IMG/VR virus record: IMGVR_UViG_3300028549_000365
Coordinates: 128,001 to 192,000 of that record
DNA length: 64,000 nucleotides
Strand: one strand, 5' to 3'
Origin: a virus
Taxonomy: Duplodnaviria; Caudoviricetes
Shown: positions 1 through 64,000 of the stretch, one piece after another
Numbering within the stretch: the stretch's first letter is position 1
How the letters are laid out: each line of letters begins with the position of its first letter
The notes under the pieces: model-generated
Database searches by the model: none
What the model saw: only the letters and a program-made list of their open reading frames with translations
What the model was told of the DNA's origin: nothing
Made by a program: the position numbers and the translations under genes

Positions 1-2
1 AG

Positions 3-1169
3 ATTAATAATCTAGATGTTGTTATTAAAGAAAAAACATTAGAAGTTGAAACTATACAAAAGAAACTAGATATTATAAATAGACTACGTGGTGTAAGTAG
101 AGGCTGTCTTGTTATATGGAAATATATACTTAACGAGCTAGATATACACAATGCTGATGTAACTGTTATTCTAGATAGAGTTGATAGAGTTAATATGGAT
201 GTTGTTAGATGGATAGAAGTTATTAAACTTAAAGAAGAATTACTATTACTAAACAACGCTAAGAAAGATATAGAGATAAGTAATAAAGTTATTAACGATA
301 TTAACAATAGTAACAAAGACCAGTTAACTTTAGAACTTGATGAAGTAACACAACTTATCAATAACTCAAAAAGAGAAGTAGAACGTTTTAATGTTTTATT
401 AAAAGTTAGTAAGAGTTTAGAAGAAGGAAAAGCTTTACTTAAAGATAACCTAAACACAGTCTATAAAGAAAAAGATAACTATATAAAATCAGTTAGAGAT
501 AAATATCTTAGTGGTGTAGTAGTTAAACTTAAAGAAGTTATTATAGATCTTAATAATCAAGTTAAGATAGCTAGTAATAATAGAGATAAGTTAAAGAATG
601 ATGTTAAGACATTAAACAAATATAACGAAATAGAAAGTGTTGTTAAACTAATGGTTAAAGAGTTATCACCTTCAGAAGGGTTAATAGCTAAAAGTATAAA
701 TAGTTTCTTAAACGTTTTATTACGAGATGTTAATGCTTTGATTAATAGTGTATGGGACTACGAGATGTTAATCTTACCTTGTGAAGTTAGTGAAGGAAAT
801 GATTTAGATTATAAGTTTAAAGTACTAGTTGATAATAAAGAAGTTATTGAAGATATAAGTAAGACATCATCTTCTATGCAAGAGATAATAGATCTAGCTT
901 TTAGAATAGTCTTTATTAAGTATAGCGGTTTAGAAGAGTTCCCGTTAGTGTTAGACGAGTTTGGTAGAACATTTGATGCTAGACATAGGATAACGGCATA
1001 TAACGTTGTGGACAAGATTATGAGTAGTAACTTTAATCAGATATTTATGGTTAGCCATTTTGAAGGAAGTTATGGTAGATTTAGTAACGCTGATGTTAAC
1101 ATACTTAACACTAATGGTGTTGATATGAATAATATAAATAAGTATAATGTTAATATGAAATTGTATTAA
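3..1169 (+). CDS. sbcC: SbcC/Rad50-like ATPase, C-terminal part (5-prime truncated by window)
   Basis: Frame is open from base 3 through the ORF-track ATG at 195. Coiled-coil followed by degenerate ABC signature (TSSSMQE), Walker B (LVLDEFG) and H-loop (MVSHF). Confidence 0.8.
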   Translation: MNNLDVVIKEKTLEVETIQKKLDIINRLRGVSRGCLVIWKYILNELDIHNADVTVILDRVDRVNMDVVRWIEVIKLKEELLLLNNAKKDIEISNKVINDINNSNKDQLTLELDEVTQLINNSKREVERFNVLLKVSKSLEEGKALLKDNLNTVYKEKDNYIKSVRDKYLSGVVVKLKEVIIDLNNQVKIASNNRDKLKNDVKTLNKYNEIESVVKLMVKELSPSEGLIAKSINSFLNVLLRDVNALINSVWDYEMLILPCEVSEGNDLDYKFKVLVDNKEVIEDISKTSSSMQEIIDLAFRIVFIKYSGLEEFPLVLDEFGRTFDARHRITAYNVVDKIMSSNFNQIFMVSHFEGSYGRFSNADVNILNTNGVDMNNINKYNVNMKLY

Positions 1170-1216
1170 TATTTTAATGCATAATATTAATATGAATAAA
1201 TAATTAAGGAGATAAT

Positions 1217-1327
1217 GTGAAATATAACAAAGGTAAACAACTAGCTTGTGCAAATGACGATTACGATGATAGTGAAGATGACTTTCCTACAGGTGGTTAT
1301 CCACCTCACGATAGTTGTAAGTACTAA
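1217..1327 (+). CDS. Small acidic protein (36 aa, GTG start)
   Basis: AAGGAG RBS upstream; MKYNKGKQLACANDDYDDSEDDFPTGGYPPHDSCKY; followed by a palindromic terminator. Confidence 0.45.
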   Translation: MKYNKGKQLACANDDYDDSEDDFPTGGYPPHDSCKY

Positions 1328-1337
1328 CTTTATAATA

Positions 1338-1364
1338 CATAGGTAACCTATTAGGTTACCTATG
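1338..1364. terminator. Palindromic hairpin, 12-bp arms with 3-nt loop
   Basis: CATAGGTAACCT-ATT-AGGTTACCTATG, followed by a T-rich tract. Confidence 0.7.
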
Positions 1365-1393
1365 TTGTTTCTTGTTATCCATAAATACACAAG

Positions 1394-1410
1394 CATATAT
1401 TATTAATAGG
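1394..1410 (+). promoter_or_regulatory. CATATATTATT promoter motif
   Basis: Same motif recurs at 3090, 8943, 53986, 55634 and 60572, always intergenic and upstream of + strand starts. Confidence 0.6.
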
Positions 1411-1436
1411 ATATAATAAAAAGAAAAGGAAAAAAC

Positions 1437-1559
1437 ATGAAGAGTGATATATTTTTAATAAAATATGATGATGAGGATTATAAAGGAAGTTATGAACTAG
1501 AAGGTTCTGATGATGACATTGATGATAAATCAGACTACGATGAAGCTTGTGGTGATTAA
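1437..1559 (+). CDS. Small highly acidic protein (40 aa)
   Basis: AAGGA RBS and promoter motif upstream; MKSDIFLIKYDDEDYKGSYELEGSDDDIDDKSDYDEACGD. Confidence 0.6.
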   Translation: MKSDIFLIKYDDEDYKGSYELEGSDDDIDDKSDYDEACGD

Positions 1560-1590
1560 CGTATAATTGAGTAAACTTCAGGAGTGTAAT

Positions 1591-1827
1591 ATGATCGAAA
1601 TAAAGTGTGATAAATGTGGTAAAACAAATACAGAATTTTTTACAATACCTAAGTCGATTGATTTAGTGGTAGTTAACGAACGTTCTAAATTCGAACCAGT
1701 TAATTCAGCTGAAAGAGTTATAAAGAGATATGTTGAACTATTGTTAAAAGATGGTATAACTACTACAGTTAATATATGTCAATCGTGTATGAGTAAAGGC
1801 TTTAGAAGTTTTAAAAAGAATAAGTAA
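1591..1827 (+). CDS. Small Zn-binding protein (CxxC...CxxC)
   Basis: CDKC and CQSC motifs; AGGAG RBS before the ATG at 1591, preferred over the TTG at 1567. Confidence 0.65.
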   Translation: MIEIKCDKCGKTNTEFFTIPKSIDLVVVNERSKFEPVNSAERVIKRYVELLLKDGITTTVNICQSCMSKGFRSFKKNK

Positions 1828-1852
1828 GAGATAGGGTATCCCTATCTCTTAC
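1824..1852. terminator. Bidirectional terminator hairpin at convergent stops
   Basis: 13-bp arms GTAAGAGATAGGG/CCCTATCTCTTAC with a 3-nt loop, overlapping both stop codons. Confidence 0.7.
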
Positions 1853-2933
1853 CTACAAGTTCTTTTATTTTTTTTACATGAGTGTTAAACTCTTCTAACA
1901 TATCTTCATTTAAGGCATCTTCCAACCTACTAGCTCTATTTTCTAAATATCTAAAAATAACTGGTAGTTTATTAACTAATGATAAGTTAGTAGCTCTACC
2001 GCGTTTACCCATAACAACAAGTAATTGATATACATATTTTATTCTAGTTACCCATAACACCCATTCCGATTGTGTGTTATAATATCTTTGGTTAAGTCTT
2101 AATATATCAAACATATCATTACCAGAGAACGTAGGTATAGAATTTACTAATTGATCAATAGGTATATTTACATTACTAACATCTTTATATACACCTTTAA
2201 GTACTCTATCTATATCATTAGTATAGTTAACAACATGAAAAGGATGTCTATGTTTAAAAGAAGTTTCTAGATCCTCTGTTAAAGATAATTCTATAAATCT
2301 ATTAAATATAGTAATATCCATATATTGGTCTAATATATTAGGCATAACGTATGTAGCTATATATACATTAGAATCAGTACTTTTATTGTAAGCCTTACGT
2401 TCTTTACACCACATAGAATATTGTAAAGTCATAGCTGTTAAATCTATCTCGAATACAGTTGTCTTAATTACATCGAAAGATTGTCTATACGGAAACGTAT
2501 AGTCGAATCTTCTGTTGTTTGTATATACTATACGTATAGGCACTGATTCTTTCCATAAGTTTTCATAGTTAATTAAATCTATATCATTTTCTACATATAT
2601 AAATATCTCTTTAGAGTTTTCTTTGTATAGTACATTATTATGTACCTTTCCTTTAGCTAACGTAGATACTATATCAAACTGCTTAGATAAGTATTTAGCT
2701 CTCATACCTATTTGTTTAAAAATATCTACAATAGGTGCAGATGTATCAGGAGCTATTAAGTCTAATATTCTAGCTAACATATTATTATTATTAACAGCTC
2801 GGTCTCTATGTCTGTAATACAGCTTCACTCTATCTATCTCTAACTTATATTTTCGTTGTATAGTGTCGAATGAACTATACTTCTTTATAGGATAAATAGT
2901 TTTGTTCTTTTTCTGTGTAAAGTAATTAAACAT
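1842..2933 (-). CDS. Conserved phiKZ-like hypothetical protein, divergent from chmA
   Basis: 363 aa ORF with AAGGA RBS; position divergent from chmA matches chimallivirus synteny. Confidence 0.7.
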   Translation of the reverse strand: MFNYFTQKKNKTIYPIKKYSSFDTIQRKYKLEIDRVKLYYRHRDRAVNNNNMLARILDLIAPDTSAPIVDIFKQIGMRAKYLSKQFDIVSTLAKGKVHNNVLYKENSKEIFIYVENDIDLINYENLWKESVPIRIVYTNNRRFDYTFPYRQSFDVIKTTVFEIDLTAMTLQYSMWCKERKAYNKSTDSNVYIATYVMPNILDQYMDITIFNRFIELSLTEDLETSFKHRHPFHVVNYTNDIDRVLKGVYKDVSNVNIPIDQLVNSIPTFSGNDMFDILRLNQRYYNTQSEWVLWVTRIKYVYQLLVVMGKRGRATNLSLVNKLPVIFRYLENRASRLEDALNEDMLEEFNTHVKKIKELVGKR

Positions 2934-3089
2934 CGAGCATCCTTATAGTTATTTCAGTTAATCGATATAGTGTAACTATTTTTTTATAATATATACATAT
3001 CTATGATACAAAATATCCAAGTGGTAAAACACTTGTAATACAACACGAAAATATGGTGCTGTGATAATTAAAAGTAATATTTTTTTAAA

Positions 3090-3106
3090 CATATATTATT
3101 TAAGTA
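3090..3106 (+). promoter_or_regulatory. CATATATTATT promoter motif upstream of chmA
   Basis: Recurrent motif, 83 nt upstream of the ATG. Confidence 0.6.
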
Positions 3107-3172
3107 GAGTGTATAGCCAATGCACCTATAAAGTTGTCGACAGCTTTATTAATTTAATTTAAGGAGTACAAT

Positions 3173-5041
3173 ATGGCATTAAAAGGACAAGAAGGATTTG
3201 ATCCAAACCACGGAGCTAACAATTTAGCGGAAGCAACAGCTAATAGAGGTTTTAACCAACAAGCAAGTGCAAGAGCAGGTGATGACGTTAGACCTAGTAT
3301 TGGATTTGGAGGTAGAGATATCTATATCATGAATTCTAACCAAGGTTCAGGGTATACTAACGGAATTGCTACAGCTATGGCTGAAGCTTATGTTAAACTA
3401 CCTGCAGGTGCTAAACCAAGATTAAATGTTCTTGATAAAGAAGCAATCAACGGTCTAGCGTATTCAGTTATCGTAGTAAGTGTACAAAAGAGTGATAAAG
3501 TTTTCTACTTTACAATCGCGTTAGAGGGAACAGGTAGACGACCTATGAAAGCTGGCGAAATCATCGCAGAAGTTAACAGAGAGAGAAACCCTAACCAAAA
3601 TCAAAGAGCGAATGTGTTTACTACAGATGATGCTATTGATAAAGTATTACATGCAGAAATTGGAAGAGCTTTAGCTGCAGAGTATCCTTCTATTAAAGAG
3701 TTCATGCCTGTTGATGGTGTAGTTGTACCTACATTGCATGACGACGCTAAATCATTAGCACAAAGATTAGCATCTATTGGATATAACGCTACAACTGTAG
3801 ATAGTGCATTAGCTTCTGGTGAACACCAAGATTTAAATATCACAAAAGCTCTTAACGATTCACCGAATGTTGCATTAAGACTAGAAGTTAACATGATGAA
3901 ACAAACTGCTAGAAACGAAGTTGATAAACCAGTTAGACAAGATTTTGCTATTGAGCTTAACACTGTTGATATGAGTAACACTATACAAAGTATTAACTTA
4001 CAAAACTCTAAAGATACACTTGTAAGAGTTTCTGGTTATATTGATGCTATTGCTAACGAGTATGAAATTCCTACTATGATGGGTATGCCACCACAAACAA
4101 AAATTGGTTTACATCCACATATTATTATCACAAGTAGTGCTGTTAAAATACCAACTCCTGGTTATGCATTGTTAGGTATTATCTCTGCGTTAACTATGAC
4201 TAACCCAGCTATGTGGGTAGCTAGTGTTACGCCTAGAGAACAAAAAGATCCACACGATGCTGGTGCACTTAACATCATGACAAATCTTGGAAGAAACCAA
4301 AACAAAATTGGTGAAAAACTTGACTTACTAAGCAAAACAATTCAGACTGAAGAAGCTTATAGTTTCATTAGACAAATGTTTAGTGAGAAACCAGTTATAT
4401 CTTTCGACGTTGAATCATTTGGACCACAAACATATTACAACAGTATGTTAGCTATTGCTGCTCAAAATGGAAATTCTACTGCAAAACAAAATGCATTAAA
4501 TGAAATTATTGAAACTGCTAACTGGCTAACTAACGGAAACTTCCCACAAGATTTCCCTAGAGATAAAGTATTTGTATATGGCGGAGTAGTTGTACCTATG
4601 GGTTCTTACGCAGATAAAACTGGTGAAAGAGATATTAGAGATATCGACTTAGCATACATAGCAAACAAAAGTGGTGATGTAGGAATGATGAACTCATGGG
4701 TTAAATCATCAGTACCTGGAACTGGTGCTACTGATCCATTCCTAGCTAAAACTATGATTATTGCAAGTTTGATTCCTGATGCTGAAATCTCTGGTAAAGC
4801 TATTAGAGTTACATTCTCTGGTATGTTTGTTGAAACATTAGCTGCTGCTGCTGCTGCTGCGGGACTTGATGCTAAATATGAACCAGCTATTGTATTTGCT
4901 GAATCTCATAACCTTGGTATGATTAACAACTTTATGGCTGGTGCTGGTGTAAGTAACGCTTATGGTTTCGCTAGACAAAGTATGGCTGCTGGTCCTAACT
5001 TCCAAATGGGTTATGGTGGTGTAGGTTACCACAGACACTAA
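3173..5041 (+). CDS. chmA: Chimallin, phage nuclear shell protein
   Basis: 622 aa. Collinear matches to recalled 201phi2-1 gp105 segments: KPVRQDF~NPIRADI, HDAGAL~KDIGAL, PVISFDV~PVFQIDL, GERDIRDID~EKRDRRDLD, SGKAIRVTF..FVETL..AGL~TGKAERCTY..FIEAL..AGL. Lies upstream of nvRNAP beta-prime as in phiKZ. Confidence 0.9.
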   Translation: MALKGQEGFDPNHGANNLAEATANRGFNQQASARAGDDVRPSIGFGGRDIYIMNSNQGSGYTNGIATAMAEAYVKLPAGAKPRLNVLDKEAINGLAYSVIVVSVQKSDKVFYFTIALEGTGRRPMKAGEIIAEVNRERNPNQNQRANVFTTDDAIDKVLHAEIGRALAAEYPSIKEFMPVDGVVVPTLHDDAKSLAQRLASIGYNATTVDSALASGEHQDLNITKALNDSPNVALRLEVNMMKQTARNEVDKPVRQDFAIELNTVDMSNTIQSINLQNSKDTLVRVSGYIDAIANEYEIPTMMGMPPQTKIGLHPHIIITSSAVKIPTPGYALLGIISALTMTNPAMWVASVTPREQKDPHDAGALNIMTNLGRNQNKIGEKLDLLSKTIQTEEAYSFIRQMFSEKPVISFDVESFGPQTYYNSMLAIAAQNGNSTAKQNALNEIIETANWLTNGNFPQDFPRDKVFVYGGVVVPMGSYADKTGERDIRDIDLAYIANKSGDVGMMNSWVKSSVPGTGATDPFLAKTMIIASLIPDAEISGKAIRVTFSGMFVETLAAAAAAAGLDAKYEPAIVFAESHNLGMINNFMAGAGVSNAYGFARQSMAAGPNFQMGYGGVGYHRH

Positions 5042-5620
5042 CAGCTTAGCTGTTAGTTGGAAAGAGAGTATGTTGGACTCTCGTGTATAGCATGTTGACA
5101 TGGTTTATAGTTATACAAAGGTTAAGTAGCGACTAACCAACCGCATAGGATGTTTTCCTGTGGTTAACAGCGAGTTTAGTAGTTGTATATATAATGTTGT
5201 TTGCACTTGCAAAATATTTATACGTTACGGTTATTAAGCGTTGAGACTAGTTTTACTTACTAAGGGTATTGTAAGTATTATGGAAGGTCTCTTATTGGCG
5301 GTTTACGGACGAACTTCGTGAACAAGCCGTGCAAATTTGCTTAGGTGGTTATTGATATCGCATGGAGTTTATGTAACAGTATGGTAGTTATATAAATGTA
5401 GAAGTTAGTTATCTTAAAATAATTACCTGACACACTGGTAAAAGAGTGTCATAACATGTGAATGTTATGTTAGGGTCTCTGACACAATATAGACAACGTT
5501 AGAGTGATATAGTGGGTTCCTATATCTAGTTATTAATATCGTGATCGAAATATTAATAATGATTATAAGGCTTTGATCATCACAGCAGTCTACGACTTAA
5601 GAAACGAGACTGGCTGGTTT
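5042..5620 (+). ncRNA. Candidate large structured ncRNA (family unknown)
   Basis: No ORF. Contiguous series of hairpins with G-U pairs (GAGAGT/ACTCTC, GAGAC/GTCTC enclosing TACTTAC/GTAAGTA, GGTAGTTA/TAATTACC, GACAC/GTGTC, CTCTGAC/GTTAGAG, GATATAG/CTATATC, CAGTC/GACTG) immediately before the tRNA cluster. Strand inferred from neighbours. Confidence 0.45.
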
Positions 5621-5621
5621 T

Positions 5622-5699
5622 ATAGAATATAGCTTAATGGGAGGAGAGCGTTCGATTACCATCGAAAGGTTACAGGTTCGAGTCCTGTATTCTATACCA
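5622..5699 (+). tRNA. Atypical tRNA with 6-nt anticodon loop (TTACCA), identity undetermined
   Basis: Acceptor ATAGAAT/ATTCTAT-A-CCA, T arm ACAGG-TTCGAGT-CCTGT, anticodon stem TTCGA/TCGAA closing only 6 nt. Confidence 0.7.
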
Positions 5700-5722
5700 A
5701 AAATAAACAAAAAGGATACACT

Positions 5723-5872
5723 ATGAAAGTAAGAATGTCATTAGTAGCTGCGTCAGCTATTGTTAAATTAAATACTAGAATAAAAGACTATTCTTTAAAA
5801 GCACAAGTTCTACAATCTAGAACACCAGGTAAATCAATACCATTAAGTACTACTGTTAAACAGGATAACTAA
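5723..5872 (+). CDS. Small basic protein (49 aa) inside the tRNA cluster
   Basis: AAGGA RBS; MKVRMSLVAASAIVKLNTRIKDYSLKAQVLQSRTPGKSIPLSTTVKQDN; 3-prime end overlaps a tRNA-like element. Confidence 0.45.
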   Translation: MKVRMSLVAASAIVKLNTRIKDYSLKAQVLQSRTPGKSIPLSTTVKQDN

Positions 5873-5971
5873 CTGCACAAACTTTGTTAGACTATACCGC
5901 AACGACACAGGTTCAGCGCATTCTAGTCTAACATCAACATAATGTTATGGGTTCAACTCCCAAGTAGTACA
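5847..5971 (+). ncRNA. tRNA-like RNA with extended anticodon arm
   Basis: Acceptor GTACTACT/AGTAGTAC-A, D arm GTTA-AACAGGA-TAAC, T arm TGGG-TTCAACT-CCCA, central 10-bp stem TGTTAGACTA/TAGTCTAACA with a 29-nt loop. Confidence 0.55.
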
Positions 5972-6040
5972 CTAGACAGTTTCTCCAATTACAGTTTAGA
6001 TTCCAGCGTAGAAGTTTTTAACACTTCTTCTACGCTGTTA

Positions 6041-6117
6041 GGGTTGTTAGCTCAGCTGGTAGAGCACTCGGCTCATAACCGAGCGGTCGATAGGTTCAAA
6101 TCCTACACAACCCACCA
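6041..6117 (+). tRNA. tRNA with CAT anticodon (Met or Ile2-lysidine)
   Basis: Canonical cloverleaf: GGGTTGT/ACAACCC-A-CCA, CTCGG-CTCATAA-CCGAG, T loop TTCAAAT. Confidence 0.93.
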
Positions 6118-6127
6118 ACAATATTAT

Positions 6128-6227
6128 GTATAGCCTTTCATGTGGCGAGAAGTGCTGGTTACGACCGGCAGGGCATGGTAACTTATGTTACACATATTCC
6201 TTATGGGTTCAACCCCCATGCTATACA
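6128..6227 (+). ncRNA. tRNA-like RNA with 6-nt loop (TTACGA) and very long variable arm
   Basis: Acceptor GTATAGC/GCTATAC-A, arm TGCTGG-TTACGA-CCGGCA, ~30-nt variable hairpin (GTAAC-TTAT-GTTAC), T arm ATGGG-TTCAACC-CCCAT. Confidence 0.6.
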
Positions 6228-6364
6228 CAGCTATGAATATTATATAGTATAATATGATGTCTATAAACTAGATCTTAAATATTGGTACTGTAAAATCTAC
6301 TTTAATATAAGATTTATTATGATTATAGATTAGTCATTTGTAACTATAAATATTCATACTTTAT

Positions 6365-6563
6365 GTAACTATAGCTCAGTCTGGTAGAGCGCGGGGATAT
6401 CAGTGTGTTCTAATTTGTGTATGAGATACACAGCACACTCCGAAGTCATTGGTTCGAATCCAAAGCTTAGTCTGGTAGAGCGCGGGGATATCAGTGTGTT
6501 CCAAAAGTATTTTTACTTGACATACACACTCCGAGGTCATTGGTTCAAATCCAATTAGTTACA
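6365..6563 (+). ncRNA. Double tRNA-like RNA: one acceptor stem enclosing two D/insert/T modules
   Basis: Acceptor GTAACTA/TAGTTAC-A. Each module has D arm GCT(C/T)AGTCTGGTAGAGC, stem CGGGG/CTCCG enclosing 41 nt, and T arm ATTGG-TTC(G/A)AAT-CCAA. Confidence 0.7.
6373..6554 (+). repeat. 91-nt tandem direct repeat with divergent 23-nt cores
   Basis: Unit 1 is 6373-6463, unit 2 is 6464-6554. Three mismatches outside the cores 6411-6433 and 6502-6524. Confidence 0.9.
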
Positions 6564-6583
6564 CCCTTACGTTTATCGTTTGA

Positions 6584-6655
6584 GTACACTTAGTTCAGTA
6601 GGATAGAATCTGCCTCAAAAGGCAGGGGTCGCTGGTTCGAGTCCAGCAGTGTACA
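6584..6655 (+). tRNA. tRNA-Asp-like body with remodelled anticodon loop (TCAAAA)
   Basis: GTACACT/AGTGTAC-A; TAGTTCAG..GG.TAGAAT, CTGCC/GGCAG and GGGTCGC.GGTTCGAGTCC resemble bacterial tRNA-Asp; no GTC anticodon and no CCA. Confidence 0.65.
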
Positions 6656-6871
6656 CATTATGTTTCCTGTAACTTTATGTTCTAGATGATCGTTTTCTAA
6701 CGGTAGTTTCTTTCTGTGTTATTGGAGTTTACATTGAAGAATAATATATAGTAAGATGGAAGAGTAGCTATATATTATATTCCTTTTATATTGACTTTAC
6801 AAAAAAGATATGGTGTATTTATATACTGTTATCACTGTACGTAGTCTGACGGTGATCTTCCGCTTAAATAT

Positions 6872-15398: not shown

Positions 15399-16250
15399 AT
15401 GAATGAACAAGAAATTGAGTTTAACGAACTTATATTAAATTATATAACTATGTCATACCCAAAAGAGATACAACTACAAGTTTTAGAAATACTAACTTAC
15501 GTAGTTGATAATGGTAGATATGATGAGTTAGAATATAACATATTAGAAATTGTTTTGACAGATAATGAAGATACTGAAGTTGTTATTGGTAATGTAAATA
15601 CTTTAATATACGACGTTATCTTAGATATACTAATAGATAAAGGTATAAAGTTAGATAAACATAAAATAAACTTTAGATATCTGACATATGTTATAGAAAC
15701 TATTACTAACATAGAACATTATAATGAAGTAAACATTAACCCTGTATTAAATCTATTATCAGACGATGAATTAGATAACGAATCAAAGTTAGCTAAAGCT
15801 ATAGAGATGTACACGGTGTGTTCTTGGATAGAGGTTTATGAGATTATAACACACGTTAGTGAAAATTATATTTATAACTTAGCTAAACGATTAGACAACT
15901 TAGAGCAAAGTTTAGTATTAAATATAGAACTATTAGGAAAACACCCAGAGCTTTCTAATACTAATATAGGTAGACTTATTGTTAACTCTGGTGATGATAC
16001 TCCCACACCGGACGAGTTTCTAGGTAGTCTGTATGATATACTAGCTTTAGTAGGTTATAACACAGAAACAGCTGTTACTGAGTTATGTGCGTTTATAGTT
16101 ATGTGTGTAGAGGTTGACGATAAATTACTTTTCTTGGATAAAACTATTAGAGAGGATATTATGTCGCTAACTTCAGATGGATTAATAACTGATACACTAA
16201 TAAGAAACACTAAAGATAAACTTACTACTTATGTACAAGGAGATAATTAA
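15399..16250 (+). CDS. Conserved hypothetical protein upstream of virion RNAP subunit
   Basis: 283 aa, AAGGAG RBS; TAATG stop/start overlap with the next gene. Confidence 0.75.
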   Translation: MNEQEIEFNELILNYITMSYPKEIQLQVLEILTYVVDNGRYDELEYNILEIVLTDNEDTEVVIGNVNTLIYDVILDILIDKGIKLDKHKINFRYLTYVIETITNIEHYNEVNINPVLNLLSDDELDNESKLAKAIEMYTVCSWIEVYEIITHVSENYIYNLAKRLDNLEQSLVLNIELLGKHPELSNTNIGRLIVNSGDDTPTPDEFLGSLYDILALVGYNTETAVTELCAFIVMCVEVDDKLLFLDKTIREDIMSLTSDGLITDTLIRNTKDKLTTYVQGDN

Positions 16251-17524
16251 TGTCAAAGGGTAAATACTTATTATACGCCATCTCAAAAGGTTTTCTAAAG
16301 AACCTAGATTGGTATTATACGTTTTTAACTATAGTTAACTCTGATAACTATAGTAATGAATATATATCAATAGTAAACGGAAAGTTTTTAGTAAAAGTTG
16401 ATGAAGAATTATTGGAGTTAGAAGGATATATTAGTGGTACAGCTGTTTATAGTATAACAGATAAAGTATCACTAGCTAAAAACACTTTAGCTTCAATAAC
16501 AACTGATATAGATACTTCAATAGGATATTTACTACTTAATTATATTTTAGTAGAGTTTCCATTTAATGGTAAGATAGCTTACATAAATGAAAAGTTCTTT
16601 ATAAATAAATACGAGGAACGTGTTGGGGAACTTTTAGCAAATGAAGAGATAACTGTTCCTGAGTATAAGGTGTTTGTTAATAACTGCTCTTTCCTAGAAA
16701 AATTCTCTAGGATTGTTACAGTTTCAGCAACTGAAAAAGGTATAACTCCACCTGAAGGATTAATGGAATATAAGAAAAAGATAACTATCGAATTTGATAA
16801 TAAATATGGTAAGATATGGAGGGAAGACCCACCGAAAGTAGTTGAGTATGAAACATTACTAAAAGAATACATGAATGTATGGTTAAAAGATGATCCAGCC
16901 AATAATAAGTTTTTAGGTGGTAAGATAAAAAACAATGCTATGTTTAAAAAATACTTGTCATTTGGATTAGCTATAGGTTTTGAACAATCAGGAGAGCCAT
17001 TAGTTCAAGTTGATGAATCATTATTAGAAGGTTACCCAAGAGATAAAGTTAAATTAGCTAAGATGTTTAATACATCAAGATCAGCCAGCTTCGACAGAGG
17101 TCATGAAACACAAAAAGGTGGTTCGGTTGCCAAAGATATCTTGAGAGCTACTTCATCAATCACTATAACCGACGGAGACTGTAAAGTAACATATGGTAAA
17201 AAGATAAAGGTGCGAGATAAGCTTATAAAGAATTTAGTAGGCAGATACATTATAGTTAATGGAGTATCAACGCCTATGACTTCTAGTGAAGAGGTAAGTA
17301 AATACACTAATAAGTTTATAGAGATACGATCAACACAATACTGTAAAAGTCCAGGTAATACTTTCTGTAAGGTTTGTGTAGGTCAAGCTTTGGCTAACTA
17401 TAAAACAGGTATATCATTAGTTGAAACACAAATTTCAGCGGCGATACTTATCAACTCTCTTAAGAAGATGCATAATACAACTATATCAACTATAGATATT
17501 GATTTTAGAGACACGATAAAATAA
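16250..17524 (+). CDS. Virion RNA polymerase beta-prime C-terminal subunit (phiKZ gp80-like)
   Basis: Bridge-helix-like SRSASFDRGHETQKGG, Zn site YCKSPGNTFCKVCVG, trigger-loop-like QISAAILINSLKKMH. Confidence 0.82.
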   Translation: MSKGKYLLYAISKGFLKNLDWYYTFLTIVNSDNYSNEYISIVNGKFLVKVDEELLELEGYISGTAVYSITDKVSLAKNTLASITTDIDTSIGYLLLNYILVEFPFNGKIAYINEKFFINKYEERVGELLANEEITVPEYKVFVNNCSFLEKFSRIVTVSATEKGITPPEGLMEYKKKITIEFDNKYGKIWREDPPKVVEYETLLKEYMNVWLKDDPANNKFLGGKIKNNAMFKKYLSFGLAIGFEQSGEPLVQVDESLLEGYPRDKVKLAKMFNTSRSASFDRGHETQKGGSVAKDILRATSSITITDGDCKVTYGKKIKVRDKLIKNLVGRYIIVNGVSTPMTSSEEVSKYTNKFIEIRSTQYCKSPGNTFCKVCVGQALANYKTGISLVETQISAAILINSLKKMHNTTISTIDIDFRDTIK

Positions 17525-17570
17525 TTTTAAAGATAACAATTCAGTAGAATAAATAAACAAGGAGTGCACA

Positions 17571-18293
17571 ATGACAAATAGTAATGAGGATGACATTCTA
17601 GCAATGTTACAAGGTGATGATAAACCGTTCGCTAATACAGCAGCGTTGACTACAACTGAGAAGGAAGATAAAGAGGAAGACGATTTTGATTACTGGGAAA
17701 ATCCAGATGTTAAACCGTTAAAAGTAGACCCAGAAACATTTAAGACTGCTTCTAAATCATTTCTTATAACTACATACACAACAACAGGTGTATTGCCACC
17801 AGAAGTTAGTAAAGAGCTATTCGAACTATCTAAAGCTCTAGTAGCTAAAGGTTTCAGATTTAGACACACTGGTGATGTTCAAGATAAATTACAAAACGAT
17901 ATATTGAAAATTGAAGATATAGAAGTTGATAGTTATTTACCTTGGAAAAAGTTTAACCCAGATATAGCTAACCCACTTATGAAAAAACCAGTTGGTATAG
18001 GTTATAGAATAGCTGCTAACTCTCATAAGATGTTTCCTAAAATGTCTAACGGAATTAGATGTTTGTTAGCTAGAAACGCACACTCTATATTGGGACCTAA
18101 ATGTGTTACACCAGTTACATTTATATTGGCGTACACAGAAGATGGTGCTGAAGGTATTACTAAAGGTATCGATTTTAAAGTAACTGGTAATGTAGCATTC
18201 TTTTTAAAAGTAGCAGAGGATAGTAATGTTCCTGTGTTCAATCTTAAAAAAGAGGGTGCAATTAAAAGATTAATTGAATTCATTCAAAAATAA
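17571..18293 (+). CDS. SLOG/DprA-like phage protein
   Basis: YLPWKKFN, LARNAHSILG, FILAYTEDG, TG..A....PVFNL pattern of the phage DprA/SLOG-like family; acidic N-terminal extension. Confidence 0.6.
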   Translation: MTNSNEDDILAMLQGDDKPFANTAALTTTEKEDKEEDDFDYWENPDVKPLKVDPETFKTASKSFLITTYTTTGVLPPEVSKELFELSKALVAKGFRFRHTGDVQDKLQNDILKIEDIEVDSYLPWKKFNPDIANPLMKKPVGIGYRIAANSHKMFPKMSNGIRCLLARNAHSILGPKCVTPVTFILAYTEDGAEGITKGIDFKVTGNVAFFLKVAEDSNVPVFNLKKEGAIKRLIEFIQK

Positions 18294-18303
18294 GGATAAA
18301 AAA

Positions 18304-19119
18304 ATGGCTAGAGATAATAAGTATAATAAAACACCTATTGTAGAAGGTGAGGAAGTAGAAACTGCTGAAGTTATTCAACAGTTACCAGAAGATGAAGTAT
18401 TACCAGAGGAAGATGGAATTGGTGCTGAAGTAGTGGAAACCCAATATAATACTGAAACACCAGAAGAGGTAATTGAACAAGAATCTGATAAAGGTGGTAT
18501 GCCAGAAACTGAACAACCTGTACAGGAAGATGAGAAACAACCTGAGACAATAATTGATAAACTGGCTAAACCACAAGTGGTAGAAACTCCTGTTATTGTT
18601 GATATGATGAATGTAGATGCTATTGCTGAGTTATTAACTCAACCAGGTATGACGATACATGATAAGCTTGTAAATATATCTAGAAATGGAGTACCTACTA
18701 TTAGTAAAGTAGCTTCTAAACTTATAGATTACAACACAGAGTTAAATCCTGCTCAACCAGCTAGAGATACTAAATTTTTAGCTAATAAGAACTATGATTT
18801 ATATAACACTATAAAATCTGTTATTGAAACTCCAGATTATGCTACATTCAAATTAAGATTTGATATAGTTAATCTTGCATTCAAAGCGTTCGGAAAAGAA
18901 GCGTTCAATGAGTATCTTTTAAGAAGAGGTGTTGAATCATGGACTTGGGGGACTAAATCATTTAACACATATACATCTATTGTGTCAGCGGTAGCTATTT
19001 TATGTGATTTGTCAACTAGATCTAAAAACGTTTCTAAAATAGACTTTAAGAAATTACTTAACGATTCTACTATTAACGAACTAGGTAGAGAGAACATTAA
19101 AAAGTATTATGATCAATAG
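18304..19119 (+). CDS. Conserved phiKZ-like hypothetical protein, acidic N-terminus
   Basis: Start at 18304 (AAGGA RBS); E-rich disordered N-terminus and helical C-terminus. Confidence 0.7.
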   Translation: MARDNKYNKTPIVEGEEVETAEVIQQLPEDEVLPEEDGIGAEVVETQYNTETPEEVIEQESDKGGMPETEQPVQEDEKQPETIIDKLAKPQVVETPVIVDMMNVDAIAELLTQPGMTIHDKLVNISRNGVPTISKVASKLIDYNTELNPAQPARDTKFLANKNYDLYNTIKSVIETPDYATFKLRFDIVNLAFKAFGKEAFNEYLLRRGVESWTWGTKSFNTYTSIVSAVAILCDLSTRSKNVSKIDFKKLLNDSTINELGRENIKKYYDQ

Positions 19120-19125
19120 TACATT

Positions 19126-19161
19126 ATAACTACATACGACCATATGGTCGTATGTAGTTAT
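19126..19161. terminator. Perfect 36-bp palindrome
   Basis: ATAACTACATACGACCAT/ATGGTCGTATGTAGTTAT with no loop. Confidence 0.7.
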
Positions 19162-19244
19162 ATCCACTATATTTCAACCCTATATTATAAATGTAATATT
19201 AGGGAACTAACCTAATAAAAAATAACAAAAACAAAGGATATAAA

Positions 19245-20039
19245 ATGGCATTAAAAGGAACAGACGGAGTTATCAACGGAGCAGCTATTGAAACACCAAA
19301 CGAAGATAAAGCGGAACAAACAACAAGTGAATGTGTTGTTAAAGATTATACAGCTGAGTTAGCTGTAATAGTGTCTCTTATTACAACACTTGAAAAAGTA
19401 ATATTAGATGGAAAAGCTACTGATAAAGAACTCATGGTTGCTATTGGTGCATGTAACGCTGGTATTATGACAGTAGCTGGTGATATTGAAATGATCAAAT
19501 GTTCATTCATGTCAACTACTATAGGATGGACTAGTCTAATCACAACAATGGCTATGAGTAGAGATATCGACGCATTTAGTGGACTAGTTACGTTAGCTAT
19601 TCATGGGTACAATTTAGATAACTACGAGGAGTTGATGAAACTAGTAGACCCAACTAAAGCTGATAGTATTCATGTGTTGGATAAATTCTTCGCTAACGGT
19701 AGTTTAGGTACAAGAGAAAATTTTGTAACTGTTATTAAAGCTAGAGTTGAAACATTACGTGCTGGTAAAGAAGAAAATGTAAAAGCAGCTTCGTCAGACC
19801 AAGATATAGAAGATGTATTAAAAGAGGCTGAAGACAGTTTGAATGAAGCTAAAGCTAAAGTTAAAGCTACATTAGAAGCTATAGCTACAAACAAAACAAA
19901 CAATGACAGCTCATCTACATCTATTGGTGATATAGCGTTGGGTGTTGGTGGTATTGTAGTTGCTGGGTTAGCGTTATATGCTGGATATTGTTACTTCTTC
20001 GACGGGTGTCGTGATGATGATACAATTGTTATAGATTAA
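19245..20039 (+). CDS. Hypothetical protein with C-terminal TM helix
   Basis: 264 aa; IALGVGGIVVAGLALYAGYCYFF near the C-terminus. Confidence 0.75.
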   Translation: MALKGTDGVINGAAIETPNEDKAEQTTSECVVKDYTAELAVIVSLITTLEKVILDGKATDKELMVAIGACNAGIMTVAGDIEMIKCSFMSTTIGWTSLITTMAMSRDIDAFSGLVTLAIHGYNLDNYEELMKLVDPTKADSIHVLDKFFANGSLGTRENFVTVIKARVETLRAGKEENVKAASSDQDIEDVLKEAEDSLNEAKAKVKATLEAIATNKTNNDSSSTSIGDIALGVGGIVVAGLALYAGYCYFFDGCRDDDTIVID

Positions 20040-20043
20040 CAAT

Positions 20044-20071
20044 CTTAGTTAGACCTATAGGTCTAACTAAG
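20044..20071. terminator. Perfect 28-bp palindrome at convergent stops
   Basis: CTTAGTTAGACCTA/TAGGTCTAACTAAG. Confidence 0.7.
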
Positions 20072-20394
20072 CTGCATATTTTTTTTCTATTAAATATTCT
20101 TCTATATCGTATAAGGTAGGTAAGTTTAACATAGTGTTACTATACTCTAAAGCGTTTACTTTACCAAATAATAAGTTTATATTTTGTAATCTAAACACAC
20201 TTAGAGGTATATCGCCAATAGATTTAACTTCTTTTATAGTTGTGTCTTTACTAACGTTAGCTGCCATACCGTTAGACGGATATCCACTAACTTGGTCGGA
20301 GTCAGAAATAAACTTTCTAGCATTAGTATGTATACCACTACCAGGTATTAACTCAACTCCTATATCTTTTATTCTATAAGAAGAAAGCAGAATA
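20067..20394 (-). CDS. DNA polymerase subunit (phiKZ gp82-like), exon 2
   Basis: Frame reads (IL)LSSYRIKDIG...DSDQVSGYPSNGMAANVSKDTT, a PolB motif A-like DxxSxYPS. 5-prime boundary is 20394 or 20387. Confidence 0.75.
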
Positions 20395-22035
20395 CGAACA
20401 TTCAGTATAACTCGTTATGTAACTGTATAGTTACGTTATACCAGCACCACGACGTGCCTCTATGCCTTTCGTTAAGGTAACTCTGTTACCGCATAGTCTA
20501 GACTATATCTTTATCCTACGTTATCACATCGTAGGATATCTACCACTTTGTCTTTAAGGGGATTACCCCACCACTTGGCGCTACTCCCAGCTACGGGATA
20601 GTCGTTGAACGTTGCTCTATTCGAGCCTTCGCTGCTGATTTCCGATTACACCTGGTCTCAACCAGTAGCTACTAACAGTTGATAAGACTGCCTAGTTATA
20701 CTTTCGATATAGATGTTGACCACTTAAGATCATATGTTAGTTTTTCAAGCGTTCACACTTAGAGCTATTCGCTCTTATGTTGTAGCACTAACATCTTTAC
20801 GGGTTCCCAGACAGTTCAATAGATTATCACTATATATTACTATATAGTGGGACTATTAATATAATTGTCTTTTATGCGATTTAAACTATTATAGTCTAAG
20901 TCTTTAAATGGAGTTTGATCATGTTCGTATTTAAATAAGAACTGTTTAACAGGTTTATTAATATTGTAACGACACGCGTTACTTATAGAGGTTGTGTTCA
21001 CACCAGTTATTTTAGCCATAGCCATTATATTATCAGCAATAATAAGTTCGTTACTCATAACATTCTTACCTAGTATTTTACGTCTAATACCTTCATTATT
21101 TTTATTTAAAATAATGTCGTCCCAAGAACTATCTTTTCTTTTAAATATGTAACCATCTGGAAAAAACTTCTGTGGTCTATTTAATCTGTTAGTTATGGTA
21201 CTATGAGGTAAGTTTATATCTCTACTACATTCAGCTATAGAAATATATTCTTTTACTATACCGGTATTAATATTCTTTATAGATATACCTACAACACTAT
21301 TTGGTGTTAAACCATTATTTATAGCATGAATATTATTATCTCGTTTAGTTACCCATTCTAAATTATCTAAGTCATCATCTCCTGGTGTACCGTTCTTGTG
21401 GTTAATTACTAGTTTGTTAGGGTCAGTAGTGTAGTCTATAAAGGTTAATCCGACAGCGCGGTGTCTAGCCAAAGCTGTGTTATTTCCAATATCATTAGTA
21501 ACACTTGTCCGTTTATAACCACTAGTTATATTCTTAATATTAATTATACCTGGTTTAGCTATATGCCAAAGTTTTATTCTGTTTGATAACAAACTATATA
21601 AGTCCAAATTAGCTGATATTAGATAATTGGTGTGGTACGGTATATAATAAAATCCTTTTATAGTTGTGTGTTCAATTAGACACGCGAATTTATAAAATAT
21701 ATTATTAATATATGTATTATATCGGTTATTATCAATATAACACACTAATACATCTTTAATATTTGCTATAGGTATATTAATATTATACACCGTCACAATC
21801 ACAACTAACCCGAATTCATAATACAATGTACCATAAACCCAATCTAATTTAATCTTTTTAACCCCGTTAATTATTTCTGTTTTAATCATGTCTCCATTTA
21901 AAGTATAAATACAGTTATCTTCTTTATTGTATATGTATTTATCACTATGTTTTATCTTAATCGTATTATTCATGTTATCTCCTATTATTCATATAATAGT
22001 TAGATCTTCATGATTCGTAAATCATATTATTTTTA
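20388..22035 (-). mobile_element. Group I intron with HNH homing endonuclease
   Basis: Minus-strand core elements: P AACTGTCTGGGAACCC, Q AATCAGCAGCGAAG, R GTTCAACGACTA, S AAGATATAGTCTAG. Separates two in-frame halves of one gene; boundaries uncertain by up to 7 nt. Confidence 0.88.
20840..21973 (-). CDS. Intron-encoded HNH homing endonuclease
   Basis: INHKNGTPGDDDLDNLEWVTKRDNNIHA HNH motif; C-terminal NUMOD1-like HTH repeats (SIAECSRDINL; NIMAMAKITGV). Confidence 0.9.
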   Translation of the reverse strand: MNNTIKIKHSDKYIYNKEDNCIYTLNGDMIKTEIINGVKKIKLDWVYGTLYYEFGLVVIVTVYNINIPIANIKDVLVCYIDNNRYNTYINNIFYKFACLIEHTTIKGFYYIPYHTNYLISANLDLYSLLSNRIKLWHIAKPGIINIKNITSGYKRTSVTNDIGNNTALARHRAVGLTFIDYTTDPNKLVINHKNGTPGDDDLDNLEWVTKRDNNIHAINNGLTPNSVVGISIKNINTGIVKEYISIAECSRDINLPHSTITNRLNRPQKFFPDGYIFKRKDSSWDDIILNKNNEGIRRKILGKNVMSNELIIADNIMAMAKITGVNTTSISNACRYNINKPVKQFLFKYEHDQTPFKDLDYNSLNRIKDNYINSPTI

Positions 22036-23417
22036 ATCCAGTCTCCTAATCCCAAAAGTCCTACGTTATCTTCATACTTACTAGGTTTACAAGCTAACAC
22101 TCTTCCTTTATCTAAGTAGAAGAAATGTAACGCGTCTATAATTCGTTTTGGTCCAGAACTAAATACATCATACCCACTACCCATACTAAGCATACTTATA
22201 ATGTGTGATAAATCTTTTGTCTTAGCATCTAACTCTAACATAGAAATATTATCCCATTGATTGTATATGATATATTCTAGTGGTTTTTCAGCTACCATAT
22301 ATAGATGCCACTCTAAACCTTTAAGACTGTTAGTCTTTTCGTCGTCAAACTTAAGTTTACCAAGTTTAGCACCTAATTCTTGTTTAAGAATGTTATCTAA
22401 ACCGTAGCCACCGGGAACAGTCTTACCACCAACTCTAACATATCTATGCGTAGAAGCTGCGTCTATCCACCAGAAGCTAGCTGGACAGTTAACCCAGTGC
22501 CATTGTTCTTCCATGTTAATAGGCTTAAACTTACCACTCTCGGTAGTTTTTTGTTTAGGTCCTTCCATGTATTTAAAATATTTCAAATTATCAGGAAGAC
22601 TAGGATCTGAGAATATATCTTTAGGCAATACATTATATTTCTCACACACCTCTAACATCTTAGGTATATCATATCCTATGTTCCAAATAGCTATAAAATC
22701 TGGTTTCCATAAATGTGCTACTTCTAACACTTTAGTAATACACTCCATTTGATTTTCTACTACTACATATGTTTTTTCTATATTGCTAGCTATAGGTGTT
22801 TTAGGTACATACTTATTATAGAGATAACGAAGCTTTTCGTCAAACTTCTTTTGTAATTTTACTACGTCAGTTTCTGTAGCTACTTTCTTTAAAAGTAACG
22901 ACTTATTTATAACAGTATATATCTTATCGTTCATGGATAAAGATATAATAATTATCTCGTCGTTAATAGTATCAGTTTCTATATCGAATGTAGCTACTTT
23001 ATTTTCAGATATTGCATCAGGGTATTTAGAAAGATACTGGTGTTTTATATATGTTTTACCACTAACATCAATTCCATAAACATATGGATTATCTTTTATA
23101 AACCTAGTATCTCTATTTCCGACATATCTAGGTCCTAATCGCTTAGCTATATCTGTATAAAGATTAGATTCTGTACATGTGTATTTATTAACACGGTCAA
23201 GATCTTCTGCTTCTTTTTTATCTTTATGTGTTCTATATGGTTCTTTAGTTACCCAATATGGTCTTTTGAAGTTACTTATGGTTCTTAAAGCTTGTTCAGT
23301 TGTTCCGTCTTTATAATGCATAACTTCTTTTATAACGTAAGTGTCATCTCTGTAATCATCTATTTGTGGTAGGTGAAACACGTGTTTACATTCACGCCCT
23401 ACTATTTCTTTTTCCAT
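22035..23417 (-). CDS. DNA polymerase subunit with 3-5 exonuclease domain (phiKZ gp82-like), exon 1
   Basis: ExoI TFDIETD, ExoII WNIGYD, ExoIII YNQWD; reading continues after the intron. Confidence 0.82.
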
Positions 23418-23499
23418 ATAGTCTCCTTAATTAGGTATCGATTAATTGTCTATTTTCAAATATTGTGTGCACTTATTTGAAAATACATAAGGAACTACA

Positions 23500-24951
23500 A
23501 TGACTACACTAGCTAACTTGCTTTCAAAACAGAAAGTTTCCATATCAACAGAGATGATATCACCGCAGTATAATGACTACGTTGTGCATCTATTAGTAAA
23601 ACAGTTTAACCTATTAATAGACACATGTGTTTCTAATAGTTTATTCGGTCAAAATATATATAGAAGTAAGCTTTCTATTACAATAATAAATGAGATTGAC
23701 TCTATACTATTTAAAAGATTTGGTATAAAGTTTGAACATATCTACGGAAAGAATAGTGGGTATGCTGTTATGTCAGTGCCACCTAAGAAGTTCAACGTAC
23801 TTAAAGATGATATAGAAGAAAACTATGATATCATAAAGCGGTTATTGAAAGATGATACTACCGAACATAAAAAAGATATTAACAAGAAACTTAATTTTGA
23901 GAAGGATGTTAATATAGTAATGAAGAGTTGGGTTAAATCTGTAGACTTATTAGAAAAACAACTTAACGCGAAAGAAGTTACTATAAACCTTTCAAAGGCA
24001 ACTATAGAGAAATTACCAGAAGACTATCTAGTATATTTACTTAGTGACTTTAGTGTTTTAATACACGACTGTAAGTTATCAGCAAGAGAGCTTACAGCTG
24101 TATTATTACACGAAGTAGGACATGAGTATACACATATGGAATACTCATTGAGAACAGTTAGAAATACAGCTGTGTTAGTAGATACTATAAACGCTGAGTT
24201 AAAAGATGATGTTTCTTTTAAAGAGGCTATTGATATTACATACAGAAAAGTATATGATGGAAAAGATGATTCTAACAATACAATTACTGGCGTATTACGT
24301 TTATTGGATACTTATGTTAAATCAACATTTATAATGGGCGAGAATACACATAGTAAGACAGATAGTGAACAGTTAGCTGATCAATTCGCTGGGCGTTTCC
24401 AATTAGGCATGGAACTAACTACAGCAGTAGGTAAGCTTAATGCTTACAATATAAAACTTACTAATGATATGACTTATATTATGTTATATAGTCAATTGAT
24501 GTATATGACTATATTTAGTTTAATATTATATGGAAGTTTATTTATGGGAGGTGCTTTGTTATTGGGAGGGATAGTGATAGGTCTAGTTTTAACACTAGTA
24601 TTTGACTTATTAGGTGGACTAATAACATCAGGTGGTATGATATACGGTATGACTTATGACTATGATAAACAAAGATTTATTAGAATAAGAAATGAGATAG
24701 TTAGACAGTTAAGAACATCTAATCTACCTAAGGAAGTCATTGTAGAAAGATTGTCAGACATTAGACGTATAGACGATCTTATAGCATTAGCCCCAGATGA
24801 AAAAGATAAAGAGTCAAGTTTAACTATGTATCTAAGAGGTATGTTACCAGGAGCTAAAGCATTAGTTGAAACTAAATTGTTAGACCAACTAACAGAAAAC
24901 TTACTAGAGAATGATTTACATATCGCTAGTAACAAATTAAAAACATTATAG
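23500..24951 (+). CDS. Virion protein with HEXXH zincin motif and hydrophobic segment (phiKZ gp84-like)
   Basis: LLHEVGHEYTH; EQLADQFA; long hydrophobic stretch in the C-terminal third. Confidence 0.7.
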   Translation: MTTLANLLSKQKVSISTEMISPQYNDYVVHLLVKQFNLLIDTCVSNSLFGQNIYRSKLSITIINEIDSILFKRFGIKFEHIYGKNSGYAVMSVPPKKFNVLKDDIEENYDIIKRLLKDDTTEHKKDINKKLNFEKDVNIVMKSWVKSVDLLEKQLNAKEVTINLSKATIEKLPEDYLVYLLSDFSVLIHDCKLSARELTAVLLHEVGHEYTHMEYSLRTVRNTAVLVDTINAELKDDVSFKEAIDITYRKVYDGKDDSNNTITGVLRLLDTYVKSTFIMGENTHSKTDSEQLADQFAGRFQLGMELTTAVGKLNAYNIKLTNDMTYIMLYSQLMYMTIFSLILYGSLFMGGALLLGGIVIGLVLTLVFDLLGGLITSGGMIYGMTYDYDKQRFIRIRNEIVRQLRTSNLPKEVIVERLSDIRRIDDLIALAPDEKDKESSLTMYLRGMLPGAKALVETKLLDQLTENLLENDLHIASNKLKTL

Positions 24952-24959
24952 GAGACACC

Positions 24960-25367
24960 ATGAGAATAGTAGGTAATGAAAGAATAAGATTAAGTAAGTT
25001 GTTAACACAAACTGATGCAACTAGAAGAGATGTAGCTATGTTCGCGGTAGCGTATGCGTTAGTTGTTAACAAAGCTATACCAAAAGTAGACACATATGTA
25101 GAGGTTAAGAAATTGACTGAATATTTCTGCGAGATAGCTATTTTAGATAGAGTTAAACTTGAACTGTATATTAAGAACACATTAAGTTATTTTAACTTAG
25201 AATCTAATATAGATAACTCAGTTCTACAAGGTGATACTATTGAGGATATGTTATATGTTAACAAATACATAGGTAAAGAACTTATAGCCGCTGCTAACAA
25301 TAATATTAATCTATTTTTAGATATAGTTTCTATTATACCAAGAGCGATAGCTAGTGATAAACAATAA
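24960..25367 (+). CDS. Putative virion protein
   Basis: 135 aa, AGGAG RBS, in structural operon. Confidence 0.65.
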   Translation: MRIVGNERIRLSKLLTQTDATRRDVAMFAVAYALVVNKAIPKVDTYVEVKKLTEYFCEIAILDRVKLELYIKNTLSYFNLESNIDNSVLQGDTIEDMLYVNKYIGKELIAAANNNINLFLDIVSIIPRAIASDKQ

Positions 25368-25376
25368 GGAGCATAC

Positions 25377-26240
25377 ATGTTTAAAATAAATGAAGTCAAT
25401 GATAATCTACCGATTTATCATGACGCACAATTATTAGCTTTAGAAGATTTCAAAGCTAATATAATAGCTAAACAAAGTATATGTAGAAATGATGTGCTTA
25501 GTTTAGAAGCATTTGTAGGTGGTGCTATAAGTAATGTTATTAATATTAATAGATATTCTAGTCATAACTCTAGTGTAGAGTATGAGAGAACATTAGAATG
25601 TGTTGGAGATATAGTTGCTAGACATAAGAAAGTTGACAATGGTATAACTGTAAATATGTTACATAGTATCATATTTACAACTAAAACAATGTTAAAAGAG
25701 TTGAAAGAGACTTTATTTAATTACCATACAGCTAACACTGCAACTATTTTAGAAACAGCTAGTAATAACGCATACACTATAGTGTACTCATATTGTAATA
25801 AGGATGAACTTGTAGATATAAAAAATATAAGTTTAGTAGAGCTTATAAAATACGATTCACATTATAAGTTCTTTAGTCTAGTTACAAACAATAAGTTTAA
25901 CAGAAAGAAAGCTGAAGAATTAGTAAATGATGTTAATGATATAATGCCGTTAATGTGTGCGTTAGTTAAAACTAAATTAAGTGATTTTAAATATAATGAT
26001 GTTGAGATAAGAACTATAACACTTACAGATCTTATAAGTGTTCTAAATAACGCACCAGCTATAATTTCTGATATAGAAAGTATGTTAAGCGACGTAGAGA
26101 GTGATTTAAGAGATTTTGGTACACCTGATTACAATTGGATATACCAAGATAACCAAAGGTTGAGTAGCTCATACAGAAAGTACAAAAATATAGTAGGTTT
26201 ATTAAGCGATAATATAACACAAGGACTATTAAAAGGATAA
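25377..26240 (+). CDS. Putative virion (internal head) protein
   Basis: 287 aa; ALE and SLE motifs of the S/A/G-X-E head-protease cleavage type. Confidence 0.6.
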   Translation: MFKINEVNDNLPIYHDAQLLALEDFKANIIAKQSICRNDVLSLEAFVGGAISNVININRYSSHNSSVEYERTLECVGDIVARHKKVDNGITVNMLHSIIFTTKTMLKELKETLFNYHTANTATILETASNNAYTIVYSYCNKDELVDIKNISLVELIKYDSHYKFFSLVTNNKFNRKKAEELVNDVNDIMPLMCALVKTKLSDFKYNDVEIRTITLTDLISVLNNAPAIISDIESMLSDVESDLRDFGTPDYNWIYQDNQRLSSSYRKYKNIVGLLSDNITQGLLKG

Positions 26241-26266
26241 CTGGTAGCTATTAGCTACCAGTTATC
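26236..26266. terminator. Palindrome, 15-bp arms, at convergent stops
   Basis: GATAACTGGTAGCTA-T-TAGCTACCAGTTATC. Confidence 0.7.
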
Positions 26267-29123
26267 ATATTGTTGTTATGTTAATTTTAATATCATACTT
26301 AACTATAAGCTCACTATTTTTATTAATAACGAGTTTCTTCTTAAGCACTAACCTTTTAGTTTTATCTACAAATGAAAATATTTCACTATTCTCAGTAGGT
26401 TCTATATTGGTTATTTTAACTCCTACTACTTCGCTACCAACTACTTTAAGTATCTCGTCTTTCATATCTTTAATAGATATTTTAAAGTTATCTAATTGAG
26501 TATGTATTATGTCACCTATAGCAGCTGTTATAGTATCTATCTCATCATCGGTATAACTACTTCTACTTGTGTATAAAGTAACAATAGGTGACGTTAGATA
26601 AGGTATGTTAATAGTAGTATTGTTTACAACTACACTAACTTGTTCAGTCTTCTTATATGATTTATAAAGAACTTTAGTGTTCTCTAATAGACCAGAGTTT
26701 ATACTAGGTATAACAGTAAATAACCAATTGTTTATAGTGTCAATATTTATACCGAGATAGTTAGTATAAATATTAGAGTTAGCTAAAGCGAACTCATACT
26801 CTAACATAAGTAAATCGATATTACGAACTACACCAGAATGTAAATCTATAATTGGCAGATTGTTAGAGTCCAATACAATATCACCTTTACGATGTTTATA
26901 TATTACAACTCCATTACTATCTAAGACAGGATCTCCAGCTAGGTGTAATATTTCTGTTGTAACATCTTCGTCTGGATCTTCTGGACAATTAAATATAGTT
27001 CCAGTTTCTTCAAATATCTTATAAACATCTTCAGTGTGTGTAAGAGGAATATCAGTAGTGTATTTCATATACATACGTTCAGTGTATGTGTTGTACATCT
27101 TGTTCCATATATAATCTATACGTTTACCGAATGTTATACTAAACTCTTCTTTATTAAATACAGTTATCTCGTACCCTTCAGTATTGCCTATCTCAGTAAC
27201 TAAGTAGTTGTTATTAGTAAGTACATCAGGATCGACTGTATATACATGGAATGTTAAAAGACTCTCAAGTTTAACAAACTTATTAGAAACTGTACTATCA
27301 CCATTAGTTAACTCTAAGTAGTTATCTAGGTCAACATATAAACTAGTGTCTATATTAAATGTAAATGATTTATTATCTAAATTATAAACACTGTAGAACT
27401 TAACATTAGCTACATCACCAAGTGTAGGTATAGACACCTGACCTCTAATGTATTCGCTATCTAAACCATCAAACTCAGTATTTGTAGAAACATTAATTAT
27501 TATACTGTACCCAGATACAGTTTTAACAATAGTATACTGTTTACTATTTACCCTTTCTATTAAACTAGTGTTTTTACCAATTATCCTAGAGTCAAGTAGA
27601 TATGGTGAATCTAAGTTATATACCCTAGTGTCTATAGTATCTATAGTGTTATTGTCTAGTATGTAATAGTACGGGGTGTAATAATAATTAACATTATTAG
27701 TATAATCTACTAGATCGTTAATATTCATATTTTTAAGCGCAAACTTCTCATTACTAGATATAGGAGATACTTTATAATTAACTTCTTTAAAAACAGTTCC
27801 TGCTTTTATTATTAAGTAATCGTCAGTAACAACAATGTCTGTGGTGTTAGGTAAATCGCTAGGCGTTATACCTATAGAGTTGAAGTATATATCTGGCCTA
27901 CAATAAACAAGAGGACTATTATACTTAGGTATATTCTTATTAGCTAAGAACACTCTCTCTGTTATTATATCGTAAGACTTATATAACTCAAATCCTTGTA
28001 ATAACCCTTTCTGTTTTATATTTTCAGTAGTTATAGGTACATCTATATCACCTGTGCTGTTGTTAATAACAGCATTACGTAATGTTTCCATATCTATACT
28101 ATTCTTTCCACCTTCAGCTATACTTCTACTGTTAGCTAATACCGTTATGTGCGGAATAGTTGCTTCTGACGCAGTTAATCCGTTAGACTTGATACTTACC
28201 TTGAAATCTTCTGCTTTATATTTGTTAAGAGGTAAATAAAGCACACCTCTCGTTTCGTACACATCTATAGATATATTTCCACTTACAATATTGTTGTATA
28301 GGAAAACATCAGGTATTTTAAATACAACATTCTTGTTCTGTAGTTCTATATAAACTGTAGGAACATTGCTGTTAATATACTCCCCAGAATGTGTTTTGTT
28401 AAGTGTTAAATAAACATCATTAGTGTTAGCATTTTTATACTTAACTACACTAAAATAATATTGTTCTTTTAATGTAGCAGTTAATTTAAATCCTTCAGCA
28501 GGAGTTATAGCTTTGTTAATAGAATATTTTTTAACTTGCTTAAGTATTGTTTCAAAAGCTATCCATTCTTCTCCATCTTGAAAAGATACTATACCAGAAT
28601 TAAGCACACCTAAATTGTTTATAGCTATATCATCAGATGAAATTTGCTGCTCTACGAATACTATACCTGTGTCATATAGTTTTACTACGATATTATTTAA
28701 AAGTGTAAACACTGTGTTAGCTACAGTTACCTCAGTACCAGTTGGTAATGTTGTTTCTAAGTAAGTAGCTCCAGTTGGTCTATATCCGTTAGATTTTAAA
28801 TCTTTAACATTTATATAGAACAACATAGCTACTTCTGTAGGTATAGAGAATAAATTAGTTAACTCACTATCCGATAGATGTCGGTATAAGTCTTCAGGTT
28901 TATCAGCAAGATCTGGATGTAGTTTTCTAATTACACCAAGTGGTTCAACCACAGCATTCTGTGCTGAAGATACAGCTAATTCCATTAACATCATAAACGG
29001 GTTAGTTGGATCAACTATAGTTTTATTATCAGCAGTCTCTTCTGATAATGCGTTAATAACAAGTGTTTGTACCATATTGGGGTCGTACACATATTTTGCT
29101 ATGTCAAGCTTTGTTAAATTCAT
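26265..29123 (-). CDS. Baseplate wedge-like virion protein (phiKZ gp87-like)
   Basis: 952 aa; DPTNPFMMLME, L.P.LA....DLYRHLSD, GG.N..DMETLRNAVI (T4 gp6/baseplate J-like). Confidence 0.72.
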   Translation of the reverse strand: MNLTKLDIAKYVYDPNMVQTLVINALSEETADNKTIVDPTNPFMMLMELAVSSAQNAVVEPLGVIRKLHPDLADKPEDLYRHLSDSELTNLFSIPTEVAMLFYINVKDLKSNGYRPTGATYLETTLPTGTEVTVANTVFTLLNNIVVKLYDTGIVFVEQQISSDDIAINNLGVLNSGIVSFQDGEEWIAFETILKQVKKYSINKAITPAEGFKLTATLKEQYYFSVVKYKNANTNDVYLTLNKTHSGEYINSNVPTVYIELQNKNVVFKIPDVFLYNNIVSGNISIDVYETRGVLYLPLNKYKAEDFKVSIKSNGLTASEATIPHITVLANSRSIAEGGKNSIDMETLRNAVINNSTGDIDVPITTENIKQKGLLQGFELYKSYDIITERVFLANKNIPKYNSPLVYCRPDIYFNSIGITPSDLPNTTDIVVTDDYLIIKAGTVFKEVNYKVSPISSNEKFALKNMNINDLVDYTNNVNYYYTPYYYILDNNTIDTIDTRVYNLDSPYLLDSRIIGKNTSLIERVNSKQYTIVKTVSGYSIIINVSTNTEFDGLDSEYIRGQVSIPTLGDVANVKFYSVYNLDNKSFTFNIDTSLYVDLDNYLELTNGDSTVSNKFVKLESLLTFHVYTVDPDVLTNNNYLVTEIGNTEGYEITVFNKEEFSITFGKRIDYIWNKMYNTYTERMYMKYTTDIPLTHTEDVYKIFEETGTIFNCPEDPDEDVTTEILHLAGDPVLDSNGVVIYKHRKGDIVLDSNNLPIIDLHSGVVRNIDLLMLEYEFALANSNIYTNYLGINIDTINNWLFTVIPSINSGLLENTKVLYKSYKKTEQVSVVVNNTTINIPYLTSPIVTLYTSRSSYTDDEIDTITAAIGDIIHTQLDNFKISIKDMKDEILKVVGSEVVGVKITNIEPTENSEIFSFVDKTKRLVLKKKLVINKNSELIVKYDIKINITTI

Positions 29124-29170
29124 ATAATGTCCTTTTATTTAGTAGTAGTTCTTTTACTTTTAACTACTGT

Positions 29171-30430
29171 TTATTTTTGTTTAGCTAAATTAGCTGCCTT
29201 AGTGTTAGTTTCTTTATGTACATTTTTAGGCTTAACCTTAGCTGCTTCAGCAGCCTTATTAACAGCTTGAGCGTTAGACTCAGCGTGTACACCACCTTCT
29301 TTACCAGATAAACTTATTGTACGGTTCCAATCTTTACTATGTTTAATTTCTATCCACCATTCTAACTCGAATGTTCTTCTGTTTATTAATGGATAACCTC
29401 TGTGGTTAAGTTGATCTCTTAATTCTCTAGGGATTTTCTCATAACCAGCTATTGACGCTACGTTACCATTGTAACGTATCTTTTTAAGATCTTGATTAAA
29501 TATACATGTAGCGTCGTTAAATTCTTTAATAAGAATATCATCGTAAATAGCACCAACACACTTGAACCGAATATTAAGTTCTTTGTTATTATCCATATAT
29601 TTAGGTCCACTAGTAAAGTCAAAGAGTTTACCTGTTGGTACGTTTATAGGAAAGCTAGCTCCGGTTGCAGCGATTCTCTTAACGTATGTACCTGTTTCAT
29701 CCATAATAAGTCTATATATTCGTGTATTATAGTCTATTTCATTTTCAGCTAGCATGTCGTGATATGGGTTCATTATCCCTTCAAACACACAAGCTGCATA
29801 AAGTAACCAAGACTGCATCATAAGTACAATAGGTTCATCTCTTATATTTCTAAAAGTACAATCCAGATCGAAACTCTCGTATATATCAACTGAACTATCT
29901 ATTTGTACGTATTGTTCTTTTCTAACACCTTGCTTCGAAGCGAAAGTACTAACTGTCATATCCGGCCATCCAGACATATCTAATAAGGTATTAGTTAACA
30001 CAGGTATATAAGCTAACTTATCATCTACAAGGTTACTGTTAACACTAATACTTTGTCTAATCTTACCTTTAGTTGTTGTTATTGAGTCTAACCCAACTCT
30101 AGGATCTAACATACATCTAACATATCTATGTACGCTATCTTTGTCTGTAGAAAGTAATGAATAAAATCTTCTTACGTTAGCTAAATTAGATGTAGAAAAG
30201 TTAAGTTGTGGTCTAGTAAAGAATACATATCCTTTACTATCTCTATTCTCAGGAACAACACTCTTCACACCAGTATGGTTAAGTCCATATAATGTATTTG
30301 AAGTAGCTTGGTCTATACTTCCTATAGGTTGAGTCATAGCTATGAATTCATCTAGCTCTATTTTTTTATCATTATCAAGCATTTTATTTATATCTATATT
30401 GTATAAATCAATATTAGGTTCATTAGTCAT
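29171..30430 (-). CDS. Virion structural protein, tail-tube-fold baseplate component (phiKZ gp88-like)
   Basis: GYVFFTRPQLN and SGWPD motifs; synteny. Confidence 0.7.
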   Translation of the reverse strand: MTNEPNIDLYNIDINKMLDNDKKIELDEFIAMTQPIGSIDQATSNTLYGLNHTGVKSVVPENRDSKGYVFFTRPQLNFSTSNLANVRRFYSLLSTDKDSVHRYVRCMLDPRVGLDSITTTKGKIRQSISVNSNLVDDKLAYIPVLTNTLLDMSGWPDMTVSTFASKQGVRKEQYVQIDSSVDIYESFDLDCTFRNIRDEPIVLMMQSWLLYAACVFEGIMNPYHDMLAENEIDYNTRIYRLIMDETGTYVKRIAATGASFPINVPTGKLFDFTSGPKYMDNNKELNIRFKCVGAIYDDILIKEFNDATCIFNQDLKKIRYNGNVASIAGYEKIPRELRDQLNHRGYPLINRRTFELEWWIEIKHSKDWNRTISLSGKEGGVHAESNAQAVNKAAEAAKVKPKNVHKETNTKAANLAKQK

Positions 30431-30516
30431 TAGTAACTCCTTATCTCATTGAAGTGAACACCTATAATATTCATTGACATATTAAATATAATGATAATAA
30501 ATAAAAGGGGACAAAG

Positions 30517-31836
30517 ATGGCAGGTATAATCGGTGCGTTAGGTACACTAACAGAAATATTTTCACAGACTGATGAGGGGTTAAGCGGTAAATCATTATTA
30601 AAAGCTTTAAGATCTAAAGAGGTAGCTTTACTTAGAGCTGATGGGTCTATGCTTAAATTAATAGGTAATTATATAGTAGAACCTGTGATCGTTGTAAGTA
30701 ACGAATTAAGAAATGATGATGTTATAGATAACGTGTTGGGTATACATACAGATATATTCACTGGGTTTTATATGCAAGTATTCGATATTATAAGAGCGCA
30801 TTTTGGAATTAAAGATAATAACGCCATAGATTTATTAGCTACTGACAATGGTGGGTTAGAAAGACTTATTCTGGCTGGTGCTGATTTAGCTGTAGCTGAC
30901 AGAGACCATGTTGGTGATTTGTTCAAAGGTAAAATGTCTATTAGTATAAGCACTGAATCTGGGTTATCTTTTAATGAACAAGCTGCGTTAGAAAAACTTA
31001 AGAATACTAACCAAAAGACTTTAGAAGAAGATAAACATAATAACCAATTGAAACGAGATGAACTTAATAGACAAGCTAAATTAGACGAATTAGCTAAAAA
31101 AGAAGCTATTAGACTAGGTCAGTATAAAGATAAGAATCAAGTAGCATCGTCTGTTAGTGCATCTGTTAAAGATTTAAATATACCTAACGCTATACAAAGA
31201 ACTATACAAGTTACTATAACTAGACCTATGGAAACTAAAGATGGTCAACCGACTGGTGCCGCTTTAACTGTTGTTATTCCTATTAATATTAAAGCACACG
31301 TTATTTTTACAGATATAAGTAATATTATTAATGTAATGCAACCTAATAGTGACGATAAAGGTATGTTTAATAGAATAGATGAATACAGAGCAGGTGCTAT
31401 TTCGCTAACAGATTTATTATTCGCTGGTGATATTATTAACGAGTACAAACAAAATAAACTTAAAGATAAAGATCAGTTATTACAAATAATTCAGAATAGA
31501 GTATTATCTGCTAACTCTAAAGTTATTAACGGAGGAGTAGGTTTTGAGAAGTATTACAATATGTATATTATTTCAGCACAAGATCTTATAAGAGTTGAGA
31601 AACATCTTAACGGTAAAGTTGCTGAAGCTAAATTTAGACAAAAGTTTCTAGAGCAAGCGTATGGTTTATCATTAACGGTTATGGATCAAGATCATGAGAT
31701 AATTAAACTTATGTTAAAAGATCTTGGTGGAGTTTCTACACTTACGTATAAAGCAGCGGTTAAGTCTGATAAAAAAGGCAATGATATGGGTGAGATAGTT
31801 AAATCTCTAATTAACAATAAACCTATGGTATTTTAA
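30517..31836 (+). CDS. Virion structural protein (phiKZ gp89-like)
   Basis: 439 aa; VEPVIVVS, STES cleavage-like site; synteny. Confidence 0.65.
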   Translation: MAGIIGALGTLTEIFSQTDEGLSGKSLLKALRSKEVALLRADGSMLKLIGNYIVEPVIVVSNELRNDDVIDNVLGIHTDIFTGFYMQVFDIIRAHFGIKDNNAIDLLATDNGGLERLILAGADLAVADRDHVGDLFKGKMSISISTESGLSFNEQAALEKLKNTNQKTLEEDKHNNQLKRDELNRQAKLDELAKKEAIRLGQYKDKNQVASSVSASVKDLNIPNAIQRTIQVTITRPMETKDGQPTGAALTVVIPINIKAHVIFTDISNIINVMQPNSDDKGMFNRIDEYRAGAISLTDLLFAGDIINEYKQNKLKDKDQLLQIIQNRVLSANSKVINGGVGFEKYYNMYIISAQDLIRVEKHLNGKVAEAKFRQKFLEQAYGLSLTVMDQDHEIIKLMLKDLGGVSTLTYKAAVKSDKKGNDMGEIVKSLINNKPMVF

Positions 31837-31845
31837 AGGATAACT

Positions 31846-32718
31846 ATGATAAGAGGATTAATAAACTATGTTATGAGTATTAACCACGTAACTAGAAAAG
31901 AACAGATAGTTAAAAACACGGATATTATTTTCCGTGTAATAGCTGAAGATACAATACCTACTTTAGATAAACTAATTGATGGTGATGTAGATAATATTGT
32001 AAACGGAAACACATTATTGAGTAATAGTATTACAATGTCGAATATTAAAGTAAAGAATAACATAGAGTTCTTTGTTAAGCTTAGGGTGTTTTTCAAAACA
32101 GTATTATCTGAAGAGAAAAAAATCTTAAAACTCATCGAAGATGAGATAAATGAATTTGTAACAGATAAAAGCGGTAATAGTAAAGAGATTTCTATTATGA
32201 AGTTTGTTTCAGATTTAGGGTCTGCAAGTTTATATACTATTGACTTAGTATACTTTGTGTTGGTTGGTGATGGTGATACTGATTTTTCTAAAATGAAGAT
32301 GAATAACATTAGAACTAACCTACCTGATTTAATATCTGTATTGGATATATATACTGGTGAACTAGAAAACATTATTAAAACTATTCCTAGAGTAGCTTCT
32401 ATAACTGTTGTACAAAAAGATGTTTCAGACAACATGCTTGATAAGTTATTAGGTAACAGCGGTAAGATGTTAAAACTTGCTAACACTAGTGGTTTTATAA
32501 ATAACCCTATATACCATATAAGAATGTGGTTTGTTGATAATGAGATTGAAAAATATGAATCTTTGAAAGATAAGAAGAAAATGATAGAACTTAAACTACT
32601 TGATCTTAAACTTACTGAACAAAATGAAAGTAGTTCTAAGATTAAAGATCAGATTAAGTACTATGAAGAGAAACTTTCTGTTATAGAGTACGATATCGCT
32701 CAAATAGAGAAAGACTAA
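31846..32718 (+). CDS. Virion structural protein (phiKZ gp90-like)
   Basis: 290 aa; GFINNPIYHIR and C-terminal coiled coil. Confidence 0.65.
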   Translation: MIRGLINYVMSINHVTRKEQIVKNTDIIFRVIAEDTIPTLDKLIDGDVDNIVNGNTLLSNSITMSNIKVKNNIEFFVKLRVFFKTVLSEEKKILKLIEDEINEFVTDKSGNSKEISIMKFVSDLGSASLYTIDLVYFVLVGDGDTDFSKMKMNNIRTNLPDLISVLDIYTGELENIIKTIPRVASITVVQKDVSDNMLDKLLGNSGKMLKLANTSGFINNPIYHIRMWFVDNEIEKYESLKDKKKMIELKLLDLKLTEQNESSSKIKDQIKYYEEKLSVIEYDIAQIEKD

Positions 32719-32873
32719 TCTAATACGGGTAGTATGCATGGTGCCCTGGAGACTAAAGCTGTAAAGCACATCTAAAGATACGTATGTGTTTATAAACATA
32801 TATATGGTATTAAGTACACCATAGATATCGAAGTACTTAAACAAAAAAAATCAATTGAAAAAAAGGACAAATT

Positions 32874-34196
32874 ATGGCAAGAGATTTCGGAATATTCGGA
32901 AGTTTATCAAGAGAAGAAGAAGGGGATGTTGTACCAGGTGTTGAAGCTGGTGATATTACAGAAGAGATTGTTACTGATGAAGCAGTTGCTGAAGTTAGTG
33001 AATTAGAAACAGAAATCGCTACAGATTCTGACGCTATGGCACAAGCTGATGTTGCATCTATTGAGTTAGAAACTCAAATTACTACAGCTGAAGAAATTCT
33101 AGCTAACCCTGAAACAGTTACTCCAGAAGTAGTTGAAATTGCTGCTGAATCATTAAGAGTTACAGCTAGACTATTAGGTGGGTCTATTGATTCAAGATAT
33201 GTTGTGTCTAGAGAAAGTATTAAAGCTAGTCCTGTGGTATCACTTGAAGTATCTGTTGAAGGCGCAAAAGATTTCTTAAGAAAACTTATTGAATCTATCA
33301 AAGCTATTTTCAGAAAAATTATGAACGCTGGTAAAAAACTATTCGTTAAACTTGTAGTTGTAATGGATGGAACTGCTAAAAAAGCTAAAAAATTAGAAAA
33401 AGTAGTTGGAAAACTACCTTCTGAACCTACTAGTAAATTTGAAACTAAAGAGGCTAAAGCTATTCTTTCTAGACAAGGTGCTTATCTTGCATTAAATGGT
33501 GGTATTGGTGGTTTTAAATATAGTACAAAAATATCTGAATTGATAACTGACGTTACTACTATTAAAGGTGTTGTTGATGGAGCTATCAACGCAGTTAATA
33601 AAATAGCTGATATTAAAGAAGATACAGCTGGTGCTAAAAAGAAAGAGGCTGCTGCTGCACTAGAGGCTGGTACAGCTAAACTTAAATTATTAAATGCCGC
33701 TACATTAGAAAGTAATTTTGGTTATAACGCACCAGACGGTAAAGAAACTGCTGTTAAACAAGGTGTGTTAAAAGGTAATACTTTGAAAATAGTAGAGGTT
33801 TATAATACAGAGGACGAAAAATCAGTGCAAAAAATAGCAGTGAAATCTTTAACTGTAAACAAAGATCTATTTGAAGACGCTAGTATAGAAGTAGCTGGTA
33901 AACAAGCGTTAGTATCTATGATAGCTGATATTGTCGCTAGTTCTAAAAATTTATCTAAATACAGCACTGAAGCAATGAAAGCTATAGACGCAGCTGATAA
34001 AGCTTTAGATAAATTAGCTAAAGACTCAAGTGGTAGTTATGTAATTAACAAACTTAAAGCTGGTCCAGCTACAGCTGTTAGAGATTTAACTGTTGGTTTA
34101 ATGTTGGACGGAGTACTTGGGTATGTTACTGCTGTTAAAGGACAAATGTCTACAGTAAATGATTGTGTTAGAAAGTATAACACTAATCAAATGTAA
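32874..34196 (+). CDS. Internal head protein (phiKZ gp93/95/97-like)
   Basis: Acidic propeptide with many S/A-X-E sites (SRE, SIE, AAE, SLE, SVE), followed by EGAKDFLRKLIESIKAIFRKI. Confidence 0.72.
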   Translation: MARDFGIFGSLSREEEGDVVPGVEAGDITEEIVTDEAVAEVSELETEIATDSDAMAQADVASIELETQITTAEEILANPETVTPEVVEIAAESLRVTARLLGGSIDSRYVVSRESIKASPVVSLEVSVEGAKDFLRKLIESIKAIFRKIMNAGKKLFVKLVVVMDGTAKKAKKLEKVVGKLPSEPTSKFETKEAKAILSRQGAYLALNGGIGGFKYSTKISELITDVTTIKGVVDGAINAVNKIADIKEDTAGAKKKEAAAALEAGTAKLKLLNAATLESNFGYNAPDGKETAVKQGVLKGNTLKIVEVYNTEDEKSVQKIAVKSLTVNKDLFEDASIEVAGKQALVSMIADIVASSKNLSKYSTEAMKAIDAADKALDKLAKDSSGSYVINKLKAGPATAVRDLTVGLMLDGVLGYVTAVKGQMSTVNDCVRKYNTNQM

Positions 34197-34217
34197 TCTT
34201 CGTATTTATACGATATT

Positions 34218-34252
34218 CAAAAAGGATAGAACTTCGGTTCTATCCTTTTTTC
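34218..34252 (+). terminator. UUCG-tetraloop terminator
   Basis: AAAAGGATAGAAC-TTCG-GTTCTATCCTTTT. Confidence 0.85.
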
Positions 34253-34297
34253 TTCTTTAACCGGCTTTTCTATGATATTAAAAATAAAGGACTTATT

Positions 34298-34771
34298 ATG
34301 TTAGATAAACAAGTAATTAAAGCAGTAAAAGGTACTGATGCATTTTACCAAATAGATAAATGCGTGACTATGTATGAAGAGGGTTTACACGAAACAAAAC
34401 CTACAGCATACATATTAGAACTAGCTGGAGCTTATATTAGAGAGTTCGGAAGCACAGGAGTTATAGAACATTTAAAATACCATATAACTAAACCATCTTT
34501 TAAAACAACTCCATTAGGTGTAATGGTTATGCAGGATATAGTAAACGTAATTACTAAAAAAGAGATTTGTTACTTTGAGAAATATTTTATAGATTTAAAA
34601 ATTCCAGCTAAACGACATACTTCTATAAAATTAAATTATCCAGAAACATATTCTATTAGTTGTTCTACTACTGATGCTCTATTAGATATTCTAGAGGTAG
34701 GCGGTGCTGAGTTAGCAATAGGTTTAATAGCTGCTTACTGTATGCATGTCGAGAAAAATGATTCATATTAG
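34298..34771 (+). CDS. Hypothetical protein
   Basis: 157 aa, AAGGA RBS. Confidence 0.7.
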   Translation: MLDKQVIKAVKGTDAFYQIDKCVTMYEEGLHETKPTAYILELAGAYIREFGSTGVIEHLKYHITKPSFKTTPLGVMVMQDIVNVITKKEICYFEKYFIDLKIPAKRHTSIKLNYPETYSISCSTTDALLDILEVGGAELAIGLIAAYCMHVEKNDSY

Positions 34772-34779
34772 GAGTTACT

Positions 34780-36678
34780 ATGTATAAAACTAAATTAGAA
34801 CTACAAGGTATAGATAGCACTATATCTAGACCAGTTCTTATTAATATACTAGGTGATATTAAAAATTTAATAGGTGTAGACAAAGATATTAAATATTATC
34901 TAGATGGACAAGAGACTGTAGATAGAACAGTTAATAAGTTAGGAAAAGTAGTTGATAATAGTTCACCGAGAAATGAATTTATGCAAGTTGAGACGTCTGA
35001 AGATTCTACAGACGGATCAGACGTTTCTTTATTAACTTCTAATCCTGATAATTATCCTATTTATAATGATAAAGAGATAAGAGCTATGTTTACACCTATA
35101 ACTCACGACAGAACAACAACATTAACTATTAGGTATTTCAATAAGTCTAAAAGTAAAGTTAATTCTATAGCTAATAGGTTGAAACTAATGACAGCTAGAG
35201 AAGATATGTATAAGATACATAATATAGAATATTACTACACTATACATAATTACTTGTTGAGAATGTTATCACATTTTAACGATATTAAGAACGCTAGGTT
35301 AGGTACTAAATTCACACTAGATGAATACATAGCTACTACGTTTGATAATAGAGTTGATTATGGTAATAACGCAGCAGGTGAGATAGATAAAACATCTATA
35401 GTTATTAGAGAAGCTCAGATGGGTGTAATTGGATATTTAGCTAATGACTTACATAACATAAAAGCACTTTATGATGTTACTAAGACAGCGTGGTATTTAG
35501 AACTAGAGTACAAATTTAGTTATAATAAACCAATATCTTTATTGTTAGATTACTCACCAGTTATATTCAACACTGAGATATCTAAAGAGTTTAGAGTTAA
35601 ACAACCTGAAGAGACTATGTCGCCTATAAATGGACTACGTACAAAAGGTGTATTAGGTATGTATGGTGTTACAGAAAAGAACTATTTGATACCTACGGAT
35701 GGTAAGGGTTATATCACATATCCAATTAACGATAAGACTCCTTTACCTAAGCCAGCACCATTTACAGTTAGGGTAAACTCAGTTATGTTAATACTTAATA
35801 AAGATGACCTAACAGAATTATTCAATCTTAGTGATATACCAAAAGTAAAGTTCTTAGATACATTCACAGAGTTCTTGAAGTTAGAGTTATTACACATAGG
35901 AACTTTACATAAAAGTTTAGTTTATTTAGATATCTATAATGGAACAACTAAAGTTTATAATAATAAAGTAATAGCAGCAATCCTACCTAACGGAGATATA
36001 TCTTTTAAAACAGAAAAACCGTTAGACATAACACGCGAATATAGAGTGTGTTTCAATATGTTAGCTGATTTAAATATATTAGCTGTAGACGATAGAAAAA
36101 GAATAGAAGCTAATATAGAGACTGTAAATAGCACACTACCTACGTCGTTACCAATTACTATATCTTATTTAAACTTCTTCAAAACTACTATAGGCGAGAT
36201 AGCTACTAATGTGTCTGAAGTATCAACTATTGATGTAAATACTATTACATCAGACACACTTTTAAAGATATATAAAGACGGTGCTGTAAAAACAGTTAGT
36301 AACACTATTAAACAATTTATTATTAACGAAGACAGTTCAATAACATTACCAGATGGAACTATATTATTAGATGGGACTTATGAACTGTTACCAGATGACT
36401 CATTGTTATACAACGGCGCAACTTATAAGTTAACTTTAGTTACAGAGGAAGTGTCTAATGGCGGTATTATATATTACATTAAAAAGACGATTTTAACTGT
36501 AATTAATGTTGATTCCACTAGTAGTCAGACATCTACATATTTATCTATAAGCTATAAATCATTTAACGAAGAATTATCATTTAAAGATTTTGTTAAATAT
36601 ACTAGTGATAACTTATGGGAAAAATATTATACAGTGCAAACATACGCTACTATAGCTAGTGTTATGGAACATAAATAG
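34780..36678 (+). CDS. Virion structural protein
   Basis: 632 aa; ISRPVL..IL.DIK, YPVIFN-like motifs of phiKZ-like structural module. Confidence 0.65.
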   Translation: MYKTKLELQGIDSTISRPVLINILGDIKNLIGVDKDIKYYLDGQETVDRTVNKLGKVVDNSSPRNEFMQVETSEDSTDGSDVSLLTSNPDNYPIYNDKEIRAMFTPITHDRTTTLTIRYFNKSKSKVNSIANRLKLMTAREDMYKIHNIEYYYTIHNYLLRMLSHFNDIKNARLGTKFTLDEYIATTFDNRVDYGNNAAGEIDKTSIVIREAQMGVIGYLANDLHNIKALYDVTKTAWYLELEYKFSYNKPISLLLDYSPVIFNTEISKEFRVKQPEETMSPINGLRTKGVLGMYGVTEKNYLIPTDGKGYITYPINDKTPLPKPAPFTVRVNSVMLILNKDDLTELFNLSDIPKVKFLDTFTEFLKLELLHIGTLHKSLVYLDIYNGTTKVYNNKVIAAILPNGDISFKTEKPLDITREYRVCFNMLADLNILAVDDRKRIEANIETVNSTLPTSLPITISYLNFFKTTIGEIATNVSEVSTIDVNTITSDTLLKIYKDGAVKTVSNTIKQFIINEDSSITLPDGTILLDGTYELLPDDSLLYNGATYKLTLVTEEVSNGGIIYYIKKTILTVINVDSTSSQTSTYLSISYKSFNEELSFKDFVKYTSDNLWEKYYTVQTYATIASVMEHK

Positions 36679-36684
36679 AAAGGA

Positions 36685-37989
36685 GTGAGTATGCCTATAT
36701 ATATAGAAGAAGATAGTGATGTAAACGTTAATATAGTAACATCGCAAGCAGCTGATGTAGTTACAACTAGACATACATATAAAACACAACAAGAACTTCA
36801 AACTTCTGTCTTGTTTAATAAGGAAGTAGGTCTAGAACATATTACACAGTATGTCACCGGAGGAAAGTGGGAAGTGGATTACTTCTTACAAGTTAGAGGT
36901 ATTAACGATGACCCGAAAATGCCTGACCCTAATGTTGGAAATGAAACATTAAAGTACAATAGAATAAATAAGTTGTTACTTAACTTACAATCAGAGTTAG
37001 TACAAGGTAATGTAGATACAATAACAGGTGAAGCTATAATCAATAGTGGTTTTGTACCTAGTTACGGTGACGCATTTAAAGCTATTATGACAGGTGGTCA
37101 AGAAGCTATATTTGTTATTATGACTGTAGATAAAAATACGTATAATAATCATGATGCTTATTTAGTAACATTTAAATTATTTAGTTTCTTACACACTGAC
37201 GCAGTAACTTATAATGACTTAGTTTATAAAACATTAAAAGAATATGTTTATGATAAAGAACATTTATTAGATTATTCAGCACCTATAATATTAGCACAAG
37301 ATTATATTAAGAAAGTAGAACTTAAAAAGCAACCAGCTATACTTATAGATTACTATCTTAAACTTGTTATAAACAGAGAGAACTATGTTATAGCATTACC
37401 TACACTATCGTCTATATACGTTGACACTCTTTTAAATGGATTCTTTTTTAAGTTAGTAAATATTTCAGATAGTTTAGACTTAATTAAACTAAACAGATTA
37501 GACTTTACACCTAATGAAAAGATAACATATACTGTATGGGATGCAATACTTAATAGAGACGCTAACATGTTGGATATAGTGGATCAAGATATAGGATTCA
37601 AGTTCACTCCTATAGTTAATGCTTCACCTATTATAAGAGAGATAGGGTATTTAGATATTAACTTTGTTGTTAATAAATTATTTGGTGCGGATCCATTAAT
37701 ACCTGCTACTATTGAAAACACTTTAGTAAAAGCTCATACTGATCCATTAGGAAAAGATCTTAATAGTTATGTGTTCTCGGATTCATTTTATAATAGAGAA
37801 AGAGAAACATGTGGGTTGTTAGAAAAGTCGTTACTAACGTATATAGAAGGAGGTAGAGTTTTAGAAGCTGATTTAACAACTATGTTGAATGAGTATAAGT
37901 ATTGGACAATAACAGAACAATACTATTTAATACCTATACTTTTATTATTAGTTAAAGATAGTATTAATTTTACATACACCTCTTTATAA
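36685..37989 (+). CDS. Virion structural protein
   Basis: 434 aa; YVTGGKWEVDYFLQ, FVPSYGDAF, YYLIPILL motifs. Confidence 0.68.
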   Translation: MSMPIYIEEDSDVNVNIVTSQAADVVTTRHTYKTQQELQTSVLFNKEVGLEHITQYVTGGKWEVDYFLQVRGINDDPKMPDPNVGNETLKYNRINKLLLNLQSELVQGNVDTITGEAIINSGFVPSYGDAFKAIMTGGQEAIFVIMTVDKNTYNNHDAYLVTFKLFSFLHTDAVTYNDLVYKTLKEYVYDKEHLLDYSAPIILAQDYIKKVELKKQPAILIDYYLKLVINRENYVIALPTLSSIYVDTLLNGFFFKLVNISDSLDLIKLNRLDFTPNEKITYTVWDAILNRDANMLDIVDQDIGFKFTPIVNASPIIREIGYLDINFVVNKLFGADPLIPATIENTLVKAHTDPLGKDLNSYVFSDSFYNRERETCGLLEKSLLTYIEGGRVLEADLTTMLNEYKYWTITEQYYLIPILLLLVKDSINFTYTSL

Positions 37990-37998
37990 GGATAAATA

Positions 37999-38631
37999 AT
38001 GAATCCTAATAGATATAATGGTTACACCAAGTTACCTACAAAAGTATTTAAAGTAAGAGTACCTATGATGGCTACATACAGTGATGAAGAAGTAGAGATT
38101 CTAGGATATCCAATATTTGAATCGTCAGAAGGTGATAAGAAACAAGTGTATAAAGATTTTTCTACAGTGTGTATTAATCTAGACACTATGATAGATCATT
38201 ACATAGCAGGTTATCCTATTCGTATTGTGGAAAGAGAAGACATAGCTGAGATATTTAATATACTAGAAAAGTATATAGAAGGTAGAGAGTCTGATGTTAA
38301 CTATAGCATAAATAAAATACATATAGGTAAAGATGATAGAATAGATCAGATAGATAAGTTTGCTAATGAGATGTTCGGTCTTAATAAAGTTAACATAGTT
38401 AAGAAGTCTGTTAACGCTAGTAATGGATTCAATTTAGGTCTAATGCCAATGGCTCCTATTGTTGATGTTAAGGAAATAGGTATAATGTCAGGTTATCAAA
38501 ATAACCCAAGTTCTACATACCAGAATAGAAGTTACTTAGTGGATAACACACCACAAGTTAACATGGATAAAATAGTGAGAACGTCTCCACTTAAAAATAG
38601 ACGACCAATAAGATTAGACGGCGGAGAATAG
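37999..38631 (+). CDS. Conserved phiKZ-like hypothetical protein
   Basis: 210 aa in structural operon. Confidence 0.7.
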   Translation: MNPNRYNGYTKLPTKVFKVRVPMMATYSDEEVEILGYPIFESSEGDKKQVYKDFSTVCINLDTMIDHYIAGYPIRIVEREDIAEIFNILEKYIEGRESDVNYSINKIHIGKDDRIDQIDKFANEMFGLNKVNIVKKSVNASNGFNLGLMPMAPIVDVKEIGIMSGYQNNPSSTYQNRSYLVDNTPQVNMDKIVRTSPLKNRRPIRLDGGE

Positions 38632-38632
38632 T

Positions 38633-38656
38633 AGTAGTAGGAATATTCCTACTACT
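38633..38656 (+). terminator. Perfect 24-bp palindrome
   Basis: AGTAGTAGGAAT/ATTCCTACTACT followed by a T-rich tract. Confidence 0.7.
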
Positions 38657-38693
38657 TCTTTTTTCTTGATTAATATTAAAAGAAGGAAAGAAT

Positions 38694-39773
38694 ATGAAGC
38701 TAATAAGCTATAAACAAAATGAATATTTCATGTCTATAAGAACAAAACTTATAGCGTTAAGATATCTACATGAATGTCTGTTAAATTACGACGAGAGACC
38801 AGGCGAGATATTGGAATCGTTGTCTATTAGACAAGATATAGATAAAGATAAATTTTCAGCTATAGTTCTCGGTTTAAAAGGTATAAACACTAAAGATAAA
38901 ACTATTTCACTAGGGTTAAAATATCTTAAAGAAGAACTTATCTCTGTTATTGACAAAATAATAGCCGACTATAAATTAGTAGTTGAGAACGATCAAACAT
39001 TAGTTGTTAAAGACAATGTTAAGAATGTGCTTTCAGAGATTATGTCTAAAGATATATTATCAGGTAACATAGAAGGTATATACTCATCACTACCAGCTAC
39101 TGAGTTTGCTAACAATACATTCATAATGTTATTAGAGCCTATTATAGGAAAAGGTGTTAACCAAAGTATGTGGGTTGATTGTTTATCTAAAACTCTAGAT
39201 AACGATATTTTAGGTTATAATACTAATATACCGTATAACGATAGACAGTTAACTAGTTTTATACAAACTAAACTTACTCATATAGATAACAATAAAGGTA
39301 ATAGTATTTATGTTACCGAAAGTGTAATGATGAATAAACCTAACATGTCTATAACTGACACTAATCTTAGTGATGATATAAAAGCGTATATCACAGTAAC
39401 TGATGGTGAAGAAAGTGTATTAGATAAAAAGGTTATGGAAGTTTGTAATAAACTATTTAACATAGAAGATAAATTAACCTCTATAATAGACGCTGTGCCT
39501 GAGTTAGACTTTATATTAGTTACTAATATACTAGGTATGATTAGAACAGTTGTTTCAGAATATGGTGATGGTGTTATTACTAAGTCAGTTTATAATAAAC
39601 TAATGGTAGAATATATTAACACATACATAGACCTTTCTAATGCATATGTTAATGTTAACAACTTAGTTATTAACGAATGTATTAAAATAAACAGAAGTGT
39701 TAAGCTAGCGTACATGGCAAAAGCTATGTTTGAGAATATGCTTATCGAAGGTAGTATATCGTATAAAGGATAA
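38694..39773 (+). CDS. Hypothetical/virion protein
   Basis: 359 aa, AAGGA RBS. Confidence 0.65.
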   Translation: MKLISYKQNEYFMSIRTKLIALRYLHECLLNYDERPGEILESLSIRQDIDKDKFSAIVLGLKGINTKDKTISLGLKYLKEELISVIDKIIADYKLVVENDQTLVVKDNVKNVLSEIMSKDILSGNIEGIYSSLPATEFANNTFIMLLEPIIGKGVNQSMWVDCLSKTLDNDILGYNTNIPYNDRQLTSFIQTKLTHIDNNKGNSIYVTESVMMNKPNMSITDTNLSDDIKAYITVTDGEESVLDKKVMEVCNKLFNIEDKLTSIIDAVPELDFILVTNILGMIRTVVSEYGDGVITKSVYNKLMVEYINTYIDLSNAYVNVNNLVINECIKINRSVKLAYMAKAMFENMLIEGSISYKG

Positions 39774-39775
39774 CA

Positions 39776-41155
39776 ATGACTCATACACCAATAACAGACG
39801 GTTTGTTAGAAAAAGATATTCTAGATGTGATAAATGCTAAGTTCATGAAACCAGACGCCATTACATACGAGTGTTATATACACACAGAGAAACTTGATTT
39901 TAGAATAGATCTTCTTATATCAGTTGAAGTTCTTAGGGACTACGTTAATAACGTAGCTGACTTTATAATAGTTAACTTCTTATTTCCTATGGGTGATTAT
40001 GTACTAGATATTATCCCGTTTAGTGATAATCTAGAGATGACTATAAAGTTTATTTATTACGGTAAGAAAGTATCTAATAGATATAAGTTAGTATTGCTTA
40101 ACTTCACAGGTGGTGTTGCTAATAGTAAATATGACGGTATGTCAAGAGAAGCTATGAATGATATAGAGAAAGCTAATGTTGAAGTACAATGTTTAGATAG
40201 AGTTGTGGAGTATTTAAGAACTAGTTATGTAGAAACTATATTAAGCTATGAGACTGTTGAGAACGCTATGAAGTCAGTGTTTATGGAAGCAATAAGTGAA
40301 CTATCAGTAGAGGGTCAGCCTATGCCTATAAACATATCAGTTGTACCTACAGATAACCCTAAACAATATAGACACATACAGATACCGTTCACTACTAATG
40401 TACTAGATGTACCTAGTTTTCTACAAAATAAAGAGTATGGTGTTTATAATACAGATATAGGTACATACTTTCAAACTTATGGAGTTACTACATATAAACC
40501 TATTGATGGTATATTTGTTTATAATCTATTAGATAATAAAAGATATGATACAGATGAAAGAAAGTTAATGATATTATCTTCTAACACAACTAAGTATGAA
40601 TTTATGGAAAACACTTTCAAAATAGATGGAACTATAGTAAAGGTAGTTGCTAGTAATGTTAAAAACTTTGATGACGGGGAGAAAGCTGTTATTGATAGTG
40701 GTAACTCTATTATATCAATCGATCCAAGTGCTCTTATACAAGGTAATAAACAAACTAAAGACAATAGTGTTGTTACTGACCCATCGTTACATATGTCCGG
40801 GAATAAATCTTATGGCAAGAGAGATGGTGTTAATAAAGCAATTATTTCTGATATGGGTACAAATTCATTTAAAGATAGATCGGCTATGTTATTTAAACAA
40901 AGAAAGTTGTTTCAGTTTGAATGGAGATTCTGTAATCCAGATTTAATATTCCCTGGTATGGCTGTTGGATATTTATATAAAAGCAAGAAATATGGTATAG
41001 TGTGTTTAAAGGGCGTAGTGAGCTCTGTGTACGTTAAATACGATGTAACGACTAAAACTACTACTGCGTTGATAAATGCGTTTCTAGAGTCTCCTACGAG
41101 CTATATATACGAAAAACAAAAGAATGATAATAAAGGACAGAATTATGGGTTTTAA
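39776..41155 (+). CDS. Baseplate hub-like virion protein (phiKZ gp101-like)
   Basis: 459 aa; VPSFLQNKEYGVYNTDIGTYFQ, W.FCNPDLIFPGM. Confidence 0.65.
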   Translation: MTHTPITDGLLEKDILDVINAKFMKPDAITYECYIHTEKLDFRIDLLISVEVLRDYVNNVADFIIVNFLFPMGDYVLDIIPFSDNLEMTIKFIYYGKKVSNRYKLVLLNFTGGVANSKYDGMSREAMNDIEKANVEVQCLDRVVEYLRTSYVETILSYETVENAMKSVFMEAISELSVEGQPMPINISVVPTDNPKQYRHIQIPFTTNVLDVPSFLQNKEYGVYNTDIGTYFQTYGVTTYKPIDGIFVYNLLDNKRYDTDERKLMILSSNTTKYEFMENTFKIDGTIVKVVASNVKNFDDGEKAVIDSGNSIISIDPSALIQGNKQTKDNSVVTDPSLHMSGNKSYGKRDGVNKAIISDMGTNSFKDRSAMLFKQRKLFQFEWRFCNPDLIFPGMAVGYLYKSKKYGIVCLKGVVSSVYVKYDVTTKTTTALINAFLESPTSYIYEKQKNDNKGQNYGF

Positions 41156-41462
41156 AAAGATAAATGATACAGAATATTTTTCTGAAGAACCAACTAGTTT
41201 GATTAACGAAGCTAAAGAAGTGTTAGCTAGTGTGTCAGGTGATGTTAATAAGTATCCAGAGGTACTTAATAACACACTATTTAATACTATATTAAGTAGA
41301 ATAGTGACTAGAGAGTTTTTTAAAGAGATAGTTTTAGAAGAGAAACAACATTATGTTACTATTAAAGTACAAGTAAATAATAGTTTACATATAACAACTG
41401 TCGGTAAGATGATGATGGAAGAAAAAGAATATATTCTAAATGGAGTATTACAACAGTCATAA
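41145..41462 (+). CDS. Hypothetical protein
   Basis: Likely start at 41145 (AAGGA upstream), overlapping the previous stop. Confidence 0.55.
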   Translation: MGFKKINDTEYFSEEPTSLINEAKEVLASVSGDVNKYPEVLNNTLFNTILSRIVTREFFKEIVLEEKQHYVTIKVQVNNSLHITTVGKMMMEEKEYILNGVLQQS

Positions 41463-41489
41463 CTACATATCTAACGATATGTAGTTATG
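41458..41489. terminator. Bidirectional hairpin at convergent stops
   Basis: CATAACTACATATC-TAAC-GATATGTAGTTATG. Confidence 0.7.
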
Positions 41490-41493
41490 TTTT

Positions 41494-42054
41494 TTAATCG
41501 TAGTCTAAGAAATCACTAACGTTATCTTGTATCTTAGTTACAGTTACTTTACCTTCCTGCTTAGGAGCTTTACTGTATCTATTAAATATAGCTTTCCATC
41601 TTAATAAGTAACTATCGTATTCTACATTTATTTTATTTACAGTACCAGCTAAGTTAACTGTAAGATAGTTTAATCCCTCTTCATGTATTCTATTAGCTTT
41701 TAGATTGAATGTACTTACTAGATTACCGTAATCTACTTTTAATGTATCTGTATTAGGTTTACAGTATATACCAGGAGTTGTAAACACAATGTTACCTTTA
41801 TCATCTAGCACATTAACAGGGTTGTAAGGACCACCAGCTAATTCCAACCATTTAATAGTTAAAGGGTTAACTGTGTTCATTTGTCCACCAGATCTAAAAT
41901 AATCTAAAAATATCTCTACGAATATTTTTTCTGGTATAGTTGATATTGATATGTCTGTAACTAATTCTCTATATAGTTCAGATATCTGCGATATAACTTC
42001 ATTCTTTTTTTGTTCAGTAACTTGGTTAGCGTACTGACTTAGTGTAGTGCTCAT
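41494..42054 (-). CDS. Conserved phiKZ-like hypothetical protein
   Basis: IPEKIFVEIFL, WLELAGGPYNPVNV motifs. Confidence 0.7.
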   Translation of the reverse strand: MSTTLSQYANQVTEQKKNEVISQISELYRELVTDISISTIPEKIFVEIFLDYFRSGGQMNTVNPLTIKWLELAGGPYNPVNVLDDKGNIVFTTPGIYCKPNTDTLKVDYGNLVSTFNLKANRIHEEGLNYLTVNLAGTVNKINVEYDSYLLRWKAIFNRYSKAPKQEGKVTVTKIQDNVSDFLDYD

Positions 42055-42063
42055 ATTATTTCC

Positions 42064-42465
42064 TTAACTATTCATCTCTTCCATTAACTCATCAAAGTTA
42101 ACAATACTATTGTTAATACTTGTTATACTTTTAGATAACATGTTCTCAACACCATTTGCATCTATAGTTTGTATATCTATACTTATTTTATCTACTGAAG
42201 CATCACTCTCATCTATTATAACTGTAACTTCTACAGTAGGGAAATACCTACTATATAAATTATATAACGTACTAGTCATTTCTCGTTTTAAATCCAAGTT
42301 ATTATCGTAGTGGTGTAACAGATATTTCATACTACTTACTAAACCATTGAATGTATTACTCTGTGAATAATCAGCAGCCAGAAAGTGTTCGAAGATCTTT
42401 ATCATTATAACTGGAGACGATTCTATATATCCTTCTACTGAAAGATGTGGTATAACTACTTTCAT
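42064..42465 (-). CDS. Baseplate wedge subunit, T4 gp25-like
   Basis: 133 aa; IPHLS..G.I, ADYSQSN, L..YFPTV.V.V pattern. Confidence 0.55.
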   Translation of the reverse strand: MKVVIPHLSVEGYIESSPVIMIKIFEHFLAADYSQSNTFNGLVSSMKYLLHHYDNNLDLKREMTSTLYNLYSRYFPTVEVTVIIDESDASVDKISIDIQTIDANGVENMLSKSITSINNSIVNFDELMEEMNS

Positions 42466-44219
42466 TATTCGCTCCTATTTATATCTATTATAGTCATATC
42501 TAAATTAACTACATCATTAAATGTCGAGATGTCCAAATTATAGACTACTTCAGCATAACTTCCAGTTGTTAATATATCTTTTATATTGTTAACAGTAATA
42601 TCACCGTGTGTATTAAAGTAATGCATAGATTCCAATATTTTATTAGAACTAGTTACAAACTTAACTTTAGCCATAGTTCCAAATACTAATATACTATAGA
42701 TCTTTAGTTTACTAAAATAAACTGGTTTCTTCCAATCTTTACCATACGGTGCTAACCTGTTAAGTTCCGATACGACGTATGGGGATATATCATCACTGTT
42801 TAATTTAATATCGTATTTAACATTACGCTCAGTTTCTATCCCAGTAACTTCACTAACATGTTTGTCAAACAACATTTTAAATTGTTCTAAACCATCTTTT
42901 TTAATAGTTATACCAGCTGCTAACTCGTGCCCCCCGTATTTAATAACTATGTCAGACTCTTTGGCTATTTTACCATATATCTCTTCTAAGTTAATTCCAG
43001 ATATAATACCTCTTCCGCTACCAGCTAATATATCACTATCTTTATTGTCCAAGAAACAAACACTAGGTTTATAATATCGCTCACCTATGTTTCCAGATAT
43101 AATTCCGTTAATAGCATATTCTGTGTTTATAACAGTAACTATAGAGTTAGTGTATTCAGACTCTTGTACTTGTTTTATAACATCTTTTAGTGCTGCTTTC
43201 TGTGTAGTCTTTTTAAGAATATTCAGGTCAAATAGTTTTTTAGCGTATAACATACAGTCATCATAGTTCTCACTAACTAATATAGAAAATGCTAATCCTT
43301 CTCTATCTACTCTGTTAGCTGCGTTTATTAACGGAGCTAGTTTATAGCCTATATCGTTAGTGTTGATAGTGTTATGTATTTGCAGTAATCTTTTCATAAC
43401 TAACCACACTGGGTTAGTGAGTTTATTCATCTCTCTTAAACCAAGTTTTATAACTTGTCTATTGATAGGATGGCTTAATGACATAACGTCAGATACTGTC
43501 GAAAATGCTACATATGGTAATAGCTTATCTAAATCACTTACGGTGTATGTGTCGTTAAGATGCATAAGAGTTGACAACATAGTTACGTATCCTACGAAAC
43601 ACCCGCTAACATCTTTATAGTATTCGCTATCAACTCTATGTGGGTTAACAACAAAATCAGCATTTATAGGATAATTATCCTCTGGTATCTTATGGTGGTC
43701 GGTAAGCACTATGTGTTTAATACCATGTGATTTTAAAACACCATATGCTTCATTATCACTACTACCGTGATCATATATTATCATAACATCTATAGGCCAT
43801 TCTTTATTAAGTTCTATAATATTGTTAATAAAATGTTTACTAAAACCTGTTCCTGTACGTCTTCTATTAACCATAGTAACAAATTTATCTTTTGGTACAT
43901 TAAAGATATCTCTAAACGCTACGTGTGCTACCGCAGCACTATTAACTCCATCAGCGTCAAAGTCACATGCATGTAATATGTTCTTACCGTCTTTTATAGC
44001 TTTAGCTATGAACTTACCAGCCTCCATTACATCTGGAAGTTTATGTAAGTTTTTAATAGGGTCGAACTTACTATTTAATACATCTGTATAGTTGTAGCTA
44101 AACTCTTCTATCTTACCTATATCTATCCTTGAACTAAGTACTTTAGCTTGTAGCTTAGTTAATGTGTTAAAACAATCAGGTAACTGAATACCTGAGTTCT
44201 CCTTATATCTATTTTCCAT
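42465..44219 (-). CDS. recJ: Single-stranded DNA exonuclease RecJ (DHH/DHHA1)
   Basis: DFDADG, YDHGS, TDHH, TVSDVM, APLINAANR, GSGRG, GGHELAAG, LAPYG motifs. Confidence 0.92.
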   Translation of the reverse strand: MENRYKENSGIQLPDCFNTLTKLQAKVLSSRIDIGKIEEFSYNYTDVLNSKFDPIKNLHKLPDVMEAGKFIAKAIKDGKNILHACDFDADGVNSAAVAHVAFRDIFNVPKDKFVTMVNRRRTGTGFSKHFINNIIELNKEWPIDVMIIYDHGSSDNEAYGVLKSHGIKHIVLTDHHKIPEDNYPINADFVVNPHRVDSEYYKDVSGCFVGYVTMLSTLMHLNDTYTVSDLDKLLPYVAFSTVSDVMSLSHPINRQVIKLGLREMNKLTNPVWLVMKRLLQIHNTINTNDIGYKLAPLINAANRVDREGLAFSILVSENYDDCMLYAKKLFDLNILKKTTQKAALKDVIKQVQESEYTNSIVTVINTEYAINGIISGNIGERYYKPSVCFLDNKDSDILAGSGRGIISGINLEEIYGKIAKESDIVIKYGGHELAAGITIKKDGLEQFKMLFDKHVSEVTGIETERNVKYDIKLNSDDISPYVVSELNRLAPYGKDWKKPVYFSKLKIYSILVFGTMAKVKFVTSSNKILESMHYFNTHGDITVNNIKDILTTGSYAEVVYNLDISTFNDVVNLDMTIIDINRSE

Positions 44220-44315
44220 AATGAACCTTTATTTATTTTTTCTATTCAAAAATTAGGGTGGATTCAAATTTTTAAACATCTATTTTCTGATTAAACAAGA
44301 TTAAAGGATTAGCAA

Positions 44316-44897
44316 ATGAAGATAATAAAAATAGCAGGGACTGAAACACAATACGTATCTACTGAAATATTTACGTCGAATAGAGATGAAAAATTTCATA
44401 ATATAAAACATGGAACATACGGTAAAGCCCTATGGATGTTATCGTTAAGTTTATGTAGCAAAACATTTCCGGTTATTTTAGATACCACTCTAGAGCTTAT
44501 TGATGATAATTATATATTAAAACAAATATTTGGTAAAGGACATCAACCAGTTAAAGATAGTAGAGGTAATGAACTTTATGTTGTTAAACAAGATAATATG
44601 GCACACCATAGGAATGATGTGTTAGTGCTATGGGAACCTGTTTTTACAGATATAGTTAAGTTGTCATATACAATATCAGGAAAAGTTAATGAGATAGGTG
44701 TTGGTTACACTGGTAAGTCTAGAATAGGTAAAGAAGTTGTTATACCTGTACCTATGTTGGAAGTTATAGGTGATTGTACATTATCTTGGATCGGTAATGA
44801 TATAGATGGTAATACTTACACGCAAGTAATTAAATATAATTACGCTAGAAAAATATGGGATATAGGTTTACCTACACGATTAGTTAATAAGGAATAA
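44316..44897 (+). CDS. Conserved phiKZ-like hypothetical protein
   Basis: 193 aa, AAGGA RBS. Confidence 0.7.
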   Translation: MKIIKIAGTETQYVSTEIFTSNRDEKFHNIKHGTYGKALWMLSLSLCSKTFPVILDTTLELIDDNYILKQIFGKGHQPVKDSRGNELYVVKQDNMAHHRNDVLVLWEPVFTDIVKLSYTISGKVNEIGVGYTGKSRIGKEVVIPVPMLEVIGDCTLSWIGNDIDGNTYTQVIKYNYARKIWDIGLPTRLVNKE

Positions 44898-44898
44898 T

Positions 44899-46107
44899 AT
44901 GTATAAAGATATAAAGGATGTTCTAGATGAACATTACAAACATTTAAAATTCGATGCTAAGCTTTATAAACAACTTAAAGTGTTTAGAGTAGCTTGGATG
45001 CAAAAATCTCCAGAGTATATAGAATTTCTAGGAGGTAAGACATTGGGTGTTCAACCTATACGTTTTTCAACTAGAGATGACGAAATGTTATTTAACGATA
45101 TACTTGGAATAGATTTAGCTATTTTAAAAACAGAGTTATATAAAGTAGACGGTATAAATCCGGCGTGGAAAGTATCTAGTAATCCTGTGTACTTGTCAAT
45201 ATTTTATTTAATGTATAAGTATTATACTACTAACAATTTATCTGTTAAAGAACAACACGATGTTATAACAGAACAGAATCTTATTTTTTCTTATAAAGTT
45301 ATAGGAAGTCTAGTAGCTCATTACTTCGGATATAACGCTAGTGAAGTTATAGCTAAAGCAACTTTAGAGAGATTATCTAACAAGTTTCTTATTAAGAAAT
45401 TAGATAACTGGCAAGAGTTGTTTGTATTTAGGACTAATGATTTTTTACCAAAAGGATTACATTACGATAAACTACATGTCTATACAACTGATGACGCAGT
45501 TAGAATAGTTAATGACGCACAAGGTAGGATAAGAGATATAGTTAAGAACATATATGAAGTTATGATACAAGTTATAGACACTAATGATATGACTGTATCT
45601 ACAACGCTATTAGAAGAAACAGAAGATGGTGTTTCCACTAAAGCTATTACTGAGCGACCTGATAAGTATATTGTTTATATAAGAAGTATTTACGGTATAA
45701 GATCAGAATTTGTAAATGACGATTACATATATTTATTACAATCTATTATACCTAATATAGATAAAGGAGTTTTAACGGACACACTTATTTATATGTCAGA
45801 ACATGTAGATATAAAAATTGATAGCGATGAAGATTTCCTTAATATATCAATAATGAAAACTATAAGTTATATAAACAGCAAAGGTATAAATACTGACTAT
45901 AATAGTAGAATAGTAGAGATACTTAAACATATGAAGAATTATTGGACTAGTAGTTCTGTTAAAGATAAAGAGATACGAGTTACAAAAGATAATATATCTA
46001 AGATAGTTGTAAAAGCTACTAATAAAAAAACTAAATGGTTAGTTGCTATAACAACTGTTGGTGTTATGTTGTATATATTTTTAAGAGCATTAATGAAGAA
46101 CAGATAG
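44899..46107 (+). CDS. Virion structural protein, phiKZ-like core
   Basis: 402 aa; FLGGKTLGVQPIRFS, LSNKFLIKKL..W, NDAQGRIRD. Confidence 0.68.
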   Translation: MYKDIKDVLDEHYKHLKFDAKLYKQLKVFRVAWMQKSPEYIEFLGGKTLGVQPIRFSTRDDEMLFNDILGIDLAILKTELYKVDGINPAWKVSSNPVYLSIFYLMYKYYTTNNLSVKEQHDVITEQNLIFSYKVIGSLVAHYFGYNASEVIAKATLERLSNKFLIKKLDNWQELFVFRTNDFLPKGLHYDKLHVYTTDDAVRIVNDAQGRIRDIVKNIYEVMIQVIDTNDMTVSTTLLEETEDGVSTKAITERPDKYIVYIRSIYGIRSEFVNDDYIYLLQSIIPNIDKGVLTDTLIYMSEHVDIKIDSDEDFLNISIMKTISYINSKGINTDYNSRIVEILKHMKNYWTSSSVKDKEIRVTKDNISKIVVKATNKKTKWLVAITTVGVMLYIFLRALMKNR

Positions 46108-46128
46108 AGCTATATAGCTCTATCTGTT
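46099..46128. terminator. Perfect 30-bp palindrome
   Basis: AACAGATAGAGCTAT/ATAGCTCTATCTGTT. Confidence 0.7.
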
Positions 46129-46185
46129 AACTGCGTTTTATTTTAGCCCTATATTATAATATTAGGTATATGTATAATATTATAC

Positions 46186-46734
46186 ATGTATACTAAACCA
46201 CAAGGAATGGACATGGTCACAATAGGAATTATCTGTTTAGTAGTTGTTATGTTAGTTGTTTTACTTATTAATAGTATGACACAAAGTATATCGAGAGATA
46301 TAGATTATAACAATAGAATACTAAAGTTATGGATTAACAAACAAGATAAAATAGGTGTATACGAAACAAAATGTGAGTATTTAAAAATTAGATTACTCGA
46401 TAGATTTAAGTATGTAAGTATAGTTAAGAATGATACGTTCACTATATATTTAACAGTTGATGGTCGTGTTAAAATTATAGGCGGTGTTAAAGATACCATT
46501 ATAAATGGTATAGAAGGTTGTAAAGGAGTGTATATCGATTATGAAGGTAAACCTATTATGTTAATGAAGAACGGAAGTTTACATACGATAGCACTTAATA
46601 AGAACAGTGATAAACTTATAGCTGAACGTTTGACTAATTATAGTAATAGATTCGCTAAGTATATTACTAAGGCTGACATTAAATTGTTTGGAGTTGTTTT
46701 AAAGAATAAGTTCCATAAATATAAGAGCGCGTGA
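46186..46734 (+). CDS. Membrane-anchored hypothetical protein
   Basis: N-terminal TM helix (VTIGIICLVVVMLVVLLI); CCCTATATTAT promoter variant at 46147. Confidence 0.65.
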   Translation: MYTKPQGMDMVTIGIICLVVVMLVVLLINSMTQSISRDIDYNNRILKLWINKQDKIGVYETKCEYLKIRLLDRFKYVSIVKNDTFTIYLTVDGRVKIIGGVKDTIINGIEGCKGVYIDYEGKPIMLMKNGSLHTIALNKNSDKLIAERLTNYSNRFAKYITKADIKLFGVVLKNKFHKYKSA

Positions 46735-46752
46735 ACATATAACTTATACTAA

Positions 46753-46789
46753 TAACACTATAGCTACCTAATAGGTAGCTATAGTGTTA
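46753..46789. terminator. Palindrome, 18-bp arms, at convergent stops
   Basis: TAACACTATAGCTACCTA-A-TAGGTAGCTATAGTGTTA. Confidence 0.72.
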
Positions 46790-47740
46790 GGCTCTAAATA
46801 AGTTGTCTCTTATGTAGCTATTTATTTGTTTAACGTAATCATCGTTACCTATTCTTTTTTTGTTATTTTCTATAATAGAAGCTAATTGAGTTCTTTTATA
46901 ACTCTTATTATCACAGTTAACATAAATCAATGTCATCATAGTAGGTATGTGTTCCAAAGCCATTATCAATGTTTCACTATTACCATGTCCGTACCAAGTG
47001 TTAGCTATATTGTTAACTAATGTATCTACTGTTATAAATACACTCTTAGCTTCAGGTAGTACAGTTTTAATGTTGTAAATAAGATCGCTTATAGAGGTTA
47101 CTTCGTTATTAAGTTTGCTAAGTATGCTTTCTATAACACTATTTGTTAACGATAGTGAATAGTTGGACTTTAATATACGACCAGTTATAGCTGCTTCCAT
47201 GTTTTTTACTTCGTCTTGCTCAACTAGCATGTAGTTAACATAATGTGTTATAACTACTTCTAAATAAGCTTTTTCAACAGGATCTAAACCAACTATACCG
47301 TTCATAGCGTTAACTATCCAAGCACACATTGCTGAACTTATAGACTTATATAAGTTTCTGTGTAAACCTATTCTATTGTCTATAAAGTCTCTAGTTAACA
47401 TAGCTCTAAGTGTAACAAACTCTACACCATTAGAATCTCTTATTATATCACTTATATTTAAAGCTAATTCATCTTTAGCAAAAACATATTTTCTTAAATC
47501 ACTTACTATTAAAGTATTACCTCGCATATCTTTAATTACAACAGGATGATCCCATATAGGTAAGTTCTTCTCTTCTAAATTATATCCTGTTATATATATA
47601 ATTTTAGTTGTTCCAGTGTTAGCGTATTCGTATGATAAGTTATCATCGTTACGTGCCAAATATGATAGTAACTCAGTCTCTATTTTTTTAATAGCGATTA
47701 ACTTACCGTACGTTGTTGTATATGCATTAGTTATCAACAT
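46787..47740 (-). CDS. Conserved phiKZ-like virion/core protein
   Basis: 317 aa; NAYTTTYG, W.HP, DLRKY, ALEHIPT motifs. Confidence 0.68.
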   Translation of the reverse strand: MLITNAYTTTYGKLIAIKKIETELLSYLARNDDNLSYEYANTGTTKIIYITGYNLEEKNLPIWDHPVVIKDMRGNTLIVSDLRKYVFAKDELALNISDIIRDSNGVEFVTLRAMLTRDFIDNRIGLHRNLYKSISSAMCAWIVNAMNGIVGLDPVEKAYLEVVITHYVNYMLVEQDEVKNMEAAITGRILKSNYSLSLTNSVIESILSKLNNEVTSISDLIYNIKTVLPEAKSVFITVDTLVNNIANTWYGHGNSETLIMALEHIPTMMTLIYVNCDNKSYKRTQLASIIENNKKRIGNDDYVKQINSYIRDNLFRA

Positions 47741-47813
47741 TGTTATCCTTAGTATTAGTGTATTAAATCAAATAATTGAAATTTTTTATTTTCTTTGAGT
47801 ATAAGGAGTTATA

Positions 47814-48161
47814 ATGGCTAGATTTGAAATAAACGATTATATGGATATTGGTACTATTGGTTACCACGATGCTACTACTTGGGAGGTGGCTTTAGATGAG
47901 GAATTCACACAAGTAATAGATACCAGTGTACACGATTTTGTAAACGTTACTACATGGAATAGTCCATTACCAGTTATAAACGGAGAAGGTGTATATAAAG
48001 ATTTAGATAAACTCTACTTAAGAGTTAAGATACATATAGGCGACACTACATCACCTTGGTACGTAGCTGAATATAAGAATCAAAATAAACAAATAGTAAA
48101 CTTTGTAGAAAACGACGAGATTGTGGAATCAGTTGATTCATTAGAGATAGGATTTAATTAA
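47814..48161 (+). CDS. Virion structural protein
   Basis: HDATTWEVALDEEFTQVID (FnIII-like), upstream of terminase. Confidence 0.62.
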   Translation: MARFEINDYMDIGTIGYHDATTWEVALDEEFTQVIDTSVHDFVNVTTWNSPLPVINGEGVYKDLDKLYLRVKIHIGDTTSPWYVAEYKNQNKQIVNFVENDEIVESVDSLEIGFN

Positions 48162-48175
48162 AATAAGGAATAAGT

Positions 48176-50479
48176 ATGCGAAAAATAAGCATGGGTATAG
48201 ATGCTCCAGCGATAACACCTGGAAGCGGAATAATACATATATCTACTAGTTGGCAGGTTTCTAAAATACCTGATTTTACTAAACAAGAGTATATAGTAGT
48301 TGAGTCGTTAAATGACGAACTCAATTTATTATCGTATAAATTTAGATATGATATAAAACCAAATGAGCCGTTGTATCTAAGAACTAAGATACATTTTAAC
48401 AATGACTTAGAGTTTGAATGGTCTAAGATAGTTCCATTACATTCAGATCAAATAGGTATAAAACTGTCTTCTACTGTTATTAACACACCTAGATTAGAGG
48501 TTAATCTTTCGTTTAGTAATAATCTAAATGGATATATAACAGTGAATACATCAATTATGTCATTATATGGTGGTGCTGGTGTGCATAATAGTACATCGTG
48601 GTTTATAGCTGATACTGATGGTAAAGTTGTTTTTGATAGACAAAAAGATCTTAACAACTTAACTACTATTAAGTTACCAGTTAAAATTTTCGACAAGAAT
48701 AAAATATACACTATAAAAGCAAGACATCATACTGATACTAATGCAGATAGTAATTATGGTGTGGCTTTATATTCTACAGCTACAGGCGGTGGTGAGCTGT
48801 TTAACTTAACAACACCTTATCAACTAGTTACAAAAAGATTTCTGTATTTTGATTTGAAACTATATACAACTAAGTTTAAACATATTGATATTATAATAAC
48901 GGATGAGTATAATAATATTATTTGTTACAACAATGAACAAGTAACTAGAACACCTAGAATATTTACAGGTGATCTTAATACTAATAATACGTATACAGTT
49001 AAGGCTAGAATAAAACTAACAGATGGTACTGAGACAGAGTATAGAACTATATTAAAATCTAGTAAACACGAGAATACATTAATATCAAAATTGAATATAC
49101 CATATTTAAATAAACAATCATACCAACAAGGTATAATGTTAAATGGTTTAACAGCACAATCATCACAAGAGTTCTATACTGGAACTATATTGTTAGGAAA
49201 ACAAAATACTGATATTGTTTATAGATACAACATTGTAAATAATAAGTTAGTAGAAAAGGGACAAGCATTCACACTAGGAGGTGGTAGTGATATTTCTACA
49301 TTACCTTATCTAAACATAGTTCCTTTACATAACGGTAGAGTATTAGTAGATTATTCTATAGAGAAAGTTAATGAAGAGTTAGGGGTAAGTGCGTTTAAAG
49401 TGTTTGAGTATAATGCTATCACACATGAGTTTACGGAATTACATTCTATAGTTAGAAATAATGAAAGATATTCAACAGGTGTTTCTGCGTCGACAGCACC
49501 TATGTTAAATAATAAGGTTTACTATATACCTAGTTTAATATCTGATAATAATGATAACTTACAACTCTTGACACTTATGTGTTATGATACTGAAACAAAT
49601 ATAATTACTGAAATTAGTGAATTACCAGAAAACATAAAAAGATATGGTAATTTAGTTAAATTATCAGAAGATAAACTTATGTTTCTAGGTGGAGTACTTG
49701 AAAGAGATATTGATGTATATGAAGATATTTATACAAGAGTAAACAACTATGTTTACACATACACTATTTCTACAAACGAATGGGAAACTGTAGGTACATT
49801 AAGTGATATTATACCTAGTTCAGTTTATAACTTACAAGTTTATGAACGAAGAGATAATAAGATAGTGTTATTTAATGCTAGTCCGTATGGTGAAATAGTT
49901 AAAGATCAGAGTGTTTACACTATAGATCTAACTTCTTACGCTGTAGAGAAACATGATGATACAATTATTGATGATTTACCATACCAAACGTCTATATTAC
50001 TTAGAAGAGGTGATGTATTACGTATCTCAGCTAGAGCGTTAGACCCACAGAAAGTAAGTAGATATGTATCTAATACTATGAACGATATAGATATCATGTT
50101 TAACAATACTGTGATGAATCCATTAGACTTAATGATACAACCTGGTACAACAGTTACTATAGAATCGCCTTATGTTTATAATTCAGTTAAAGTTCTAGGT
50201 ACTACATATGAAGACAGCGGTTTGCTAAGATGGGTATACGATGATGAAGTTAGGGAGTTTACATTTAGAGATTTATTAGTAACAAGAAGTAGAACAGATA
50301 TTATTGATCATTATCTACCTAATGAAGGTTGGGACACAATAACACTATTAGACGGTGTTGATTACACAGTTACTAACGCGTTATATGTACCTCAGGGTAT
50401 TGAACACACAGCTACAGCTCCTATGGAATTAGACGAGATAGTAATTGGTGAAAACGGTGAGTTAACTATTACGTATTAA
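48176..50479 (+). CDS. Virion structural protein with FnIII-like N-terminus and Kelch-like repeats
   Basis: 767 aa; HISTSWQVS / HNSTSWFI repeats, LMFLGG...YTYTISTNEW. Confidence 0.65.
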   Translation: MRKISMGIDAPAITPGSGIIHISTSWQVSKIPDFTKQEYIVVESLNDELNLLSYKFRYDIKPNEPLYLRTKIHFNNDLEFEWSKIVPLHSDQIGIKLSSTVINTPRLEVNLSFSNNLNGYITVNTSIMSLYGGAGVHNSTSWFIADTDGKVVFDRQKDLNNLTTIKLPVKIFDKNKIYTIKARHHTDTNADSNYGVALYSTATGGGELFNLTTPYQLVTKRFLYFDLKLYTTKFKHIDIIITDEYNNIICYNNEQVTRTPRIFTGDLNTNNTYTVKARIKLTDGTETEYRTILKSSKHENTLISKLNIPYLNKQSYQQGIMLNGLTAQSSQEFYTGTILLGKQNTDIVYRYNIVNNKLVEKGQAFTLGGGSDISTLPYLNIVPLHNGRVLVDYSIEKVNEELGVSAFKVFEYNAITHEFTELHSIVRNNERYSTGVSASTAPMLNNKVYYIPSLISDNNDNLQLLTLMCYDTETNIITEISELPENIKRYGNLVKLSEDKLMFLGGVLERDIDVYEDIYTRVNNYVYTYTISTNEWETVGTLSDIIPSSVYNLQVYERRDNKIVLFNASPYGEIVKDQSVYTIDLTSYAVEKHDDTIIDDLPYQTSILLRRGDVLRISARALDPQKVSRYVSNTMNDIDIMFNNTVMNPLDLMIQPGTTVTIESPYVYNSVKVLGTTYEDSGLLRWVYDDEVREFTFRDLLVTRSRTDIIDHYLPNEGWDTITLLDGVDYTVTNALYVPQGIEHTATAPMELDEIVIGENGELTITY

Positions 50480-50488
50480 GGATTTATT

Positions 50489-52633
50489 ATGATTTTATTT
50501 AGAGAAGATTGGGCTAAATACCCAGGTGCTATAGTGCACTATTCTACTTCTAATACAACATGGGTTAGGACAGCTGGAATCTTTCATAAGATGGGAATAG
50601 ACAATTGTCTATTCCACTTAGCTTTACTTAACCCTGCATTAGAACACGTGGATCCATTTGATCCTAATCTAACACAAAACCAGATATTAGCTATAACTAT
50701 AGAGGCTAAAGAAAACCCTTGGTATGCGTTAAGAGAAATTATTAGAGTCCCAGCGGTTGCTGGACCAGATCCTGTAATGTTAAAGGCTAATAGAGCGAAT
50801 ATAAGTATGTTCTGGTTGTTCTTTAATCATATCACACAGATGCTTATACAACCTAGACAAACTGGTAAATCAGTTAGTACTGATGCACTTATGATAGTTC
50901 TATTTAGTTTATTAACACTCAACACCGATATAAATCTTTTAACTAAAGATGATAACCTTAGGGTGCGTAATGTTACAAGACTAAAGAATCTTATTAACGG
51001 TTTGCCTTTTTATTTTAATTTAAGAAACAGAGGTGATACTAATAATACAGAGAAGTTAACATTAGGTGGTTTAGGTAATACGTATAATACAAATGTACCA
51101 CAGGCTTCTGAGAAAGCTGCGCTTAATCTAGGTAGGGGGATGACAATTGCTATAAATCATATCGATGAGATAGCGTATGTAAATAACATACAGATAACAT
51201 TACCAGCAATGCTAGCGGCTACCGGTGCCGCAAGAGATAGTGCGCGTGAATATGGAGCTCCATATGGTAATATATTTACAACTACTCCAGGGTACTTAAG
51301 TTCTGAATCTGGTAAGTTTGCGTTCGGTATATATAATGACTCTATGAAATGGTCTGAAAAATTATTCGACAGTAAGAATGAAGCAGATCTTATATCTATC
51401 ATACGTAAAAATTCAGCTAGTGGTAAACTACAAGTCGTTCTTGATTATAATCATAGACAATTAGGTTATACAGATGAATGGTTAAAAGAAAAAATAGAAG
51501 CAGCTATGACAGATGGTGAGGATGCTGGTGCTGACTACTTAAATATCTGGGCTGAAGGTTCAGAGGCATCACCTATTAAGAAAGAACTATTGAAAATTAT
51601 TAAAGACAGTATAGTAAGAGAACCTTATACTACAGTATCTAAATACAATTATATTACTAGATGGTATGTTCCTGAGGTAGATGTATATAATAAACTTTCT
51701 AATAGAAAATTAATTATGGCGTTAGATACTTCAGATGCAACTGGAAAAGATGATATAGGTATGTGTATAAGAGATGCAGCTACAGGTGAAGTTGTAGCTA
51801 TAGGTGTTTATAATGAAACTAACTTAATAACATTCTCAGAATGGATATTAGAGTGGCTAATAGACTATCCTAATTTAACTTTAGTAATAGAAAGAAGATC
51901 ATCTGGTGCCGCTATTATAGATAACTTAATTAAATTGTTATTAGCTAAGGGTGAAGATCCGTTTGCTAGAATGTTTAACTGGGTAGTTAATGATAGTGAA
52001 GTTAATTCTAAATACAGAGAAGAGGTTACTGGGATATCAGTTCCTAGAAGACCTTCGTATGTTTATGAAAAATATAGACAAACGTTTGGGTACGCTACGT
52101 CAGGCGGAAGCGGTAGAAATAGTAGAAACTTATTGTATGGAGAAGTATTCAATACATCTATTAAATACACAGGTTCAACGGTTAGAGATAATACACTTAT
52201 TTCTCAAATAGCTGGATTAAAAATACGTAACGATAGAATAGATCATGGGGCAGGTGGTCATGATGACGTAGTTGTTGCTTGGTTATTAGGTTATTGGTTC
52301 TTATCTAAAACTAATAATAAACAATTCTACGGACTAGATACACACAAAGTTCTATCAGCTGTATCTAAAGCTATGATCGATGAACAAGGTGGTGAAGAAG
52401 CAGTTAACAATAAGTTGTATCAAGAAGAACTTAAAGATAATATAGATATCTTATTAGACCAACTGAAAGCGGAGAAATCACCTATAAAAAGTTTACAGTT
52501 AACTAACAGAATAAAACATCTATACAAAGATGTAGACACTAGTATATTACAACATTTTAATATAGATAGTATGTTAGCAAATATTTCTTTAGAGAAACGT
52601 AAAACGTATATAAATAATTATAGAGCTGCTTAA
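50489..52633 (+). CDS. terL: Terminase large subunit
   Basis: Walker A PRQTGKS, Walker B HIDE, motif III TTTPG, nuclease ALDTSD and HDDVVVAWLL. Confidence 0.92.
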   Translation: MILFREDWAKYPGAIVHYSTSNTTWVRTAGIFHKMGIDNCLFHLALLNPALEHVDPFDPNLTQNQILAITIEAKENPWYALREIIRVPAVAGPDPVMLKANRANISMFWLFFNHITQMLIQPRQTGKSVSTDALMIVLFSLLTLNTDINLLTKDDNLRVRNVTRLKNLINGLPFYFNLRNRGDTNNTEKLTLGGLGNTYNTNVPQASEKAALNLGRGMTIAINHIDEIAYVNNIQITLPAMLAATGAARDSAREYGAPYGNIFTTTPGYLSSESGKFAFGIYNDSMKWSEKLFDSKNEADLISIIRKNSASGKLQVVLDYNHRQLGYTDEWLKEKIEAAMTDGEDAGADYLNIWAEGSEASPIKKELLKIIKDSIVREPYTTVSKYNYITRWYVPEVDVYNKLSNRKLIMALDTSDATGKDDIGMCIRDAATGEVVAIGVYNETNLITFSEWILEWLIDYPNLTLVIERRSSGAAIIDNLIKLLLAKGEDPFARMFNWVVNDSEVNSKYREEVTGISVPRRPSYVYEKYRQTFGYATSGGSGRNSRNLLYGEVFNTSIKYTGSTVRDNTLISQIAGLKIRNDRIDHGAGGHDDVVVAWLLGYWFLSKTNNKQFYGLDTHKVLSAVSKAMIDEQGGEEAVNNKLYQEELKDNIDILLDQLKAEKSPIKSLQLTNRIKHLYKDVDTSILQHFNIDSMLANISLEKRKTYINNYRAA

Positions 52634-52661
52634 TATATGAGAATAAAAAAGGAGTTATTAT

Positions 52662-52808
52662 ATGTTAAGAAATATTAAATACTTTCTAATAGGTTGTGTT
52701 CTAGCCGTAGGTTACACTGGGAATAGGTATAAGAAACCTAACGTAGGTTATCAACCCAGAAGAAAAGATGTATTAAAAGATCAAAGAGATAAAAAGATAG
52801 ATAGCTAG
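52662..52808 (+). CDS. Small protein with hydrophobic N-terminus (48 aa)
   Basis: AAGGAG RBS; MLRNIKYFLIGCVLAVGYTGNRYKKPNVGYQPRRKDVLKDQRDKKIDS. Confidence 0.55.
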   Translation: MLRNIKYFLIGCVLAVGYTGNRYKKPNVGYQPRRKDVLKDQRDKKIDS

Positions 52809-52829
52809 CACCTTTGGTGCTAGCTATCT
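52799..52829 (+). terminator. Hairpin terminator
   Basis: AGATAGCTAGCACC-TTT-GGTGCTAGCTATCT. Confidence 0.72.
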
Positions 52830-52871
52830 TATTTATTTAAAACCAGCATATACTATGAATAAGGAGTTATT

Positions 52872-53984
52872 ATGAATAAAAAGAAAATATCATATGTAGT
52901 ATTGTCAGATATACATTTGGGTCATGATAATAATAAAACAGATAATATAGTTAATAATCTAAGATATTATTTTAAAGTAAATCATAACGCATTTAAAGTT
53001 TTAGATGTAATATTCTTAGCAGGCGACTTATTCGATAAACTATTAGTTAATTATTCAGTAGAATACCTATTAATAATGGAATGGTTATCGGAGCTTATAT
53101 TATACTGTAAACATAATAATATTAAACTAAGAGTTCTAGAAGGAACTCCGTCCCACGATTGGAATCAAGCTAAAGCTATTTCTACAACAATAGATAAACT
53201 CAATACAGATATAGACTACAAGTATATATCAACACTTAATATAGAACATATGAGTGATTTAGGTATTAATGTACTCTATGTTCCAGATGAGTACAAACAC
53301 AAAGCTTCTGATACATTTATAGATGTTATAAAATTACTTAACGAGAACAACTTAGAAAAAGTAGATATAACAATAATGCATGGGCAGTTTAATTATCAAT
53401 TACCTGTTGCGTTGGAAAATTCACATAACGAAGAAGACTATCTTAATATAACTAAGTATTATGTATCAATAGGTCATATACATAGTTTTAGTGTTTATTT
53501 AAGAATAATTGCACAAGGTAGCTTTGATAGATTAGCTCACAACGAAGAAGAAGACAAAGGTGGTGTGTTAATAGATATTTATAATACAGGTGACATGCAG
53601 TACAGGTTTATAAAAAATACAAGAGCTAAACAATTTTTAACCTATAGTTTAACTAATATGGATATAGAAGAAATAAGAATACTATTAGATAGTAAGTTTA
53701 AACTTCTTAAGGAACAAACGCATGTTCGGTTAATCGTAGATAGGGACACCAACTTAAAATCTATTTTAACACCTTTAAAAGAAAAATATATAAATCATAT
53801 TATAAAAATAGAGTATGTTAAAGATAAAGAAGAAGCTATAGTCACTACTGAATCTAATGTTATAATTAGTTTTAGTATAGATAGAAGTAATATAGAATTT
53901 TTATTAACAGCAGAGATGGAACAATACAATTTAGATAAGAATAAGATGTTGATATTTAAAGAAGAATTGTCTAGCGTTATATAA
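52872..53984 (+). CDS. sbcD: SbcD/Mre11-like metallophosphoesterase nuclease
   Basis: SDIHLG, AGDLFD, GTPSHD, MHGQF, IGHIH motifs. Confidence 0.88.
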   Translation: MNKKKISYVVLSDIHLGHDNNKTDNIVNNLRYYFKVNHNAFKVLDVIFLAGDLFDKLLVNYSVEYLLIMEWLSELILYCKHNNIKLRVLEGTPSHDWNQAKAISTTIDKLNTDIDYKYISTLNIEHMSDLGINVLYVPDEYKHKASDTFIDVIKLLNENNLEKVDITIMHGQFNYQLPVALENSHNEEDYLNITKYYVSIGHIHSFSVYLRIIAQGSFDRLAHNEEEDKGGVLIDIYNTGDMQYRFIKNTRAKQFLTYSLTNMDIEEIRILLDSKFKLLKEQTHVRLIVDRDTNLKSILTPLKEKYINHIIKIEYVKDKEEAIVTTESNVIISFSIDRSNIEFLLTAEMEQYNLDKNKMLIFKEELSSVI

Positions 53985-53985
53985 G

Positions 53986-54000
53986 CATATATTATTAATA
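53986..54000 (+). promoter_or_regulatory. CATATATTATT promoter motif
   Basis: Recurrent motif, 62 nt upstream of the ATG at 54048. Confidence 0.6.
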
Positions 54001-54047
54001 TAATGAATGCAATCGCGAAGTATTCATATTAAAAATAAGGAGAGTTT

Positions 54048-54881
54048 ATGTTAGAAAATAGAGATATGACATCATTTGGAATATCTATAGGAACTGGTTT
54101 AGCGTTAGAGACGTTGTTTAACCCAACTACAGAACGTTATGACAATACAAGATCAGTTGATAAAGTTGACGGTAATAAGTTCAGTGTACATTATTATAAT
54201 GTGTATACGTTAGCTAGGAATATGTTAACTAGTCTTACATCTGTTAAAGATAAAGATAAGATAATAAAGAATAGAGATTTCGTTAATACTCTTAAAGATG
54301 AGATACTTATAATTAGCTCTCTTTATACAGGTTTAGATTCTATATTTGTATTATACATTCCAAGCGATATAAAGAAGAAACATCAAGCGTTTAATGTAGA
54401 TAAAGATAAAACATTAACTAAATCTTATTTAGAGTATAGTTCGTTAGAACGTAGTATTACGGAGCTTAAAATAAAACTAGCTACTGATAAGATAAACATA
54501 GTTGATAAACTACCAGATGTTAATACTGACTTTTTACTGTTTGATCATTTCTTAGTAGATTTTATGGTTCTTAATAATCACGCATGGCTATTGGAGTCAC
54601 ATACAGGTAAGGTTAAACCATACAGTAAGCTAAGTAACAAATACCATCCAATAGGTCCAAGAGACTTATCGCACTTACCTATGTCACAACTATTATTATA
54701 TATTCTAGGTGATAAAACTTTAGTTGTACCTCTTAGTATATCACTTAGGATAGAACTGTATAATTTAAGTATAGAGTGCAATTGGACACCTAAAACAACT
54801 CGTGCTAAGATGTTGATGGATTTTGATAAATCGGAACCTATTAAACAATTTATGTTGAAATATAAATTTAAAACATATTAG
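54048..54881 (+). CDS. Conserved chimallivirus core protein (phiKZ gp66-like)
   Basis: SIGTGLALE, N.YTLARN, LLESHTGKVK motifs; follows sbcD. Confidence 0.7.
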   Translation: MLENRDMTSFGISIGTGLALETLFNPTTERYDNTRSVDKVDGNKFSVHYYNVYTLARNMLTSLTSVKDKDKIIKNRDFVNTLKDEILIISSLYTGLDSIFVLYIPSDIKKKHQAFNVDKDKTLTKSYLEYSSLERSITELKIKLATDKINIVDKLPDVNTDFLLFDHFLVDFMVLNNHAWLLESHTGKVKPYSKLSNKYHPIGPRDLSHLPMSQLLLYILGDKTLVVPLSISLRIELYNLSIECNWTPKTTRAKMLMDFDKSEPIKQFMLKYKFKTY

Positions 54882-54912
54882 TACTATGAATATAAAAATT
54901 AAGGAGAATAGA

Positions 54913-55572
54913 ATGGCTTACATACCAGGATCAACAGCCCCCGTTAAAAGAGCAAAGTTCATACCACTAGCGTTAAGAACAGATTATGAAGGTGAAGAAG
55001 ATTGGGCGACACTAAGTTGGACATTAAGAATGGGTTACCCTAGATGTGAAGTTTATACTTCCAACAAAAGAAGAGAACCAGGTGTTCCTATGGATTATAA
55101 CACGAGTTTAACAGCTTCGTTAGACATACTAAGTCTAACTACATTTATAGATAAAGCTGTTAAAGTAGTTGAAGAGGGTAAACCAGGTGCACAGATAGGT
55201 ATAAACTGTTATACTGTTAAATATGAAAACAATGTTAAAACAAATGATGTCATATTGCAAAGTAAACTTGTTTTTGGTAAAGATGACGCAGGTATATGTT
55301 ACTTAGCAGTACTAGCTGAAGGTAAACGTAAAGTTAAATTTAGTATTTTACCTAATGCTAAATTTGTAAAGTTTGTAAAAGAAGATGGTCAGCTTGAAAT
55401 AGATGTTGTTAAAATGTCTAAAGAACACGCAATAACGTATTTAAGTTTTCTTAAGACTCTATTAAAAACAGAAGGTATTACGGATAACTTACAAACTACG
55501 TTCCAAGATAGAAAGGGTAACGACGTAGCGACTAGTAAATTATCGGAAGATGGTATTGAAAATATATTTTAG
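54913..55572 (+). CDS. Core protein; synteny suggests ChmC-like nucleic-acid-binding protein (phiKZ gp67 position)
   Basis: Start at 54913 (AAGGAG). Immediately upstream of the gp68-like gene. Function inferred from synteny only. Confidence 0.55.
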   Translation: MAYIPGSTAPVKRAKFIPLALRTDYEGEEDWATLSWTLRMGYPRCEVYTSNKRREPGVPMDYNTSLTASLDILSLTTFIDKAVKVVEEGKPGAQIGINCYTVKYENNVKTNDVILQSKLVFGKDDAGICYLAVLAEGKRKVKFSILPNAKFVKFVKEDGQLEIDVVKMSKEHAITYLSFLKTLLKTEGITDNLQTTFQDRKGNDVATSKLSEDGIENIF

Positions 55573-55595
55573 TTAGTAGGAAATTCCTACTAACT
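55571..55595 (+). terminator. Hairpin
   Basis: AGTTAGTAGGA-AAT-TCCTACTAACT. Confidence 0.6.
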
Positions 55596-55633
55596 GGGAT
55601 ATTTGTTAACGTTAACGTCAAATGATATATAAG

Positions 55634-55648
55634 CATATATTATTAATG
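55634..55648 (+). promoter_or_regulatory. CATATATTATT promoter motif
   Basis: Recurrent motif, 58 nt upstream of the ATG at 55692. Confidence 0.6.
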
Positions 55649-55691
55649 TAGTGAGTATAATTGCAAAATACTTACAACTAAAGGAGACAAC

Positions 55692-57242
55692 ATGTTTGAA
55701 CTGATGAACGTGACTAATAAGCATCCGCTTATGATAAAAATAGAGCACGATTTAAGAAAAGTGGAGTTTGTTATAAGTAGTATAATAAACAAAAGAAATA
55801 AAGAAGACATAGATCCAGAGACACAGTTTGTTTTACTAGAGTCATACATTAACTATAAAGGTAATGATTTCAAAACAGAATTGTTTAAAAGATATATGAT
55901 AGCTGATACAGAGATAACTAGTTCAGTTATGTCACAAGGTTTACATCCTATGCCTATAAAATGTATTCATGACATTATAGAGATGTTTGATGAGTTAGAT
56001 GTATATCATTACATAAAAGAAGTTTATAAGCTTCAAGCTCCTGGTATACTAGCTGATGTTTTTGACGAACAATTAGAGCTAGATGGAAGAGTAACTAGAG
56101 TTCAAACTTATATAAAAAGTGATTACTACGAGTTAGCTACAGTCTCGCTTATATTAAAATCAGTTATAGGACCTATAGGTTATTTTGGATATCTTAAAGA
56201 TTCTGAAATAAATTCTAAACATAAAGAGTACATCTTATTTAGATTGTTAAATAAGCATAGACTTAATAGTTCAGCTCCTGTTAACAAAGTAAAGGGTTTG
56301 ATTATAAAGCTTATTGAGATAGCTATGAGAGATGAGAAGATAGCTGCTACTACTGTTATTGAAAAAGGTATATCGTTAAGTCAGTTACCTAACTATGTAA
56401 CGGCGGCTACTTTACTTAAAAAGATAGCTATGGCTGATTTGATTAATGATAATAGAAATGGTGGTGACAAGAATATAGTTACCAGAATGTATAACTTTAT
56501 TATAAACGAATTGAGTACAAAAGATGATGCTAAGAATCGTATAGGAGATAAAATAGCTTTAACAGATAGTGATAGTGGCGATAGAGAATCTATAGCAGAA
56601 AGTTATAGAATAGTTACAGCTTTAACTGTCGGTGATAAAACAGAGTTAGATTGGTCTTGCAAGTACGCTAACAGAGTAATACAAGCTATGCCTATTGAAT
56701 TAGATACAGCTACGTTTAACGACGCTAAAGAGTTTTGTAAAGCGTTATTAGATAGTGAGTTACCGTTAGTACAACTTTCAGTAATAGGTAATATATTTAA
56801 ACACTATATAGATCCTAGAGGGTTGGATTATATATCCAGTGATTCTTTACTAAATCTATTCGCTATAGGATTTGCTTATTTAAACAAATTAGGGTTTACT
56901 CAACTAGCTATATGGCTAACTTCAAGATCTGTTCCTGTAGACTCTAGTACACTAACAATCTCTTCTACTGTTAATAGAAATAGAATTTCTAAAGAACTTA
57001 AAGATGAATTAAACGTTTATTTCCCTTACAATAGGGTTATAAACTCAGAAAAGCAAGTTAATATAGCTGAAGAGTGGGTTAATGACGCAACTAATGATAT
57101 TTTAGCTAGACGTTGGTTAACAACAGCGTATCCTAAGTATTTAGAATCACAAACATCAACAGTATTTAGTATACCACAAGATATAAAGATACTGTTAGCG
57201 CAATACATAGTAACTAATGAAAAGTTACATACAAAAAATTAA
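55692..57242 (+). CDS. Non-virion RNAP promoter-specificity subunit (phiKZ gp68-like)
   Basis: 516 aa; size and position three genes upstream of the nvRNAP beta gene match the phiKZ gp68-gp71 block. Confidence 0.68.
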   Translation: MFELMNVTNKHPLMIKIEHDLRKVEFVISSIINKRNKEDIDPETQFVLLESYINYKGNDFKTELFKRYMIADTEITSSVMSQGLHPMPIKCIHDIIEMFDELDVYHYIKEVYKLQAPGILADVFDEQLELDGRVTRVQTYIKSDYYELATVSLILKSVIGPIGYFGYLKDSEINSKHKEYILFRLLNKHRLNSSAPVNKVKGLIIKLIEIAMRDEKIAATTVIEKGISLSQLPNYVTAATLLKKIAMADLINDNRNGGDKNIVTRMYNFIINELSTKDDAKNRIGDKIALTDSDSGDRESIAESYRIVTALTVGDKTELDWSCKYANRVIQAMPIELDTATFNDAKEFCKALLDSELPLVQLSVIGNIFKHYIDPRGLDYISSDSLLNLFAIGFAYLNKLGFTQLAIWLTSRSVPVDSSTLTISSTVNRNRISKELKDELNVYFPYNRVINSEKQVNIAEEWVNDATNDILARRWLTTAYPKYLESQTSTVFSIPQDIKILLAQYIVTNEKLHTKN

Positions 57243-57251
57243 GGAGAAAGA

Positions 57252-58712
57252 ATGCAACATATAAACCCACAATACATACCATCACCAGGAACTAGAATAA
57301 GAAGATTTGTAGCTGTACCTACAAAAAGAAGTTATAACGATATTTATCAAAGATCGTTTGAAGTTAAAGCTAACTATAATGATTTAACTAAATTAGAATC
57401 AATATTTGCACAACATAATGTACATAACAATCAACCTTTAACAGATTTAACATTAGCTATGTGTATGCCTGAAGTTATGTCTATAAGCGATCACACAACG
57501 GGTAAAGTAGAAATACCTTACGGTTGGGGTACACAACGTTTAAGATTTCTTATGGAAGTAGAAACAGATCTAGGTGGTATGATAATCTCATCTTACTTGC
57601 AAGGTTACTCAGAGTACAGTGACCCATCTATGTTCGGAAAAGTTGATCCTAATATGAATTTCTACATTAATGGTTTAACTGTAGTTCATAGGATGATTGA
57701 TCCTATTACGCATCAACAAGTAGTTGTTCCTAAAACATCGTATAATGTTGTAACTGACTTAGCTGGTGGTGCTAGATATTCTGAAGTAGATTTATTTAAT
57801 AGTACAAGTAATAACTTAAAATTGGTTAGACCAGTTGATGTACTAGAAGATATTCAGATGGGAGAGATGTATGGAAATACACCTACATACAACACAACAG
57901 GTTCTATAGGTAATGGTGCTAACTTGTCAGCTAGAGCTAATAATGATAGTATAAAATATTTTACTAAAACTATTAATGGAATTATAACTGGTAAAGCATT
58001 AACTGGTAACAATGAAGATATGACTAACGTTATGTCAAATGCAGTAGGTCAAGTTACAGAAGATATGCTTAATGACAATCCATTTATATCAGAATTAGGT
58101 AGGATTACTGGTGAAATAACACCTACGTCATTCACACTAAATGTTCTAGATAAGATGGATCCTAATGTTGTATTAGATATGGTAGGTGGTTCTAATAGTA
58201 TAGGTATTGTAGATTTTACACATGCTATATTAGATACAGAACACACAGCTGCTATGTTACAACCAACTATTGAAACTAAGATAGCTACACTAGTTGCGCA
58301 TAGTATGTCATCTATGTTAGCTGAAAATATGTTAACTGGTATAAGTTTGTCAATGACTAATATGTCAGGTATGGCAGTAGCTGGTTATACTAAAATAGAA
58401 TCATTCATACCAGGTGTTAATCACATAGCGTACGTTAATAAACTACTAGCAAGAGTAGAAAATATACTTATGCCTGAGATAACTTATAACAATCAGCTAC
58501 TAGTTGAGATACATGTTATTGCAGATTTAATAGGAGACACAACAGTGGCAGTTTCTCTCAATATGCAACCACTTGTACCTTTCAGGTTCCCTACGTTTTC
58601 AGATGGTCTTTATACACCAGTTATATCTGATACAGCCCACAGAGCGTTGTTATCAAACAACATAGGTAATATTATAGATAAAACATATAATAGTAACCAA
58701 CCACAATATTAA
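57252..58712 (+). CDS. Putative nuclear import factor PicA/Imp1 (phiKZ gp69-like)
   Basis: 486 aa; IPYGW..QRLRFLMEV, RPVDV and PTFSDGL motifs; directly after the gp68-like gene. Confidence 0.62.
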   Translation: MQHINPQYIPSPGTRIRRFVAVPTKRSYNDIYQRSFEVKANYNDLTKLESIFAQHNVHNNQPLTDLTLAMCMPEVMSISDHTTGKVEIPYGWGTQRLRFLMEVETDLGGMIISSYLQGYSEYSDPSMFGKVDPNMNFYINGLTVVHRMIDPITHQQVVVPKTSYNVVTDLAGGARYSEVDLFNSTSNNLKLVRPVDVLEDIQMGEMYGNTPTYNTTGSIGNGANLSARANNDSIKYFTKTINGIITGKALTGNNEDMTNVMSNAVGQVTEDMLNDNPFISELGRITGEITPTSFTLNVLDKMDPNVVLDMVGGSNSIGIVDFTHAILDTEHTAAMLQPTIETKIATLVAHSMSSMLAENMLTGISLSMTNMSGMAVAGYTKIESFIPGVNHIAYVNKLLARVENILMPEITYNNQLLVEIHVIADLIGDTTVAVSLNMQPLVPFRFPTFSDGLYTPVISDTAHRALLSNNIGNIIDKTYNSNQPQY

Positions 58713-58722
58713 GGAGAAATAA

Positions 58723-64000: not shown

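Follow-up and report, generated by a model that had tools for sequence, protein, structure and literature searches.

The stretch of DNA analysed here (the window) comprises 64 kb of a 222-kb virus record. At 3173-5041 on its + strand lies chmA, which codes for a nuclear shell protein (chimallin) of 622 aa, as assigned through PHROG 4795 (E 1.7e-47), PF25677 and tblastn matches to annotated nuclear shell proteins, with which the product shares about 25% identity. The nearest database relatives of this ChmA, one of them filed under Arcobacter sp., are only 40-54% identical to it; in a quick tree it sits on a terminal branch of 0.49 with no close relative, and a search for shorter ChmA fragments yielded a single one, at 49%. 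Directly behind chmA, on the + strand, follows a structured non-coding tract of about 580 nt (5037-5621), which abuts a tRNA-like gene with a 6-nt anticodon loop (5622-5699, + strand; ARAGORN; Rfam RF00005, 45 bits). The rest of the non-coding island (5700-7035, + strand; ARAGORN, Rfam and terminator scan) holds the only canonical tRNA of the cluster that spans 5622-6978, a tRNA-Met(CAT) at 6041-6117, and ends with the first strong terminator (hairpin plus U-run) downstream of chmA, at 7004-7035. Altered members of the cluster include the two genes with 6-nt anticodon loops, at 5622 and 6584, and genes with anticodon-arm insertions of about 35 nt, found as a tandem pair (6366-6563) and at 6872-6978. 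These assignments confirm the position between chmA and the tRNA cluster given in an earlier note made from the letters of this DNA. The limits proposed there, 5042-5620, shift slightly: the first hairpin starts at 5037, which places the chmA stop codon within it, and the last nucleotide of the unit is 5621.

The longest + strand ORF in the tract has 26 aa. On the minus strand, ORFs inside the tract reach up to 33 aa, and an 87-aa antisense frame overlaps its first 60 nt only. ORFs of at least 70 aa cover 91.5% of the genome, in which the longest internal gap is 5102-7384 (a larger one, at the end of the contig, probably reflects an ORF truncated where the record stops), so that the description of an ORF-free region in a gene-dense genome holds. 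A small-peptide gene in the tract was tested and dropped, and an alternative genetic code in which TAG and TGA are read as sense opened nothing convincing.

Upstream of chmA we located an early-promoter-like motif that is conserved in the clade (3084-3108, + strand), with a score of 29.7 bits on a weight matrix that models the early-type motif and was built from 27 sites in relatives. Over the whole of 3201-7400 the best score of this matrix was 4.9 bits. A second strong copy (8937-8961, 31.6 bits) lies upstream of an RNA polymerase subunit gene, and about 14 sites score above 18 bits genome-wide, the top ones all on the + strand of the record. A sigma-70 scan returned 20 sites versus 19 expected. 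The motif at 3084-3108 resembles the early promoter of phiKZ, from which we take it to be a promoter, and transcription through the tract likely starts there. In phiKZ, chmA has an early promoter of high activity (PMC13282480, PMC8244752). As the early-type motif does not recur between chmA and the tRNA-like cluster, and no strong terminator precedes that at 7004-7035, one transcript probably carries chmA, the tract and the tRNA-like cluster, in line with the co-transcription with chmA suggested in the earlier note.

Folding of the tract

Global folding of the + strand of the tract gave -160.7 kcal/mol (z -4.18), with none of 100 shuffles as good, and that of the - strand gave -111.1 kcal/mol (z -3.35). 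Local folding of the tract in two runs yielded z -7.4 and -6.2, to be compared with 31 genome windows, whose best-strand z averaged -2.0 (sd 1.9) and only one of which fell below the tract. The fold has 16 hairpin loops and 181 pairs, 20 of them G-U, and the pairing probability exceeds 0.7 in most of its helices. Our results hence bear out the hairpin density claimed for the region, namely at least ten stems, several with G-U pairs. These stems had been described as adjacent or nested; adjacent they are, but deep nesting is not seen, only 4 of 190 pairs spanning more than 100 nt, and local hairpins simply follow one another along the tract. A 7-bp helix linking the 5′ and 3′ ends of the tract was looked for and not found.

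The 5′ edge of the tract is a 9-bp hairpin over the chmA stop codon (5037-5057, p=0.97), and a hairpin over or just behind the chmA stop is present too at the related loci L002, L015, L051, L008 and L018. There follow, all on the + strand, a 5′ block of four hairpins delimited from pairing probabilities (5064-5165, with hairpins at 5064-5082, 5084-5117, 5120-5138 and 5139-5165), a long irregular hairpin whose 14-bp basal stem contains many G-U pairs (5174-5239, p=0.94) and a middle block, again from pairing probabilities (5243-5430), with nested stems at 5243-5291, 5296-5329 and 5341-5430, the last being a 13-bp stem with an inner 11-bp hairpin. The predicted fold then continues with six short adjacent hairpins (5432-5580), among which that at 5450-5469 is capped by the sole GNRA tetraloop of the tract, and closes with a terminal hairpin (5583-5616) and UUUU next to the tRNA-like gene. 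This last element (5583-5621), the only tract hairpin followed by a U-run, is a candidate weak terminator or processing boundary. Presumably the 5′ end of the tRNA-like gene at 5622 is cut by RNase P, which would free the 3′ end of the tract.

Such hairpins could also be piled-up terminator-like palindromes or a signal at the DNA level, that is, a replication or recombination site, with no function as RNA. The same strand does fold well with DNA parameters (z -5.15), and the near-perfect palindrome arrays found in L020 and L026 fold equally on both strands. In the tract, however, the two strands differ (local-fold dG of -154 for the + strand versus -110 for the - strand) because of its G-U content, the G-U pairs of the stems failing on the other strand, which argues that the sense-strand RNA is the folded molecule. 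The restriction of the U-run to the last hairpin does not fit stacked terminators, repeats or a GC-skew switch that would mark an origin are missing, and the tract is single copy in its own genome (nhmmer). We consider an explanation at the DNA level quite improbable.

Comparison with known RNA families

A cmscan against Rfam, one of the checks proposed in the earlier note, returned two chance hits at E <= 10 on 5030-5625 (596 bases), group I (RF00028), OLE and the small ribozymes being unmatched. As a control, the same search recovers the two group I introns of the genome, at 20479-20870 of the window (- strand) and L045:759-1165 (G000 93058-93464), with 72 and 50.9 bits; another group I intron was seen in a relative, at L019:2958-3366. 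The RNase P RNA models (RF00010 and RF00011; types A and B) gave no matches, with controls positive in 11 of 14 genomes. ARAGORN detected no tmRNA, and RF00023, which scored 140.6 bits on its positive control, yielded only a 17-nt T-arm match in a tRNA-like gene (E 0.53). The models thus agree with the first reading of the sequence, in which no tmRNA, RNase P or group I core had been recognised. Two words near 5281 and 5601 that resemble the P4 of RNase P were rejected: they pair without the bulged U, and no P2 could be drawn.

Membership in ROOL or GOLLD, on the other hand, had been put forward, and it does not survive. The ROOL covariance model (RF03087) found no match at E <= 10 in the whole genome; its cut-off is 99.1 bits, and the positive controls, from phages EFDG1 and Lb338-1, reached 260.6 and 213.5 bits. 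No match at E <= 10 was found with the model of the conserved 3′ domain of GOLLD (RF02032), in a search that produced sub-threshold hits in five control genomes and had no true GOLLD gene among its controls. Two real ROOL RNAs folded in the identical way have 51 of 191 and 45 of 169 pairs spanning more than 100 nt, and a long terminal helix. With a home-made structure-aware aligner, validated on ROOL-ROOL and L002-L015 only, the score over the reversed-sequence control was +193 for ROOL against ROOL and +7 and -32 for the tract against ROOL. The features that the tract does have in common with ROOL, a place beside phage tRNA genes and a length of about 580 nt, are not specific. The tract is therefore not a ROOL or GOLLD member, and what remains of the original proposal is a structured, non-coding, sense-strand segment beside tRNA-like genes.

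A highly diverged ROOL, GOLLD, RNase P RNA or tmRNA might still have been imagined from the ROOL words in the tract, 7 of 10 being present with one mismatch, and from the loose resemblance of the words near 5281 and 5601 to helix P4. Yet the ROOL words are out of order and their number is reached in 6% of shuffles (which have 4.6 +/- 1.2 such words), the alignments to ROOL are at background, and the covariance models are silent at E <= 10 while giving 261 and 214 bits for the ROOL controls and 141 for tmRNA. This explanation is largely refuted and we find it hardly credible.

As another possibility, the tract might represent a new class of large RNA, folded intricately as a single unit into a cage or scaffold like those of ROOL and GOLLD and held by kissing loops invisible to energy minimisation. 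Its length equals that of ROOL (574-587 nt), it occupies the same place 5′ of a tRNA gene as ROOL does in phage EFDG1, the paired fraction and the hairpin count are similar, and its ends are conserved with a variable middle (see below). Against this, a long terminal helix is missing from the tract and long-range pairs are nearly absent, compared with 45-51 in ROOL, and its local hairpins are more stable than those of ROOL (z -6.2 versus -3.0 and -1.5). It is conserved in 0 of 21 relatives, whereas ROOL and GOLLD are widespread. A cage or scaffold of this kind is clearly unlikely.

Eleven large, GC-richer ORF-free gaps of RaK2 were also compared with the tract and showed no sequence or structure-aware similarity to it. 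What the tract does share with the stable RNAs of phage tRNA regions is that it is a structured non-coding unit in a tRNA cluster.

Homologues of the tract

The search for homologues, also proposed in the earlier note, succeeded in part: a full-length homologue was not found, and the sole partial one is a 474-nt contig from a different sample (wastewater, run X2). This run is labelled RNA-Seq and flagged as probably DNA, and we used it as a source of the homologue, not as evidence of expression. The contig, at depth 10, spans about 5048-5662. Two stretches match, ordered as they are in the tract: 5071-5124, with 4 differences over 54 nt, and 5579-5659, where 6 differences and 4 gap positions were counted. 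Between these conserved ends the contig has 317 nt instead of 454 (137 nt shorter), and this middle is not alignable. The terminal hairpin is kept with one U fewer. A relative has thus retained the two ends, together with the junction to the tRNA-like gene, and has a different middle. Short contigs of the same run also match the window exactly, at 3571-3839 in chmA and at 5274-5423 in the tract, though weakly, at depth 2-4. Among the data sets listed as containing this DNA, the best match was a microbial-mat metagenome, possibly the sample of origin and distinct in habitat and study from the wastewater run; no RNA data set was listed.

Other collections yielded nothing of the kind. The best blastn match among 50,697 phage records had an E value of 2, and a plasmid search retrieved a tRNA T-arm match only. 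Exact patterns gave no match in IMG/VR bar one chance 18-mer in a coding region, and none in GTDB genomes beyond 25 chance 16-mers that did not extend. An nhmmer search of the loci behind chmA in relatives found no homologue of the tract.

The site behind chmA in relatives

The DNA that follows chmA was inspected in 21 distinct relatives. In 13 of them it comprises at least 190 nt of non-coding DNA (a count that includes L020, where an 87-codon frame may be present), with tRNA genes inside in five. The other eight have less than 100 nt, usually with a single terminator hairpin, which shows that the element is dispensable across the clade. Most of the 13 tracts fold with z -3 to -6, none has detectable homology to the tract of the window, and the relatives form a continuum, with a single terminator hairpin at one extreme and, at the other, arrays of 5-10 hairpins upstream of a terminator. 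The site behind chmA looks like a hot spot at which structured RNAs and tRNAs can be exchanged for one another; we found no description of this hot spot in the literature searched.

One RNA of about 350 nt at this site is common to a sister lineage (L002:5879-6245, L015:2225-2575 and L051:2005-2359), with alignment scores of +116 to +151 within the family and of about -3 against the tract. A GAAA-capped hairpin is invariant in it, as is an 11-nt motif (CCUAAG / UACGG), which we take to be a tetraloop receptor. In the two helices that flank this receptor (n=3), four pairs have changed on both sides and none is broken, the pairs being counted from anchored motifs; a MAFFT-based consensus fold misaligns the receptor helix. 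From these features the sister RNA looks folded in three dimensions, and it is better supported as a folded ncRNA than the tract itself. The GAAA loop, a CCUAAG-type receptor on the + strand and an alignable core are all absent from the tract. As the two are not homologous, the sister RNA supports the site and not the sequence of the tract. A pattern search for further members of this family gave three chance hits only, and the conserved RNAs behind chmA in relatives had no Rfam or phage-database matches.

Several of these loci have features of their own. L008:6735-6860 and L049:5697-5830 share a structured element of about 130 nt directly behind a tRNA-Val-like gene (73% identity, E 1e-14), Rfam-negative in L008 too, one hairpin of which recurs in the tract behind chmA in the same phages. 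Both phages also carry a copy of the early-promoter-like motif inside the tract behind chmA (L008:6070-6090 and L049:5020-5045), from which part of their RNA island may be transcribed without chmA. L020:6723-7160 packs about ten near-perfect palindromic hairpins into 440 nt behind chmA, and both strands fold there (z -14 and -21); these palindromes are possibly a DNA-level feature or stacked terminators. At the Arcobacter-associated locus L040:6858-7743 the order is chmA, 170 nt, canonical tRNA-Met and tRNA-Leu, and about 450 nt of structured non-coding DNA (z -5.0), downstream of which lie a terminator, the promoter motif and an RNA polymerase subunit gene.

One way to read the site is as a dedicated launch site for large folded RNAs at the 3′ end of chmA, the tract and the sister RNA being new classes made in step with the shell and acting on shell assembly, on the localisation of the chmA mRNA or as decoys against defences. 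We regard this as rather doubtful.

A close rival to the reading that we prefer takes the tract for nothing more than a long, structured 3′ UTR that belongs to the chmA mRNA and acts in cis, with no free RNA that has a role of its own. Its hairpins would block 3′-to-5′ exonucleases after release of the tRNA-like RNAs and damp read-through from the chmA promoter. The stop codon inside the first hairpin, the lack of an early-type promoter of the tract's own, the beads-on-a-string fold, the final hairpin with UUUU and the gradation among relatives from single terminator hairpins to hairpin arrays all agree with such a UTR. One or two hairpins would nonetheless be enough for 3′ protection, and phage 3′ UTRs are mostly shorter than 100 nt (PMC10914365). 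The X2 homologue moreover keeps both ends, and at the same site in the sister lineage a tertiary-contact motif is kept. We hold a mere 3′ UTR to be possible though somewhat unlikely.

Discussion

The explanation that we favour, tentatively, is that the tract encodes a stable RNA, specific to its lineage and of the type known from phage tRNA islands, which is carried on the chmA transcript and probably serves as a protective or decoy RNA. The tract would be the first element of a non-coding RNA island of about 2 kb at the 3′ end of this transcript. Polymerase starting at the strong chmA promoter would read through the tract into the tRNA-like cluster; the 3′ end would then be set by host RNase P, through cleavage directly in front of the tRNA-like RNA that starts at 5622, or by a pause at the final hairpin with UUUU, and the 5′ end by an endonucleolytic cut or by decay of the mRNA up to the stop-codon hairpin. 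The expected product is an abundant, nuclease-resistant RNA of about 570 nt.

In nucleus-forming phages RNA exits the shell, and host nucleases and defences that target RNA can then reach it. In the cytoplasm, structured RNA in bulk might engage such ribonucleases and RNA-directed defences as a decoy or a sponge, a role that the non-decoding tRNA look-alikes downstream might share, and the tract RNA might also shield the chmA message from 3′ decay. It is the neighbourhood of the tract, together with analogy, that suggests this function. The tract itself would be a cassette specific to its lineage, the same site being occupied by unrelated RNAs in related phages.

If the chmA transcript does carry exchangeable structured RNAs and tRNA mimics, this would be a simple way to mass-produce protective RNA as the nucleus is built, and the locus behind chmA offers a concrete test site in any culturable member of the clade. 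Even as a mere long 3′ UTR, the tract would be an unusually elaborate mRNA end, though of modest interest.

RNAC and RNAD of phage T4 are much shorter than the tract. They are stable RNAs of unknown function in the tRNA region of a lytic phage (PMC9697503), and lnc001 and lnc002 of Staphylococcus phage K are expressed lncRNAs beside tRNA genes (PMC9241854). Like all of these, the tract is non-coding, structured, lineage-restricted and located beside tRNA genes; unlike them, it is a predicted RNA, their expression having been shown, and no sequence likeness to them was found. In addition, lnc001 of phage K has its own early promoter, whereas the tract starts on the chmA stop codon.

In this last respect the tract is closer to ncRNA1 and ncRNA2 of phage PAK_P3, which are processed from 3′ UTRs (PMC10914365). 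These have no start site of their own and are freed from the 3′ region of the upstream gene, as would be the case for the tract, although they measure about 120-210 nt against its 580 nt or so and belong to an unrelated phage, and their processing has been shown where that of the tract is proposed. The ncRNAs of phiKZ have barely been described (PMC13282480, PMC10914365).

ROOL (RF03087) and GOLLD (RF02032) are likewise phage-encoded and next to tRNA genes, and the size of the tract is near that of ROOL (10.1101/2024.12.08.627333). It differs from both in having no model match, no long terminal helix, no wide conservation and almost no long-range pairing. The sequence of the tract is new, and the kind of RNA to which it would belong is already known.
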